64,000 bases of DNA from contig NC_043013.1 in the NCBI RefSeq assembly GCF_006345805.1, positions 17,112,001-17,176,000 on the forward strand, in the 5' to 3' direction. The stretch comes from Octopus sinensis. Lineage: Eukaryota. Below, piece after piece: positions 1-64,000 of this stretch. The position numbers and the translations under genes are program-made. Under the pieces are notes generated by a model. The model made no database searches and had not been told where the DNA came from. It was given only the letters and a program-made list of their open reading frames with translations. The number at the start of each line of letters is the position of its first letter. Position 1 is the first letter of the stretch.

Positions 1-34
1 TTGGGCAACAGTTGAAGCCATGGGACTATGCACA

Positions 35-150
35 GTCGATAAATTAAGTACCAGTTACGTACTGGGGTCAATGTAATCGACTTAATCCCTTTGTCTGTCC
101 TTGTTTGTCCCCTCTATGTTTAGCCCCTTGTGGGCAATAAAGAAATAAGA
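35..150 (+). mobile_element. SINE family A, 3' fragment
   Basis: gtcgataaattaagtaccagtt...tgtcccctctatgtttagccccttgtgggcaataaagaaata, matching the 3' half of the full copy at 45194-45425. Confidence 0.85.
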
Positions 151-289
151 AAATAGACATTCAAAGTTGATGATGATGATAATGGACACCTCTGCCAACA
201 ATATAACAACCATGCCCTCATCAAAATAATACTGATACCATAGTGACCAATAACAACACCGTCTTCAGAAGCAAATGAGGAAGACTCTA

Positions 290-462
290 ATGGTTATCTG
301 ACCTGTAAGAAATAACAGCCAACTTCCCCTCAAATCATATCCTGCTATCTAAGACAAGAAAACATTGGATAATGTGGCTGGGTTCCATGTACAACATTTG
401 AAAACAACAGGATGGTCATGTCTAGAAACACCTAAAACTGATCTAAGCTTAAACAACAACAC
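290..462 (+). repeat. Old dispersed repeat family D with (CAA)n tail; other copies at about 1720-1980, 25810-25960 and 57830-58012
   Basis: Shared motifs agaaata(a/g)cagccaa and gatggtcatg, with a taaacaacaac end in most copies. Confidence 0.55.
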
Positions 463-557
463 CACCATTATCAACACTAGTAAGACCACCACAACCATTA
501 ACACCAGCTTTCAGTACCCCCTACCCAATAAACAAACAAAATCTGTGAATCTGACCT

Positions 558-789
558 ATTTCTTTACTACCCACAAGGGGCTAAACACAGAGGGGACAAA
601 CAAGGACAGACAAAGGGATTAAGTTGATCATATCAACCCCAGTGCGTAACTGGTCCTTAATTTATCGACCCCAAAAGGATGAAAGGCAAAGTTGACCTCG
701 GTGGAATTTGAACTCAGAACATAATGGCAGGCAAAATACTGCTAAGCATTTCGCCCAGCGTTCTAACGATTCTGCCAGCTCGCCGCCTT
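558..789 (-). mobile_element. tRNA-derived SINE family A, full length, with 10-bp TSD
   Basis: Minus strand reads ggcggcgagctggcagaa (A-box-like), gagttcaaattcc (B box), gcctttcatcc...ggggtcgataaa body. Flanked by aatctgacct at 548-557 and 790-799. Confidence 0.9.
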
Positions 790-1319
790 AATCTGACCTG
801 TAAGCAACTACTACTACCACCACCAGCACCACTACAACCACCACTGTAACTCTTATCATAATCACAACTACAAGATTACAAGATATGAACAGACATTGAG
901 TATTTGATAGCTCAATAAATGAATAAAAGATAGAAAAAAAAAGAAGCAAACAATCAGAAAAGAGATAGGGAGGATAATGAAAAGAATAAAAACAAAAAAC
1001 AGTCCTTTAATATAAACTGCATATGGAAACATTATATTTTATATTCTGTAATCTGAACCAAGTTTGGAATTCATGGCAACAAGCAGTCTTCACCTCTCCC
1101 GCCCACTGCCTAACCCCTGACATAGTCAACAGATAAGGAATTAGATGATACAACAGTTACAGCTTCAAGCTAATGGTGGGAGGGATGCAGCGGGTGATGA
1201 GGTGTAGTGAGTGTCTGTCCAGGCGGAGGCTTGACTAGCTAGAAATAGCAGCAAGGTTTCTTAGAATCATGTTTTACCAACAGGATGACACTACGAAGGG
1301 GTAATGTAAACCCTACAAA

Positions 1320-1720
1320 GGCATAAGCATGACTGTGATTAAGAAGCTCACTTTGCATCTATGTACTTTTGGGGTCAATCCCTTGCAGGGCACCTTGGGC
1401 AAGTGTCAATTATAGCCCCAGGCTAACCAATGCCTTATGAGGGAATTTGGTAAATTTGTGTGGAAGCCTGTCATTTACATATATATATATACATATATTG
1501 TGTGTGTGTGTGTGTGCCCACTACCACAACTGCTTAACTGGTAATGGTTTGTTTATGTCTCCATAACTTAGCAGTTCAGCAAAAGAGACTGATAGACTAA
1601 ATACCAAACTGAAAAAATAAGTAGTAGGATTGAATTGTTCAACTAAAAATCCTCCCAAATAGTAACCCAGCATGGTTAACAGTCCTGAAAATGGCTGAGA
1701 CAAGTAAAAGGTAGAAGATA
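1320..1720 (+). mobile_element. Degenerate SINE family B (CORE-like)
   Basis: ggcaccttgggcaagtgtc core, internal (TA)(TG) tract, and a ccagcatgg...tgagacaagtaaaag tail as in the younger copies. Confidence 0.7.
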
Positions 1721-2576
1721 GCCTTAAGGTGAAATGGTAAGTCACAGTTGGAATGTCTTTCAGCATAGCTCTGCTTGATCAGGACTAACACACAGCTAAA
1801 CAACAACACTAAGAAATAACAGATAAATCTCCCACAAATCACATCCTAATGTCTTGGATATTTTGGATAAAACAGTCTAAGATATGTTTGAAAAAATTAC
1901 AAGACAAGATGGTCATGATCAGAGCATCATTGATAATTCTTGTTGAACAGTTTTGACCAGGGTTAAACAACAACAAGCATGCGCAACAGCAACACTTATG
2001 TATGAACCAATGGGAGAGCATTTGTGCAATCATTTGACATACTAGAAATAGCAGCCAAAATGCCCTCAAATTAGTTAACTTAGTAGAAGGTCAGGAACCC
2101 TAATATTTGAGATAGTTTTATCAATGTTAAACATAGAGTTGCTATGAGAAATCATCAGAGATTATGGGGCCTAACATTTGTAGTAACTGAATGTTTTAAT
2201 TCCCCCAACTTCCAGAACAATAGTTCTGGAAGGGTTTTCTCAGAAATAAAATCAGAAAGGCTTATATCTAAACTCTAAAGATCATACTGTCCTTACGCAC
2301 CAAGCCAGTTTAAAATTGAAGGTCCTTAGTTTGAATCCAGTGTGGGAACCTTGTATCTTTAATATTTTACTTGTTTTAGTCATTAGAAAGTGGCCATTCT
2401 GGGGCACCAATTTGAGGGGGTTCATCAAACAAATCAATCCCAGCACTTTTTTTAAAGTCTGGTGAAAGGAAAATAAAGTGACTAAAATATAGCTATTGCC
2501 ACCAAATCCAACTCAAGGTTTTACAAGAATGACTTAAAGCTGATGAAATAAAATAGGTATAAATTTATTTATTACA

Positions 2577-2975
2577 CTAGCAGTATCGCCCGGCGTTGCT
2601 CGGGTTTGTAAGGGAAATATCTATATAAGCATTTTTAGAGAGTTATAGCCAAAAAATAGCAAGAAAAATGCATTAAAAATGGAAAAAAAATTATGGTAAA
2701 TTTTTTTTTAAATCGTTGACTCATCGTAGACATTTTTAGAGAGTTACTTCCCTTATATAATAGCGAAAAAATGCATTAAAACGGAAAAAAATTATGGTAA
2801 ATTTTTTTTTAAATCGTAGACTCATCGTAGACGCACGCTAATACCCAGAAGGGCTCAATATGAATCACGACTATAAGATACCCGGTTTTGGTTAAACTGC
2901 ACCGCAAAATGTGGGAGTAGTTAGGAATCCAAATCGTAGGAGACAGACACACAACTTGACTTTTATATATAAAGA
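2577..2975 (-). mobile_element. Non-autonomous Helitron
   Basis: Minus strand starts TC(tttatatataaaa) and ends with hairpin cccg-agcaacgc-cggg followed by CTAG. Inserted between A and T, no TSD. Internal ~100 bp tandem duplication (2630-2831). Confidence 0.85.
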
Positions 2976-4829
2976 TGTAGCATACACAGGGAATGTAGGT
3001 TAGGGAGTGGGCAGGGGCAGGGTGTGTGGAATGAATGCTACAATCAAAGATGTGATTAATCAACACATTTAAGAATGCTGGCATGGTCACGAGGTGAATA
3101 AGTTACAGTCACATACTTCTTGATTCAGTACTACCTCATGGTACTTTGGGTTAACCAAGCCCTCCTGAATAGAATTTGGTAGATAAAAACTGTGTGCAAG
3201 TTCACCACACACAAGCATGAACATATATATATATATATATATATATCAGCAAAGAATGCCTAAACAAAATCAGTGCAGAAAACAAAAGTACCGGTCCCTA
3301 TTTAGTACCATAACATCAAAGACAACTTTGCCAGTCATCTTTAACAGATATTGGAGTGAAGGAATGATATAATCAACTGAAAACTTTGTAAGCAGTTCCC
3401 CAGCATAGCCACAATCCAATGACAAAGAATTTTAAAAATTGAAAGAGAACCTTATTTTAATAAACTAGAGGGGTTTTTTCGTTTTTTTTTTTACTTGCTT
3501 GCTTTTAAATTCTATTGCCAAGTTGGAATAATTTAGTTTCACTTCTTTCCTGAAGCAAAAGTGCTTCTGACATACTTCAGAGGTCACTTCCTGTTTTGAA
3601 AATAAAATACAAAAGAAATTGGTGGAAGCTGTACTCTATTGTTTGACAATGCACAACAGCGATACATCCTGGAGTTGTTTTAGGATATCTGGGATCATGA
3701 AGTCACTGGATGGACAGAAAAGAGACACACAGTCACAAAATGCCAACCAATTTAACAATAAAACATTCTTCTCCACCTCAGCATAAAACATTAAGGAAAG
3801 GATGAGATATAGTTTAACCTTCTGAGTTCTAATCTCATTAAGGTCAGTTTTACCATGTGGCCGGGGAAACAAACTACTTAGCAGATAGCCATGCCTGCAC
3901 CTATACTTGTTCACAACCATCACATGATGTTTAGACAAGGAAGCATGCACACACACACACACACACACACATACATACATACAACAGGCTTCTTCAACAG
4001 AAGAGGATGGAGACGCAGAGGAAAAAAACAAACGTTTATAGGCTGAGGGGAGAGAGGAAAGAATGGCAATGAGATTTCCTGAGTATAAGAGTAAAAAGCT
4101 CTATTTGAAACGGTTAGGTGGCAACTGTTAAGTTGGTTTAGTGAGAAATTGTTTATTTATCTGATATTATAATGAGTGCAGTCAAGCATGTCTGTAAATG
4201 TGGATGAACTGCTTTCCTCATTTACAGTCCGATGATGGCTGCTAAGCCAAAACTTCAAAGCCGCTCTCAACATTTTCCTTGTTAAAATAAATATGTTACT
4301 CAACTGTAACATTGAATAATCCTTGAATTTAATGCTTGTTTTTATATTTAACCAGCAGCTAAGCCCAGTTTCACCCAGTCTGTTTGGATGATGTGGCTGT
4401 GATCGTTTTCGGTTAGGCACAGCGTTTGTCAACCTTATCATTTCGGGTCCCCTGTTTCGATTGAAGCCTCCAGCTATGTGAAAATTTCCTGACCCCACCC
4501 CATCAGAAAACAGCTTCTAAGCAACTGGTTGTTTTTAATGGCAGAAGAAAGAGGTAAATTCCATTAGAAAATGTTTTAATCGATTTTTTTAGGTAAGTAT
4601 GGGGGTTAGGAAAAAAATACAAACTGCATTCCAATCTATGCATCTGTCTCCATATGTGTGCCATTTTTCATGCGAATCCACCCAGCTGTTTGGCTGTGAA
4701 CCTCAAGACAAGAAAGAATATAACGATCGCCCACGTCCAATTTATATTATAGACTATACATATATATACACACACACACACACACACATGTAGTTGAGCT
4801 TAGTTCTCACAACTCTTTCCTTTGTTCTC

Positions 4830-4891
<62 letters not shown>

Positions 4892-5379
4892 ATGGTAAGT
4901 ACAGAAATGACTCAAATCTAGCTCATATGTTAAAAAGGAATTTTAAAGTAGAGGAGGAGAAGGCATGTCTGAGAGGGAGAGAGAGAGGGAGAGAGAGAGC
5001 ATGTGCGTGAGTGAACATGTATATGCATGAGAAAGCATGGGTTCCTGAGAGGGGTTGTGTGAATGTGTGCCTGTATGCATGTTAATCATTAACAAGGCTT
5101 TTGATGTGTTTTTTCTTTTTGTAAATATTAAACCAAATCTCTCTCCAAATGGGTTTAAAACTTTGACAAGAAGTGGTGCTTTTACTGATGAACGCTTCAA
5201 TAATGTACAATCTGGTTAAGTTTAATACTGAATAACTAAATAACATAAGGTCTGCTAGCTTAGTTAGAAATCAATATGGAGGTAAGGCTAATCAATAAAC
5301 ATGAATTAGCAGGAAGTGTTAGGCTAAATATGTAGACATTATACCACTTAGTTTTACCTCATTACATGTTTCTTTTTTA

Positions 5380-5789
5380 CAGCGGTTGATTGTCAGATGT
5401 GTTAGATGTTTCAACTGTTTGCATTTTGAGTTCAAACCCTGCCAAGGTCAGCTTTGCCTTTCATCCTTTCAGGTTCGATTAAAAAAATAACAGACAAGTA
5501 CCAAAGATTGAGTTAGTGAACTTTGTCCTCTCTCCACAAAAGTGCTGGCCTTGTGCCAAAATTAGTAAGAATTATTATTATTATCATTATTATTATTACT
5601 CCGTAGCCATATTTCGTCTGCTGTTACGTTCTGAGTTCAAATTCCGCTGAGGTCGACTTTGCCTTTCATCCTTTCGGGGTCGATAAATTAAGTACCAGTT
5701 ACGCACTGGGGTCGATGTAAAGGACTTAATTTGTTTGTCTGTCCTTGTTTGTCCCCTCTATGTTTAGCCCCTTGTGGGTAATAAAGAAA

Positions 5790-5822
<33 letters not shown>

Positions 5823-6039
5823 GGCAGGAAGGTGGCAGAATTGTTTGTATGCTGGGCAAAAAGGTCAATAGCATTTTGTTCATGTCATTCTGAGTTCAAA
5901 TTCCAGAGATTGACTTTGCCTTTCATCCTTTAGGGGTCGAAGAAAATAAGTACAAGTTGAGCACTGGGGTCATTGTAATCAAATAGCCCCTCCCCACAAA
6001 ATTTCAGACTTTGTATCTATATTAGAAAGATTATCATTA

Positions 6040-6078
<39 letters not shown>

Positions 6079-7560
6079 ACTTTAGCATTTAAACCAGTCA
6101 TAACTGGCCCTAATATTCTACCTGTTTTGTGATCAAACCATCTAGATCTGGTCTCTCACACCTGTACAATGTCATTTTCAAAATAAACAATCATGTCGTT
6201 GAAATCTCAAAACTCCAAGACAATATATGATTAATTCAAAACGATTCCTTACATTTAACAGAATAATCTGAATGCTAAAAGAGTGGCCAGTAGGCTAATC
6301 ATTAGAACCTCAGAGAAAAAAAATGCGTAATGGCATTTCTTTCAACTTCTCACTTTCAAGTACCACTGAGGCCAACTTTGCCTTTCAACCTTATGGGTTC
6401 AATAAGATGAAGTACCAGCTAAGTACGGGGGTCAATATAACCCACTAACTCCCTCACCTTAAAATTGTGCTAAAATTTGAAAGAATTATCATTATTATTT
6501 ATTATTATTATTATTATTATTATTTGGCTTTACATTCTGAGTTCAAACTCCACCGAGGTCAACTTTGCCTTTCATCCTTTCGGGGTCGATAAATTAAGTA
6601 CCAGTTGCGTACTGAGGTCTATCTAATCGACTGGAATCCTCCTCTAAAATTTTGGGTCTTGTGCCTAGAGTAGAAAAGATTATTATTATTATTGTTATTA
6701 TTTGGACAGAGGATTGGCAAAATTCTAAAGATGTCATAAAGAATATATCATGGTATTTGCTCCAGCTCTTTATGTTCTGTGTTCAAACTCCACTTTGCCT
6801 ATTATCCCCCCAGGGTCGATGAAATATATATTTCTTTACTACCCACAAGGGGCTAAACATAGAGGGGACAAACAAGGACAGACAAAGGGATTAAGTCGAT
6901 TACATCAACCTAGTGCGAAACTGGTACTTAATTTATCGACCCCGAAAGGATGAAAGGCAAAGTCTACCTCGGCGGAATTTGAACTCAGAACGTAACGACA
7001 GGCGAAATACCACTAAGCATTTCGCCCGGCGCGCTAACGTTTCTGCCAGCTCACCAGGGTCGATGAAATATAATACCAGTCTAGTATTAGAAATGATGGA
7101 TGGCATCAGCTAAATCTCCACTCAAAACCGTTGGCTTGAGCCTAAATTAGAAAACAGTTTTAGTATTATCGTTATTACTACTACTACTACACCAAAGAGG
7201 CAAGCCGGGAGAATCATTAGCATGCCAGGCAAGACGGTTAGTGTCATTTTATCTATCTTCATGTTCTGAGTTCAAACGCCACCAACGTTGACTACTTTGC
7301 CTTTCATCCTTTCAGGATCGATAAAGTAAGTACCAGTTGTGCACAGGAGTTGATGTAATCGACTTAACCCTTCCCCCAAACTCGCTGGGTTTGTGCCAAA
7401 ATTTGAAGCCATTAATATTATTATTACAATCCTTTCTACAATAGGCACAAGCCCTGAAATTTTGGGGGAGGAGACTAGTCAATTACATCAACCCCAGTGC
7501 TTCACTGATACATATTTTCCCTTTCAGGGTTGATAAAATAAGGGAACACATGTCTGCAGA
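5380..7560. mobile_element. Cluster of roughly ten SINE family A copies and fragments separated by (TTA)n
   Basis: Repeated gagttcaaa / tttgcctttcatcctt / agtaccag motifs at about 5430, 5635, 5893, 6375, 6540, 6780, 7268, plus minus-strand copies. Confidence 0.85.
6829..7053 (-). mobile_element. Young SINE A nested in an older SINE A, ~19-bp TSD
   Basis: ccagggtcgatgaaatata at 6810-6828 and 7054-7072 flanks a near-consensus minus-strand copy. Confidence 0.9.
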
Positions 7561-7689
7561 ATATTCAGCCACTTACATATTAATTCAGGAGCAGGTAATT
7601 CAGTTGATCAAACAACTGAAGCCTTATCATTAAACAAGGAAGATTATTATATATATATATATAGATATATATATATATATATATATATT

Positions 7690-8035
7690 ATAAAATGAGA
7701 TAGGGGTTGAAAATTCAACCCACCATGGGATAACATATATCCAATATACTGCTAGAGAGGTACCCAACAAGACTAATACATAAATGTTAAAAATTGCCAA
7801 GCAATTAGTCCATCTACTGTATTATATGGGCAAAGGTAAAAATATTACCGTAAATTAATTCTATGATATAATTACATATTATATTTTATATTTCTATTTC
7901 CTTGTCTAATTATATTTACAGTATATTTTGTATAATGCCTTTACTGTTACGTAATGGTGTAATAAAGTATTGATTGGGTATCATCTGTTGGTTGATGTTT
8001 GATTGATTTAAGTATGTTTCTCCATTTTCTAATTT

Positions 8036-8072
<37 letters not shown>

Positions 8073-8550
8073 CAAATAAGAAAATGGAGAAACAAATTTA
8101 GTTTGTTCATCAACTTTCAGATATTAGAATGTTGGATTATTTATTCATTTAACAAAATGAGAACCTTAAAAGCATACATATATATCTTATAATTCAATAC
8201 ATATAAGATAAGAATACAAATTATAAAAATCGTAATATATGAATAAATAATTCAACATTCTAATATCCAAAAGTTGACGAACAAACTGAATTAGTTTCTC
8301 CATTTTCTTATTTGTATTATATAAATTTACGGTAAAAATATTTCTTTACCTTCACCCGTTTAATACAATAAATGAGTTAATTGCATTGCAATTAAAAACA
8401 TTTATGTATTAAGAATCTGGGTACTTTACCAACAGTATATTGGATAAATACTATCCCTTAGTGGGTTACACCCATAATCCCTAACTTTATAAATTTAACC
8501 TTTAAAGGTATTTTTTAATATGCTGGCCATTGATAAAATTTTATCCTATA
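7690..8550. repeat. TA-flanked nested inverted-repeat element (family E); related pieces at about 21190-21400 and 52550-52830
   Basis: 7700-7857 is an imperfect reverse complement of 8323-8490, and 8066-8150 of 8241-8322. The aataagaaaatggag motif recurs in both related pieces; gggataacatatatccaatatac recurs at 52760-52790 (minus). Confidence 0.7.
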
Positions 8551-9374
8551 TTAGATATATATATATATTGAAAACAGAAATTTTATGTTGGTAAAAGTAT
8601 ATTTAAATAAAATATATACGTAGTTGACCAGTTTTACTTAAGCTATTCCTGACTAAGTAGTTAGTGATAATATAATTTCATACTATCATAAGATATCTTT
8701 TATGTTGATAGGAGATTTGATAACCAGTACAAAGATCTCAAATTCCCTGTCAGTACTTCTGACTACATGCATGTTGTTGTTTTAGTTGAGTGCGTGTGCT
8801 TTGTTTATTTGTGCATCTGCATGTCCTGGTTATTTGCGTATATATCTATTAGTTTTCTGTTATATATGCATGTTGCATGTGCATGTGTGCATGCATTTGT
8901 GTGCACTTCAGTTGCTTGTGTATACGTGATTACAACTTTTAATTAATAAATTTTGCTATTAAAAAAAAGTCCGGTCTATAAAAATAGCTCCAGACAGTGG
9001 GTTGCGTGTATGTGAGGTCAAATTAGCTAATTAATGGGAGTGTCACAAACTATGTTACATTTATTACATAAGTGGTTAGTCACCACCAACATATCCTTCT
9101 CCCTTCTCATCTAAACTGATGCCCACTTCACTGCATTCATAACTGGCGCTGCCATCACCACATCACACGGGTTACGTGAAGAGGACCCTAAACGTACTCT
9201 ATACTAAATGGAATTGCACTTTTCAACGTCACATCACACTGATATGATGACGACAATGGTGGTGGTGGTGGTGGTAGAGGCTATGGTGTTGGTGGTGGTT
9301 GTGGTGGTGATGATAACGATCATGATAATGACAATGATACTAATGATGCAACTTTTCAATACAGGGACATTACA

Positions 9375-10003
9375 ATCATCATCATCGTTTAACATCCGCT
9401 TTCCATGCTAGCATGGGTTAGACAATTTGACTGAGGGCTGGCGAACCAGATGGCTGCACCAGGCTCCAATCTTGATCTAGCAGAGTTTCTACAGCTGGAT
9501 ACCCTTCCTAACGCCAACCACTCCATGAGTGTAGTTGGTGCTTTTACATGCCACCGGCACGGGGCTAGTCAGCGGGTACTGGCAACGATCTCACTCAAAT
9601 CTTTTACACATGCCACCGGCACAGGTGCCAGTAAGGCGGTGCTGGTAACGATCACGCACAAATGGTGTCTTTTACGTGCCACCAGCATGGAGGCCAGATA
9701 GCCGCTCTGGCAATGATCATGCTTGGATGGTGCTCTTAATACCCTACTAGCACGGGGTTCGAGTGCCATATCTATTATAACATCTTACATGGTTTGCAAA
9801 TTCCCTATTATTTTTAATGCCGGTGGCATGTAAAAAGCACCCACTACACTCACGGAGTGGTTGGCATTAGGAAGGGCATCCAGCTGTAGAAACACTGCCA
9901 GATCAAACTGGAGCCTGGTGCAGCCATCTGGCTTCCCAGACCCCAGTCAAACCGTCAAACCCGTGCTAGCATGGAAAACGGACGTTAAACGATGATGATG
10001 ATG
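9375..10003. mobile_element. Inverted pair of RTE 3'-UTR fragments (family C)
   Basis: Minus copy 9375-9770 and plus copy 9815-10003. Both carry (g)gaagggc/tatccagctgtagaaa...gctagcatggaaa...gttaaacgatgatgatg with a (GAT)n tail. Confidence 0.85.
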
Positions 10004-10936
10004 ACTACTTTATTTCTATTTAAGCATAGTGTATCCTTCCCATGTTAAGATAGTGTCGTATGAATTAGGGAGAGTTGACCCTACTTTATCTGACTAAGTA
10101 ACCACTATTGAGCCAGCTTGATATAGCAATCAAATCTCCCTCTATAAATTTCATAGAGTTTCTAAAATAGTGACCACAAGAGCTAGAATGTCATTTTAGT
10201 TGCCATAGAAACTCACCAGTTTTTAAAAGTTACTAAATGAACAAGAGAGAAGATATATCATTTAATATCCATGTCCCATGCAGGCATGGGTTGGACAGTT
10301 TGATAGGATCCAACAGGTCTGAAGACTGCACTGTATTCCAATGTCTGCTCTGTCATGCTTTCTACAGCTGGATGTCCTTCCTAATGCCAACCACTTTATA
10401 TGTACTAGAGGCATTTTTACATAGCACAAGCACTAGTGAGATTGCCATGCATCTTGCAAGACTCAAGATTCTCTTCCACTGAGTGGAACTACAGCAGAAG
10501 GGGAGATGTTTTTATGTTAGGCAATAAAGGGATAAAATATAAGAGAAGGGGCTAGAACAGAACAGATTTCTTGCTGTTTGGGGTGACCAGGGGTGGGTGT
10601 AAAGATGGAAAGGTGAAAATAGAGGTGATGAGATGTCAGGGTGACCCCTCAAGATACAAGGTGAGTAGAAGGGGGACAGAAGAACAGAAAGTGTGAATAG
10701 ATAGAGGATGTGAGTGTATGAGAGAGTAACAGATAGGGAATGAGTTAGAGGGTGAATATGATGAAGAGCAAGTGTTAAGGGATGATAAATAGGGAAAGGT
10801 AGGGCACAGTAGGGTGCAACTGTAGAAGTTGAGTAGTGTTGAGAGGTGGATGTAATAAATGATGGCTATGGGGTAGGGCAACCAATGAAGATGAGTTACT
10901 TGGGGAAAGAGTAGGAAATAAGTGACAATGAAGGAA

Positions 10937-11147
10937 TACTCTTTTACTTGTTTCAGTCATTTGACTGCGGCCATGCTGGAGCACCGCCTTTAATCGAGCA
11001 ACCCCAGGACTTATTCTTTTGTAAGTCCAGTACTTATTCTATCGGTCTCTTTTGTTGAACCGCTAAGTAACGGGGACATAAACACACCAGCATCAGTTGT
11101 CAAGCAATGCTAGGGGGACAAACACAGACACACAAACACACACACGC

Positions 11148-11182
<35 letters not shown>

Positions 11183-11405
11183 CATACATACATATATACA
11201 TACATACATATATACATACATACATATATATATACATACATATACATATATACGATGGGCTTCTTTCAGTTCTCGTCTACCAAATCCACTCACAAGGCTT
11301 TGGTCGGCCCGAGGCTATAGTAGAAGACACTTGCCCAAGGTGCCGCGCAGTGGGACTGAATCCAGAACCATGTGGTTGGTAAACAAGCTACTTACCACAC
11401 AGCCA
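10937..11405 (-). mobile_element. SINE family B (tRNA head, CORE-like domain, internal microsatellite)
   Basis: Minus strand: gtggctgtgtggtaag...gttcagtcccactgcgcggcaccttgggcaagtgtc...ccagcatggccgcagtcaaatgactgaaacaagtaaaagagta. Confidence 0.9.
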
Positions 11406-11965
11406 CGAAGATCCTGTGTGCCTTCATGTGAAACTCAGAGTGGCAAGAAGCTGACCAAAATAAAATATTAGTAATCTCTACAAAGGTATTGGGTGCTCTC
11501 CCTACCCCAAAAGTTAATGCTAAATGGTATGGGTATGTTTATAAGTTGTCAGACCGTCATGACATAGTAGATAAAACTTCCTCATATTGCTCCCTACTGT
11601 GTAATAAAAAGATACACTGAATAGTGTAGACCATATTGATAAAAACAATGGGATGGTCACAGTTGGATTGAATTTGATCATAACTTCCGATTGCTTTATA
11701 GATAAGGGCTGAGAGGGACTAAACAGCAATACAGTTGAAATGGTCAGCCCTCCCTAATCTTGGGTTCACGTTGAGGTCAATCACAAGCTGTTTCCCCTTC
11801 CTACACAGTCAGAGAGGGCAATCCCCAGTGGGGGTGGAGTAGGTTGCGAAGAGGGGTAAAGGTAGTTGTTAGTGACCATGATGGTGGTGATGTGAAGGGT
11901 GGCAATAGGGGTGATTATAGTAATAGGGAAAATATAACTGCTGTCAGTATTCTAGCAGCAGCAGC

Positions 11966-12014
<49 letters not shown>

Positions 12015-13035
12015 AAAACAGTAGCAGTCTGAAAAGGTTTGCCATTCATAATCTCGCTGCCAGTCAAATAATCAGACACCGAGAAAAGAGTGACGAGAGA
12101 GACGTACAAAGAGAGTGAGAGACACACAAAAAAAAAAAAACTCATTGCTAGATGTGATGGTGATGCTAGTAGCAGCGAGCTATTACTAGATCGACTGCCT
12201 TTATTTACACCATTGCTCTCTATATACATATATATTACATACACACACACACACACACACACTGTGCGTATGAGAGAGAGAGAGCGTGTGTGTGTTTGTA
12301 TGTGATTGTGTACCGCAATGTAAAGATTATCGATCTTGAAGTAATGAATGGGCAACGATTCCATTCCAACTCTTTCCTTGCTTCCCCCCGCTGTCTTTAG
12401 ATTAGCGGTGTTGTGTTTTATTGCAGTTGTTTGTTATGACTAAGAAGAGACAGAAACATTCATCTGAACGTTACATTCGTCGCTGACCCAAGAATCTCAA
12501 GAAAATATCAAATCAAGCAATGCTAATCTTGGCCTCTCATAAATCTGTCTAGGGGCCTATTTAATCGAGGCCTTTAAATACGTCTAGACAGCTAGACGTA
12601 TATAATATTTCGGTTTACACTGAGAGAAAATAATAGGCTGGTCACCATCCTGAATGTAGGCTAACCCGGAGTTAAATAACAACAATATTTACCTATGTTA
12701 TATAACTCAATCTTGCTCCTTCTGTTTACATCTATCCATTGATATATACCCGATGTAATGCGCAGGGGTAGGCATGCAAGCACTTTGATATACATGTAAG
12801 AGTGCAAGTGTAGGCGTGCACTGATGTACTTTAATAGCACTGTGTGTGTATGTGTGGTACAGAATTGTACACAATCGTACAAAAGTACGTTTCATACATA
12901 TATATATACATTTATATATATATATACATTTATATACATATACATATATATATATATACATATATACATATATATATTATATATATATATATCCATATAC
13001 ATTATATATATATATATATATATATACATATATAC

Positions 13036-13067
<32 letters not shown>

Positions 13068-13155
13068 ATATATACATATAATATATATACATATATATAC
13101 ATAATATATATATATACATATACATATATATATACATATACATATATATACACAC

Positions 13156-13187
<32 letters not shown>

Positions 13188-13198
13188 ATATATATATA

Positions 13199-15727
13199 AT
13201 CCCCAAATATGCCGCTATTCACTGCGCCAGAGACTCTGCACAAATAGTGATTGCATCTTCACGCATCTACCGGCACTAGACGCACTACCGGCCAAGGCCA
13301 AAGCACGCATCCCACAATAACATCAACACCACCAAATAGTAAATCGAAATTCAAAACACACACAACTCGGAGTCCCAAAATCTGCCGGTATTCCCAACGT
13401 GAGAGAACATGTCTACTGAGTGACTGTCCCTTCACTCATCTTCCAGGGACCCGACGCACAAACAGAACGGGGCTTCAAGCCAACACACAAACCTGAATAA
13501 AAATAAAAATAGAAACACACCATGCTGCAGTAATGCTGGTCCAGTCTTTTCAGGAAGACACAAAAACAACAACAACAAAAGTGGAAACTACAACCCTATC
13601 CAACAGTGCAACCACACCTCCAGCCAAAAACTGCTCCCTAAGCAGGAAAATTCTTTTTTAGCCATGTTGAACATGGCAAAAGAGATACACAAAAACATTC
13701 TAGCCATCACTCAACACCATCCTATGCTATTACCCCAGTGCACCAATTCCCCACATTGCTGCCACTAACACACACAAAAAATCCAAGCCCCCTGCAACAG
13801 TCAAAACCAGCCACTACACTAACCTCCACATTCCTACTCAATGCACAAGGTGTCAGCCCTTCCATCAATGCACAAAAATGGAAGGTCCAATTCATTGAAG
13901 ACTGGGTTGGTAACCATTCACACCACATCCCTTTCTTCATTCTCACTGAGACCCACCTTGACAACTCCCACTTGGAAGCCGAAGTGAGAGTGAAGCAATC
14001 CTGATATGGCCGATCTGGGCTGTATCAGTGATGTCAACCCCCAACACACTATATCGGACATAACGTTTAGTGCCCCTGATGTCTTAGCGGCGATAAACGA
14101 AATAAAACACAATTCAGCAGTAGGCCCCGATAGGTTCCCTGCTTGTGTCCTGAAGGTGTGTCGACACCAACTTGCATCTCCCCTTGCTAATCTGTGGAGA
14201 AACTCACTGGATGCTGGCTATATTCCAAAAAACCTTCTGTCCCAGTCTGTTGTCCCAGTTTTCAAAAAGGGAAACAAGTCCCTTGCAGTGAATTACCGTC
14301 CGATCTCACTCACCTTTCATATCATCAAGGTATTTGAGAGGGTGGTGAGATCTCGAATAACCCAATTTCTGGAAAGCAACAGACGGCTGATCTCCAACCA
14401 ACATGGGTTCCGTAATGGAAGGGACTGCCTAACGCAGCTCCTGCATCACTTTGAGGACATTTTGAGAGCTTTGGGAGAGGGCTCCAACACCGATGTCATC
14501 TACCTTGATTTCAGTAAGGCCTTCGACAGGGTCGATCACAAGATCCTATTGAAAAAACTATCCAACATTGTGTCTCTGGAAAGTTACTGAAATGGATCAA
14601 GTGTTTCCTGACAGACAGATCTCAACATGTTGTAGTTGAAGGGGTAAAATCAAGCCCAGCCAAAGTCAGTAGTGGCGTTCCGCAAGGCACTGTGCTGGGC
14701 CCACTTCTTTTCATCATTTACATTAATGACATTAATGACATCATCAAGCACAGCAACATAAAAATCTTTGCAGATGACTCCAAGCTACAGAAGGTCATAA
14801 ATGAGGCGAGTGACCGGACATGCCTTCAGTCAGATCTACTGGCTGTTATCCAATGGGCAGAAAAAAACAATATGCTGCTGAACGAGGATAAATTTGAGCT
14901 AATCCACTTTGGAAAAGAGGATGCCCTGAAACTCCCATACTCCCTTCCTTCAGGTGAAACTCTCGCGGCGTCCAACAACATCAGAGACTTGGGAGTAATT
15001 GTGGACAACAACATAAGCTGGGCCACTCATATAAACACCAAAGTTGACATGGCCCGCAGAATGTGTTCCTGGATTCTCAGAACTTTCCAGTCGAGAGATA
15101 TCCACACCATTATCCTTCTCTTCTCCACTTTTGCCCGACCCCACCTTGAATACTGTTGTCCACTGTGGTCTCCCCACACAATACAAGGTATCATAAAAGT
15201 TGAAGCACCTCAAAGGGCAATCACAAAAAAGATAGATGGCATGACCAGCCTCGACTATTGGGGTCGACTAGAAAAGCTAAAACTCTATTCTCTCCAACGT
15301 CGTCGTGAGCGCTACATCATCTGCATGATGTGGAAAATATTCCATCAGCATTGCCTAAATGATGTTGGCATCACCTTCAAGGTACATCCAAGGCTTGGGC
15401 CCCGTGCCATCCGCCCAAAACAAAAATCACACTCTCATCTCATAACAACAATACGGCACAATTATTTCACCTCAATTGGCCCCGCTCTCTTTAACATTAC
15501 ACCAAAACACATTAAAACAGAAACTGACCCTATAGGGTTCAAGAAGTCTTTGGACAGATTCCTTCAAGAAATCCCGGATAAACCCCCTACACCCGGATAT
15601 GTCTCTGTAAACAATAACTCTCTACTTGAGTGGGCCATAGTGCCCAAATTCTGACTTGAAAGACTTCACCAGTGGTGCTATTAAGTTAGACAGGGCCTGG
15701 GCCAATATGCCGAAACCTATCAAAGTA
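13199..15727 (+). mobile_element. CR1/L2-group non-LTR retrotransposon, internally deleted
   Basis: ORF1 remnant with two CCCH motifs, APE start (LLNAQG...LTETHL), RT motifs GPD, NYRPISL, QHGFR, YLDFSKAFD, GVPQG, FADD, and C-terminal RPHLEY...WSP and SLQRRRER. Confidence 0.9.
14006..15654 (+). pseudogene. Reverse transcriptase ORF2 remnant, frameshifted near 14570
   Basis: ORFs 14006-14590 and 14692-15654 encode consecutive RT segments in different frames. Confidence 0.9.
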
Positions 15728-15738
15728 TATACATATAC

Positions 15739-15796
<58 letters not shown>

Positions 15797-16049
15797 TTAT
15801 ATATATTACGTTGTTCGAAAAAAAGGTCGTTTTCCATGTTTTTGTTTCTCATTGTGTTCAACGTTTTTTTTTTAAGTCCTGTACCCATATATGCATGTAT
15901 ATATACATATATATGTAGGTATGTACATATATGTATGTATATATGCATATATTTATATATTAATTTATATGTGTGTGTATGTATGTATGTGGGGCTAATG
16001 CAGTTTCGCACCTCTCCTTGAAAAATGCATTTGTTTGAAAATAAGTTTT

Positions 16050-16808
16050 TTCCGATCCCTACGTTTTAGATGTCGAATACGAATAGGACAAATTTTTATT
16101 TTTTAAATTCCACCCCCTCACATCTTCGACACCCCCCTACCCAATTTAAAGTTTTGATTTTGTTTACTTTCAAGAGATCTTAGCGAATTGACGAACATAT
16201 GCAAATCGAAATTAAATACAGACAAAAACATTAAAGTGAAAAGAATTTGCATTTTACTTGTGTTTGCCTTAAATAATCATAAATAGTAAATAAATGTAAA
16301 TTAAATATACACCATTTTATGAGAAACAAACATTAGTGTTTAAGAATTAATGTTATAAAGTTTAATAAGGGGCTCAAATTTCACCCCCTCCCTCAATTTT
16401 AAATTGTGAACTTTTTCATCCATTTATTTATTTATGTCTATTTATCCCTGTCCGTTTATTCATAAGATATATTTGTCAACTAAAGGTGGCAGTCCTATAG
16501 AGGACGGTGTTACTGTTGTTTTTAGCCCCGGGAAGACATTCATATCTGTCTGTCTCTTTATACACATATCTATATGATTACTGAATTTAAAATTTTGAAA
16601 ACCTGGTTTCTTGCATATTCGGAATCTATGTCATCTAAAATACAGGAGGAAAAAATTTTGAAAAAGTTCAAAATTTTAAGGGGGTGGAGAGGGGATAAAT
16701 TTATTTTGCATATTCGTAATTTCCGACATCTAAAACTTAGGGATCCGTAATCTTGGACTTGAATGGGTTTTGATTTACTGTCAGGTGACTTTTGGCCAAC
16801 CCTGTATA
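16050..16808. mobile_element. Probable Tc1/mariner-derived non-autonomous element remnant
   Basis: Inverted repeat 16054-16117 vs 16681-16745 (gatccctacgttttagatgtcg / cgacatctaaaacttagggatc). Right end reads TA-CAGGGTTGGCCAAAAGTC on the minus strand. Confidence 0.5.
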
Positions 16809-16859
16809 CATAATGAGAGACCGATAGATATAAATTAGACATAGTTACATACCCACAAA

Positions 16860-17990
16860 TCGCACGTTCGGATGGTACGTTTTACGTGCCACCGGCACAG
16901 GGGTCACAACTACATTTTCCACTTGTAATTTGATTTGATTTTGATATTCAAGCTGATGTTGATGTACTTGACTCAATAGGTCTCCTCAAGCACGGCATGT
17001 CGCCCTACGATCCAAGGCACTTTTGAGTGGGTTATACGACACTGGTGTAGGTTACAGCTGTGAACTCAGTCATACCATGCCTGCAGCTGTTTGGGAGTGA
17101 CACTTCTTCACACAGCTCACCTCGTACATCCACAATGCATGACCGTACCAACGCAAACGTCTCTCTTGCACGCCACATCCGATGCTTCTTATGTCCAACA
17201 TTTCTCTCAGGGCGTTTACACTCTGTTGTGTGTGCACACTGACAATAAACATCCAGCGGTTCATGCAAGGTTCATTTCTTTCAAGCCTACGCATGTCCTC
17301 TGCAGTCACAGCCCATGTTTCACTGCAGTGAAGCATGGCAGTTTGCACACATGCATCATACAATCTACCTTTCACTCTGAGCAAGAGGCCCTTTCTCACC
17401 TGTAGGGGTAGGAGCTGTCTGAACTTTGCCCAGATTATTCTTATTCTAGTATCAACCCACACTACAGACTTGGTCACCTAGGTAGCGGAAGCTATCAACT
17501 ACTTCTAGTTTCTCCCCATGGCATATGATGGAATCTGATTTCTGAGCGTCTGTGGTGTTTTTTGTCCCTGTGCATCTGCTGACACGAAAGCTATCCTCCC
17601 AGTTAATCTTCCTTCGATAGTACTGCATCTCTTATATGTCCATAATTTACACTGGGTAGATCTTATAGAGTTTCTACCTACACCTTTTCTACAGATCGAG
17701 CACAGCCACCCACCTGAAGGGGTGTGTGATGTGTTCGCCTTCCTACTTACTAGAACTTTAGTCTTTGCAACATTAACTCTAAGGCCCTTCGATTCTAAAC
17801 CTTACTTCCACACCTGAAATTTCTTCTCTAGTTCTGGTAGTGATTCTGCTATGAGGGCCAGGTCATTCAGCATAGGGGAGCTCGCAGGGGCAACCCATCC
17901 TGAATTCCACTGTTATTGCGTAGAGGACAATGATGAATAAGTGGAAGTTAAGGGACACCTACTTCTACCCGGTATTCTTCACTATACCCA
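16860..17990 (-). mobile_element. Degenerate RTE-clade LINE fragment, same family as 59373-61107
   Basis: KGRLYDACVQTAMLHCSETWAVTAEDMRRLERNE and ERRLRWYGH. Nucleotide colinearity with 59373-60340, with many frameshifts. Confidence 0.85.
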
Positions 17991-18034
17991 TTGCCAATCC
18001 TAACCCTAATAATGACACATATATATGCATATAT

Positions 18035-18328
18035 ATGCGGCATGTAAAAAGCACCATCCGTACGTGGCCGATGCCAGCACCACATCGACTGGCTTCGATG
18101 CCGCTGGCACATAAAAAGCACCAACCGATCATGGCCGTTGCCAGCCTCCCCTGGCACGTAAAAAGCACCCACTACACTCACGGAGTGGTTGGCGTTAGGA
18201 AGGGCATCCAGCTGTAGAAATACTGCCAGATCAGACTGGAGCCTGGTGCAGCATCCTGGCTTCTCAGCCCCCGGTTGAACCGTCCAACCCATGCTAGCAT
18301 GGAAAACGGACGTTAAACGATGATGATG
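18035..18328 (+). mobile_element. RTE 3'-UTR fragment (family C); a shorter copy lies at 20155-20360
   Basis: gtaaaaagcacc subrepeats, ggcgttaggaagggcatccagc, (GAT)n tail. Confidence 0.85.
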
Positions 18329-18468
18329 ATATATATATATATATATACGCATATAAATTTACATACATACACATATCTGCATACATATATATATCTGCAT
18401 AGATACACACATATATGCATACATATATATATCTGCATACATACACACATATATACACACATATATGC

Positions 18469-18515
<47 letters not shown>

Positions 18516-18676
18516 TATATACATACATACATACACAACAACTTTAGCTTCACACAAACCAAAAAATGCTAAAACAGGTCAGTTCATCTCAAATTCTTTG
18601 TAAACTCCTACATATATCACTTCTGTGTATATATATATTACTACCAAATATGATTGTTTTTTTACTAATACCTTTC

Positions 18677-18711
<35 letters not shown>

Positions 18712-19019
18712 TATATACTCCAAAACAAAAATGATTTTTAATGAAATCCTAATATATATTTTTGAAATTTTTGTTTAATATTTTCTCACAATATATCCTT
18801 CTAAGCTGTTTTACATTTTTCTTATTATTATCAAAGAATGTATATATGTATTGTAATATTTTGTGACAACCAGTACTTAAAGCTTTTACAGGTTACTCTT
18901 GACAATCTTTTTCTAAAACAGTGAAACCGGTCAAGTGAATGAACATCTTTAAAATTGCATTTTCAAACCTTCTTTCGTATATATTTCCACTCGTGTTGGT
19001 ACCTTACAATTTCACTTTG

Positions 19020-19890
19020 CTACACACATATATACATATAGATATATACATATATATAAATATATATATACGTATATAGATATATATATATATATATATA
19101 TATACAAATATATAAATATATATATACACAAATATATAAATATATATATACACAAATATATAAATATATATATACACAAATATATAAATATATATACACA
19201 CAAATATATAAATATATATACACATATATATACAAATATATATACACATATATATACAAATATAAATACACATATATATACAAATATATATACACATATA
19301 TATACAAATATATATACACATATATATACACATATACATACATATATATATGCATGCATATATATTTGTACAAATATATTTATACACATATATGCATACA
19401 TATATATATAGATATACATACATATACAAACATGCGTATATATATATATACACATATACATACAAACATGCGTACATATATATATATACACACACACATA
19501 TGCATACATATATATATATATACACACACATGCATACACATATATATATATATACACACATATGCATTCATATATATATATATACACACATATGCATTCA
19601 TATATATATACACATATGCATACATACATACATATATAGATATATAGATATATATTTATATAAACATATATCTATATATACATATATACATACATATATA
19701 TATATACACACACGTATATACACATGTATACATACATATATATATATATACACACATATATGTATATACATCTATATATATATATACACATATGTATATA
19801 CACCTATATATATATATACACATATGTATATACACCTATATATATACACATATGTATATACACCTACATATATATACACACGTGTATACA

Positions 19891-19928
<38 letters not shown>

Positions 19929-21190
19929 CATATATGTGTATACATCTACATATATATATATACACACATATATGTGTATACATCTACATATATATATATA
20001 CACACAAATATATGTGTATACATCTACATATATATACAAACACACAAATATATGTGTATACATCTACATATATATACAAACATGTATATACATATACATA
20101 CAAACATATATATACATATATATATACATATATATTCATATATGTATATACATCGGTGACACGTAAAAAGCACCAACCGATTGTGGTCGTTTGCCAGCCA
20201 CCTCTGGCCCCTGTGCCGGTGGCACATAAAAAGCACCCACTACACTCACGGAGTGGTTGGCGTTAGGAAGGGCATTCAGCTGTAGAAACACTGCCAGATC
20301 AGACTTGAGCCTGGCGCAGCCTCCTGGCCTCCCAGACCACGGTTAAATTGTCCAACCCATATCTATATACATATGTATATATGTAAATATTTATATATAC
20401 ACATAGAGATATATACAAATACGCATATATATATACATACACAGATATGTATGCATACACATATATATACGTATACATATATATATACACATATCTACAC
20501 ACCTACACATATACAGATATATATATATACACAAATATATATACAGATATATATACACACATGTACATATACACATACATATATATACATACACATATAC
20601 ACATACATATATATACATACACATATACACATACATATATATTCTTACACATATACACATACATATATATTCTTACACATATATACACACACACATACAT
20701 ATATACACACATATATACGTACGTGTGTATATATATATACACATATATGTATCCAAATATACATACACATACAGAGATATATACACATACACATATATAT
20801 ATACATACACATATCTATGCATACACATATATATACGTATACACACACATATATATATACAGATATCTATACACCTACACATATACAGATATATATATAT
20901 ATATATACACACACATGTATATATACACATACATATATATACACACGCATATACATATATACACACATATATACGTACGTGTGTATATATACACACATAT
21001 ATATCCAAATATACTTATACATATATGTATATATACCCACACATTTGTGTATATATATATATACATACATGAAACTACATATATAAACACATGCATATGG
21101 ACGTGTACATATACATAGATACAGAATCATATAAAGTTGTACATATACATATATATGCACACATGTCTACAATACACACATATATATAGC
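19020..21190. repeat. Large degenerate (TA/CA)n compound microsatellite with higher-order units
   Basis: Composed almost entirely of TA/CA dinucleotides, with local ~22-bp units such as cacaaatatataaatatatata. Confidence 0.95.
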
Positions 21191-21572
21191 AATAAGAAAA
21201 TGGAGGGGATGAATAGGTGGTTCATCAACTTTTAGACATTATATTATGTTAACTTATTTATTTATTTATTTATTTACTAAACTGGCAATTACAAGAATGT
21301 ATATACATGTATATGTATACATATGAAAAATGAATTTTTATTGCCTTCACAAGGTCTACCGTTTCATAGAATCTGACTAGACAGCTGTATATGTTTGTGT
21401 ATCAAATTTATAAGTATACAGACCTATATATTCATAAATATGCATTATATATATATAATATATATATATACACACACACGTGCATTAGTAAATAAAGATT
21501 AAGATTCGCGCCCAATATTATACATATTCACCATGAAATAGAATATACATACATTGTGTGTGTGTGTGTGTG

Positions 21573-21612
<40 letters not shown>

Positions 21613-24381
21613 TATATATTTCAAAAGGATGTATATGTCTGTGTATATCAATGGTATGCCTGTATGTCTGCGTGTATATGTGTGTGCCGCTGTAAGATAT
21701 AGAATACATGAACGGTTCGTTCGTGTATGTTAAGAATGTCCATGCTCTCTTACAATGAACCATCCTCAAAAACGGCATGTTCGAATAAAAAAAAATGTTT
21801 TTGCGTATATATCTATACATATATAAATTAAAGCACGAACAAACGGAATTTAAATGAAAATTGCATTCTGGGGATAGATTTGTTTCCATTCAGGTATCTG
21901 AAATACCATTATTATTGAATCCTTCTAGAATCTGTTGCTTTTCATCTTCATCTCTTCGTTTTTGTTCTAAACGAAGGAACATGTGAAATGCAAATATATT
22001 TGTTAATGTAGATTATAATTTAATTCTATGATAATCCTCTTCAGAATCCAAGTTTATGTAGCATGTAGTATTTAATTTTTTTTCCTAGAGACGGATTTTC
22101 AATTTTTTTGAAGAGACACTAAACATGTGAAGACAGTAAGATTCTCTCTGAATAATGTACCGCAATTTACCAAAATAAATAAATAAAATTGTCCATATTC
22201 TAATATGCCATTAGTTAGTTCCTGCTTTCGCTTTTTACGTTCTTTAGAACATAATGGCAAAGGTTTCAGTCATGCCTCAGAAAGATAGATAGACGGATAG
22301 AAAGAAACGTGAGACCGAAAGTACTAGTTGAGATGAACGATGCTAGAAATGAAATAGACATTACATTGTTACAGAGGATACTGGAATAGAATTTTTAAAA
22401 TGTAAACTAGATGCTATATAATATCGAAGTAGAAGTCTGTGATAAAATTAGCTGGTTCCCCGCCCCACCTTTTTTTTTTTTTTTTTGGCTTATCAAAAGT
22501 CTGGTGGTTTCTTTATCCATCATACATATATAAAGATATACTCTCAATATACCCACACATTCACAATTATATTTTACCAATTATGCAATTAGCGAAAATC
22601 TTGTATAAGCATGACGGTTTTGTTTTCTTTTAAAGCCGATAGAGTGGTTAAAACATGTCAGTTATAGGAGATGCTCATGCCATTCTCATTGTGACCAAAA
22701 AATAAACGGCAAGCTTTGCTCTTCTCCAATGATAAAAAGCAAACAGGATGCGGACAGACTGGTTTAATTGAGGATGATAAACGATATGTCTGTTAAAAAC
22801 CGGGAATGAAATGTGAAATTTTAACAACACCATACTTCGAAATCATAAAATCGATAATAATTAATTCTAATCTTATTATCAAATATTACTTACCGAATTT
22901 GGGAAAACATATTCCATGCCTGTATCTGGTCCCAAAGTGACTTCTTGTTCTGGATAGTTTAAATAACAGCGGATCCTTAAGATATTACCAATTTTTTTTT
23001 TTTGTAGGGTTGCGTGCGTGTATATGTATGTGTGTATATATATATATATTCGTATGTGGTTTGATTCGGAGACCACGAGACGAGGCAGATTTGAAGGATA
23101 GCAAAAAATATATATTAAATGATAACCAAGAACCCTCAGAAAATATTAAAATAAAGGCTTCAGTCAATGTAGGGTCAGTTTTATGTGTGAAAACTGAAAG
23201 GAATTACAGCCGTGTTAATTAGTTCAAGCCTTCAAAGGAAATGCGTCGCATATTCTGGGACTATCTCTTTCAGCATGGACTACAAGTTTCTCCCTTGAGG
23301 GGGTTCAGCTCAGGTTAGCTATATCGGTGGTATAAAATATTGGAAACCTGAAAATCGGTTTGCGGAAAAGACAGAAAGGAAGAAATAGCGGAAGAAAGCA
23401 GAAATTAGTAAGAATTCATCAAACGCACTAACCCTTTTAGAGCTTCATGTGTGTCCATGCTGTTACGGTAGTTCCCAGTAGAAAACGATGCCACTTATTT
23501 AGAAAAAGAAAAAAATTAACCTTGCCTGATGATCCTGTTTAATGGGTTTTTTTTTTCTTTTGTTTATTTATCCATTGAGTTTTTTCTTTAATATTGTACA
23601 AAGAGGTTTTTACTTTTGAGGGAAGGCCGATCTTTGGAGATTAGCGCGAAATTTATTTTAATCCAGAAATAAAAGGCTTGACCAATCTCGGATGGGATTA
23701 TTGAGGCTTTTAACCGTAGAGATTTCGAATTGGTTTTCTTTTTAGACGAAGGAGGGGAAATCCATGTAAAGGCATCATGAAGGGGACGTATGTCAAGCAA
23801 TTAAAGTAGGTGACATATGGGGAGAGAGAGAAAGTGATACAAACCAACAGAACAGCTCGTCGTCGCCTTGAAAGATTAAGTTCCTGTGATCGACGAAGAG
23901 GGGAATCCCGACTTTATTACTGACATAATTTCTTGTTATAATAATAATAATAATAATTATTATTATTATTATTATTATTACATACGGTATGTGTTGCTTG
24001 TCCGTCTCTCTTTCTGACTGCCTACGATTGAACGTGATAAAAGGAGCGTGTCTCTGAATGAAAGAGCATTGGCTTGTTTCTGTGTTTTGTCACTGAATGA
24101 AGGAATAAGAGAGAGACAAGAGATAACATGTGTGTTTGGTGTATATATCTGTCCTTTAATATTTATTTCCTTCTGTCTCTCTCTATCCTCCCACTTCTCG
24201 GCGCGGAGTTCAGTGAAAAGCGTCACGAGATATGATGAAGTCACACAAAACCAGAGAAAACAGAGAGAGACAAATAAAGAAAGACCGGTTTACTTGGTTG
24301 AATTGTAACAGAGTTGAAAACGAGAACGACACACTCTATAAATATATATATACTGCGTGTACATAATATTATATGTGTATG

Positions 24382-24435
<54 letters not shown>

Positions 24436-25395
24436 AATTCACAGGGTGAGAGGGTGAATAGATAGAATCAGAGACAACACTCACATATGCATAAAAATAG
24501 ACTGAAAGAGAGAAAGATACATAGAGAAAAGCATAGCAGTTCCGTACACTACCAGATATACAGTATATGTGTGTGTGTGTGGGGGAGAGTGAGTTATAAA
24601 AATAAAAAAGATCTGAACATGAGGTGAAACCAAGTGAATATCAGCATGATATCTTTTGCTGAAAATTCTTTCGGTCGGCCGACATGCTATTAAGCTGGAG
24701 AAGAGCAGCGTACATGATCTGTAGGTGCTTGGCAAAATAAGTGAGCATGGCAGTGCAAATAATACACCACACTTCTATTTTGTTATTGTTGTTTTTAACA
24801 AGAGGAAGGGAAGCCGTTAATAGCAGCAGTAGCAACAGTACTGATGAGAGTGGTGATGGCCATCATAGTGATGATGATGATGATGATGGACTAGATTGGT
24901 TATATGGTGGGGTGGATGAAGAAATCAGCCGTCTGTGTCGATAAGGGCAGTTTTGCTACTGGTAAAATATAAAGTGAATTCTCGTTCGATCAACTGTACT
25001 ATTTATTCATTGAATTATAGTGAAGTAACCGAGTATTCCACAGATGAAACCACCTTTGACTCAATCAGCTTTATACAGTGCGCTGTAACAAAGTTACAAG
25101 TCTAGTCCAGTCCATCCGACGGGCGCGCATTTTCTATCTACCCAGCTTCACACACAAAGGCTGGAACAACTAAAAGTTATGGTAAAAGACACTCGAAAAT
25201 ACCGGACATTAAGATAGAAACCGAGCCTTCATAGTTGCAAAGCGACCTTAACCACTCAGCCATGGCCATGTGTACGCTATGCTGCTGATAACAGTAAACA
25301 TACACACACACACCATGTATATATATATATATATGCTTCCTGAAGATTTCTCTTGAATGAAACAGTACTAGTCCTGTAGAAGCTCCTTCTATATA

Positions 25396-25430
<35 letters not shown>

Positions 25431-27044
25431 GTGTGTTGTTCTATCCCTGTTCTCTCTTTATCTCCGTGAGAAAGAGAGAAAACACACACATATACATTGA
25501 CATCAATATTGATGGTATTTTTTAAAAGTTTTGTGGAAAACACTTTCGTTTTAAAGAATTTCAATGACACGTTCGCCACCGTTAATTTTTTTATTGAAAA
25601 AATAACTCTGCTACAAGTACTGAGTTCTTTGTCAGATAATGTTTTGTACGGTTTAAATGTGTGTGTGTGTGTGTGGTTCAGTATCCGACTTGCCAAATCA
25701 ATTTCGTATCATTAACTGTCTCTCTGAAGGTGTTGATTTTCAGTTCTAATCTTACCCATTCCCTACATGTCTTGCTAGTTCCTCCATGGAGACGGGAACG
25801 AAGCCTCTCTATGCAGTCTGTTAAAAATAGCAGCCAAATCTTACTCAGACTGCATCTTACCAATTGAAAATCTTTTTGAATGTGCTGCATAACTCAATCC
25901 TAGATATATTGTACCAGAAAAGAAGGTGAGATGGTTATGGCTGGAATGCTAATTGGATGGTATAGTTTCATCACAGAAAACCCTAACAGCTGAACCATAA
26001 GAAACCATGCAGTAACACATACTACTATATTTATTTTATTTTTCTAACACAGCTGGTGGTATCCGTAGCCCTGCGGGCACCTCTCCTCCAATGTACAGCA
26101 CCTTGCTGTTTTATACCTTTAATTCTCAGCCACTTTCTCCTCTTACTTGAACGTCACTTTTCACGAAAGTTTCTCTTATAATTCCAATAAATCATAATCA
26201 TATTCAATTCCTTCCTCTCCAGGCTCTGCGGATCTGTGATGCAATATGGTAATGAGGTTTGAAGCAGCTGTCAATATGTCACGCCTCACTGCCATATTGC
26301 ATCATACTCCTTACATTTTTTTTTTCATATGATCGGTCTTCCTTGACAGAGAGAAGGGGGTAGAGAGAGTGAGAAAGTGGGGGTATGTAGGGAGCAAGAC
26401 AAAGAAACCTTTTTTTTTTGCCAAAATGATGTAACGGCGTCCTGAATTATTCCTACCCGTTTCTTATACAAGCAACTGTTACTTTCCCTGCAAGTTTCAC
26501 CACCAACACCACTCCCCAGCAGTAATTATGTCACTAAGGTAACCTAGACTAGACTACGCCTGGTGAACTATCAGATCAGTTGATAGATACCATTTCACGA
26601 GTGTCCCTACTGCTAACTATTCCTGTACATCTTTTAACATTTGAAATCTTGGTTCTCTTGTCACTATGCCAACCTGCACCTTTTCTGTACCAATTGCTTG
26701 CCCTAAATACAGAGTATCAAGTTCTTGTGTACTTCCTTTTCTACACATCAAACAAGGCCATTCACCAGATAACACAAGTGTTTAGTAACTTCTGCTACTA
26801 ATTTCCACTCCCATCTTTGCAATGTTGACCTTTTAGGCTCTGATCACTATTTCTATGCTTAGGAATTTTCCGGTATCTCTTCAACAGGTTCTGCAACTCT
26901 TCAAATAACAGCCAAAAGTCAAATGTATTCAAGGCGTTGAACTAAAACTTTTTGGTATTTTTTTTTTTTTCAGGTCCCAAGATTGCTTACAGCAACTTAG
27001 CCAGGTTTCTGTTCCTGTGCACACCAAGCACATGTCATTGAATT

Positions 27045-27325
27045 AATCACTTTTTAATCATGCACTTATTTCCCTTAAACAAGATTTGTTCCACTATCAC
27101 TCTTTAATCATAAAAATATTTAAGATAAACAAGATGGTGGTACCACTATCACACTTTTATCATAGAAATAGTTTGCATAAACAAATTGGTAATTCACTGT
27201 CACTCTTTAATCACATAAATATTTCACATAAACAAGATGGCAGTGACACTAATCACTCTTTAATCACATAAATATTTCACATAAACCAGGTGATGGTGCT
27301 GTAATAACTTTAATTATAGAAATAT
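27045..27325. repeat. Degenerate ~50-bp minisatellite (5-6 units)
   Basis: Recurrent cactctttaatcacataaatatttcacataaacaagatgg. Confidence 0.75.
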
Positions 27326-27344
27326 TTCATATGAATGAGGTAGT

Positions 27345-27740
27345 ATAGGCTCAAGTGTGGCTGTGTAGTAGCTTGTTTCCCAATAACATGGTCTCAGGTT
27401 CAGTCCCACTGCATGGCACCTTGGAGTAAGTGTCTTCTACTTCAGCCCTAGATTAACCGAAGCCTAGTGAGTGGGTTTGGTTGACAGGAGAAACTGAAAG
27501 AAGCCTGTTATCTATGTATGTATATGTATGTATGTATGTATGCATGCATATCTATGTGTGCAAATGTGAGTGTTACTGTCCCTTTACCTTGATTTCACGT
27601 GATAGTTGTAAACAAATGTCACCATCATACAAGTAATGTCCTTCGTTTCCAATCTTCTATGAAAACATGTCTGGTCATTAGGGCGTTATTACCTTACTTG
27701 GAAACAGGTAAGGATTGATGACAGGAAGGGCATCAAGCTT

Positions 27741-27750
<10 letters not shown>
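27345..27750 (+). mobile_element. SINE with family-B head and RTE-type (family C) tail, old copy
   Basis: ggttcagtcccactgcatggcaccttgg head, internal microsatellite, a different body, then gacaggaagggcatc. Confidence 0.7.
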
Positions 27751-27773
<23 letters not shown>

Positions 27774-28275
27774 GTCGTCATCATTTAATGTCCGCTTTCC
27801 ATGCTAGCATGGGTTGGATGATTTGACTGAGGTCTGGCAAACCAGATGGCTGCACCAGGCTCCAATCTGATCTGGCAGAGTCATCAAGCTTTAGAAAATC
27901 ATCATCATCATCATCATCGTCATCATTTAACGTCCGCTTTCCATGCTAACATTGGTTGGATGATTTGACTGAGGTCTGGCAAACCAGATGGCTGCACCAG
28001 GCTCCAATCTGATCTCGCAGAGTTTCTACAGCTAGATGCCCTTCCTAACGCCAACCACTCCAAGTGTAAAGTGGGTGCTTTTACGTGCACAGGCGGTACT
28101 GGCAACAACCATGCTCAAATGGTGTTTTTACGTGCCACCTGCACAGGAGCCAGTCCAACGACCTCACTCAAATGTTTTTTCACGTGCCACTGGCACAAGT
28201 GCCAGTGAGGCAATGCTGGTAACAATCACGCTCAAATGGTGCTTTTTATGTGCCACCGGCACAGAAGCCAGTTAG
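27748..28275 (-). mobile_element. RTE 3'-UTR fragment with local ~150-bp tandem duplication
   Basis: catcaagctttagaaaatcatcatcat...tctgatct..cagagt occurs twice, starting at 27731 and 27882. Confidence 0.85.
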
Positions 28276-28647
28276 CTGCATGGCTGTACAGTTGAGAAGC
28301 TTGCTTTCCAACCATGTCTCTTTGGGCTCAGTCCCAGTGTGTGGCACATTGGGCAATTCTCTTTCATTACAGCCCTGTGCCGACCAAAGTCTTGTGTATT
28401 ATATAATTGCCATTACTGTATTGATATATAAAATAACACATACAACTCATTATGGTCATATAATAAACAAACAGAAGTTCATGTATGAAATTGATCTTTG
28501 TTCTACTTCAATTTTTACATGATTTTTTCTTATAAAATACACACGTACAGGAGGAGTAAATCTATAAATATAATAACACTTTGAATGTGGCTCCTGAGAA
28601 AGAGTAAAAGTAATTACTCAATCAATGACTCGTATTACCTGCTAGTA

Positions 28648-29058
28648 TACTCTTTTACTCTTTTACTTGTTTCAGTCATTTGACTGCGGCCATGCTGGAG
28701 CACTGCCTTTAATCGAGCAACTCGACCCCGGGACTTATTCTTTTGTAAGCCCAGTACTTATTCTATCGGTCTCTTTTGCCGAACCGCTAAGTAACGGGGA
28801 CATAAACACACCAGTATTGGTTGTCAAGCAATGCTAGGGGGACAAACACAGACACACAAACACACACAGGCATATATATATGTATACATATATACGACGG
28901 GCTTCTTTCAGTTTCCGTCTACCAAATCCACTCACAAGGCTTTGGTCGGCCCGAGGCTATAGTAGAAGACACTTGCCCAAGGTGCCACGCAGTGGGACTG
29001 AACCCGGAACCATGTGGTTGGTAAACAAGCTACTTACCACACAGCCACTCCTGCGCCT
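28648..29058 (-). mobile_element. SINE family B, full-length young copy
   Basis: Begins ggcgcaggagtggctgtgtggtaag on the minus strand and ends (aaaagagt)n. Near-identical to 10937-11405 apart from microsatellite length. Confidence 0.92.
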
Positions 29059-29067
29059 ATGTATATG

Positions 29068-29191
<124 letters not shown>

Positions 29192-29350
29192 ACAGGTAAT
29201 CTCTGTATAGAACACACTTCCTAATGCTCAAGAGATTTAAATTTGAGCAGGTAAAGGAATAAAGGTAAGGACAAGCAGGTTAGGCAAGTCAACATACAAA
29301 AATATTAAATCGACTTGCCAAACTTGCTTGTCCTTATATTTAATCCTCAA

Positions 29351-29394
<44 letters not shown>

Positions 29395-29604
29395 TCTCTC
29401 TTTGCTACTCCGGTTTTGTGTATGTGAGCCCCATGGGCCTTCGTTTTTGGAATCTCCACTTATAGAAAATGGAAAAAACGGTTTTTGACTGCCATTTCTA
29501 ATTCCTTCGGTATGAGGCGAAACAGCCTGCTGCTAGCCATCTTATTTACTTTACTATAAATATATATATGTAGAAGGTTGAAAAGGAACACATGAGTTGA
29601 TATA

Positions 29605-29915
29605 TTTATAGAAAAAAAGGTCAAGGTAGAAAATACTAAAATAATTTTATAAAAAAACATCTTAGTACCAGCTTCGGTCATTGAGACTTTTTCAATGGAA
29701 AACAATTAAATTTTGGAAAAATTAAATGAAAAGGAAAATTCCACTTGTATTTGAATACTATGCAAATATTCTTTTAAAATACTTATCATTTAATTTCTCC
29801 AAAATTTAATTGTTTTCCATACTTAGAGTTGAAAAAGTTTCAATGACCGAAGCTGGTACTAAGATGTTTTTTTTATAAAATTATTTTAGTATTTTCTACC
29901 TTGAAATTTTTTTCC

Positions 29916-29920
<5 letters not shown>
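29605..29920. repeat. TA-flanked long inverted repeat (foldback mini-element)
   Basis: 29622-29730 is a near-perfect reverse complement of 29786-29904 (catcttagtaccagcttcggtcattga / tcaatgaccgaagctggtactaagatg). Confidence 0.85.
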
Positions 29921-29948
<28 letters not shown>

Positions 29949-30015
29949 TATACATATATACATATATATACATATATATATTATATATATATATATGTAT
30001 GTATGTATGTTTGTA

Positions 30016-33000
30016 TGGTCACCTTCGAGTGCTACTGGTAACATGTAACCCAGTACAACCTGTTGCATGGTTGGGTCGTCGGCGACTAAACCGGCAACCC
30101 CACCAAGCTTGCTTGGTGAGGAGGGTGTTTATTGGACACCCTGTGGGATGAAAAACAAAACCTGTCAAAGGGCGGAGGACCTCTTGAGAGTCAACGGCCA
30201 TCCAATAAATGTTAGCACGGGTACGTAGAAATTCCGGGGTGGTGTCCGGCATGCTGAAAGACCACTGGGAGTGAGGCGCCCCTCAGCTTTTGTTAATGCA
30301 CGTCTCTAGGAGAAGGTCACTCTGATATAAAACCAGATATGCAGGGAATGGCATTGAACATTTTGGGGATCTTTGGTTTGTGCTAGAGATCACGGCGCTC
30401 CCACATCCCTGAGCCTGCGACTCATATTGGCACCAGACATCTTGCTCCGGCTTGTCTCTGGATAATGTCAATAGAGTGGAGAGGGTCTATGAGGTGTTGT
30501 GCAAGCCTTATTGGACCTAAAACTCTGCACAGGCATTGCCGACCTTTTTTTCTTTTTCTTTTTTTTCTTCTTTTCTTTTTTTTCTATATATATATCTATC
30601 TTATTTTTAGTATATATTTTCTTCATTTTTAGTATATATATATATGTATATTTTTTTTATTCGGAAGTCCTCGGCAATGGGAAGGTGGTGAAGCATGCAG
30701 ACCTGATGGGTTGGAAGCATGTAGTCAGCGACCTGCACATAGGCGGCCCATGCTAGATATAAAGTTGTCTCCTTGTCGCCCAAGACAGCAGTAGGATTCG
30801 GTTGCTGCATGGGTGTCTGAGCAGCTCCATTTGGAGAGGGCATTGCTCACCTGGAGACCAGGGAGGTTCTAGAAAAGGTGAACCAAAAATTGCCTGTCTT
30901 TCCATATCTGGTCAGTTTAGCGCGACTGACGGATGTCCACCCTGCGCTCAAAAAACAAAGAGTCTTTTATCTATAAAATCTGGACAGAACTTAAACATTT
31001 CATGTTGGAATGTGCATACTCTGTTGGACAACAAGAGTGATTGCAGGCCTGAAAGACGCACTGCACTTGTTGTTCGTGAGCTGAATCGTTATAAAATTGA
31101 TATAGCTGCACTCTCAGAGACTCGTATAGAAGGTGATGGTCAGCTTGAGGAAGTAGGAGGTGGATACACCTTTTTTTGGAAAGGAAGGCAGAAGGAGGAG
31201 CGCAGAGAGGCTGGTGTTGGTTTTGCAGTCCGATCTGATATCCTGAAGAAGTTGGAAGAGCTCCCTGTTCCTATAAATGAATGTATAATGACCCTATGGT
31301 TGCACTTGAAAGGTAAGCAGTTTGCTACTCTAATAAGTGCCTATGCACCTACTTTGACTAGCTGTGATGAAGATAAAATAATCTTTTATACCCAGCTGAG
31401 AGCCATACTTAGAAAAATCCCCAATTCTGATAAAGTCATTCTACTGGGGGATTTTAATGCCAGAGTAGGAACAGACTGGCAAACATGGAACTCTCTAGGA
31501 CGTTTTGGAGTAGGGAAAATGAATAGCAATGGTCTCATGCTACTGGAGCTTTGCGAAGAACATGGACTTTACATTGCAAGTACTCATTTTGTGCACAAAG
31601 GTGATCACACAACAACATGGATGCATCCAGGGTCCAAAGTTTGGCGCTTGCTGGATTACGTCATCATCCGCAAGCATGACATTTATGACATTTGTAATGT
31701 CAAGTCCTTGCATGGATCAGAATGCTGGACAGACCACAGTCTGGTGCGAGCAAAGTTCCGAATGGTGATTAGGGCGAAAGAGAGAAGAGGACCAGTCAGC
31801 ATTCCTCGCCGTCTAAATGTCCACAAGGTATATGACGTTGTGGTTAGGAAAGAGCTTCAGACTCACTTGTCCAGCATTGAAACTGCTGCAGCATGGGAAG
31901 ATTTTCGAGATCAGGTTGTTCAATGTGCAGCCGAAACACTGGGGTATGTTACTGCCAGACACAGAGACTGGTTTGATGAGAATGAGGCTAAAATTCAAAG
32001 ACTATTAGTGGTGAAGTGCCATGCTCACAGTGTGTTGCTGCACAGAGAACTGTCAACTGTGCAGCAAAGTCTAGCACTTGCCCACTATAACAGTGTAAAA
32101 TCACTACTGCAGCGATCTCTCAGGAAGATACAGAACACTTGGTGGGAGGATCTTGCTCGTGATGTTCAGGCTGCTGCTGATGCAAAAGACAGCAAGAAGC
32201 TTTACCATCTTATGAAGCGAGCTTATGGACCTAAGAGCTCCACATCAGCTCCTTTGCTTTCCAAGGAGTCTTCCACTCTGTTTACTAAATCAACAGAAAT
32301 CACAGGTCGCTGGATTGAACACTTCTCTGAACTCCTAAACCATGAGTCAGTTGTGGATGAAACAGTGATTGATACTATGAAACAAAGACCTATCATTGAC
32401 TCCTTAGACTCCTCATCATCAATACATGAAGTAATGACATCAATGAGTAAATTGAATCTTGGTAGGGCACCTGGAAAGGATGGAATTTGTGCTGAGGTCT
32501 TGCGATTTTGTGGCAATTGCATCACACAGTCCCTTCATGAACTTATTAGTGCAGTCTGGAGTGATGGTGCAATCCCTAAGGACTGGAAGGATGCAATTAT
32601 TCTTCCTCTATATAAAGGAAAAGGAGCCAGAACAATGTGTGGTAACTACAGAGGTATTGCTCTACTATCAGCTGCTGGCAAGGTTCTGGCAAATATTCTT
32701 CTTACCTGTCTGAATGGGTGTCTCGTAAATGATGTCCTATCTGAATCTCAATGTGGCTTCCGATCTGGTAGAGGGACAATGGATATGATTTTCACAGCAA
32801 GACAGATGCAGGAGAAGTACTATGAGCAGAATATGGATCTTGTCCAGATATTCATTGATTTAACTAAGGCCTTTGATACTGTAAATAGGGCCTTTCTATG
32901 GAAAATACTTGGCAAACTTGGATGTCCGGATCACTTTGTATCTATAATTGAATCATTTCATGATGGAATGGAGGCTTGGGTCAATGTTGGTGGTGCCATG

Positions 33001-34237
33001 GCGGGACCCATTCCTGTAGAGAATGGTGTTAAGCAGGGTGACATCCTTGCCCCAACTCTCCTTTCTTTGTACTTTGCTGCTACTTTTACTCATGCTTTTG
33101 CTAAGGTTAGCTCTCTGGGAATATATGTCAGATATCGATCTTCTGGCTGCCTCTTTAATCTTCGCCGATTTGTTGCCAATTCAAAGGTTTCCCAGTCTAT
33201 TATTCGTGACCTCCTTTATGCAGATGACTGTGACTTAGTCACTCATACAGTGGATGACATGCAAATACTCATGAATTGCATTTCTGCTTCTTGCAGGGCA
33301 TTTGGACTCAGCATTAGCCTGGACAAGACTGTTGTAATGTTCCAGCCTGCACCAGGAAATCCATATATAGAACCAGCTATCTTGGTTGAAGGAACAATTC
33401 TGAAGGTAGTAGACAAGTTTGTCTACCTGGGCAGCACACTCAGCCGTTCTTGCTCCCTGGATGAGGAAATATCTTTCAGGTTGCAGAGAGCAACTAATTC
33501 CTTCTGATCTCTTCAGTCTCGTGTCTGGTCCCAACATGGCATCGCAAGGAGAACAAAAGTTGCTGTGTACCGTGCTTGTGTACTGACATCGCTTCTCTAT
33601 TCATGTGAGACATGGACTCTGTACAAACGTCAGGTAAGGGTCCTTGAACGTTTTCATCAGAGATGTCTCAGACACATTCTCAATGTTGGCTGGACCTCAA
33701 AAATTCCAGACACACAGATCCTGAGGACAGCTGATATCTTGAGTATTGAGGCGATGGTACACAAGCACCGGTTGTGTTGGACTGGACACCTTATTAGAAT
33801 GGAGGATAGAAGGATTCCTAAGCAGATGCTCTATGGAGAACTTGTGAATGGAAGGAGACTCCGGCAGAAACCAAGGCTGCGATTTAAGGACTGTGTCAAG
33901 TCCTCGTTAAAGGCCTTTGATATGCAGGACACTGACTGGGAGAACAATGCCTGTCATCGCCACAGATGGAGGAAGCAGGTTAAGGAGGGGATCAATACTT
34001 TTGAGAGAGCACGTATCCAGCATGAAGAACTTAAGTGAGCTGTGCGAAAGCGCACGGCTCGTATAGTGAATAGGGAAAGCTTGGTCTGCAATGTTTGCAG
34101 TCGTGTATGCTTGTCAAGAGCAGGGCTCATTAGCCACCAACGGAGCTGCAAATGTAAAATATAAGTTAGTCCTAGAGCGCACAATGTTCCTGAAGGTCGG
34201 CAATGGTTTTCCTCGGTCACAAGTAGACGGCCATCAT
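30016..34237 (+). mobile_element. Near-full-length RTE/BovB-type LINE
   Basis: ~800-bp 5' leader, single APE-RT ORF, C-terminal zinc finger, short 3' UTR. Both flanks are (TATG)n microsatellite. Confidence 0.95.
30802..34164 (+). pseudogene. APE endonuclease + reverse transcriptase + C-terminal Zn finger, interrupted only by TGA at 33505 and 34036
   Basis: WNV.TL, ALSETR, GDFNAR, LDY, TDH (APE). NYRGIAL, QCGFR, FIDLTKAFD, GVKQG, YADD, YLG (RT). ORF 33565-34038 is in the same frame, and reading through 34036 gives CNVCSRVCLSRAGLISHQRSC then TAA at 34162-34164. Confidence 0.93.
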
Positions 34238-34592
34238 GTATGTATGTATGGATGGATGGATGGATGGATGGATTGATGGATGGATGGATGCATGCATGCA
34301 TGTATGTATATATGTATGTACGTACATGCGTATGTATATATGTACGTATGTATGTATATATAATCAATTAAGGAAACAGAATATGGATTTGGTATTTGTC
34401 TTTATTGTGTACGACAATCATTTCAAACCCATCCACCAACTGTCCCTTATGGATGAGATGCTGTGCATTGTACTGTATTGCAGATGACACCAGGTAGCCC
34501 AAACTGCGCAAGTGCTTTACTCACCACATCACCACACTAATTGATATATACCCATTAGTCCAAAAAATTACATTTATATATATATATATATA

Positions 34593-34625
34593 CTAGCATT
34601 AAAGACCCGTTGTTGCTGGGTCATA
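34593..34625 (-). mobile_element. Possible Helitron 3' end
   Basis: Plus strand a-ctag followed by the hairpin gacccg...tgggtc, same layout as 2577. The 5' end was not located. Confidence 0.4.
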
Positions 34626-35109
34626 GTGCTAGTGCATGTATATATGTGTATATATATGTGTACATATTACATGTACATCTATATATATATACATCTACAC
34701 ATAAAATACAAAATACAAGGTTATATCTTGATATCGCTAGTGATAACAATACTCAAAATATATAACAGACAGGAATTGTTAGCCCGTCTCTTGTAATTTC
34801 GATCAATTTTATCTTGTCCTCCCTCTTGTATAGAAGTGTGGCTACAATCCAGCCTACCTCTACTTCGGAAGTGGGGGGGGGGCATTTAAAATTTTTTTCC
34901 GGGACGTCCTACGTCCCAGATATAAAGGTAAAAATAAAATATTTCCACTTTGCAAGTTCGAGTCAAGTACTCCCTTGCACGCTCCATTGACTCAAACCTT
35001 GCTTCTATTGTGGCGAATTTACCGCCTCTGATTAGATATCTTTCATAGTTACACCAAGACACTTTTCGAAGGTGCTTTCCTCCATGTGTTCAAATCTTTT
35101 TTCTCTACA

Positions 35110-36567
35110 TTATATACACATATATACACATGCATGCATACATATACACATACATACACATACATACATCCACATACATACACCAATACACATACACACA
35201 CACCAACACATATACATGCATACACATACATATATACATACACATACATAAAAACACACACATACACACACACACATGGTTTTATGTTGCCTGTCTTGTT
35301 TTTACACCTGTTGCTTTCGTTGTTCGCAAAACAAATTCATCTTCGATGTAATCCTATTTCATATTTTCGTAGCCTAAAATGCTGCTGCATATGTGTACAT
35401 GAGATTGTACATATATGCATACACATATATACATATACAAACATACATATTCATACACACATGCATATACATACACACACATACACTTACATACATATAC
35501 TTACATACATACACACATATACATACACATACATACATACATACACAAACATGCATACACACACATACATACACACACATACTTACACACACAAACATAC
35601 ACACACAAACATACACACACAAACATACACACACAAACATACACATACCTACATACACATACATACATACATACCTACATACACACACACATACATACAC
35701 ACATACATACATACACACACACATACAAATAATGCATACATACACATACACATACATACATACACATACATACACATACACATATATACATACACATACA
35801 TGCACATACATACACATACATACAGACATGCACATACATGCACAAACACATACATACACATGCATACATACACATACACATACATGCACATACATAGACA
35901 TACATACATATGTACACATACATATATACAGACATATACATACATACAAACATACATACACACATACACATACTTACATGCATACATGCACATACGTAAA
36001 TACACACATATGCATACATACACATACAGGCACATACTTACATACATACACATACATACATGCACATACTTACATACAAATACATACATATAGATACATA
36101 AACATACATACATACAGACATACACATTCAGACATGCACATACATACATGCACATACACATACATACATTACATATGTACAGACATGCATATACATACAC
36201 ATACATACAGACATACACATACATACATGCACATACACATGCATGCACACACATACATACATGCACACACACACACATACACACACATAGTAGGTTTCAA
36301 GAATATAACACCTTAATATCTCCTCTTTTCTCATATTTTATGCCTAAGACATGTATTTTCTATTCTGGTTTTTATATACCTCCTTCTATTAGTACTTTAT
36401 ATTTATATCTATATATATAAATATAAGTAGCTTCATTGTGAACCACATGGTTACGGGTTCAGTCGCACTGCGTGGCACCTTGGGCAAGTGCCTTCTACTA
36501 TAGCCTCAGGCCGACCAAAGCCTCGTGAGTGGATTTGGTAGACGGAAACTGAAAGAAGCCTGTCGTA

Positions 36568-36640
<73 letters not shown>

Positions 36641-37050
36641 ATGTTTGTGTGTCAGTGATACATAGTGATACACACACATAGAGATACACATACAGACACA
36701 GACATACATACATACAGACATATATACATACACAAACATACATACACAAACATACATACACACACATACATTCTACACAAACGTACATACATACACACAC
36801 GTACATACATACACATGCATACATACAGACATGCACATACATACATGCACATACACATACATACATGCACATGCATACTCATACATACAATCATATACAT
36901 ACATACATACTGACATATACAAACATGCACGTACATACATGCACATACATACACATACATACAGACAGACATGCACATATATACAGACATGCACAAAACA
37001 AACATTCACAAACATACATACACATACATGCACATACCTACATGCACATT
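35110..37050. repeat. Degenerate (CA/TA)n microsatellite fields with a SINE B 5' half at 36425-36650
   Basis: cata/caca/tgca mosaics; ggcaccttgggcaagtg...gacggaaactgaaagaagcc at 36474-36560. Confidence 0.9.
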
Positions 37051-38885
37051 TTTTAAATATTGTTTTTTAATAATTTTTTTTACTATTTGTTTTTAATATT
37101 CTTTTTTTAATATTTTATGTAATATTTTTTATATATTTTTGTAATATTTTTTTGTAATATATTTTTGTCATGTTTTTTTGTACTATTTTTTTGTAATATT
37201 TTTTTTAAATATTTTTTTGTAATAATTTTTTTAATATTATATTTTAATATTTGTTTTAATATTTTTAAAAAATATTTTGAAATATTTTTGAAGTAATTTT
37301 TTAAAATATTTCTTAAAATACTATTTTGTATTAATTTTCTTATAAATAATTTCTTTCCATTAATTTTTTTTTATTAATTTTTTAAATCAATTTTTTTAAA
37401 TCAATTTTTTAGAATTAAATTTTTTTTAATTAACATTTTTTAGTTAATTTTTTTAAATTAATTTTTTAATTAATATTTTTAAATAACATTTTTTTGGTAA
37501 TTAATTTTTTAACTTAATTTTTTTAATAACACTTTTTTTAATTATTTTTTTTTCAATAATTTTTTTTCCATAATTTTTTAAACTAATTTTATTTAATTAT
37601 TTTTTTAATTAATTTTTTTAATCAATTTTTTTGAATTAATTTTTTTAAATAATTTTTTTTCAAACATTTTTTTAGTTAATTTTTTTTAATTGATTTTTTG
37701 TTGTAATTGATTTTTTTGATTACTTTTTTAAAAATTAATTTTTATGTTCATTTTGTTTTATTAATTTTTTTTCATTAATTATTTTTAAATAATTTTTTTT
37801 TAATTAATATTTTTTTATTATTTTTCTTTTAATTTTTTTCAATTAATATTTTTTGATTAATTTTTTTCAAATAATTTTTTTTAAATAATTCTTTTTTTAA
37901 ATAATATTTTTTTAATTAATTTTTTTTTAAATTATTTTTTTAGAATTAAACTTTTTCGATTAATCTTTTTTAATTATTTTTTTAATCAACTTTTTTTAAT
38001 TAATATATTTTAATTAAACTTTTTTATTAATAAATTTTTTTTTCGTTAATTTTTTTTAAATAATTAATTTTAATTAATTTCTTTTTAAAACTATTTTAAC
38101 TATTTTAACTATTTATTCTATTTAACTATTTTATTTATTTATTTATAGCTTCTATTTATAGCTTCTATTTATAGCTTCTATTTATTTATTTTTTTTATTT
38201 TTTTTATAGATTCTATTTATAGAATCTGTAAATAGAATCTATAGTTAAATTTTTTTTAATAAATTTTTAAAAATCTTTTTTTAATAATTTTAAAATAATT
38301 CTTTTAATTAATTATTTTTTATTAATTTTTTTTAATTAACATATTTTTAATTAATTTTTGTTGGTAATTAACTTTTTAAATTATTTTTTTAATTATTTTT
38401 TTAAATTAATTTTTTAATTATTTGTTTTTTAAATAATCTTTTTTTCAATATTTTTTTTTGAATTAATTTTTTAAAAAACTTTTTATTATTTTATTTTATT
38501 AATTTTTTAAAAATAATCCTTTTTAATTAATTTTTTTTATTATTTTTTAAATTCATATTTTTTAATTAATTTTTTTTTGTTAATTAATTTTTTTTAATTA
38601 ATTTTTTTTTCAATTAATTTTTTTAATAAATTTATTTATAGATTCTATTTATAGATTCTATTTATAGATTCTATTTTAATAAATTTATTTATAGATTCTA
38701 TTTATAGCTTCTATTTATAGATTCTATTTATAGATTCTATTTATAGATAATATTTATAGATTCTGTTTATAGATTCTATTTATAGATTCTATTTATAGAT
38801 TCTATTTATTTATTTATTTATTCATTTATTTATTTATAGATTCTATTTATAGATTCTGTTTATAGATTCTATTTATAGATTCTAT

Positions 38886-38916
<31 letters not shown>

Positions 38917-39005
38917 CTTATTTATTTATAGATTCTAATTTATAGATTCTAATTTATAGATTCTATTTATAGATTCTATTTATAGATTCTATTTACAGAT
39001 ACTAT

Positions 39006-39036
<31 letters not shown>

Positions 39037-39099
39037 TAGATTCTAATTTATAGATTCTATTTATAGATTCTATTTATAGATTCTATTTATAGATTCTTT

Positions 39100-39134
<35 letters not shown>

Positions 39135-39306
39135 TAGATTCTATTTAGAGATTCTATTTAGAGATTCTATGTATTTATTTATTTATTTATAGCTTCTATT
39201 TATTTATTTATTTATTTTATTTTTTTTTTTATAGATTCTAGTTATAGATTCTATTTATAGATTCTATTTATAGATTCTATTTATAGATTCTATTAATAGA
39301 TTCTAT

Positions 39307-39337
<31 letters not shown>

Positions 39338-39780
39338 TATATTCTATTTATAGAATCTATCAATAGAATCTATAAATAGAATCTATAAATAAATAAATAA
39401 ATAAATAAATAAATAGAATCTATAAATAGAATCTATAAATAAATAAATAAATAAATAAATAGAATCTATAAATAGAATCTATAGATAGAATCTATAAATA
39501 GAATCTATATTTTTAATTATTTTTTAAATTCATATTTTTTAGTTAATTTTTTTTAATTAATTTTTTTTTCAATAATTTTTTTTAATAAATTTATTTATAG
39601 ATTCTATTTATAGATTGTATTTATAGATTCTATTTATAGATGCTATTTATAGATTCTATTTATAGATTCTATTTTAATAAATTTATTTATAGATTCTATT
39701 TATAGATTCTATTTATTTATTTATTTATTTATAGATTCTATTTATAGATTCTGTTTATAGATTCTATTTATAGATTCTAT

Positions 39781-39811
<31 letters not shown>

Positions 39812-39941
39812 TAGATTCTATTTATAGATTCTATTTATAGATTCTATTTATAGATACTATTTATTTATTTATTTATTTATAGATTCTATTTATAGATTCT
39901 ATTTATAGATTCTATTTATATATTCTATTTATAGATTCTTT

Positions 39942-39988
<47 letters not shown>

Positions 39989-40528
39989 TAGATTCTATAT
40001 ATAGATTCTATTTAGAGATTCTATTTATAGATTCTATGTATTTATTTATTTATTTATAGCTTCTATTTATAGCTTCTATTTATAGCTTCTATTTATAGCT
40101 TCTATTTATTTATTTATTTATTTATTTTTTTATAGATTCTATTTATAGAATCTGTAAATAGAATCTATAAATAGAATCTCTAAATAGAATCTATAAATAG
40201 AATCTATAAATAAATAAATAAATAAATAAATAGAATCTATAAATAGAATCTATAAATAGAATCTATAAATAGAATCTATAAATACAATCTATAAATAGAA
40301 TCTATAAATAGAATCTATAAAAAGAAGTTATAAATAGAAGCTATAAATAGAATCTATAAATAGAATCTATAAATATAATATGCTTTTTTTCATTAATTTT
40401 TTTTTAATAAATTTGTTTAAATTAATTTTTTGTTAGAATCTATAAATAGTAGCTATAAATTTATTTATTTATTTATTTATAGCTTCTATTTATAGATTCT
40501 ATTTATAGATTCTATTTATAGATTCTAT

Positions 40529-40563
<35 letters not shown>

Positions 40564-42490
40564 TAGATTCTATTTATAGAATCTATAAATAGAATCTATA
40601 AATAGAATCTATAAATAGAATCTATAAATAGAATCTATAAATAGAATCTATAAATAGAATCTATAAATACAATCTAAAAATAGAATCTATAAATACAATC
40701 TATAAATAGAATCTATAAATAGAATCTATAAATAGTATCTATAAATAAATAAATAAATAAATAGATAAATAAATAGAATCTATAAATAGAAGCTATAAAT
40801 AGAAGCTATAAATAGAAGCTATAAATAAATAAATAAATACATAGAATCTCTAAATAGAATCTATAAATAGAATCTATAAATAGAATCTATAAATAGAATC
40901 TATAAATAGATAAATAAATAAATAAAAAGAATCTATAAATAGAATCTATAAATAGAATCTATAAATAGTATCTATAAATAAATAAATAAATAGATAAATA
41001 AATAGAATCTATAAATAGAAGCTATAAATAGAAGCTATAAATAAATAAATAAATACATAGAATCTCTATATAGAATCTATAAATAGAATCTATAAATAGA
41101 ATCTATAAATAGAATCTATAAATAAATAAATAAATAAATAAATAAAAAGAATCTATAAATAGAATCTATAACTAGAATCTATAAATAGAATCTATAAATA
41201 GAATCTATAAATAGAATCTATAAATAGAATCTATAAATAAATAAATAAATATATAAATAGTATCTATGAATAGAATCTATAAATAGAATCTATAAATAGA
41301 ATCTATAAATAGAATCTATAAATAGTATCTATAAATAGAATCTATAAATAGAATCTATAAATATAATCTATAAATAAATAAATAAATAAATAAATAGAAA
41401 AATAAATAGAATCTATAAATAGAATCTATAAATAGAATCTATAAATAGCATCTATAAATAGAATCTATAAATAGAATCTATAAATAAATTTATTAAAATA
41501 GAATCTATAAATAGAATCTATAAATAGAATCTATAAATAGATTCTATAAATAGCATCTATAAATAGAATCTATAAATGGAATCTATAAATAAATTTATCA
41601 AAATAGAATCTATAAATAGAATCTATAAATAGAATCTATAAATAGAATCTATAAATAGAATCTATAAATAGCATCTATAAATAGAATCTATAAATAGAAT
41701 CTATAAAAAAATTATTGAAAAAAAAATTAATTAAAAAAAATTAATTAACAAAAAAAATTAATTAAAAAATATGAATTTAAAAAATAATAAAAAAAATTAA
41801 TTAAAAAGGATTATTTTTAAAAAATTAATAAAATAAAATAATAAAAAAGTTTTTTAAAAAATTAATTAAAAAAAAATTATTGAAAAAAAGATTATTTAAA
41901 AAACAAATAATTAAAAAATTAATTTAAAAAATAATAAAAAAATTAATAAAAAAAAATTAATTAAAAGAATTATTTTAAAATTATTAAAAAAAGATTTTAA
42001 AAAATTAATTTTTAAAAAAATAAATAAAAATAATTAAAAAGAAAATTAATTGAAAAAAAATTATGAAAAAGAATAATTAAAAAAAATTATGAAAAAAAAT
42101 TATTAAAAAAAATTAATTACGAAAGAAAAATATTAATAAAAAAAAAAAATTAATTAACAAAAAATTATTTAAAAAAATTAATTAAAAAAATTATTTAACC
42201 AAAAATTAATTAAAACAAATTTATTAAAAAAAAATTTATGAAAAAAAAATTAATTAAAAAATATGAATTTAAAAATAATTAATTAAAAATGATTTTTTTA
42301 AAAAAATTAATAAAATAAAATAATAAAAAAGTTTTTTTTTAAATTAATTCAAAAAAAATTATTGAAAAAAAAGATTAATTAAAAAACAAATAATTAAAAA
42401 ATTAATTTTAAAAAATAATTAAAAAAATAATTAAAAAATTAATTACCAAAAAAAATTAATTAAAATATATTAATGAAAAAAAATTAATGA
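37050..42490. repeat. 5.4-kb AT-only foldback array: T-rich left arm, 13-bp (TTTATAGATTCTA)n core in both orientations, A-rich right arm
   Basis: About 38270-38625 is largely the reverse complement of about 41705-42000. Core units switch orientation several times. Confidence 0.9.
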
Positions 42491-42618
42491 AAAGGAAAGT
42501 GAGAATAGAGAGGCAAGTTTTGTCTAGCGAATGTTTCAAAAAAGATGGGTGAATGTAGTAAGGATGGCACGTATGAATGACGAAGCCACCTTGAGCATAA
42601 TCCTATGAACCCAGAAAA

Positions 42619-44229
42619 TTGAAAACAGAGGGTTACCTACTTGGGAAGAATGCCAAAATCCCTGATAACCCCACTCTCCCAAGTGTGCCGATATCAGACA
42701 CGCTGGACATCAACACCTCCCCTTTTACCATATTTGAACTAACAGCAGCCACCAAGCAACTAAAAGCCTCGAAAGCATTTGGTCCCGACAACATTCCGGC
42801 TGTGATTTGGAAGGATGATAGATTTCACACACTTTTGCTTAACCTCTGCAACCACACACTTTCCACCTTTGTCGCTCCAAAGATTTGGCACCAATCTCAA
42901 ATCATTCCAATACCCAAAAAAGGCGATTTGTCCCTCGTCACCAACTACAGGGACATATCTCTAATGTCAATTGCTGCAAAACTGTACAACAAACTGATCC
43001 TAAATCATCTTGTCCTTTTTGTTGAACCTTTGCTCCGAAAGAACCAAAATGGATTCAGACATGGGCGCTCAACGCTGAGCCAGATACTATGCCTGCGCAG
43101 ACTTATTGAAGAATCAAAAGCATTTAATCGCGATCTTGCAATGGTATTTGTAGACTTTTCTAAAGCGTTCGATTCTGTAGATAGGTACAAGATGTTTGAA
43201 ATCCTTAAGCTCTATGGGATACCAGACAAAATTATTTCTGCCATCAAGGTCCTCTACACAGATACGTCTTCAACCATCTTAACCCCTGATGGAGAAACAT
43301 CATCTTTCTCGATCGAGGCCGGAATACTGCAGGGAGACACACTCGCCCCATTTCTTTTCATCATTGTTGTTGATTATGTGCTACGTATGTCAGTTGATAC
43401 CATCTCTGGCAAGGGCTTTGAAATAAAACCAAGAAGAAGTTCCAGACACCCAGCTGAGTACTTGACAGACACTGACTTTGCTGACGACATCGCTCTTATC
43501 AGTGATTCTCTCTCCAATGCCCAGTCTCTTTTACAATCTCTTGAACAAGCCTCAAATTGTGTAGGTCTTTACCTCAATGAGGCCAAAACTGAATACATAA
43601 ACAAGTGCCTGTCCAACAGTGATTGCATCATCCACACTCTCAACAGTGCACCTTTAAATATGGTTTCTGATTATAAATATCTTGGGTCATACATATCATC
43701 ATCTGGAAAAGACTTTCTAACTAGAAAGGGTATGGCCTGGTCAGCCTGTAATGACATGCATAAGATCTGGTCATCAAATCTAAGTAGAGACTTCAAACTT
43801 GAAATATTCAAAGCCACAGTCGAACCAATCCTACTATATGGCTCAGAAACCTGGACGTTATCAAAGAAGCTTGAGAGGCGGTTGGATGGAACCTACACTC
43901 GCCTCCTTATGAGAGCTCAAAATCTCTCGTGGAGGTGCCATCCAACTAAAATGCAAATATATGGGAAATTACCACCTGTGTCATCTCTTGTGAAAGGTAG
44001 GAGAGTCCAGTTTGCTGGACATTGTTGTAGAGCTGAAAAAGAAGTAATTTCTACTCTTCTCCTCTGGAAGCCATCTACTCGCAACACCAGAGGGCGCACA
44101 CTCTCCTACCCTGATGTAATCTCCAGGGATACAGGCATCCAGCAACAGGACCTCCGTAATGCTATGATGGACCGTGAAGTCTGGCGCAACATGGTAAATT
44201 CCATTGTCTCGACCATGGTCAAACAATGA
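42619..44229 (+). CDS. Uninterrupted reverse transcriptase ORF (536 aa); first codons probably come from flanking DNA
   Basis: GPDNIP, NYR.ISL, QNGFR, FVDFSKAFD, GILQG, FADD, YKYLG, LLYGSETWTL. Confidence 0.85.
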   Translation: MKTEGYLLGKNAKIPDNPTLPSVPISDTLDINTSPFTIFELTAATKQLKASKAFGPDNIPAVIWKDDRFHTLLLNLCNHTLSTFVAPKIWHQSQIIPIPKKGDLSLVTNYRDISLMSIAAKLYNKLILNHLVLFVEPLLRKNQNGFRHGRSTLSQILCLRRLIEESKAFNRDLAMVFVDFSKAFDSVDRYKMFEILKLYGIPDKIISAIKVLYTDTSSTILTPDGETSSFSIEAGILQGDTLAPFLFIIVVDYVLRMSVDTISGKGFEIKPRRSSRHPAEYLTDTDFADDIALISDSLSNAQSLLQSLEQASNCVGLYLNEAKTEYINKCLSNSDCIIHTLNSAPLNMVSDYKYLGSYISSSGKDFLTRKGMAWSACNDMHKIWSSNLSRDFKLEIFKATVEPILLYGSETWTLSKKLERRLDGTYTRLLMRAQNLSWRCHPTKMQIYGKLPPVSSLVKGRRVQFAGHCCRAEKEVISTLLLWKPSTRNTRGRTLSYPDVISRDTGIQQQDLRNAMMDREVWRNMVNSIVSTMVKQ

Positions 44230-44238
44230 TGATGATGA
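42634..44238 (+). mobile_element. 5'-truncated RTE-group LINE with (GAT)n tail
   Basis: RT ORF runs directly into tgatgatgatga with essentially no 3' UTR; no APE domain present. Confidence 0.9.
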
Positions 44239-44521
44239 CTTGCAAACAAATGTGGTAACATATAACATTATTGACCGAGGTTACCGTGGTCTTTTCCGTA
44301 GGGTTTTCTTCCCCCATTACACTTTATCTGCTTCCCCCTTTACACTTTACATCATGACACTGTGATACACGATCCGTATTGATCGTATTTTTTCTTTTCC
44401 CTTTTACGATCCCTTTTGATCGAAAACCTACCCCACCTTTTTTTCTCTCCCCACAAAAGAAAAGCTCTACTTTGTAACCTGTCCCGTCTGTGAGCAGCCT
44501 TGTGTGGCTAATAAAGAAACA

Positions 44522-44561
<40 letters not shown>

Positions 44562-44605
44562 AATCCATCTGTCTGTTTATGTCTGTTTATGTGTCTGTCT
44601 TTCTG

Positions 44606-44705
<100 letters not shown>

Positions 44706-45193
44706 CTGTTTCCTTCCTGCAGGGTCTTTGTATTTTTGCTTTAGTTCACTGTATATTTCATTGACTTATATAAACCTAGATACATCAATGCACCTCCATA
44801 TCTGCCTTTTTTGCTCCCCTTCGTCTTTCTTGCTTATTATTATATTCGTCCATCTTTACCCTAACCAATCACTTGACTTGTCAGAAACATCAGCTAAATA
44901 TAATTTAGTCTAAGATACATTGTGACGAAGGATAAAACAGATGTCTGTTCGATGAAGCTTAAACCTGAGCTGCACAACAGAATACATCTTGCATGTATGT
45001 ATATATTATGTATGTATGAGTATACATACATACATGCATGCATGCATACATACATACATACATACATACATACATACATACATACATACATACATAAACA
45101 CACCTACATCGACAGACAGACCTAAAGTGAGCAACATTGTGTGAGTTGGCAGTGAGTTCCTCAAGAAACACTCTCTTCCTATACAGCCCCAAA

Positions 45194-45425
45194 GGCAGCG
45201 AGCTGGCAGAAACGTTAGCGCGTCGGGCGAAATGCTTAGCGGTATTATGTCTGTCATTACGTCCTGAGTTCAAATTTCGCCGAGGTCGACTTTGCCTTTC
45301 ATCCTTTCGGGGTCGATAAATTAAGTACCAGTTATGCACTGGGGTCGATGTAATTGATTTAGTCCCTTTGTCTGTCCTTGTTTGTCCCCTCTATGTTTAG
45401 CCCCTTGTGGGTAATAAAGAAATAT
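45194..45425 (+). mobile_element. SINE family A, full length with TSD
   Basis: Flanked by tatacagcccc(c)aaa at 45180-45193 and 45425-45439; A- and B-box-like motifs present. Confidence 0.92.
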
Positions 45426-45429
45426 ATAC

Positions 45430-46365
45430 AGCCCCCAAACCAGTGTGATCTCTTACCTCTGAGAAGACCTGGATGGAAAGCACTCAGAGTACAAAACAAA
45501 AAAAGACAATGCATGGATATGTTGCCCGGGAGCTTGAAGAAGACGATAGAATCGACACGAAGCGTAACCCGTCTTGGACATATCTATATCACATCACACT
45601 TTGAAGATTACGCGTTTGCAATCCAGGAACGGGAGATTGTTACAAAGTACCTGGTGAACAAGAGAGACAGTGACGCTCTTGTAATCCCAAGGTATAACTG
45701 CATATGTAGGCTACGTCATGTTTCTGTGGAAGACATCACGCATGTGATTAGCAGCTGTTCTAAAATGTCGTCACGGTACTACCTCCCTATGCGGCACGAT
45801 GTTGTTGCTAAAACAATTTACAATGCCATCCATAAAAAAGACTGTCCGGAAATATACTTAGAAAATCCCTGGTATGGAATACATTCATAAACACCAGCTC
45901 AAGGAATACTGGAGGAATATTCTCATCAAAGCTTCTGTCAAATGTAAACATAACACCCCGGATATTGTTGTTTGGGACAGTGGGGCAAAGGTATGTACCA
46001 TCATAGAGGTCATCTACTCTGCAGATATAAATCAAAGAAAAAGAGGTTATCTATGAACAACTGCTCCGAAACCTTCAGCTTCTGTATCCAGACTGTGAAT
46101 TCATACCAATAATATTTAGAGAACTAGATTTTGTCAGTAAATGCTTAAAGGAGAATCTGGATAAACTGGGATTTTCAGAAAGAGAAATAGACTGGCTAAT
46201 TCGTACATTACAAGTGCAATCTGTGAGTGGAGCAGTAAAAATATGCAAGATTTTTCTCAAGTTCCAAATGTGAATTTGTTTGTGTTAACTACATCCCAAA
46301 GATGGAACCTTGTATCTTGGTTGGAAAGCGGCTTCCTCCTCAGTGGATGATTTATAAGTAAAAAA
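45430..46365 (+). mobile_element. R4/Dong-like non-LTR retrotransposon 3' fragment (zinc knuckle + restriction-like endonuclease), frameshifted
   Basis: AIQE.EI.TKY, CRL....ED.THV.S.C, RHD, KHNTPDIVVWD...IIEV, typical of RLE-encoding elements. Confidence 0.8.
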
Positions 46366-46489
46366 CAGAAGAGACATACAAATACCTAGAAGAAATCTTG
46401 CGGGACGTTATTCTAACAGGATACATCTTGTAATCACCTGAGGAAACACACCTACACCGATGGACAGACCTATTCCCATCTGTGGGGGC

Positions 46490-46633
46490 TTGATGCTAGA
46501 CTGGTCGAAACAATCGGACCCTAAGTAAGGCATATGTAAAATTTGAATGAAATTGGTTGTGTAGTTCTCAAGTTTTAGGGAAACACACAGACAGACAGAC
46601 AGACACACATTCTCAGTTTTATATATATAAAGA
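46490..46633 (-). mobile_element. Helitron 5' end fragment
   Basis: Minus strand TCtttatatatataaaa followed by a (CTGT)n microsatellite, same layout as the end of 2577-2975. Confidence 0.6.
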
Positions 46634-46806
46634 TATATATATATATATTTACACAATACACACACACACACACACACACATACATACACACACTGTATTC
46701 ATCTCTGTCTATTTATTGCCTTATCTACCAATTTATTTGTCAGCCATAGAAACTATACAAACAACCATTGGAACTTGATGCAGTACTCAGGCCCATTGGA
46801 TCTTCC

Positions 46807-47361
46807 CAGAATTACAACTATTTAGCGGTTTGAGTTTGGCTGCTCTTTCTAGTGGGTCGAATGGCCTATCAGGGCCATTCCTTAATATTGTTGAAATTAT
46901 ATATATATAGTTGGTGACTATTTTTCTTTCTCACTTTAGACCGCTGGTGGCGAAAAATTTTTCTTGAATTTTTTGCTACCCTTATATTGATTAATTAATG
47001 ATTTTTTGGCTAATTTTGAAATTATATCAGCAGTTTATATTTGCTGCTGAGAAGATGGCGCGGTGACGGTGGATTTTGAAAATTTAGAGTATATAGACTC
47101 GAGGCGTCGCTGCTTTCGCCTCGTGGATATATATTTTCCTTGGCTTCTTTGCTGACGAGACAGGCTAGATGTAAACAAATTTAATTTAATTTAATTAAAT
47201 TGGTTTACCAAAGTGTCGAAACTATGCATAGTCCAAAGATGATAAGAGTAAATGTTTTTATTTCTCCTTTGGTTTCAGAATTACAACTATTTAGCGGTTT
47301 GAGTTTGGCTGCTCTTTCTAGTGGGTCGAATGGCAATCAGGGCCATTCCTTAATATTGTTG
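46807..47361 (+). mobile_element. Retrozyme-like element, ~1.2 monomers (469-bp period)
   Basis: ~87-bp direct repeat (46807-46893 and 47276-47361), no meaningful ORF, internal hammerhead, ends in (TA)n. Confidence 0.8.
47146..47239 (+). ncRNA. Type I hammerhead ribozyme, intact core, predicted cleavage after GUC at 47233
   Basis: Stem I tctttg/caaaga; CTGACGA (47152-47158); stem II gaca/tgtc with an extra hairpin gtaaac-a-aatttaatt/aattaaatt-g-gtttac; GAAA (47218-47221); palindromic stem III actatgcatagt; then C. Confidence 0.9.
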
Positions 47362-47379
47362 TGTATATATATATATATA

Positions 47380-47582
47380 AATGTGACCGCGTGTGTACCG
47401 TTGGCGATTTTTTTTTCCTCTGTCTTCCCTTCTCTGGATCTTTCCTTCTCCTATGTTTCAGACGAAGAGCTCTGCTCGAAACGTTAAACCCTCCTTCTTT
47501 CCTTCTTTCCTGAGTGTCCAATAATACTATATTTGTTCCACATCCTCGTGTTGTTGTGTTTTTTGTGCTTTCTTGTTTGGAT

Positions 47583-47590
<8 letters not shown>
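47380..47590 (+). mobile_element. Penelope-type terminal-repeat relic with decayed minimal hammerhead
   Basis: cagacgaa-gagc-tct-gctc-gaaacgtt at about 47459-47485. A similar decayed motif at 55699-55725 lies downstream of a GIY-YIG fragment. Confidence 0.5.
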
Positions 47591-47657
<67 letters not shown>

Positions 47658-47866
47658 ATATATGCATGCATATGTGGATATATGACTACATATGTATATA
47701 TGTGGAGGTAGTGTATGCATATATGTATGTATACACACATGCACACACATACACACATATATTATTCTGTCAATATTTCTACTATCCTATATATCCCACT
47801 TTCATTCTTTATCTGCCTATGTATAAATGTATGATTATATGTATGCATGTGTGTGTATGTGTATAC

Positions 47867-47950
<84 letters not shown>

Positions 47951-48367
47951 ATATGTATATATATATATATATGACTATGTTATTTTATATATCTATGTGT
48001 ATATCTCTTAATGTACTTATTTATCTATCTAACCATACACCAAGCCATCTGTCTACCCTGATGTTGAATGGACTAATTTTAAAACGATGCCAAACCTCTA
48101 ACATAAACACCACTAACAAGCCACCCTGGTACTCTTTCTGAGAACTGATTTAGACAAATTCCACAAACATAAAACACAGAAACACCTGTTTCTAGAAAGA
48201 GGCGATGGCGTCAGCATTATCATCATCACTGATCATCCCCGTCCTTTTTATCTTCCTTTATCATAAAGTATTTGAGACATGATGATAACAACAACAATAA
48301 TATTAATAATAATAATTTATCATTTTTGTTATTATTATTATTATTAAGAAGAAGAGCACGACTGTTA

Positions 48368-48758
48368 TCTATATGTATATATAAAGCTGAAGTTGTCTGT
48401 GTATGGCAGGTTTGGTAGCCTTCAACTAACAGTATCTCCTCCGAGACCCTGCAGTGCAAGTTGACCAAAATTGAGAGTATGATAGAAGAAGGCTTGCTCT
48501 TCATTCTGTAGAAGAAAAAATTCAAATCATGTTAACACCAAAAATTATTTACATCAAAAAAGGTGCTTTTTTTCCATGAAAATCACTATTTTTTTACGAT
48601 TTTTTGACTGCTGTGTCGCCATTTTTTGGTGTATTTCAACCAGAAAAATGTTCACTTATAGAGAATAACAAGCTACATAATGCAAAACTTTTACTTTTTA
48701 AAAATTCCAATTCTAAAGGGTCGAAACAAACCTGAGCAATGCCGGGCGATACTGCCAG
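48368..48758 (+). mobile_element. Non-autonomous Helitron
   Basis: A|TCtatatgtatatataaag start; end acaaacctgagcaatgccgggcgatactgccag|T, matching the 3' end of 2577-2975. Confidence 0.75.
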
Positions 48759-49189
48759 TTGGTTATAAAGAGAGATTGACTCTGTTTATTAAAATGAAAA
48801 TGAAACAAATGTGTCTTTTACAAGTTCAAAATATAAAAGGAAATTAAATTCAAAGATAGGAAATGCTGTAACATTCAAAATTAAACCAGAATAACTGCAT
48901 TTCTTTCCAAGTAAAACAACATCATCAGTCTTTGGTCTTGGATCCAAACCCCAATTACAGAGAAGGAAAGAAAACCTCATGTCTGTTGAAAGAAACGATG
49001 ATGATGATGATCGGATCTGGCATAATTGGATGTTAAAGAATCTAAACTGGTATCCAGAGAAAGCTCAGGAGAGACATTCACAAGCACTGTTGGAATTTCT
49101 CAAATCTTGTCAGACAGGAATTAGAGAAAGCCTTAAAACCTGTAAGAAAAAGAGCTGGAATAACTTTATGGATTCCCAGCACTCCATTG

Positions 49190-49610
49190 CCTAGCAAACA
49201 CTGATTCTATTGTTATTAAAATGGTGGATAAAGGAGGCGCTATTGTAATTAGAGTTAAGGGTAAGAACATTTCAGTTTGTGAAGAAGTTTTAAGTGACAA
49301 AACTTAAAAGAATTACTTGTAGATCCAAACCCCAATAACAGAGAGGAACTTGATAAAATAATTTTGGAAATGGAGGAAAAAAATTTCATAAATGACATGG
49401 TATCTAAGCTAATTCATTCAGAAAGAACACCTGTATTTTACAGTGTTCCAAAAATACATAAAAAATTTGAAAAATGTCTTCTATTGCACTCAATTTGCAG
49501 TGAGTATGAATGCTGCACTGCTAAAATTTCAGAATGGCTGGATGGTTTTCAGCTCCCAATAGCTAAAAGATTAAGTTCCTACATTCTGGATACTTTTGAT
49601 TTTGTTTTGA
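49190..49610 (+). pseudogene. Penelope-like element reverse transcriptase relic
   Basis: IVIKMVDKGGAIVI and FYSVPKIHK...ISEWLD...LSSYILDTFDF, matching the PLE DKG and PKIHK motifs. Confidence 0.8.
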
Positions 49611-49694
49611 TCTACACCATACTGTATGTATTGCTTTGGTATACACCATACTATACCTTAGAGTATCCCACAACCTATTCCTAGTGGTTCAGTT

Positions 49695-50136
49695 GATGGC
49701 CTCGTGGTTATAAGGACGTGGGTTCAATTCCTGATCTAGACAAGTGTTGTCTCCTTTAGTAAAGCACTTAATTTCAAGTTATCCCAGTCTACTCCTCTGT
49801 AAGTAAGCACCAGCTGAATGTTGGTGCAGGCCTCTCTTTCTGTTGTGGTCACATCCTAAATGGTAGGTGAATGGTAGGAGAGACAAGAGGGTGTTAACGT
49901 TTGTTTGTGATTACTTAGGTACTTTAAACAGTGTTGACTGCCATGACAATGCATCCTTTAAGGCCCTCATGCTTTCCGAAATCCGCCGAAACTACACCTG
50001 ATTGTCCCCCTTCCATACTCATACATGTGTATGTCATGACTCATGCACTGTTCTTCCCCTGACGCTTGTACATTACCCTATGTATTATACATACACTTTA
50101 GATGAGTTGTAGTGCACCTGAGCACTGTACACAATG

Positions 50137-50168
<32 letters not shown>
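49695..50168 (+). mobile_element. Old tRNA-derived SINE with (TTA)n tail
   Basis: ggcctcgtggtta...gggttcaattcc boxes, then a (tta)n end. A similar head occurs on the minus strand at about 62000-62235. Confidence 0.5.
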
Positions 50169-50271
50169 GAGAAAGTCTGGTACAAGTTGCCAGGCATTGC
50201 TCACTTGCAAAGAAAGACTAGACTCATTCCAAAATTTATGTACTACTAGTCAACTGCTGTTTGGAGAATAT

Positions 50272-50718
50272 TGGTTTCGACTTTTGGCACAGGGCCAGCA
50301 ATGTTTAGGGGTGGAGTAATTGATTACAATGACCCCAGTGTTCAACTGGTACTTAATCTATCAACCCCAAAAGGATGAAAGGCAAAGTCATTCTCAGTGG
50401 AATTTGTACTCAAAATGTAAAAGACGGACAAAATGCCACTAAACATTTTGTCCAGCATGCTAATGGTTCTGCCAGCCTGTCACCTTAGCTGTTTAAGAAA
50501 CACTGGTTTCAGATTTTGGCACAAGACCAGCAGGTTTGGGGTAGAGGATAAGTCAGTTAAATCAACCCAAGTGCTCAACTGCTACTTATTTTGTTGATCC
50601 CAAAAAGATGGAAGGCAAAGTCAACCTCAGCAGAATTTGAACTCAGATAGTAGAGACAGATGAAATGCTATTAAATGTTTCACTGGCATGCTAACGGTCC
50701 GGCCAGCTTGCCATCTTA
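50272..50718 (-). mobile_element. Two tandem old SINE A copies
   Basis: Two ~230-bp units, each with aggcaaagtca and gccagc, separated by a repeated gctgttt..gaaa flank. Confidence 0.75.
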
Positions 50719-51198
50719 GCTGTTTGAGAAATATTACAAACAGTTAGTTACTAACAGATGCTTACAAATTAATAAGTTCAACATGAGAATATATATTCAG
50801 TTTCACCCTAAAACAATTAAATAGTGTACATTTGGTTATAATTAGCTTAACTGACGTCAACGAATGTTTAATTGAGATGTAAACCAGTGCAAATGTGGCT
50901 ATGTTAATGAGATGTTTGCTTCCCAACAATACCGTTTCAAGTTCAGTCCTTCTGAATGGAACCTTGGGCAAATGTCATCGTGTGTATGTGTGTGTATATA
51001 TATATTTCCACTTTTTTCTTATTTTTATTTTCCTAAAATTTTCGTTGCGTCTTGCAACCTTTTCAGTTGTTTTGAATATGCTTCAACACACGAACTCATA
51101 TAAAGAATTTTAGGAAAATAAAAATAAGAAAAAATTTTACCAGTGAGTGTGTTATATTATAAGGCACAAAAAGAAAATGACTCTCCCCAGACACAAGA

Positions 51199-51255
<57 letters not shown>

Positions 51256-51680
51256 CAAAATGGGACAAAAATGCAAAACATTCAAATAGACGATACAAAA
51301 ACACAGACGGGTTATTCAAAGCCTCTGATCTTCAGTCAAGAACCGGATCATCCTCGCAATTTATATAAATAGATGTGTGTATTTTTCCCTTGTTAACAAT
51401 TAACACAGAAAAAAATAGATAAATAGTTACCAGGGTAGCAGAAAATCACACAAGTAAAAAGGTTGTAACTCCTTGTTTTTAAAGGTAGAAACTTCAGGTT
51501 TACATGAAATATTTTGTATAATATGTATAAATAAATAAATGGAGTTAAACGCAGGTGTTATTCAAATTCGTTTAACTCCAGTTTGACATTTCTAATTTTT
51601 ATTCATCCATCAACCCAATAGTACTTAATAAGGCACTTTGGGAAGAAATTAATATATATATATATATATATTAACACACA

Positions 51681-51888
51681 CAAGGGTATGCTGAAAAGTT
51701 CCTGGCTTTTGGTGAAAGAAAAAACAGGAGGATCACTTAATTAGGATTTTATTTAACATATTCCCCTCTCAGATTCACACAGTTGTTGCAGCAGTCCTTC
51801 AGTTTTTCTAAGCCCTGTAAAAGAACTTGAAATTCCAGTCAAGTCTTTTGCAATAACTTCGAAGCCAGGTGCTTTTTAACACCCCCTT
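51681..51888. mobile_element. Mariner-like MITE
   Basis: Imperfect TIRs agggtatgctgaaaagttcctggct / agccaggtgctttttaacaccccct. Confidence 0.6.
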
Positions 51889-51957
51889 ACATGTGTGTGT
51901 GTATGCATATTTATGTACACACACACACATATACACACATGCATATCTATCTATTTA

Positions 51958-52025
<68 letters not shown>

Positions 52026-52028
<3 letters not shown>

Positions 52029-52548
52029 TCATCATCGTTTAACGTCCGTTCTCCATGCTAGCATGGGTTGGACGGTTCGACCAGGGATCTGGGAAGCCAG
52101 AAGGCTGCACCAGGCTCCAGTCTGATCTGGCAGTGTTTCTACAGCTGGATGCCCTTCATAACGCCAACCACTCCATGAATGTAGTGGGTGCTTTTTACGT
52201 GCCACCTGCACAGGTGCCAGGCGAGGCTGGCAACAGCCATGGTCGGATTGGTGCATTTTACGTGCCACTGGCACGGAAGCCAGTCGAGGCGGCACTGGCA
52301 TCGGCCACGATTCAGATAGCGCTTTTTACATACCACCAGTCCAGGGGTCCTGGCAACTGCCGAGTGCCTGTCGTCGGATGAGGTTCGATTTCGACTTCGC
52401 TTGCCTCAACAGGTCTTTGTGTGTGCCAAGGGAGGAAAGACATGCATAAGTGGGCTGGACTCACTTGTCCTGCCTGGTCTTCTCACGCACAACATATTTC
52501 CAAAGGTCTCGGTCGCTGGTCATTGCCTCGGTGAGGCCTAAAGTTCGA
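52026..52548 (-). mobile_element. RTE LINE 3' end: ORF C-terminus plus family C 3' UTR
   Basis: Minus strand encodes RTLGLTEAMTSDRDLWKYVVREKTRQDK-stop, followed by the family C sequence and (GAT)n tail. Confidence 0.85.
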
Positions 52549-53098
52549 TACAAAATAAGAAAATGGAGGAATAAATTTTAATCAATCATCAACTACTAGA
52601 TAATACCAATTCATATAATTTATTAACTAATTGTTTAGGAACATCCAGATCAAACAGAATAATACAGAATAAAACAGTACAAATAAATGAGTAAGATAAT
52701 ACCATAAGCAAAATACATATAAATATAAAAAGGATCTTACAGCTGTTTCAGCCATGTAGATAAGTATATTGGATATATGTTATCCCATAGTGGATTACAC
52801 TCGCAACCCCTATCTCATTTTGTATATATATATATATATATATTCACACACACATGCATGTATATATACATACACGTATACATATACACTAGCAGAGATA
52901 CTCAGAGTTACTTGGAATTAAAATGGCATAGTTTTTCATTGTTTTACTTGCTTCGGTCATGTGACTGCTACCATGCTGGAGCACCATCATTAGTCTAAGA
53001 AACTGACAACAGGATTTATTCTCTGTAAGCATAGTACTTTGTAAGCATGTGTGTGTGTATGTATGTATGTATGTATATATATATATATATACACACAT

Positions 53099-53137
<39 letters not shown>

Positions 53138-53207
53138 CATATATATATATATATATAAATTATTAGAGAGTTAACCACTATGTGGATAACTCTAGTGCTA
53201 AAAATAG

Positions 53208-53244
<37 letters not shown>

Positions 53245-53248
<4 letters not shown>

Positions 53249-53694
53249 ACAATCAAGGAACGGCCATAATAGGCCATTCACCCACTAGAAATAACAGCCA
53301 AAGCTTCAACCGCAAATAAAAATCAATTCCGTAAACAGGAGAAAAAAGTTCCGACTTGGGCTATTTCTTACTGAAGAATCTGAGGGCCTATGGAAGATTG
53401 GCTTGATTTAATTTAATCAGGTTAGTTTACCATTAAACAGCAGATGAAACGGTGCATCGTATAAGAAATTACAGGGTAAATGTTTTTAAAATTTTCTCCT
53501 GTTTACGGAATTGATTTTTATTTGCGGTTGAAGCTTTGGCTGTTATTTCTAGTGGGTGAATGGCCTATTATGGCCGTTCCTTGATTGTTGATGTTGAACT
53601 TAAAAATGGTCTATGACTATTTAATTTTTTCCCACTAGGCCGCTGGTGGCAAAAAAAAAAATTCTACAAAATTTTTTTTGCCACCCTATATTGA

Positions 53695-53700
<6 letters not shown>
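53245..53700 (+). mobile_element. Second retrozyme-like element, with an inverted terminal segment, inserted in (TA)n
   Basis: Perfect 101-bp inverted repeat (53245-53345 / 53492-53592). Homologous to 46807-47361 (tttggctg.t.tttctagtgggt, ccgctggtggc, tatattgattaatta). Confidence 0.8.
53363..53469 (+). ncRNA. Type I hammerhead ribozyme, intact core, predicted cleavage after GUA at 53461
   Basis: Stem I atttctta/taagaaat; CTGAAGA (53371-53377); stem II atctg/cagat enclosing a G.U-rich hairpin (53391-53432); GAAA (53446-53449); stem III acgg-tgca-tcgt; then A. Confidence 0.88.
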
Positions 53701-53780
<80 letters not shown>

Positions 53781-54286
53781 AGTGTTCGTTAAAGATTTCC
53801 CCTGACCCACTTTTGGTTATTACAGGAAATGGAACTTGTACAAGTACAATCGTACTTATCTCTACATGTCACATTGTAAATCGCAACTTTCCACTAATAA
53901 CTGTTTGTCTTTTACAGCAACTGAAGTGGACTAAGGTGTTATATTGGAGGCGCTTGAATGCCGATCAGTGTAAAGGATGCGTAAGGTATTTGAGAATATA
54001 CCTTTTGGGGGTCATTGCTGCATTCTTTGCTAACTCTATGTAATCTTTGTTTCAGAAAACAATAATGGCAGACCCCGCCCTTTCCCCAGCTTACTCAAGA
54101 AATGAAGCAGCATGTTGTTCTTGTGGTTATAAAGGCTGAGCATAGTGATTTAGAAATATTTTGATTTTTAAAAGTTGCCTCTAGGAGCTAATCAATGGCA
54201 GCATTCGTCCTATTTTTCTGGACTGCCATGTTAGCTTGGTGATAACTGTTAATATCCAGTACTGCTGCAGAGAGAATTAGAAATAA

Positions 54287-54387
<101 letters not shown>

Positions 54388-54409
54388 GAAATTAAAATCA
54401 AATTCAATG

Positions 54410-54800
54410 ACAGCACCGCTTGACTGGCATCCATGCTAGTGGAGTGCTAAGAGCACCATCCAAGCGTGATCATTGCCAGGGCCACTGATTGACTGACTCC
54501 CATGCTGGTGGCATGTCAAAAGCACTATTCAAGCGTGATCGTTACCAATGTTGCCTTACTGGCACTTGAAAGACAACATACAAGCGAGGTCGTTGCCAGT
54601 GCCGTTGGACTGGTTCCTGTGCTGGTGGCATGTAAAAGCACCCACTACACTCTTGGAATGGTTGGCATTAGGAAGGGCATCCAGCTGTAGAAACTCTGCC
54701 AGATCAGATTGGAGCCTGGTGCAGCCATCTGGCTTGCCAGTCCTCAGTCAAAACGTCCAACCCATGCCAGCATGGAAAGCAGACGTTAAACGATGAGGAT
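54410..54800 (+). mobile_element. RTE 3'-UTR fragment (family C)
   Basis: gtaaaagcacccactacact...ggaagggcatccagctgtag...gacgttaaacgatga. Confidence 0.85.
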
Positions 54801-54834
54801 GAGGAGGAGGTTGATGATGATATATATATATCTA

Positions 54835-55130
54835 TCCTATCACATCAACAACTCCTTCACATGCACTTCTACCAATATCATCTACAGCATCTCCTGCTCT
54901 CTCTGCCATTCTCTATACATCGGGCAAACGGGACGCCACTTGGCTGACCAGTTCACGGAACACCTCCAAGACATCCAACTCAGCAATGACACCCCAGTCT
55001 CACACCATTTCCACTCTACTGGTCACTCTTTGCAACACCTGTCCATGTTCGGATTGTCCTTGCACAGGGGCCATCTGAACTCCCATTTGCAACGTGAACA
55101 GAGATTAATCTTCTCTCTTCTCTTCATTCC
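54835..55130 (+). pseudogene. Penelope-like GIY-YIG endonuclease relic
   Basis: SFTCTSTNIIYSISCSLC.SLYIGQTGR.L...F.EH...PVSHHF...H...REQ.LIF. Confidence 0.85.
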
Positions 55131-56046
55131 TACCCACCTTCTCCTTCCTTCATCGTGACCCCTCCTTTGTAAGCCTACCCTACCCCTACACATTCCAACC
55201 CAACCTTCCCTATCCTTCCCCATCCCACCCCAACCACCCCTTACACCCACTCCCACGTGCTCCACCTTTACCCCTACCCTCCGCCTACCCACACCCCACC
55301 TCTACCCCCACCCTCAGCCTAACACAGCCCACCCTTGCTTTCCCTACTCCTGCCTCCCCCACATCTTACACCATCACACCACTACAGCTTATACCACCAT
55401 ACCACACACCACACCACCATGCACACCTCAGCACTGACCACTTCCCAGACCCACATTTTCACACCTACACATACACACATGTACACGTCAAAATCACCAG
55501 CCCTCTTCCACACGCAATTACTCTCTTATACACACACACGCGCACCTTTGTTTTGGGATCACCACCACTTGTTTTGGGATCCCCACCACTTTGTTAAATC
55601 CCCTTCTCCCTAGCTCTCCTGTGTGACCCTTCTGTCCGGCCTTCACCATGATAGATCGCTAGCCACTACATATTCTTTATTTTCTCTCCTTGTTCCTTTC
55701 TGTGGAAGAGTGTATGCTCAAAATATTAAAGTCTTTTTCGCTTCCCGAGTGTTTTACTAATATATGTTTGTTGTCTACATCATCTGTCTTTGTCTTTTGC
55801 CTTTTTGAGAATTCTCCCCCTATATATATATATATATATATGCATGTATTTATATACATGCATATGTATACATATATATATATATACACATATATATTTA
55901 CTGTTAAGATACATATATTTATATATTTATTGTTTGATTATAATATCTCCATTTATTTTATGTTATTTTTTGACCTGAAGAGTGGCTATATTAGTTTTGG
56001 TGAAGCATTGTAAGGTCTAACTTTAAAATGTGAGAAGGTACAAAGT

Positions 56047-56287
56047 AAGCTACAAAAGGAAAAGAAAACAGAACAAAGTTGCAGTTTTACCTTGTACTTC
56101 TATATTTCAGGGTGGAGACCCCTTCTTCAGGACATTCGGAAAAAGCAGAAGTTGGAAAAGATCATTGCTCAGATCTGAGCAACTACTGCTTTTTCCAAAT
56201 GTCCAGAAGAAAGGGTGCTCACCTCAAAATATAGAAATACAAGGTAAAACTGCAACTTTATTCTGTTTTCTTTCCTTTTGTAGTTTA
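56047..56287. repeat. Long inverted repeat containing a decayed minimal hammerhead-like motif
   Basis: 56047-56154 vs 56180-56287. The minus strand of the left arm reads ctgaaga-aggg-gtctcca-ccct-gaaat. Confidence 0.75.
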
Positions 56288-56550
56288 CATTGCACTTTCT
56301 TGCATTGTTCCAGCCTTACAGCCTTTAGACATAAGCAAACTTCATAGCAGTTAAAATATGTGTGCGACATATTTCAACAACTAAAAGGCAAATTCACTAT
56401 AGTTACTGAGGAGAAAAATTCTTTCTTATGGTAAAAAAAAGGTGTAAAAACATCATATCTGCCCAATGTCCCCACCTGTCAGATTCCCAGACACAATGTT
56501 TCTAGCCTCGTAGCCATTATCAATGAAAAATACCTAAAAGGGGTGACATA

Positions 56551-57381
56551 TATGTGGTCTAATCAATAAGTATCCAGACTGTTGCCTGGATAATGAAGGT
56601 AAAGCACAAAGAATAAAGCCATTTGACACAAATTGACCTTGAACTTTGATGTGCATGTACACTAAGTTTTAACTTACTAGCTCACTTCTACTGTTTACGG
56701 CAGTGCTTGGAAGGAAGGTGTGTAGCGTTGATTGTCACATTGACCACGACAGAGAAAGTTGAGCAGAAAACCTGCATCAAATTTTGCCAAAAGCTTCCTG
56801 AAACCTGCTCAGAGGCCTATGCAAAGTTTTCATCATTCTCAATACAATCAAGGATATTTTATATAACTGAAACTTGGTAAATATGCATCTCATAGTCAAA
56901 TTTTCAGTGATAATGGACTGAACTGAACCATAACTAATCTGCACATCCTCTGATAATTCACAGATGATGATTCGATGATTTCCCCTCACAGCTGCACACA
57001 CATCTGTGATGTTTTTCTCAGTTCTGCTGGTTGAAGGTCTCCCAGAACATTCATCAATATTCATATTTTTTCAGACATCATGGAAACATCTGAACCACTC
57101 GTACATTTGTGTGCAGCTCATACACTTTCAGAAACTTTGAATAGACATCTGAGCAGGTATCACCATGAGCACTTTTTCTATGGTCAATGTGACAATCATA
57201 TGCTACACACCTTCCTTCCAAGCACTGCTGTAAATAGAAGAAGTGAGCTAGAATGTTAAAACTTAGTGCACATGCACAGCAGGGTTCAAGGTCAATCTGT
57301 GCATAGCAGCTTTACTCTGCGTGCTTTAGCTTCGTTACTATGGCAACAGACTGGATACTTATTGATACTTATTTACACGTA
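56551..57381. mobile_element. Mariner-derived foldback element built from two 5' ends
   Basis: ~200-bp inverted arms (56562-56760 / 57170-57366). The left arm runs into TEKVEQKTCIKFCQKL; the minus strand encodes SGRPSTS...ISYGSVQSII (mariner N-terminal HTH region). Confidence 0.8.
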
Positions 57382-58064
57382 TGTACGTGCATGAGTGTGT
57401 GTATTTGTGCCTCTATGTTTTGATATTCTGCATAAACATGTGTTGTGTGGTCATTGGGACATACTACTTTAATTGGAAACAGGAAAGGGTGGGCATTTGA
57501 CCATAGAAAATAACAAGGTAAACTCCAACCAACCCATGCAAACATTGGAAAGTGAACATTAAGAAGAAGAAAGTGGTGGTGGCGGTGAGGAGGAGGAAGA
57601 GGGGGAGAAGAAGAAGAAGAAGAAGAAGAAGCTTTACACAGTTCAGACTGTAATGAAACTAAATAGGGCCCAAAAAGGAACAGATTGTGGCCCTAACCTG
57701 CTTATGTTAGAGTATATACATAGTTGTCTTCAACCAAGGGAAGACATGGTATTCTTTGATCTCTGAGTTTGTGAATCTTACATTCTAGTTAGATTGCTTG
57801 TTAACAGGCCAGCAAGAAAGTCTATAAATGGTCATTCAATCCACTAGAAATAGCAACCAAATTAACCCTGCAGTATTAGAAAAGAACACAATAGGTAATG
57901 TGATTCAACGTTCATTGCATATATGAAAAAGAGGGGATGGTCATGGCTGGGTGGAATGCCTTCGATCATAGGTCTTCTCATTTAAGGCTGACTGGGGTTA
58001 AACAACAACAACTATAGCCATCTATCAGTATAAAATAAGTTTGCTTAATGAAAGTTGACCTATA

Positions 58065-58452
58065 AGGCGCAGGAGTGGCTGTGTGGTAAGTAGCTTGCTT
58101 ACCAACCACATGGTTCTGGGTTCAGTCCCACTGCATGGCACCTTGGGCAAGTGTCTTCTACTATAACCTCAGGCTGACCAAAGCCTTGGGAGTGGATTTG
58201 GTAGACAGAAACTGAAAGAAGCCCATTGTATATATATGTGTGTGTGTGTGTGTGAGTCTGTGTTTGTCCCCCCCAGCATCGCTTGACAACCGATGCTGGT
58301 GTGTTTCTGTCTCCGTGACTTAGCGGTTCGGCAAAAGTGACAGATAAAATAAATACTAGGCTTACAAAGAATAAGTCCTGGGGTCGATTTGCTCGATTAA
58401 AGGCTGTGCTCCAGCATGGCCGCAGTCAAATGACTGAAACAAGTAAAAGAGA
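58065..58452 (+). mobile_element. SINE family B, full length
   Basis: ggcgcaggagtggctgtgtggtaag ... tgactgaaacaagtaaaaga. Confidence 0.92.
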
Positions 58453-59372
58453 TAAAGTGAGGAATGGGGCAACATAATACCAACAACACTAAAATCTTGA
58501 TCCGTCAGTTGTAAACTCATTGTCAGCCCTTATAAAACAGACTTATCATGAGTAAAAAGAACACATACAAACCATTTCCATCCCGTCCTTTTCCCTTGTC
58601 CAGTGTACTTCTTTTTAAAAAAAGTTTTCCGTGTTTGTGGTGCATTTGCTGCTATTTCTAGCAAGGTTGTCTTAAGTGTAAAAAATTTTTTTTTAGTTAT
58701 GGAAGAGTTATCGCCCTTCGACGTAACACCATTAGCGGTTCAAAAAGAAAACCTGAACGTCTAGTAAAGAGAACAGAATCACGAATGGTCCCTTGATATA
58801 AAATTTGTGTTAGTGTTTAATGTAAAAGATACGCGATACATAATGTAAAAGATACATGATGGGAGGGTGAGGAGTCAGAAATTCGTGACGGCTGAAGTAT
58901 TCCTGAAATGTAGCAGTCTGTAAAATATTGTTACTTGAGAGCAAGGTCTAATCGCATGGTTGATAGTTATCGGGTTGGTTCGTACTTGTATAATTACTAA
59001 TGAACGTTTCTATTATTCGAGAAAGTTACCATCTCAGATGTTGAAAGTCCCAATACGAGTGCTGCCAAGTTTATTTCTCAGCCTGACACACAATGGGAGG
59101 TAACTCTTCGATTTTTCTCTGTGTGTGTGTGTGTATGAGAGAGAGGTGGAGTGAGGAAAGGTCCCGGAGAAGGCGCCAGCGCAACACAGGTGACTTTTAC
59201 CCTCTTCTGTTGTAGACTGTGACCATCTAGTGGTATCTACATACAGCTAAGTGGACTCAACTATTGAATGATGGCTTACGCTAGACGTACTACAACAAAA
59301 CGTTAACTGGATAAGAATTTCCAATCACTTCGTTGATAGATTATTAAGCAGGCAGTAACCAGTGACTCACTC

Positions 59373-61107
59373 CTAAATACCTCTCCCCCGGATACCTTCA
59401 AATGTTTGGAAGTGCCACTTCTTTACATATCTCTCCTCATCCATCCGCAGTACATGACCATACCAGCGCAAACGTCTCTCTTGCACACCACATCTGATAC
59501 TTCTTATGTCCAGCATTTCTCTCAGGGTGCTTACACTCTGTCGTCTGTGCGCACTGACATTATACATCCAGCAGATCATGCTAGCTTCATTTCTTTCAAG
59601 ACTACGCATGTCCTCTGCAGTCACAGCCCATGTTTCACTACCATGAAGCATGGCAGTTCACACACATGCATCGTACAATCTACCTTTCACTCTGAGCGAG
59701 AGACCCTTTGTCACCAGTAGGGGTAGAAGCTTTCTAAACTTTGCCCAGACTATTCTTATTCTAGTGGTAACACTCTCTGAGCATCCACCTCCACTACTAA
59801 CTTAGTCACCTAGGTAGCGGAAACTATCAACTACTTCTAGTTCCCTCCCCAGGAGTATAATGGAATCTGTTTTCTGAGTATCAATGGAGTCTATTGCACC
59901 TGTGCATTTGCCGCACATGAAAGCTATCTTCTTGGTTAATTTTCCTTTGATGTTACTGCACCTCTTATGCGTCCATAGCTTACACTGGGTACATCTTATG
60001 GAGTTTCTACCTACACCTTTTCTACAGATCGAGCAGGGCCACCTACCTGAGGAGGAGTGTGATGAGTTTGCCTTTCTGCTTACTAGAACTTTGGTCTTTG
60101 CTACATTTACTCTAAGACCCTTTGATTCTAACCCTTGCTTCCACACCCGAAATTTCTTTTCTAGTTCCGGTAGTGATTCTGCTATGAGGGCCAGATCATC
60201 AGCATAGAGGAGCTCCCAGAGGCAACCCATCTTGAATTCCTGTTATTGCCTGGAGGACTATGATGAATAGAAGGGGACTAAGGGCTGAACCTTGGTGGAC
60301 CCCTACTTCTACCCGGAATTCTTCACTATACTTGTTGCCAATCCTAACTGTACTAACGGCCTCTCTGTATAGGGCCTGTACAGCCCTTATCAACCATTCA
60401 TCAATCTCCAGTTTCTGCATTGCCCACTAGATAAGGGATCAGGGGACCCTGTCAAAGGCTTTCTCCAAGTCCACAAAAGCTAAGTAGAGGAGTTTATCTT
60501 TAGCTAGGTATTTCTCCTGCAGTTGTCGAACCAGGAATATGGCATCAGTGGTGCTTCTATCCAGAATAAAATCGAACTGCATCTCATCTAAGCAGACTCT
60601 CTCCCTAATGAGATGGACTATGACCCTCTCTGTGACCTTCATCACCTGATCCAGCAGTTTAATACCCCTGTAGTTATTTCTATCTAGAGCATCACATTTA
60701 CCCTTGTAGCAGTTGACTATGGTACTGCTACACCAGTCATTGGGTATGACTCCGTTATGTACTTCCTGGTTTACTATTCAGGTGACTAGGCCATAGCCCA
60801 CACCACCAGATGCTTTAAGCATCTTAGCAGTGATTCCTGATGGCCCAGGGGCTTTTCCTGGCTTCATACCCTTAATTGCTTTATCTACTAGGGAGCTGTC
60901 TATTGGGATAGCTGGTCCCTCTATTGGGTCAACATTTGGCAGGCTCTCCTCCTCCCATTTTCCACATTCAGCAGTCTTTCATAATGGCTTCTCCAAGCCT
61001 CTTTCTTTTCAGAATCACTAAAAGCAAGTGCACCATCATTCATTCGAACACATTTCTCACCTGTGACATCACAATTTTCTCTCACACACTGTCTTGCAAT
61101 CCCAAAC
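59373..61107 (-). mobile_element. Degenerate RTE-clade LINE (RT with embedded PHD finger)
   Basis: KAPGPSG, FVDLEKAFD, GVHQGS.LSP, LLYADD, FRYLG, MLHGSETW, RRLRWYGH across several frameshifted ORFs. Confidence 0.92.
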
Positions 61108-61414
61108 ATATATATATATATATATATATCCCTGCGAGACTCATTCAATTTAAGTGAACATTTGATTGTTTAAACTTTGTAATTTTAAACTGTTAAAATC
61201 CCCTTGTTAATATATATTTGTACCTGTGATAAACAAAAAATTGTTGAAACTAGTCTAGTATGTATGTGAATAACTCTATTTAAAAACAACTACACACTTC
61301 TTAAATTCAGGTACATTTTCAAACCCCAAAAACAAATTTTCCTATATATTTTCCTGCATGGGAATACACCTTTTCTTCACATTATATATATATATATATA
61401 TATACATACACATA

Positions 61415-61790
61415 AGTGCAGGAGTGGCTATGTGGTAAGCAGCTTGCTTACCAACCACACGGTTCCGGGTTCAGTCCCACTGCATGGCACCTTGGGTTAG
61501 TATCTTCTAGTATAGCCTAGGGCCAACCAAAGCCTTGTGAGTGGATCTGGTAGATGGAAACTGAAAGAAGCCCGTCGTATATATATATATGTGTGTGTGT
61601 CTGTCCCCGCCCAACATTGCTTCACAACCGATGCTGGTGTGTTTATGTCCCTGTAACTTAGTGGTTCAGCAAAAGGGACCGATAAAATAAGTACTAGTCC
61701 AACAAAGAATAACTCCTGGGGTCAATTTGTTCGAGTAAAAGTGGTGCTCCTGCATGGCCACAGTCAAATGACTGAAACAAGTAAAGGAAT
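61415..61790 (+). mobile_element. SINE family B
   Basis: gtgcaggagtggctatgtggtaag ... tgactgaaacaagtaaag. Confidence 0.9.
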
Positions 61791-62413
61791 AATATATATA
61801 TATATACACCCACACACATATACAGAGAGACACACACAACATGGGCAGATTAAGCCTACCCCGATCTCCAAGCATGCGACTGGTATTTGTTTTATAATGA
61901 CGCCTGAGATTTGAGACAAAGTCAATTCCAGCAAGGCTTGAACTCTGAACTCTTAGACTTAGGTCTTTTATGGAGACTAGAACTCATAAGGCTGGAGCTT
62001 AACCCTATTCCCATAACATATAAAAGACTGAGATTACAACATTAATCCACTGGACAGGATGATGGTCCACTGAAGGATTAACTTCCCAGCTATAGCTGGA
62101 AGTCATTTGCAGCTGAGATAAATAAAGCAATGTGAAATGATGTGTATTGCTCACAAACACGATGCACCGGCCAGTTTAGGAATCAAAACCACATCACAAG
62201 CATGAGTGCAACCCTCTAACCACTAGGCCATGCAATTTCACACTAATGGGAAGAAAATAGATGTTGTAATGCATTTTGGTCTGCTACTATTTCTACAGAC
62301 AACGCTTCAATGACAACAAAACAACATAATTCAGTTTGAAATGATTTATAAAATATTTTATGAATATAAAAATGTAAGATGAATATGATCAGCTGAAAAT
62401 GGCAATAACTAGG

Positions 62414-62926
62414 CTAATATCGCTTTCTTTTTAGAATGTCAGGTCGCCAGTTAATGGGGTGAGTTTCTTCCGATGCCTTCTCATCTTCTTTGTAAATCTT
62501 TATACTTTTGTCAGCTTCCCCAGTAATCAACCGACTTCCGCTATGATCAAAGGTGCAGGCAAAGATACCAGCTTCTGAATCAATAGAGCCTGGCTGTACA
62601 GCAGCTTGGATCCTCTGGAAGTTATAGCCTGTCTTCCAATCCCAGAAATACATTGTGCCGTTATCAGCACCAGACACCAGAACATTGTCAGAGTTCATGC
62701 CAAGAGTGTTGATGATGGCATTGTGTCCGGTCAAGTTCTGGATGAAGTTGCCATCTGGAAACTTCCACTGCTTGATGTTGTCAGGGGAACCTGATGTGAA
62801 GGAATACTTGGTTGGATGAAGGACTAATGATCGAATGCTTTTCTTGTGATTGGTAAGTGTAGCACGGGTACGTCCAGCTGCCAGGTCCCAAAGACGAATT
62901 GTACAATCATGACTACCAGTAATTAC
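62414..62926 (-). CDS. PLRG1: Pleiotropic regulator 1 (Prp46, WD40 spliceosomal Prp19-complex subunit), last coding exon
   Basis: Pyrimidine tract and acceptor ttttctttctgtttatctccgcag|GTA. The 513-nt frame encodes [30 protein letters not shown]...[10 protein letters not shown]...GYNFQR...[12 protein letters not shown]...[18 protein letters not shown]-stop, which I recognise as the PLRG1 C-terminus. No upstream exon was seen in the remaining ~1 kb. Confidence 0.96.
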
Positions 62927-63607
62927 CTGCGGAGATAAACAGAAAGAAAAATAAATGTAAAAAAATACAACAGAAATACTTTATAAGACTGCCATATTTC
63001 AGACTGTCAGCTTCTTTTTTAGAGTTGGTCAATTTTCAAAAAATATTTACATATCTAATTTAAACATGTTTTAATTTATTTGGACTCTGTACATCAAATG
63101 TTTTATTACCAATTAGCAACCGCTTCTTTAGAGATGAGCATTTTCTTAAATATTCATATTTACAACATATTTTAGTTAATTTTACTTCTGAACATCCGGT
63201 GTCTTGTTTTTGAATGTGTATAGAGAACAGGACTGAATTCCTTTAAGTACACACAATCAAATATTGAACTGACTAAAGTTGTAGAGTAAATGTAAATATT
63301 AGAAAAGAGAAAGAAAATTTGACATGAGAGACAAGCAATTGAGTGAGCCCACATGTACTCACTGGAACTGCTTCACATAGCTGCTAAATATCTCTCAAAT
63401 CATATTGTAGGCAGTTTAAAACAGAAGGCATGAGATAATGTAGTTCTAGAAATAGTGTGTCTGAATAAATGAGACATAACTACAGTTTAATGCATCACCA
63501 CTCTCTAGTCTGACTTTTGTTTTCTTATAATTTTCTGAAAAAATGTGTATTTTTAAAGGAAATTTTGCAGATAGGTCATCGAAGGTATAAATTATAATCA
63601 TCTTTTA

Positions 63608-63932
63608 TCTTTTACTTGTTTCAGCCACTAGACTGCACCTTGAAGAATCTTTTAATCAAATGAGTCACCCCCTACTACTTATTTTTTTTAGGACTGGTAC
63701 TTATTCTATCAGTCTCTTTTGCCAAACTACTAAGTTACAGGGATGTAAACACATCAACACTGGTTGTCAAGCAGTGGTGGGGGACAAACGCAAACACAAA
63801 GACACACAACAGGCTCATTGCAGTCTCCATCTACAAAATCCAAGGCTATGGTAGAATAGACACTTGCATAAGGTGTCACACAGTGGGACTGAACCAGAAA
63901 CATGTTGTTGGGAAGCAAGCTTCTTACCACAC
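63608..63932 (-). mobile_element. Degenerate SINE family B in the PLRG1 intron
   Basis: ttttacttgtttcagcca ... gacacttgc ... cagtgggactgaacc ... cttaccacac. Confidence 0.8.
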
Positions 63933-64000
63933 ATTTATATATTTCTTATTTACCTTCTTTTTTTTTTTTTGAGGAGTTTCAGATCATTATCACCCCTTTA

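Follow-up and report, generated by a model that had tools for sequence, protein, structure and literature searches.

What is the element at positions 46807-47361 of the Octopus sinensis window analysed here, a stretch of 64,000 nucleotides, and how did it come to lie there? The preliminary description had proposed a retrozyme or circular-RNA replicon, with a non-coding monomer and an intact hammerhead ribozyme. We favour, at a probability of roughly 0.8, a 5′-truncated insertion of 1.2 units of a protein-free hammerhead repeat, probably inserted at a TA microsatellite by the reverse transcriptase-endonuclease of an autonomous Penelope-like element (PLE); the RNA that served as template was probably either a circle or a multimer left uncut.

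Self-comparison of the window revealed 100% identity between 46807-46865 and 47276-47334 (59 nt), with the direct repeats running on to 46893 and 47361 at an offset of 469 and then 468; the two repeat copies differ by one substitution in 86 compared columns and a 1-nt indel. The 87-bp repeats described as lying 469 bp apart are therefore present. They do not bound the unit as terminal repeats or LTRs, however, since the left end is an arbitrary 5′ truncation and the repeats are simply the overlap of a 1.2-unit copy. The insertion (46807-47361, plus strand, 1.19 units) is one-armed, belongs to what we call family A and ends on the right at a fixed 3′ site, site 1. Its single 469-nt unit (46807-47275, plus strand) has 34% GC and is strongly folded, with a z-score of -5.4 that none of 100 shuffles equalled. 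The predicted fold is branched rather than rod-like and contains all three hairpins previously named, and the claimed lack of coding capacity agrees with the only two ATG-initiated ORFs of at least 20 aa that overlap the unit, of 22 and 87 aa.

Two hairpins, both also kept in a sister family, B, mark the positions at which copies end. One (46859-46880, second copy 47328-47348, plus strand) lies immediately 5′ of site 1 at 46893 (plus strand; unit position ~87-103, blurred by an internal TA run), which is where the window copy ends at 47361. The other (46946-46980, plus strand) lies immediately 5′ of site 2 at 46995 (plus strand; unit position 185-189), about 100 nt 3′ of site 1. A further, GC-rich hairpin at 47100-47123 (plus strand) precedes the ribozyme. 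The 3′ end of the insertion adjoins a (TA)n target tract at 47362-47377, a context shared by most arms. We found no target-site duplication at the window copy and saw no empty site for it in contigs of other runs. A contig from another run spans the left junction without differences, so the junction is not an assembly artefact. The window copy is an ordinary insertion and, with its single hammerhead, a likely dead end.

A descriptor search confirmed the type I hammerhead, with intact core and all three stems, at 47146-47239 (plus strand). The 6-bp stem I (47146-47151/47234-47239) is followed by CTGACGA (47152-47158), a 4-bp stem II (47159-47162/47214-47217), GAAA (47218-47221), a palindromic helix III (47221-47232) and GUC (47231-47233), and the cut predicted earlier, after 47233, is the correct one for this motif. 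The descriptor matched the window at two positions (47152 and 53371), matched nothing in each of 20 shuffles and found no hammerhead on the minus strand. Because helix II holds a 51-nt AU-rich hairpin insert, the motif is not a compact canonical type I hammerhead. This insert is probably the reason why an Rfam scan of the region left the hammerhead unreported, returning two weak, unrelated matches only. Rfam matched the window copy to no other ribozyme class; across the whole window, the 150 matches listed, out of 251, were all miRNA matches driven by microsatellites.

The hammerhead stretch has a minimum-energy fold 2.2 kcal/mol below the active one. Helix III, with 4 bp and a tetraloop, is able to form inside a single unit; pairing between two palindrome copies is computed at about -16.5 kcal/mol. 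Between subfamilies, stem I, stem II and helix III vary on both sides, and helix III is self-complementary in all six listed variants. Among 314 tagged units, a total in which overlapping loci were counted repeatedly, 246 have all three helices and 34 are without the core. These compensatory changes in three helices, read from sequence, imply selection on the ribozyme fold and are the best evidence for it. The ribozyme of the family is likely to be active. PLE hammerheads likewise have a self-complementary helix III, which allows a dimeric active form, and an enlarged helix II (Cervera and de la Pena 2014, PMC4209133), whereas here helix III is also monomer-capable and no extra base separates the core from helix II.

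Two further features of the unit were noted around the ribozyme. GTAAAT at 47248, just 3′ of the hammerhead, may begin a retained intron; a pyrimidine tract that terminates in AG and follows a TGACT, at unit position ~133 (46939 in the first unit), could be its end. Both features are kept in families A and B. PLE repeats are known to retain introns of the 5′ UTR. Among the contig joints listed, none is a spliced joint matching this possible intron. At 47054-47063, most other subfamilies read TTTGGCGCG (L010, L066, L118), which resembles an E2F site and could belong to an internal promoter.

The genome searched comprises 2.7 Gb. Queried with the window copy, it gave 2,520 first-look candidates, 40 of which were scored; the near-full-length ones are 84-96% identical. 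An exact 22-mer of the core had 151 genome matches (control 0), and two relaxed core patterns had 4,111 (control 3) and 5,787 (control 164), family B included. Family B has a unit of ~490 nt, is ~70% identical to family A across the whole unit, and is younger and far more abundant, with best copies 97-99% identical and arrays of at least 19 units. A two-armed copy of it lies in the window at 53245-53701 (plus strand), with a minus arm (53245-53345) to site 1, a plus arm to 53701 at site 2, the core at 53371 and (TA)n on both sides. Successive units follow one another directly, head to tail, copies are spread across many chromosomes, and the family recurs in contigs of runs under four organism labels. 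Tandem intact cores are confined to 4 of 90 family A loci. The genome-wide search suggested for copy number, tandem arrays and ends thus returned thousands of units, tandem arrays, fixed 3′ ends and scattered 5′ ends.

These results bear on the simplest reading of the locus, satellite-like DNA or an assembly artefact in which a local duplication coincides with a chance hammerhead match. The region is indeed AT-rich and microsatellite-laden, and some family B arrays are long. Yet the copies occupy many chromosomes and have fixed 3′ ends and inverted arms, and the junction is bridged in another run. With dispersal, the empty shuffles, the covariation of the helices and the bridged junction all against it, we consider this reading excluded, its residual probability being negligible.

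The classification as a retrozyme stands, given a type I hammerhead in each head-to-tail, non-coding, low-GC, self-paired unit. Animal non-LTR retrozymes share the hammerhead per low-GC, non-coding, self-paired tandem unit, form dimers to long arrays, have GC below 45-50% and co-occur with PLEs (Cervera and de la Pena 2020, PMC7229834); the mussel retrozyme, of 350-390 bp, is a mollusc example in the same source. The class is further characterised by a lack of LTRs, primer-binding site and polypurine tract, by self-cleavage in vitro and by expression as linear and circular RNAs of unit length. The units described here, at 469-491 nt, are slightly above its 150-450 bp range, carry a helix II insert of 51-58 nt instead of a small loop, and occur mostly as dispersed 0.3-3-unit insertions with inverted arms, known from the genome only. 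We found no existing description in cephalopods in the literature, though supplements and subscription papers may hold one; for the giant squid genome, a count of 235 hammerhead loci is on record (PMC6962438).

How the copies were inserted is visible from their ends. The 3′ ends fall at the two fixed sites ~100 nt apart, each just past a hairpin common to A and B, and the 5′ ends are scattered. TA-rich DNA lies 3′ of the end in 47 of 66 family A arms and 36 of 38 family B arms. Two back-to-back arms are present in 22/50 and 21/40 family A loci. Where both ends of a two-armed insertion are fixed, one arm lies at each site in every case: 17/17 and 14/14 in family A, 25/25 and 15/15 in family B, 71/71 in total. 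The first family A count was made after removing L026, a near-identical duplicate of L027, and merging overlapping loci; the first family B two-arm count excludes two edge-cut loci. Fifteen further two-armed loci have one end elsewhere, and no two-armed locus has both arms at one site. Some supplements aside, we found no description of a one-arm-per-site rule for retrozymes in the literature.

The longest arms reach 2.7 units in family A and 11.7 in family B and cross intact cut sites, a crossing partly built into the sample as all loci were selected for the hammerhead or for most of the query; in the least biased sample, 6 of 66 family A arms exceed one unit. Since arms cross intact cut sites and exceed the unit, their template was something other than a linear cut monomer. 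These arms, and the 1.19-unit window copy itself, support the earlier claim that a circular or multimeric RNA gave rise to cDNA exceeding one unit. Cleavage leaves no footprint among the 5′ ends. A pile-up at the cut site in the first family B sample (8/76, two fold-back duplicates included) was absent on replication in fresh samples (1/38 in B, 1/65 in A) and was rejected, and a family A cluster at unit position 408 was put down to faulty alignment around an indel. About ten family B 5′ ends lie 1-22 nt past site 2 (unit positions 345-366), a grouping not evident in the fresh sample.

This footprint is of the Penelope type. PLEs show 5′ truncation, partial tandems, an inverted 5′ copy, a one-ended tail, (TA)n targets and a hammerhead in the repeat (Craig 2021, 10.1101/2021.04.23.441226), and the retrozyme shares all of these with the Hydra-clade and other EN+ elements described there, differing in having no ORF and a tail of ~100 nt as against 30-40 nt. 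The preliminary description had set retrozyme against Penelope repeat. The protein-free retrozyme is upheld, but the opposition fails: the family is an animal non-LTR retrozyme, that is, a non-autonomous PLE, and was very probably mobilised by PLE machinery. In Poseidon of the green anole, reverse transcription starts at two internal sites beside a stem-loop, which delimit the tail; targets are AT-rich, and both strands are nicked and extended (Frangieh 2024, PMC11167929). The two internal starts by a stem-loop and the AT-rich targets recur here, although Poseidon is autonomous, belongs to another clade and has adjacent start sites, and the available part of that article contains no description of pairing across two arms.

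A candidate source of the enzyme exists in the same genome, namely an autonomous family with 717-aa frames (25,866 first-look candidates) that is young, its copies being 95-98% identical (L160-L162, L067-L095). It carries DKT and CxCX5C motifs, which are Hydra-clade motifs in Craig 2021 (10.1101/2021.04.23.441226); an initial Neptune label was dropped for this reason, and by these motifs the family appears to be a Hydra-type PLE. Pfam returned one sub-threshold GIY-YIG match for the family and none for the full ORF. Its Penelope LTRs (pLTRs) likewise end at two positions, here separated by 74 nt, and at least 8 of 29 loci combine one end of each kind. Their hammerhead is a variant in which CCGAAGA replaces CTGAAGA and one additional base precedes GAAA. 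The genome contains no fewer than five other PLE families with a C-terminal endonuclease, and their pLTR hammerheads are diverse (L225-L244, L190, L198, L234). A Hydra-clade PLE is our best guess for the driver of the retrozyme, at even odds.

One could argue instead that the unit is an ordinary pLTR fragment of an autonomous PLE whose ORF-bearing copies fall outside the sample. All insertion hallmarks are those of PLEs. Type I hammerheads whose helix III is palindromic also occur in the autonomous pLTRs of this genome, in some cases with helix II inserts of 39-53 nt like that of the retrozyme. Nevertheless, units stand head to tail without anything between them. Using tblastn with Hydra-type proteins, a query that covers other PLE clades less sensitively, we found no unit joined to an RT-GIY-YIG ORF at any retrozyme locus examined, and ORF scans of L001-L030 and L096-L164 revealed no unit-ORF joint. 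PLE fragments near eight retrozyme loci proved to be separate insertions, cut off by (TA)n or unrelated DNA, and larger same-strand spacings considered as ORF-bearing partners were long arrays or two insertions. Nor did any of 112 loci picked for PLE proteins, representing about six of the larger number of PLE families in this genome, hold a partner sharing unit sequence; across three protein searches and 20 further regions, the best match between unit and PLE was weak and AT-rich (E 3e-4), and the unit resembled none of the pLTRs tested. The distinction from an ordinary pLTR drawn earlier thus holds in the loci examined, and we regard the fragment reading as improbable.

For the non-autonomous PLE that we prefer, the cycle might run as follows. 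A source locus with at least two units would be transcribed, and the hammerheads would excise a unit, likely aided by helix III pairing between two units. A host ligase, for which closure has been shown in mussel and axolotl retrozymes (PMC7229834), would close the excised unit into a circle. A Penelope-type protein would then bind the two hairpins and nick (TA)n DNA. From one DNA end or from both, cDNA synthesis would begin at the two internal sites, pass the hammerhead site and stop at random. The window copy would be a one-armed product from site 1 extending 87 nt beyond one unit. That it yields the ~470-nt circle proposed for it is not supported, since a single hammerhead allows no monomer release by double cleavage.

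The step in this cycle most open to an alternative is the circle. The family could be a non-autonomous PLE copied only from linear uncut multimers, its hammerhead an inherited, weak or protein-dependent pLTR motif; we rate this as a serious but less probable account. Uncut RNA is the dominant substrate of the anole PLE, and hammerhead mutants were still inserted (PMC11167929); here, no 5′-end peak marks the cut, and family B arrays of at least 19 units could supply multimers. On the other hand, family A has tandem intact cores at only 4 of 90 loci and arms of at most 2.7 units, and compensatory changes in three helices imply selection on the ribozyme. Moreover, 5′ truncation alone would shorten family A every round, so that something must regenerate multi-unit copies. 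A circular template is modestly favoured over a linear multimeric one because family A has few multi-unit sources (4/90) and yet has arms longer than one unit (6/66).

Other comparisons leave the two templates level. Units within a family A locus differ by ~3.5%, and their divergence from the closest other locus is no greater, so a circle is not singled out. In family B arrays, most differences between units are singletons, a pattern in equal agreement with a circle and with a homogeneous multimer. Contig depth over the unit has a 3′-heavy shape that is alike in presumed-RNA runs and in three large runs that are probably DNA. Contig joints at which the sequence goes back 469 were set aside as evidence for a circle, as they occur in both kinds of run and also arise from tandem DNA.

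The preliminary description had also spoken of a replicon, and this part is not supported: there is no minus-strand ribozyme and no sign of RNA-to-RNA copying. A viroid-like agent replicating from RNA to RNA, with reverse transcription no more than an occasional event, would agree with a small, non-coding, strongly folded unit bearing a ribozyme, and for the mussel retrozymes RNA-to-RNA replication has been proposed (PMC7229834). Here the minus strand lacks a hammerhead, the fold is branched and not rod-like, and thousands of genomic units explain persistence, which together make an RNA replicon most unlikely.

The one-arm-per-site rule invites a more specific proposal for the PLE-driven retrozyme, which we offer tentatively. 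A dimeric PLE enzyme may copy one RNA circle from both ends of the break, each subunit at its own hairpin-marked site, the two sites ~100 nt apart; the observation of one arm per site in 71/71 insertions would follow from each subunit starting at its own site. If true, the family would be a minimal, protein-free substrate exposing the PLE integration mechanism and would prove rolling-circle reverse transcription of an animal circRNA.

That retrozymes originate from PLEs has been published before. Li, Clavereau and Pollet derive retrozymes from PLE pLTRs (2026, 10.64898/2026.07.22.740005), and our conclusion on origin is the same, with the present unit inside their 51-972 bp range. Their basis is co-occurrence in frogs and pLTR similarity, whereas ours is the insertion footprint, similarity to a partner not having been found. 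The window copy falls outside their 'active' class, which is defined by two consecutive complete hammerheads; 4 of 90 family A loci come within it. Of nine predicted frog retrozyme dimers, one cleaved in vitro in the same study. Mobilisation of retrozymes by PLEs has been proposed in the available literature but not mechanistically shown. The family described here has the full PLE footprint, no ORF and a strict one-arm-per-site rule that an autonomous family in this genome also follows. It names two start sites, two hairpins, a target and a candidate enzyme, so that the insertion step can be reconstituted. Its value lies in this footprint, which makes PLE-driven copying of retrozymes directly testable, and not in the window copy itself.

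The surroundings of the window copy hold other repeats. A ~210-bp repeat (47378-47590) adjoins its 3′ (TA)n, and at several other loci both ends of this repeat lie beside (TA)n. The repeat has a hammerhead-like core at 47460-47490, with CCGACGA in other copies, and its summed contig depth is ~30x that of the retrozyme. On the other side, ~45360-46270 contains the decayed 3′ part of a possibly R4/HERO-like non-LTR retrotransposon, in which a CCHC-like knuckle and a nuclease motif of the PD..D type can be recognised; Pfam gave no match for this remnant. Further upstream, the window is strongly AT-rich at ~37000-42000, where GC falls to 10-13%.

Follow-up and report, generated by a model that had tools for sequence, protein, structure and literature searches.

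The repeat copy at about 53 kb of the window (the window being the whole 64,000-nt stretch of Octopus sinensis contig NC_043013.1 that was analysed), hereafter the 53k copy, is read as a 5'-truncated, two-armed copy of a ~490-nt non-coding hammerhead repeat that lies in TA microsatellites. There is little doubt about its identity as a retrozyme, or non-autonomous Penelope-like (PLE) element, and the whole cycle, with mobilisation by a PLE reverse transcriptase (RT)-endonuclease, is considered quite probable. The copy belongs to the already described class of non-LTR retrozymes and has a tandem unit of ~490 nt, points that the sequence-only reading missed. Ribozyme and Penelope-like layout are already known as a class, and what is added is a ribozyme variant and an insertion footprint of unusual clarity, in which a sharp rule can be read from thousands of young copies, with one arm for each of two sites and both arms apparently from one source. 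The family also provides a template that is short and non-coding and has a conserved fold surrounding both end sites, and a natural compensatory loop change predicts dimeric cleavage; the end rule, the template and the loop change can all be tested in the published in vitro PLE system. PMC8557442 and PMC11167929 treat the origin of tandem and inverted PLE insertions as an unsettled question; if the present reading is true, one-of-each ends, common variants and arm lengths together form the genomic footprint of twin PLE insertion, and the insertion anatomy would tie retrozymes to the PLE machinery in an invertebrate.

The window copies and their repeat family

As listed in Table 1, the 53k copy consists of two arms; it carries a single ribozyme and, given this lone ribozyme, is likely a dead-end product. 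The sequence-only reading had described a mismatch-free inverted repeat, and the repeat indeed spans exactly 101 bp with zero mismatches (53245-53345 and 53492-53592). Its suggestion of a recent insertion holds on other grounds, namely that the best full-length matches in the genome are 97-99% identical, while the perfect 101-bp match alone says little about age, because the arms of an insertion show a mean difference of 0.70% and about half would therefore be perfect over 101 bp. The likeness to Penelope insertions was borne out by head-to-head 5'-truncated arms, tandem units, a (TA)n target and a one-sided tail.

Table 1. Features of the 53k copy and of the subfamily-A copy, in window coordinates.
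Feature	Position	Strand	Remark
Left (TA)n target tract	53212-53245	.	
Inverted arm	53245-53345	-	5'-truncated, monomer positions 31-132, without ribozyme; 3' end is end site 1
Head-to-head junction	53346-53347	.	2 extra bases (AA)
Direct arm	53348-53702	+	5'-truncated; subfamily-B unit of ~492 nt; starts at monomer position 379, runs past the ribozyme and into the next unit up to position 238; ends at site 2
Type I hammerhead, predicted	53363-53469	+	
Hammerhead stem I	53363-53370/53462-53469	+	
Hammerhead core	53371-53377	+	CTGAAGA
Hammerhead stem II	53378-53382/53441-53445	+	with long AT-rich hairpin extension
Hammerhead GAA	53446-53448	+	predicted cut after A53461
Helix III	53449-53460	+	12-nt self-complementary ACGG-TGCA-TCGT
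Conserved multibranch domain	53524-53643	+	closing helices GCGGT/GCCGC and CTAGTGGG/CCCACTAG
Hairpin 1	53558-53579	+	GAATGGCC/GGCCGTTC; within multibranch domain
Small hairpin	53607-53619	+	TGGTC/GACTA; within multibranch domain
End site 1	53580-53592	+	putative reverse-transcription start, 13 nt past hairpin 1
One-sided tail	53593-53702	+	~106 nt; holds hairpin 2 and end site 2
Hairpin 2	53645-53685	+	GGTGGC.../...GCCACC
End site 2	53699-53702	+	putative second start, ~15 nt past hairpin 2
Right (TA)n target tract	53700-53775	.	
Subfamily-A copy (47k copy)	46807-47361	+	one-armed, ~1.2 units (unit length 467 nt); end at site 1, followed by TA tract
Hammerhead of the subfamily-A copy	47146-47239	+	core at 47152, predicted cut after 47233

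A scan of both strands of the 64-kb window for the core plus three paired stems returned two hammerheads, both on the + strand, at core 53371 (stems of 8/5/4 bp) and core 47152 (6/4/4 bp), and a covariance model run over the window found no hammerhead beyond these 53k and 47k copies. The stems had been said to differ between the two copies and still to pair, and this holds for stem I (ATTTCTTA/TAAGAAAT in the 53k copy vs TCTTTG/CAAAGA in the 47k copy), stem II (ATCTG/CAGAT vs GACA/TGTC) and stem III (ACGG/TCGT vs ACTA/TAGT), with the core and the TGCA centre of stem III present in both hammerheads in the window scan. Conservation had also been claimed for the downstream hairpins; both are present in the 53k copy and conserved in 12 aligned copies, but the second hairpin of the 47k copy sits in its upstream partial unit. 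In Rfam, no hammerhead family matched 53250-53700 even at E<=10 (8 matches for the element alone), a silence that we infer to come from the long helix II; for the whole window, the matches listed (150 of 251) are miRNA/snoRNA matches on AT repeats, all under the gathering score.

Other features of the window are as follows. The last coding exon of PLRG1/Prp46 (62414-62980, - strand; E = 1.8e-109 to Pleiotropic regulator 1) lies ~9 kb from the 53k copy, and positions 37000-42500 hold a satellite block with a GC content of about 10-12%, 13-15-nt units and long internal inverted repeats. Contigs of runs X1 and X10 contain the 49-nt piece 53922-53970, flanked on both sides by identical foreign sequence, like a spliced exon; these flanks are absent from the window, and the stretch itself is repetitive. 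Just 3' of the ribozyme, GGGTAAATG followed by a T-rich run (53474-53480, + strand) is kept in all three subfamilies, and we take GGGTAAATG to resemble a 5' splice site. It has been reported that PLEs carry an intron overlapping the ribozyme (PMC4209133).

In the 2.7-Gb genome, the direct arm (subfamily B) has matches of 97-99% identity among 40 scored of 1,169 first-look candidates, and the 47k copy (subfamily A) has matches of 88-97% among 40 scored of 2,317; the tandem period is ~492 nt in subfamily B and ~467 nt in subfamily A. The pattern CTGANGA-N40-70-GAAAC-NN-TGCA-NN-GTH gives 4,921 genome matches vs 3 for the reversed control, and a TAYA-loop pattern adds 423 reverse-strand matches vs 52 for the control, the reverse-strand figure being used since the forward count was partly doubled. 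From 73 distinct cut-to-cut monomers (467-500 nt, GC 34-38%), three subfamilies A, B and C were obtained with a pairwise identity of 65-76% and homology across the entire unit, and subfamily B2 is a sister of B, 90-94% identical to it. The genome holds at least three subfamilies, ~70% alike, with thousands of units in (TA)n tracts; the distant ones were sampled by pattern alone, from the first matches on contig C1.

Consecutive units each carry a type I hammerhead (73 monomers; one array has 12 units), the longest ATG frame in a subfamily-B trimer is 66 aa, and no tRNA was found in the subfamily B or A unit. Hammerheads in consecutive units, no coding capacity and a GC of 0.34-0.38 are the sequence features of a non-LTR retrozyme, and partial tandems, an inverted 5'-truncated copy and a one-sided tail are the layout of a non-autonomous PLE. 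Contigs of the unit occur in four runs presumed to be RNA, none recorded as RNA, and expression cannot be gauged from contig depth; the control stretch 53785-54275 is repetitive in the presumed DNA run X15, and a unit-unit junction is no test of a circle because tandem DNA gives an identical junction.

Other hammerhead repeats were met in the same genome. A decayed older repeat of ~330 nt (L113-L122, e.g., L116:1190-1930) has a hammerhead of canonical size whose helix III is the TGCA-centred palindrome ACACTGCAGTGT, and 36 matches to short-helix-II TGCA hammerheads were rejected as family members, being mostly this separate repeat. Further hammerhead repeat families (L186:5897-7013, L205, L192, L206, L214 and L180:6916 on the - strand) have a long helix II and the palindromic helices III ACAATTGT, ACGTACGT, ACACGTGT, ACATATGT and ACCTGCGCAGGT, and some are two-armed in TA tracts; the genome seems to hold many retrozyme families. 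Family E (L244-L274; L178:6960-7501 on the - strand) is a distantly related, retrozyme-like repeat of ~501 nt with 1,761 candidates and two fixed ends of its own; with a single exception, the motifs listed have the core CCGAAGA (U4C), and helix III of the family is ACCAA-T-TTGGT. U4C is mentioned once in the searched text of PMC3088659.

Ribozyme fold, covariation and helix III

The hammerhead of the family has the CUGANGA...GAAA...UH core, three helices and an open helix I of the type I hammerhead. The 104 distinct hammerheads fall into 24 clusters at 90%, and alignment A3 comprises 19 of these clusters plus two B2 copies, giving 21 sequences, with L128 and L047 excluded as deletion variants. 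With L111, L130 and L137 also left out for unpaired stems and flanks unlike the family by eye, an exclusion that favours pairing, 95.6% of 273 cells pair and double changes occur at 10 of 13 pairs. The covariation score of A3 is 0.70 vs 0.27 shuffled and at most 0.20 slid; among columns variable on both sides, 10 of 11 structural pairs pass a filter of pairing plus double change vs 67 of 2,450 others. On a tree of the downstream flank with 20 sequences (L081 was left off because its downstream flank is not homologous), 21 same-branch double changes were counted vs a null of 6.1 +/- 1.8, with a maximum of 13 in 1000 draws. Selection on RNA structure across subfamilies, as proposed from the two window copies, is supported by this covariation on 21 sequences, which passed the tree-aware control.

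Core invariance in A3 is circular, since many sequences were found by the core pattern. In the BLAST-collected units of subfamily A, the core varies at 5/319 (1.6%) vs 141/2494 (5.7%) elsewhere (p = 7e-4), and in the young subfamily B the figures are 0.24% vs 0.79%, which is not significant (p = 0.085). Pair 10.1-11.1, next to the core, is A-U and not G-C in the 53k copy and is unpaired in 7 of the 21 sequences. The monomer folds with z = -5.2 vs 60 shuffles, and the hammerhead fold lies above the minimum-energy fold by 1.5 kcal/mol (53k copy) and 2.2 kcal/mol (47k copy). Downstream of the ribozyme, the multibranch domain and hairpin 2 are common to all 12 copies compared, with a double change in 10 of 37 pairs; G-U pairs there far outnumber A-C pairs, so the structure is carried by the + strand. 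The ribozyme is probably active in vivo in some copies.

Helix III is self-complementary at 12 of 12 positions in all 24 cluster representatives, the search having fixed 8 of the 12 letters for the pattern-found ones. In subfamily B2, helix III reads ACGG-TATA-CCGT, with both central loop bases changed and the palindrome kept; these bases cannot pair inside a tetraloop, so that their pairing partner must lie in another molecule or another unit. Among the first 100 matches of the TAYA search, which covers the TATA and TACA loops, 91 are family members representing 63 distinct copies by hand count, all with TATA and none with TACA. The change from TGCA to TATA is one evolutionary event, and both substitutions are transitions. 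The hairpin energy is -0.1 kcal/mol in B and +0.4 kcal/mol in A, and a duplex between two copies has -17.5 and -15.9 kcal/mol, respectively. The loop change suggests dimeric (double) hammerhead cleavage, and the use of dimers appears somewhat favoured. It has been reported that double hammerheads are known for short-helix-III motifs (PMC4209133, PMC7229834), and 8 of 9 predicted Xenopus retrozyme dimers gave no cleavage in vitro (10.64898/2026.07.22.740005). A GCGC loop is found in another family, at L206.

Two ends, two arms and candidate partner enzymes

The arms end at two fixed places, site 1 (53592) and site 2 (~53700), and (TA)n follows in nearly all cases. A total of 65 distinct head-to-head insertions was collected from subfamilies A, B, B2 and C; all 54 classified by script (42 and 12 further) have one site-1 end and one site-2 end, and four more (L037, L057, L105 and L211) are one-of-each by eye. 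Two ends of one type were not found among these 54 script-classified and 4 eye-classified insertions, and 7 of the 65 are without both ends classified (L003/L293, L011/L294, L026, L029/L288, L044, L045 and L047). Loci found by BLAST had to contain site 2 in some unit; the 28 core-pattern loci are free of that bias and behave in the same way. The 5' ends of the arms are random, lying at unrelated monomer positions in 22 junctions, of which 12 overlap by 0-5 nt and one by 13 nt, the other 9 having extra or unmapped bases. Arm lengths run from 68 to 4,001 nt, single-armed copies are common, and a target-site duplication is unreadable within (TA)n.

These lengths bear on the possibility of a DNA-level element, either a Tc1/mariner-type MITE or a Helitron-derived satellite, with an accidental hammerhead. 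The window copy alone, with its 101-bp inverted ends between TA tracts, would suit such an element, and Helitron derivatives also have tandem arrays with 3' hairpins. The idea is nevertheless largely refuted and highly improbable because arms of such varied length are randomly 5'-truncated, the two end sequences differ and are not the mirror termini of a MITE, single-armed copies are common, and the catalytic core and stems are under selection.

Divergence is 0.70% across arms, 0.73% within arms and 3.73% between insertions, and a private variant is fixed in both arms of 10 of 40 insertions; given this divergence and the shared variants, the sequences indicate one source for both arms, and gene conversion after insertion could be an alternative cause of their likeness. 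The arm ends are read as priming sites on account of the internal RT start sites reported in PMC11167929, and the simplest reading of the end counts is that one RNA offers both sites, one per nick. Two primings on one RNA, one for each target strand, are put at about even odds. L1-type twin priming was rejected, as the direct arm does not start where the start site of the inverted arm lies.

The inverted arm might instead arise by fold-back self-priming of one cDNA (or from an antisense template), as has been proposed for rotifer Penelope, the second end then being a stop or resolution point. Fold-back accounts for identical variants in both arms, head-to-head palindromes are so interpreted in PMC3846280, and several junctions overlap by 1-5 nt, one of them within the stem of hairpin 2. 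Fold-back requires one arm to fit inside the other, which is compatible with the arm lengths in 31 of 41 insertions, but in the other 10 neither arm is a sub-segment of the other (25-nt slack), at odds with this route. It is also opposed by the unrelated monomer positions of the arm 5' ends in the 22 junctions and by the in vitro behaviour of the two PLE sites, both of which act as starts (PMC11167929); moreover, neither arm can be called primary, the site-1 arm being the longer one in 21 of 41. Fold-back is accordingly judged unlikely, and two reverse transcriptions from one RNA is the preferred reading.

The template can be approached through arrays with at least 3 full units (n=23). In 13 of them the units differ by singletons only, as a circular monomer template would give; in the other 10, a variant recurs in a subset of the units, a pattern expected from a multimeric template or from conversion at a later stage, and monomer circles are therefore not the sole template. 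The hammerhead might even be a passenger, or act in monomers only, with uncut multimeric read-through RNA as the template and arrays growing at the DNA level. PLE insertion in vitro needed no cleavage (PMC11167929), Naiad and most Chlamys PLEs are described in PMC8557442 as without canonical hammerheads, heterogeneous units are repeated across arms in some arrays (e.g., L293 and L294), and a 4-bp helix III permits a monomeric fold. We regard this reading as improbable, though less so than fold-back, because stem covariation and core retention extend over subfamilies ~70% alike, the palindrome survives a double loop change, and the private variants that are fixed throughout the units of both arms (10/40) need a one-unit bottleneck, which a circle supplies.

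In the preferred cycle, tandem arrays would be transcribed and the multimer would be cut into units by the hammerheads, best as dimers through the predicted 12-bp helix III between neighbouring units, and some units would be circularised as in other members of the class. A Neptune-like Penelope protein would nick both strands of a (TA)n tract, and one source RNA would undergo two reverse transcriptions, at site 1 and site 2, 106 nt apart in the conserved fold. Both cDNAs would stop at random points and then be joined head to head, the resulting structure being the one observed. The most specific version, a twin reaction at two start sites of one folded RNA, one per nicked strand, with the 490-nt retrozyme as minimal template and an inter-unit helix III that cuts multimers and spares monomers, is put forward tentatively, at slightly below an even chance.

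Autonomous elements with RT and GIY-YIG domains and an identical target reside in the same genome as the retrozyme. Young elements with an RT, a CxxxxCxxC linker and a GIY-YIG domain (781-aa ORF) lie in TA tracts and are labelled Neptune-like after the linker described in PMC8557442; their copies (L186:1846-4188 on the + strand and L178:5503-6939 on the - strand), 96-99% identical, have a 479-aa upstream ORF before the 781-aa RT/GIY-YIG ORF. The Neptune-like PLE has two 3' end sites ~40 nt apart in TA tracts, that is, an optional tail of ~40 nt, and no canonical hammerhead was found in its 3' region. A second, larger PLE family has 13,987 candidates. Monomers A and B showed only AT-rich noise in DNA comparison with 50 loci including GIY-YIG matches (the best-scoring of 5,029), and of monomers A, B, C and E compared with 36 loci of the second family (the best-scoring of 13,987), only the window's own copy matched. 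At L178, a full-length Neptune-like copy is joined by its 5' end, with nothing in between, to a family-E copy that stops at its site 2; this fusion could reflect template jumping or chance adjacency, and another apparent case was rejected because the two elements simply lay near each other. The window itself holds a GIY-YIG fragment of the 13,987-candidate family (54790-55158, + strand), an RT fragment that by eye is similar to the Neptune-like ORF (49298-49684, + strand) and, just past the 47k copy at about 47400-47560 (+ strand), a PLE-like 3' end with a minimal-hammerhead-like motif, seen by eye.

Comparison with known retrozymes and Penelope-like elements

In a literature search mostly without subscription journals and without Repbase/Dfam, no description was found of the octopus ~490-nt family, and none of strict one-of-each ends or of a compensatory change in loop III. 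Like the non-LTR retrozymes described by Cervera & de la Pena 2020 (PMC7229834) and in 10.64898/2026.07.22.740005, the octopus repeat is a tandem repeat of low GC content (34-38%) that is non-coding and has one type I hammerhead per unit, thousands of copies from monomers to multimers, a strongly self-paired unit and co-existing autonomous PLEs. Its unit of 467-500 nt is longer than the 150-450 nt given in PMC7229834 and falls inside the 51-972 range of 10.64898/2026.07.22.740005. Unlike the non-LTR retrozymes as described there, its helix II has a hairpin extension of ~50 nt, and its insertions are often two-armed and lie in (TA)n, whereas the words 'inverted' and 'microsatellite' are absent from the searched text of PMC7229834. 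Li, Clavereau & Pollet 2026 (10.64898/2026.07.22.740005) derived retrozymes from PLEs on the basis of co-occurrence and pLTR similarity, mainly in vertebrates; the octopus retrozyme is known from its sequence and has no pLTR match to an autonomous PLE in the loci compared.

With Neptune/Poseidon PLEs (PMC8557442, PMC3846280, PMC11167929), the octopus family shares partial tandems, an inverted 5'-truncated copy at the 5' end, a (TA)n preference, a tail at one end only, a hammerhead upstream of the end sites and two fixed 3' ends; it differs in having no ORF and a tail of ~106 nt vs 30-40 nt there. It has been reported that two internal RT start sites delimit the PLE tail, that both strands are cut and extended and that the protein is a predicted dimer; the same in vitro work reports no start-site difference between strands and insertion without the need for ribozyme cleavage (PMC11167929). 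PMC3846280 and PMC8557442 already describe a tail carried optionally by one of two inverted pLTRs, whereas here the tail stands on exactly one arm in 54/54 classified two-armed insertions. The dimeric (double) hammerheads of newt/axolotl satellite repeats and the minimal hammerheads of PLEs (PMC4209133, PMC7229834) also have a palindromic loop III through which two tandem ribozymes form a long helix III; they have a helix III of 0-2 bp, while in the octopus family 4 bp plus the palindromic tetraloop make a 12-bp duplex, with a compensatory change within the loop.
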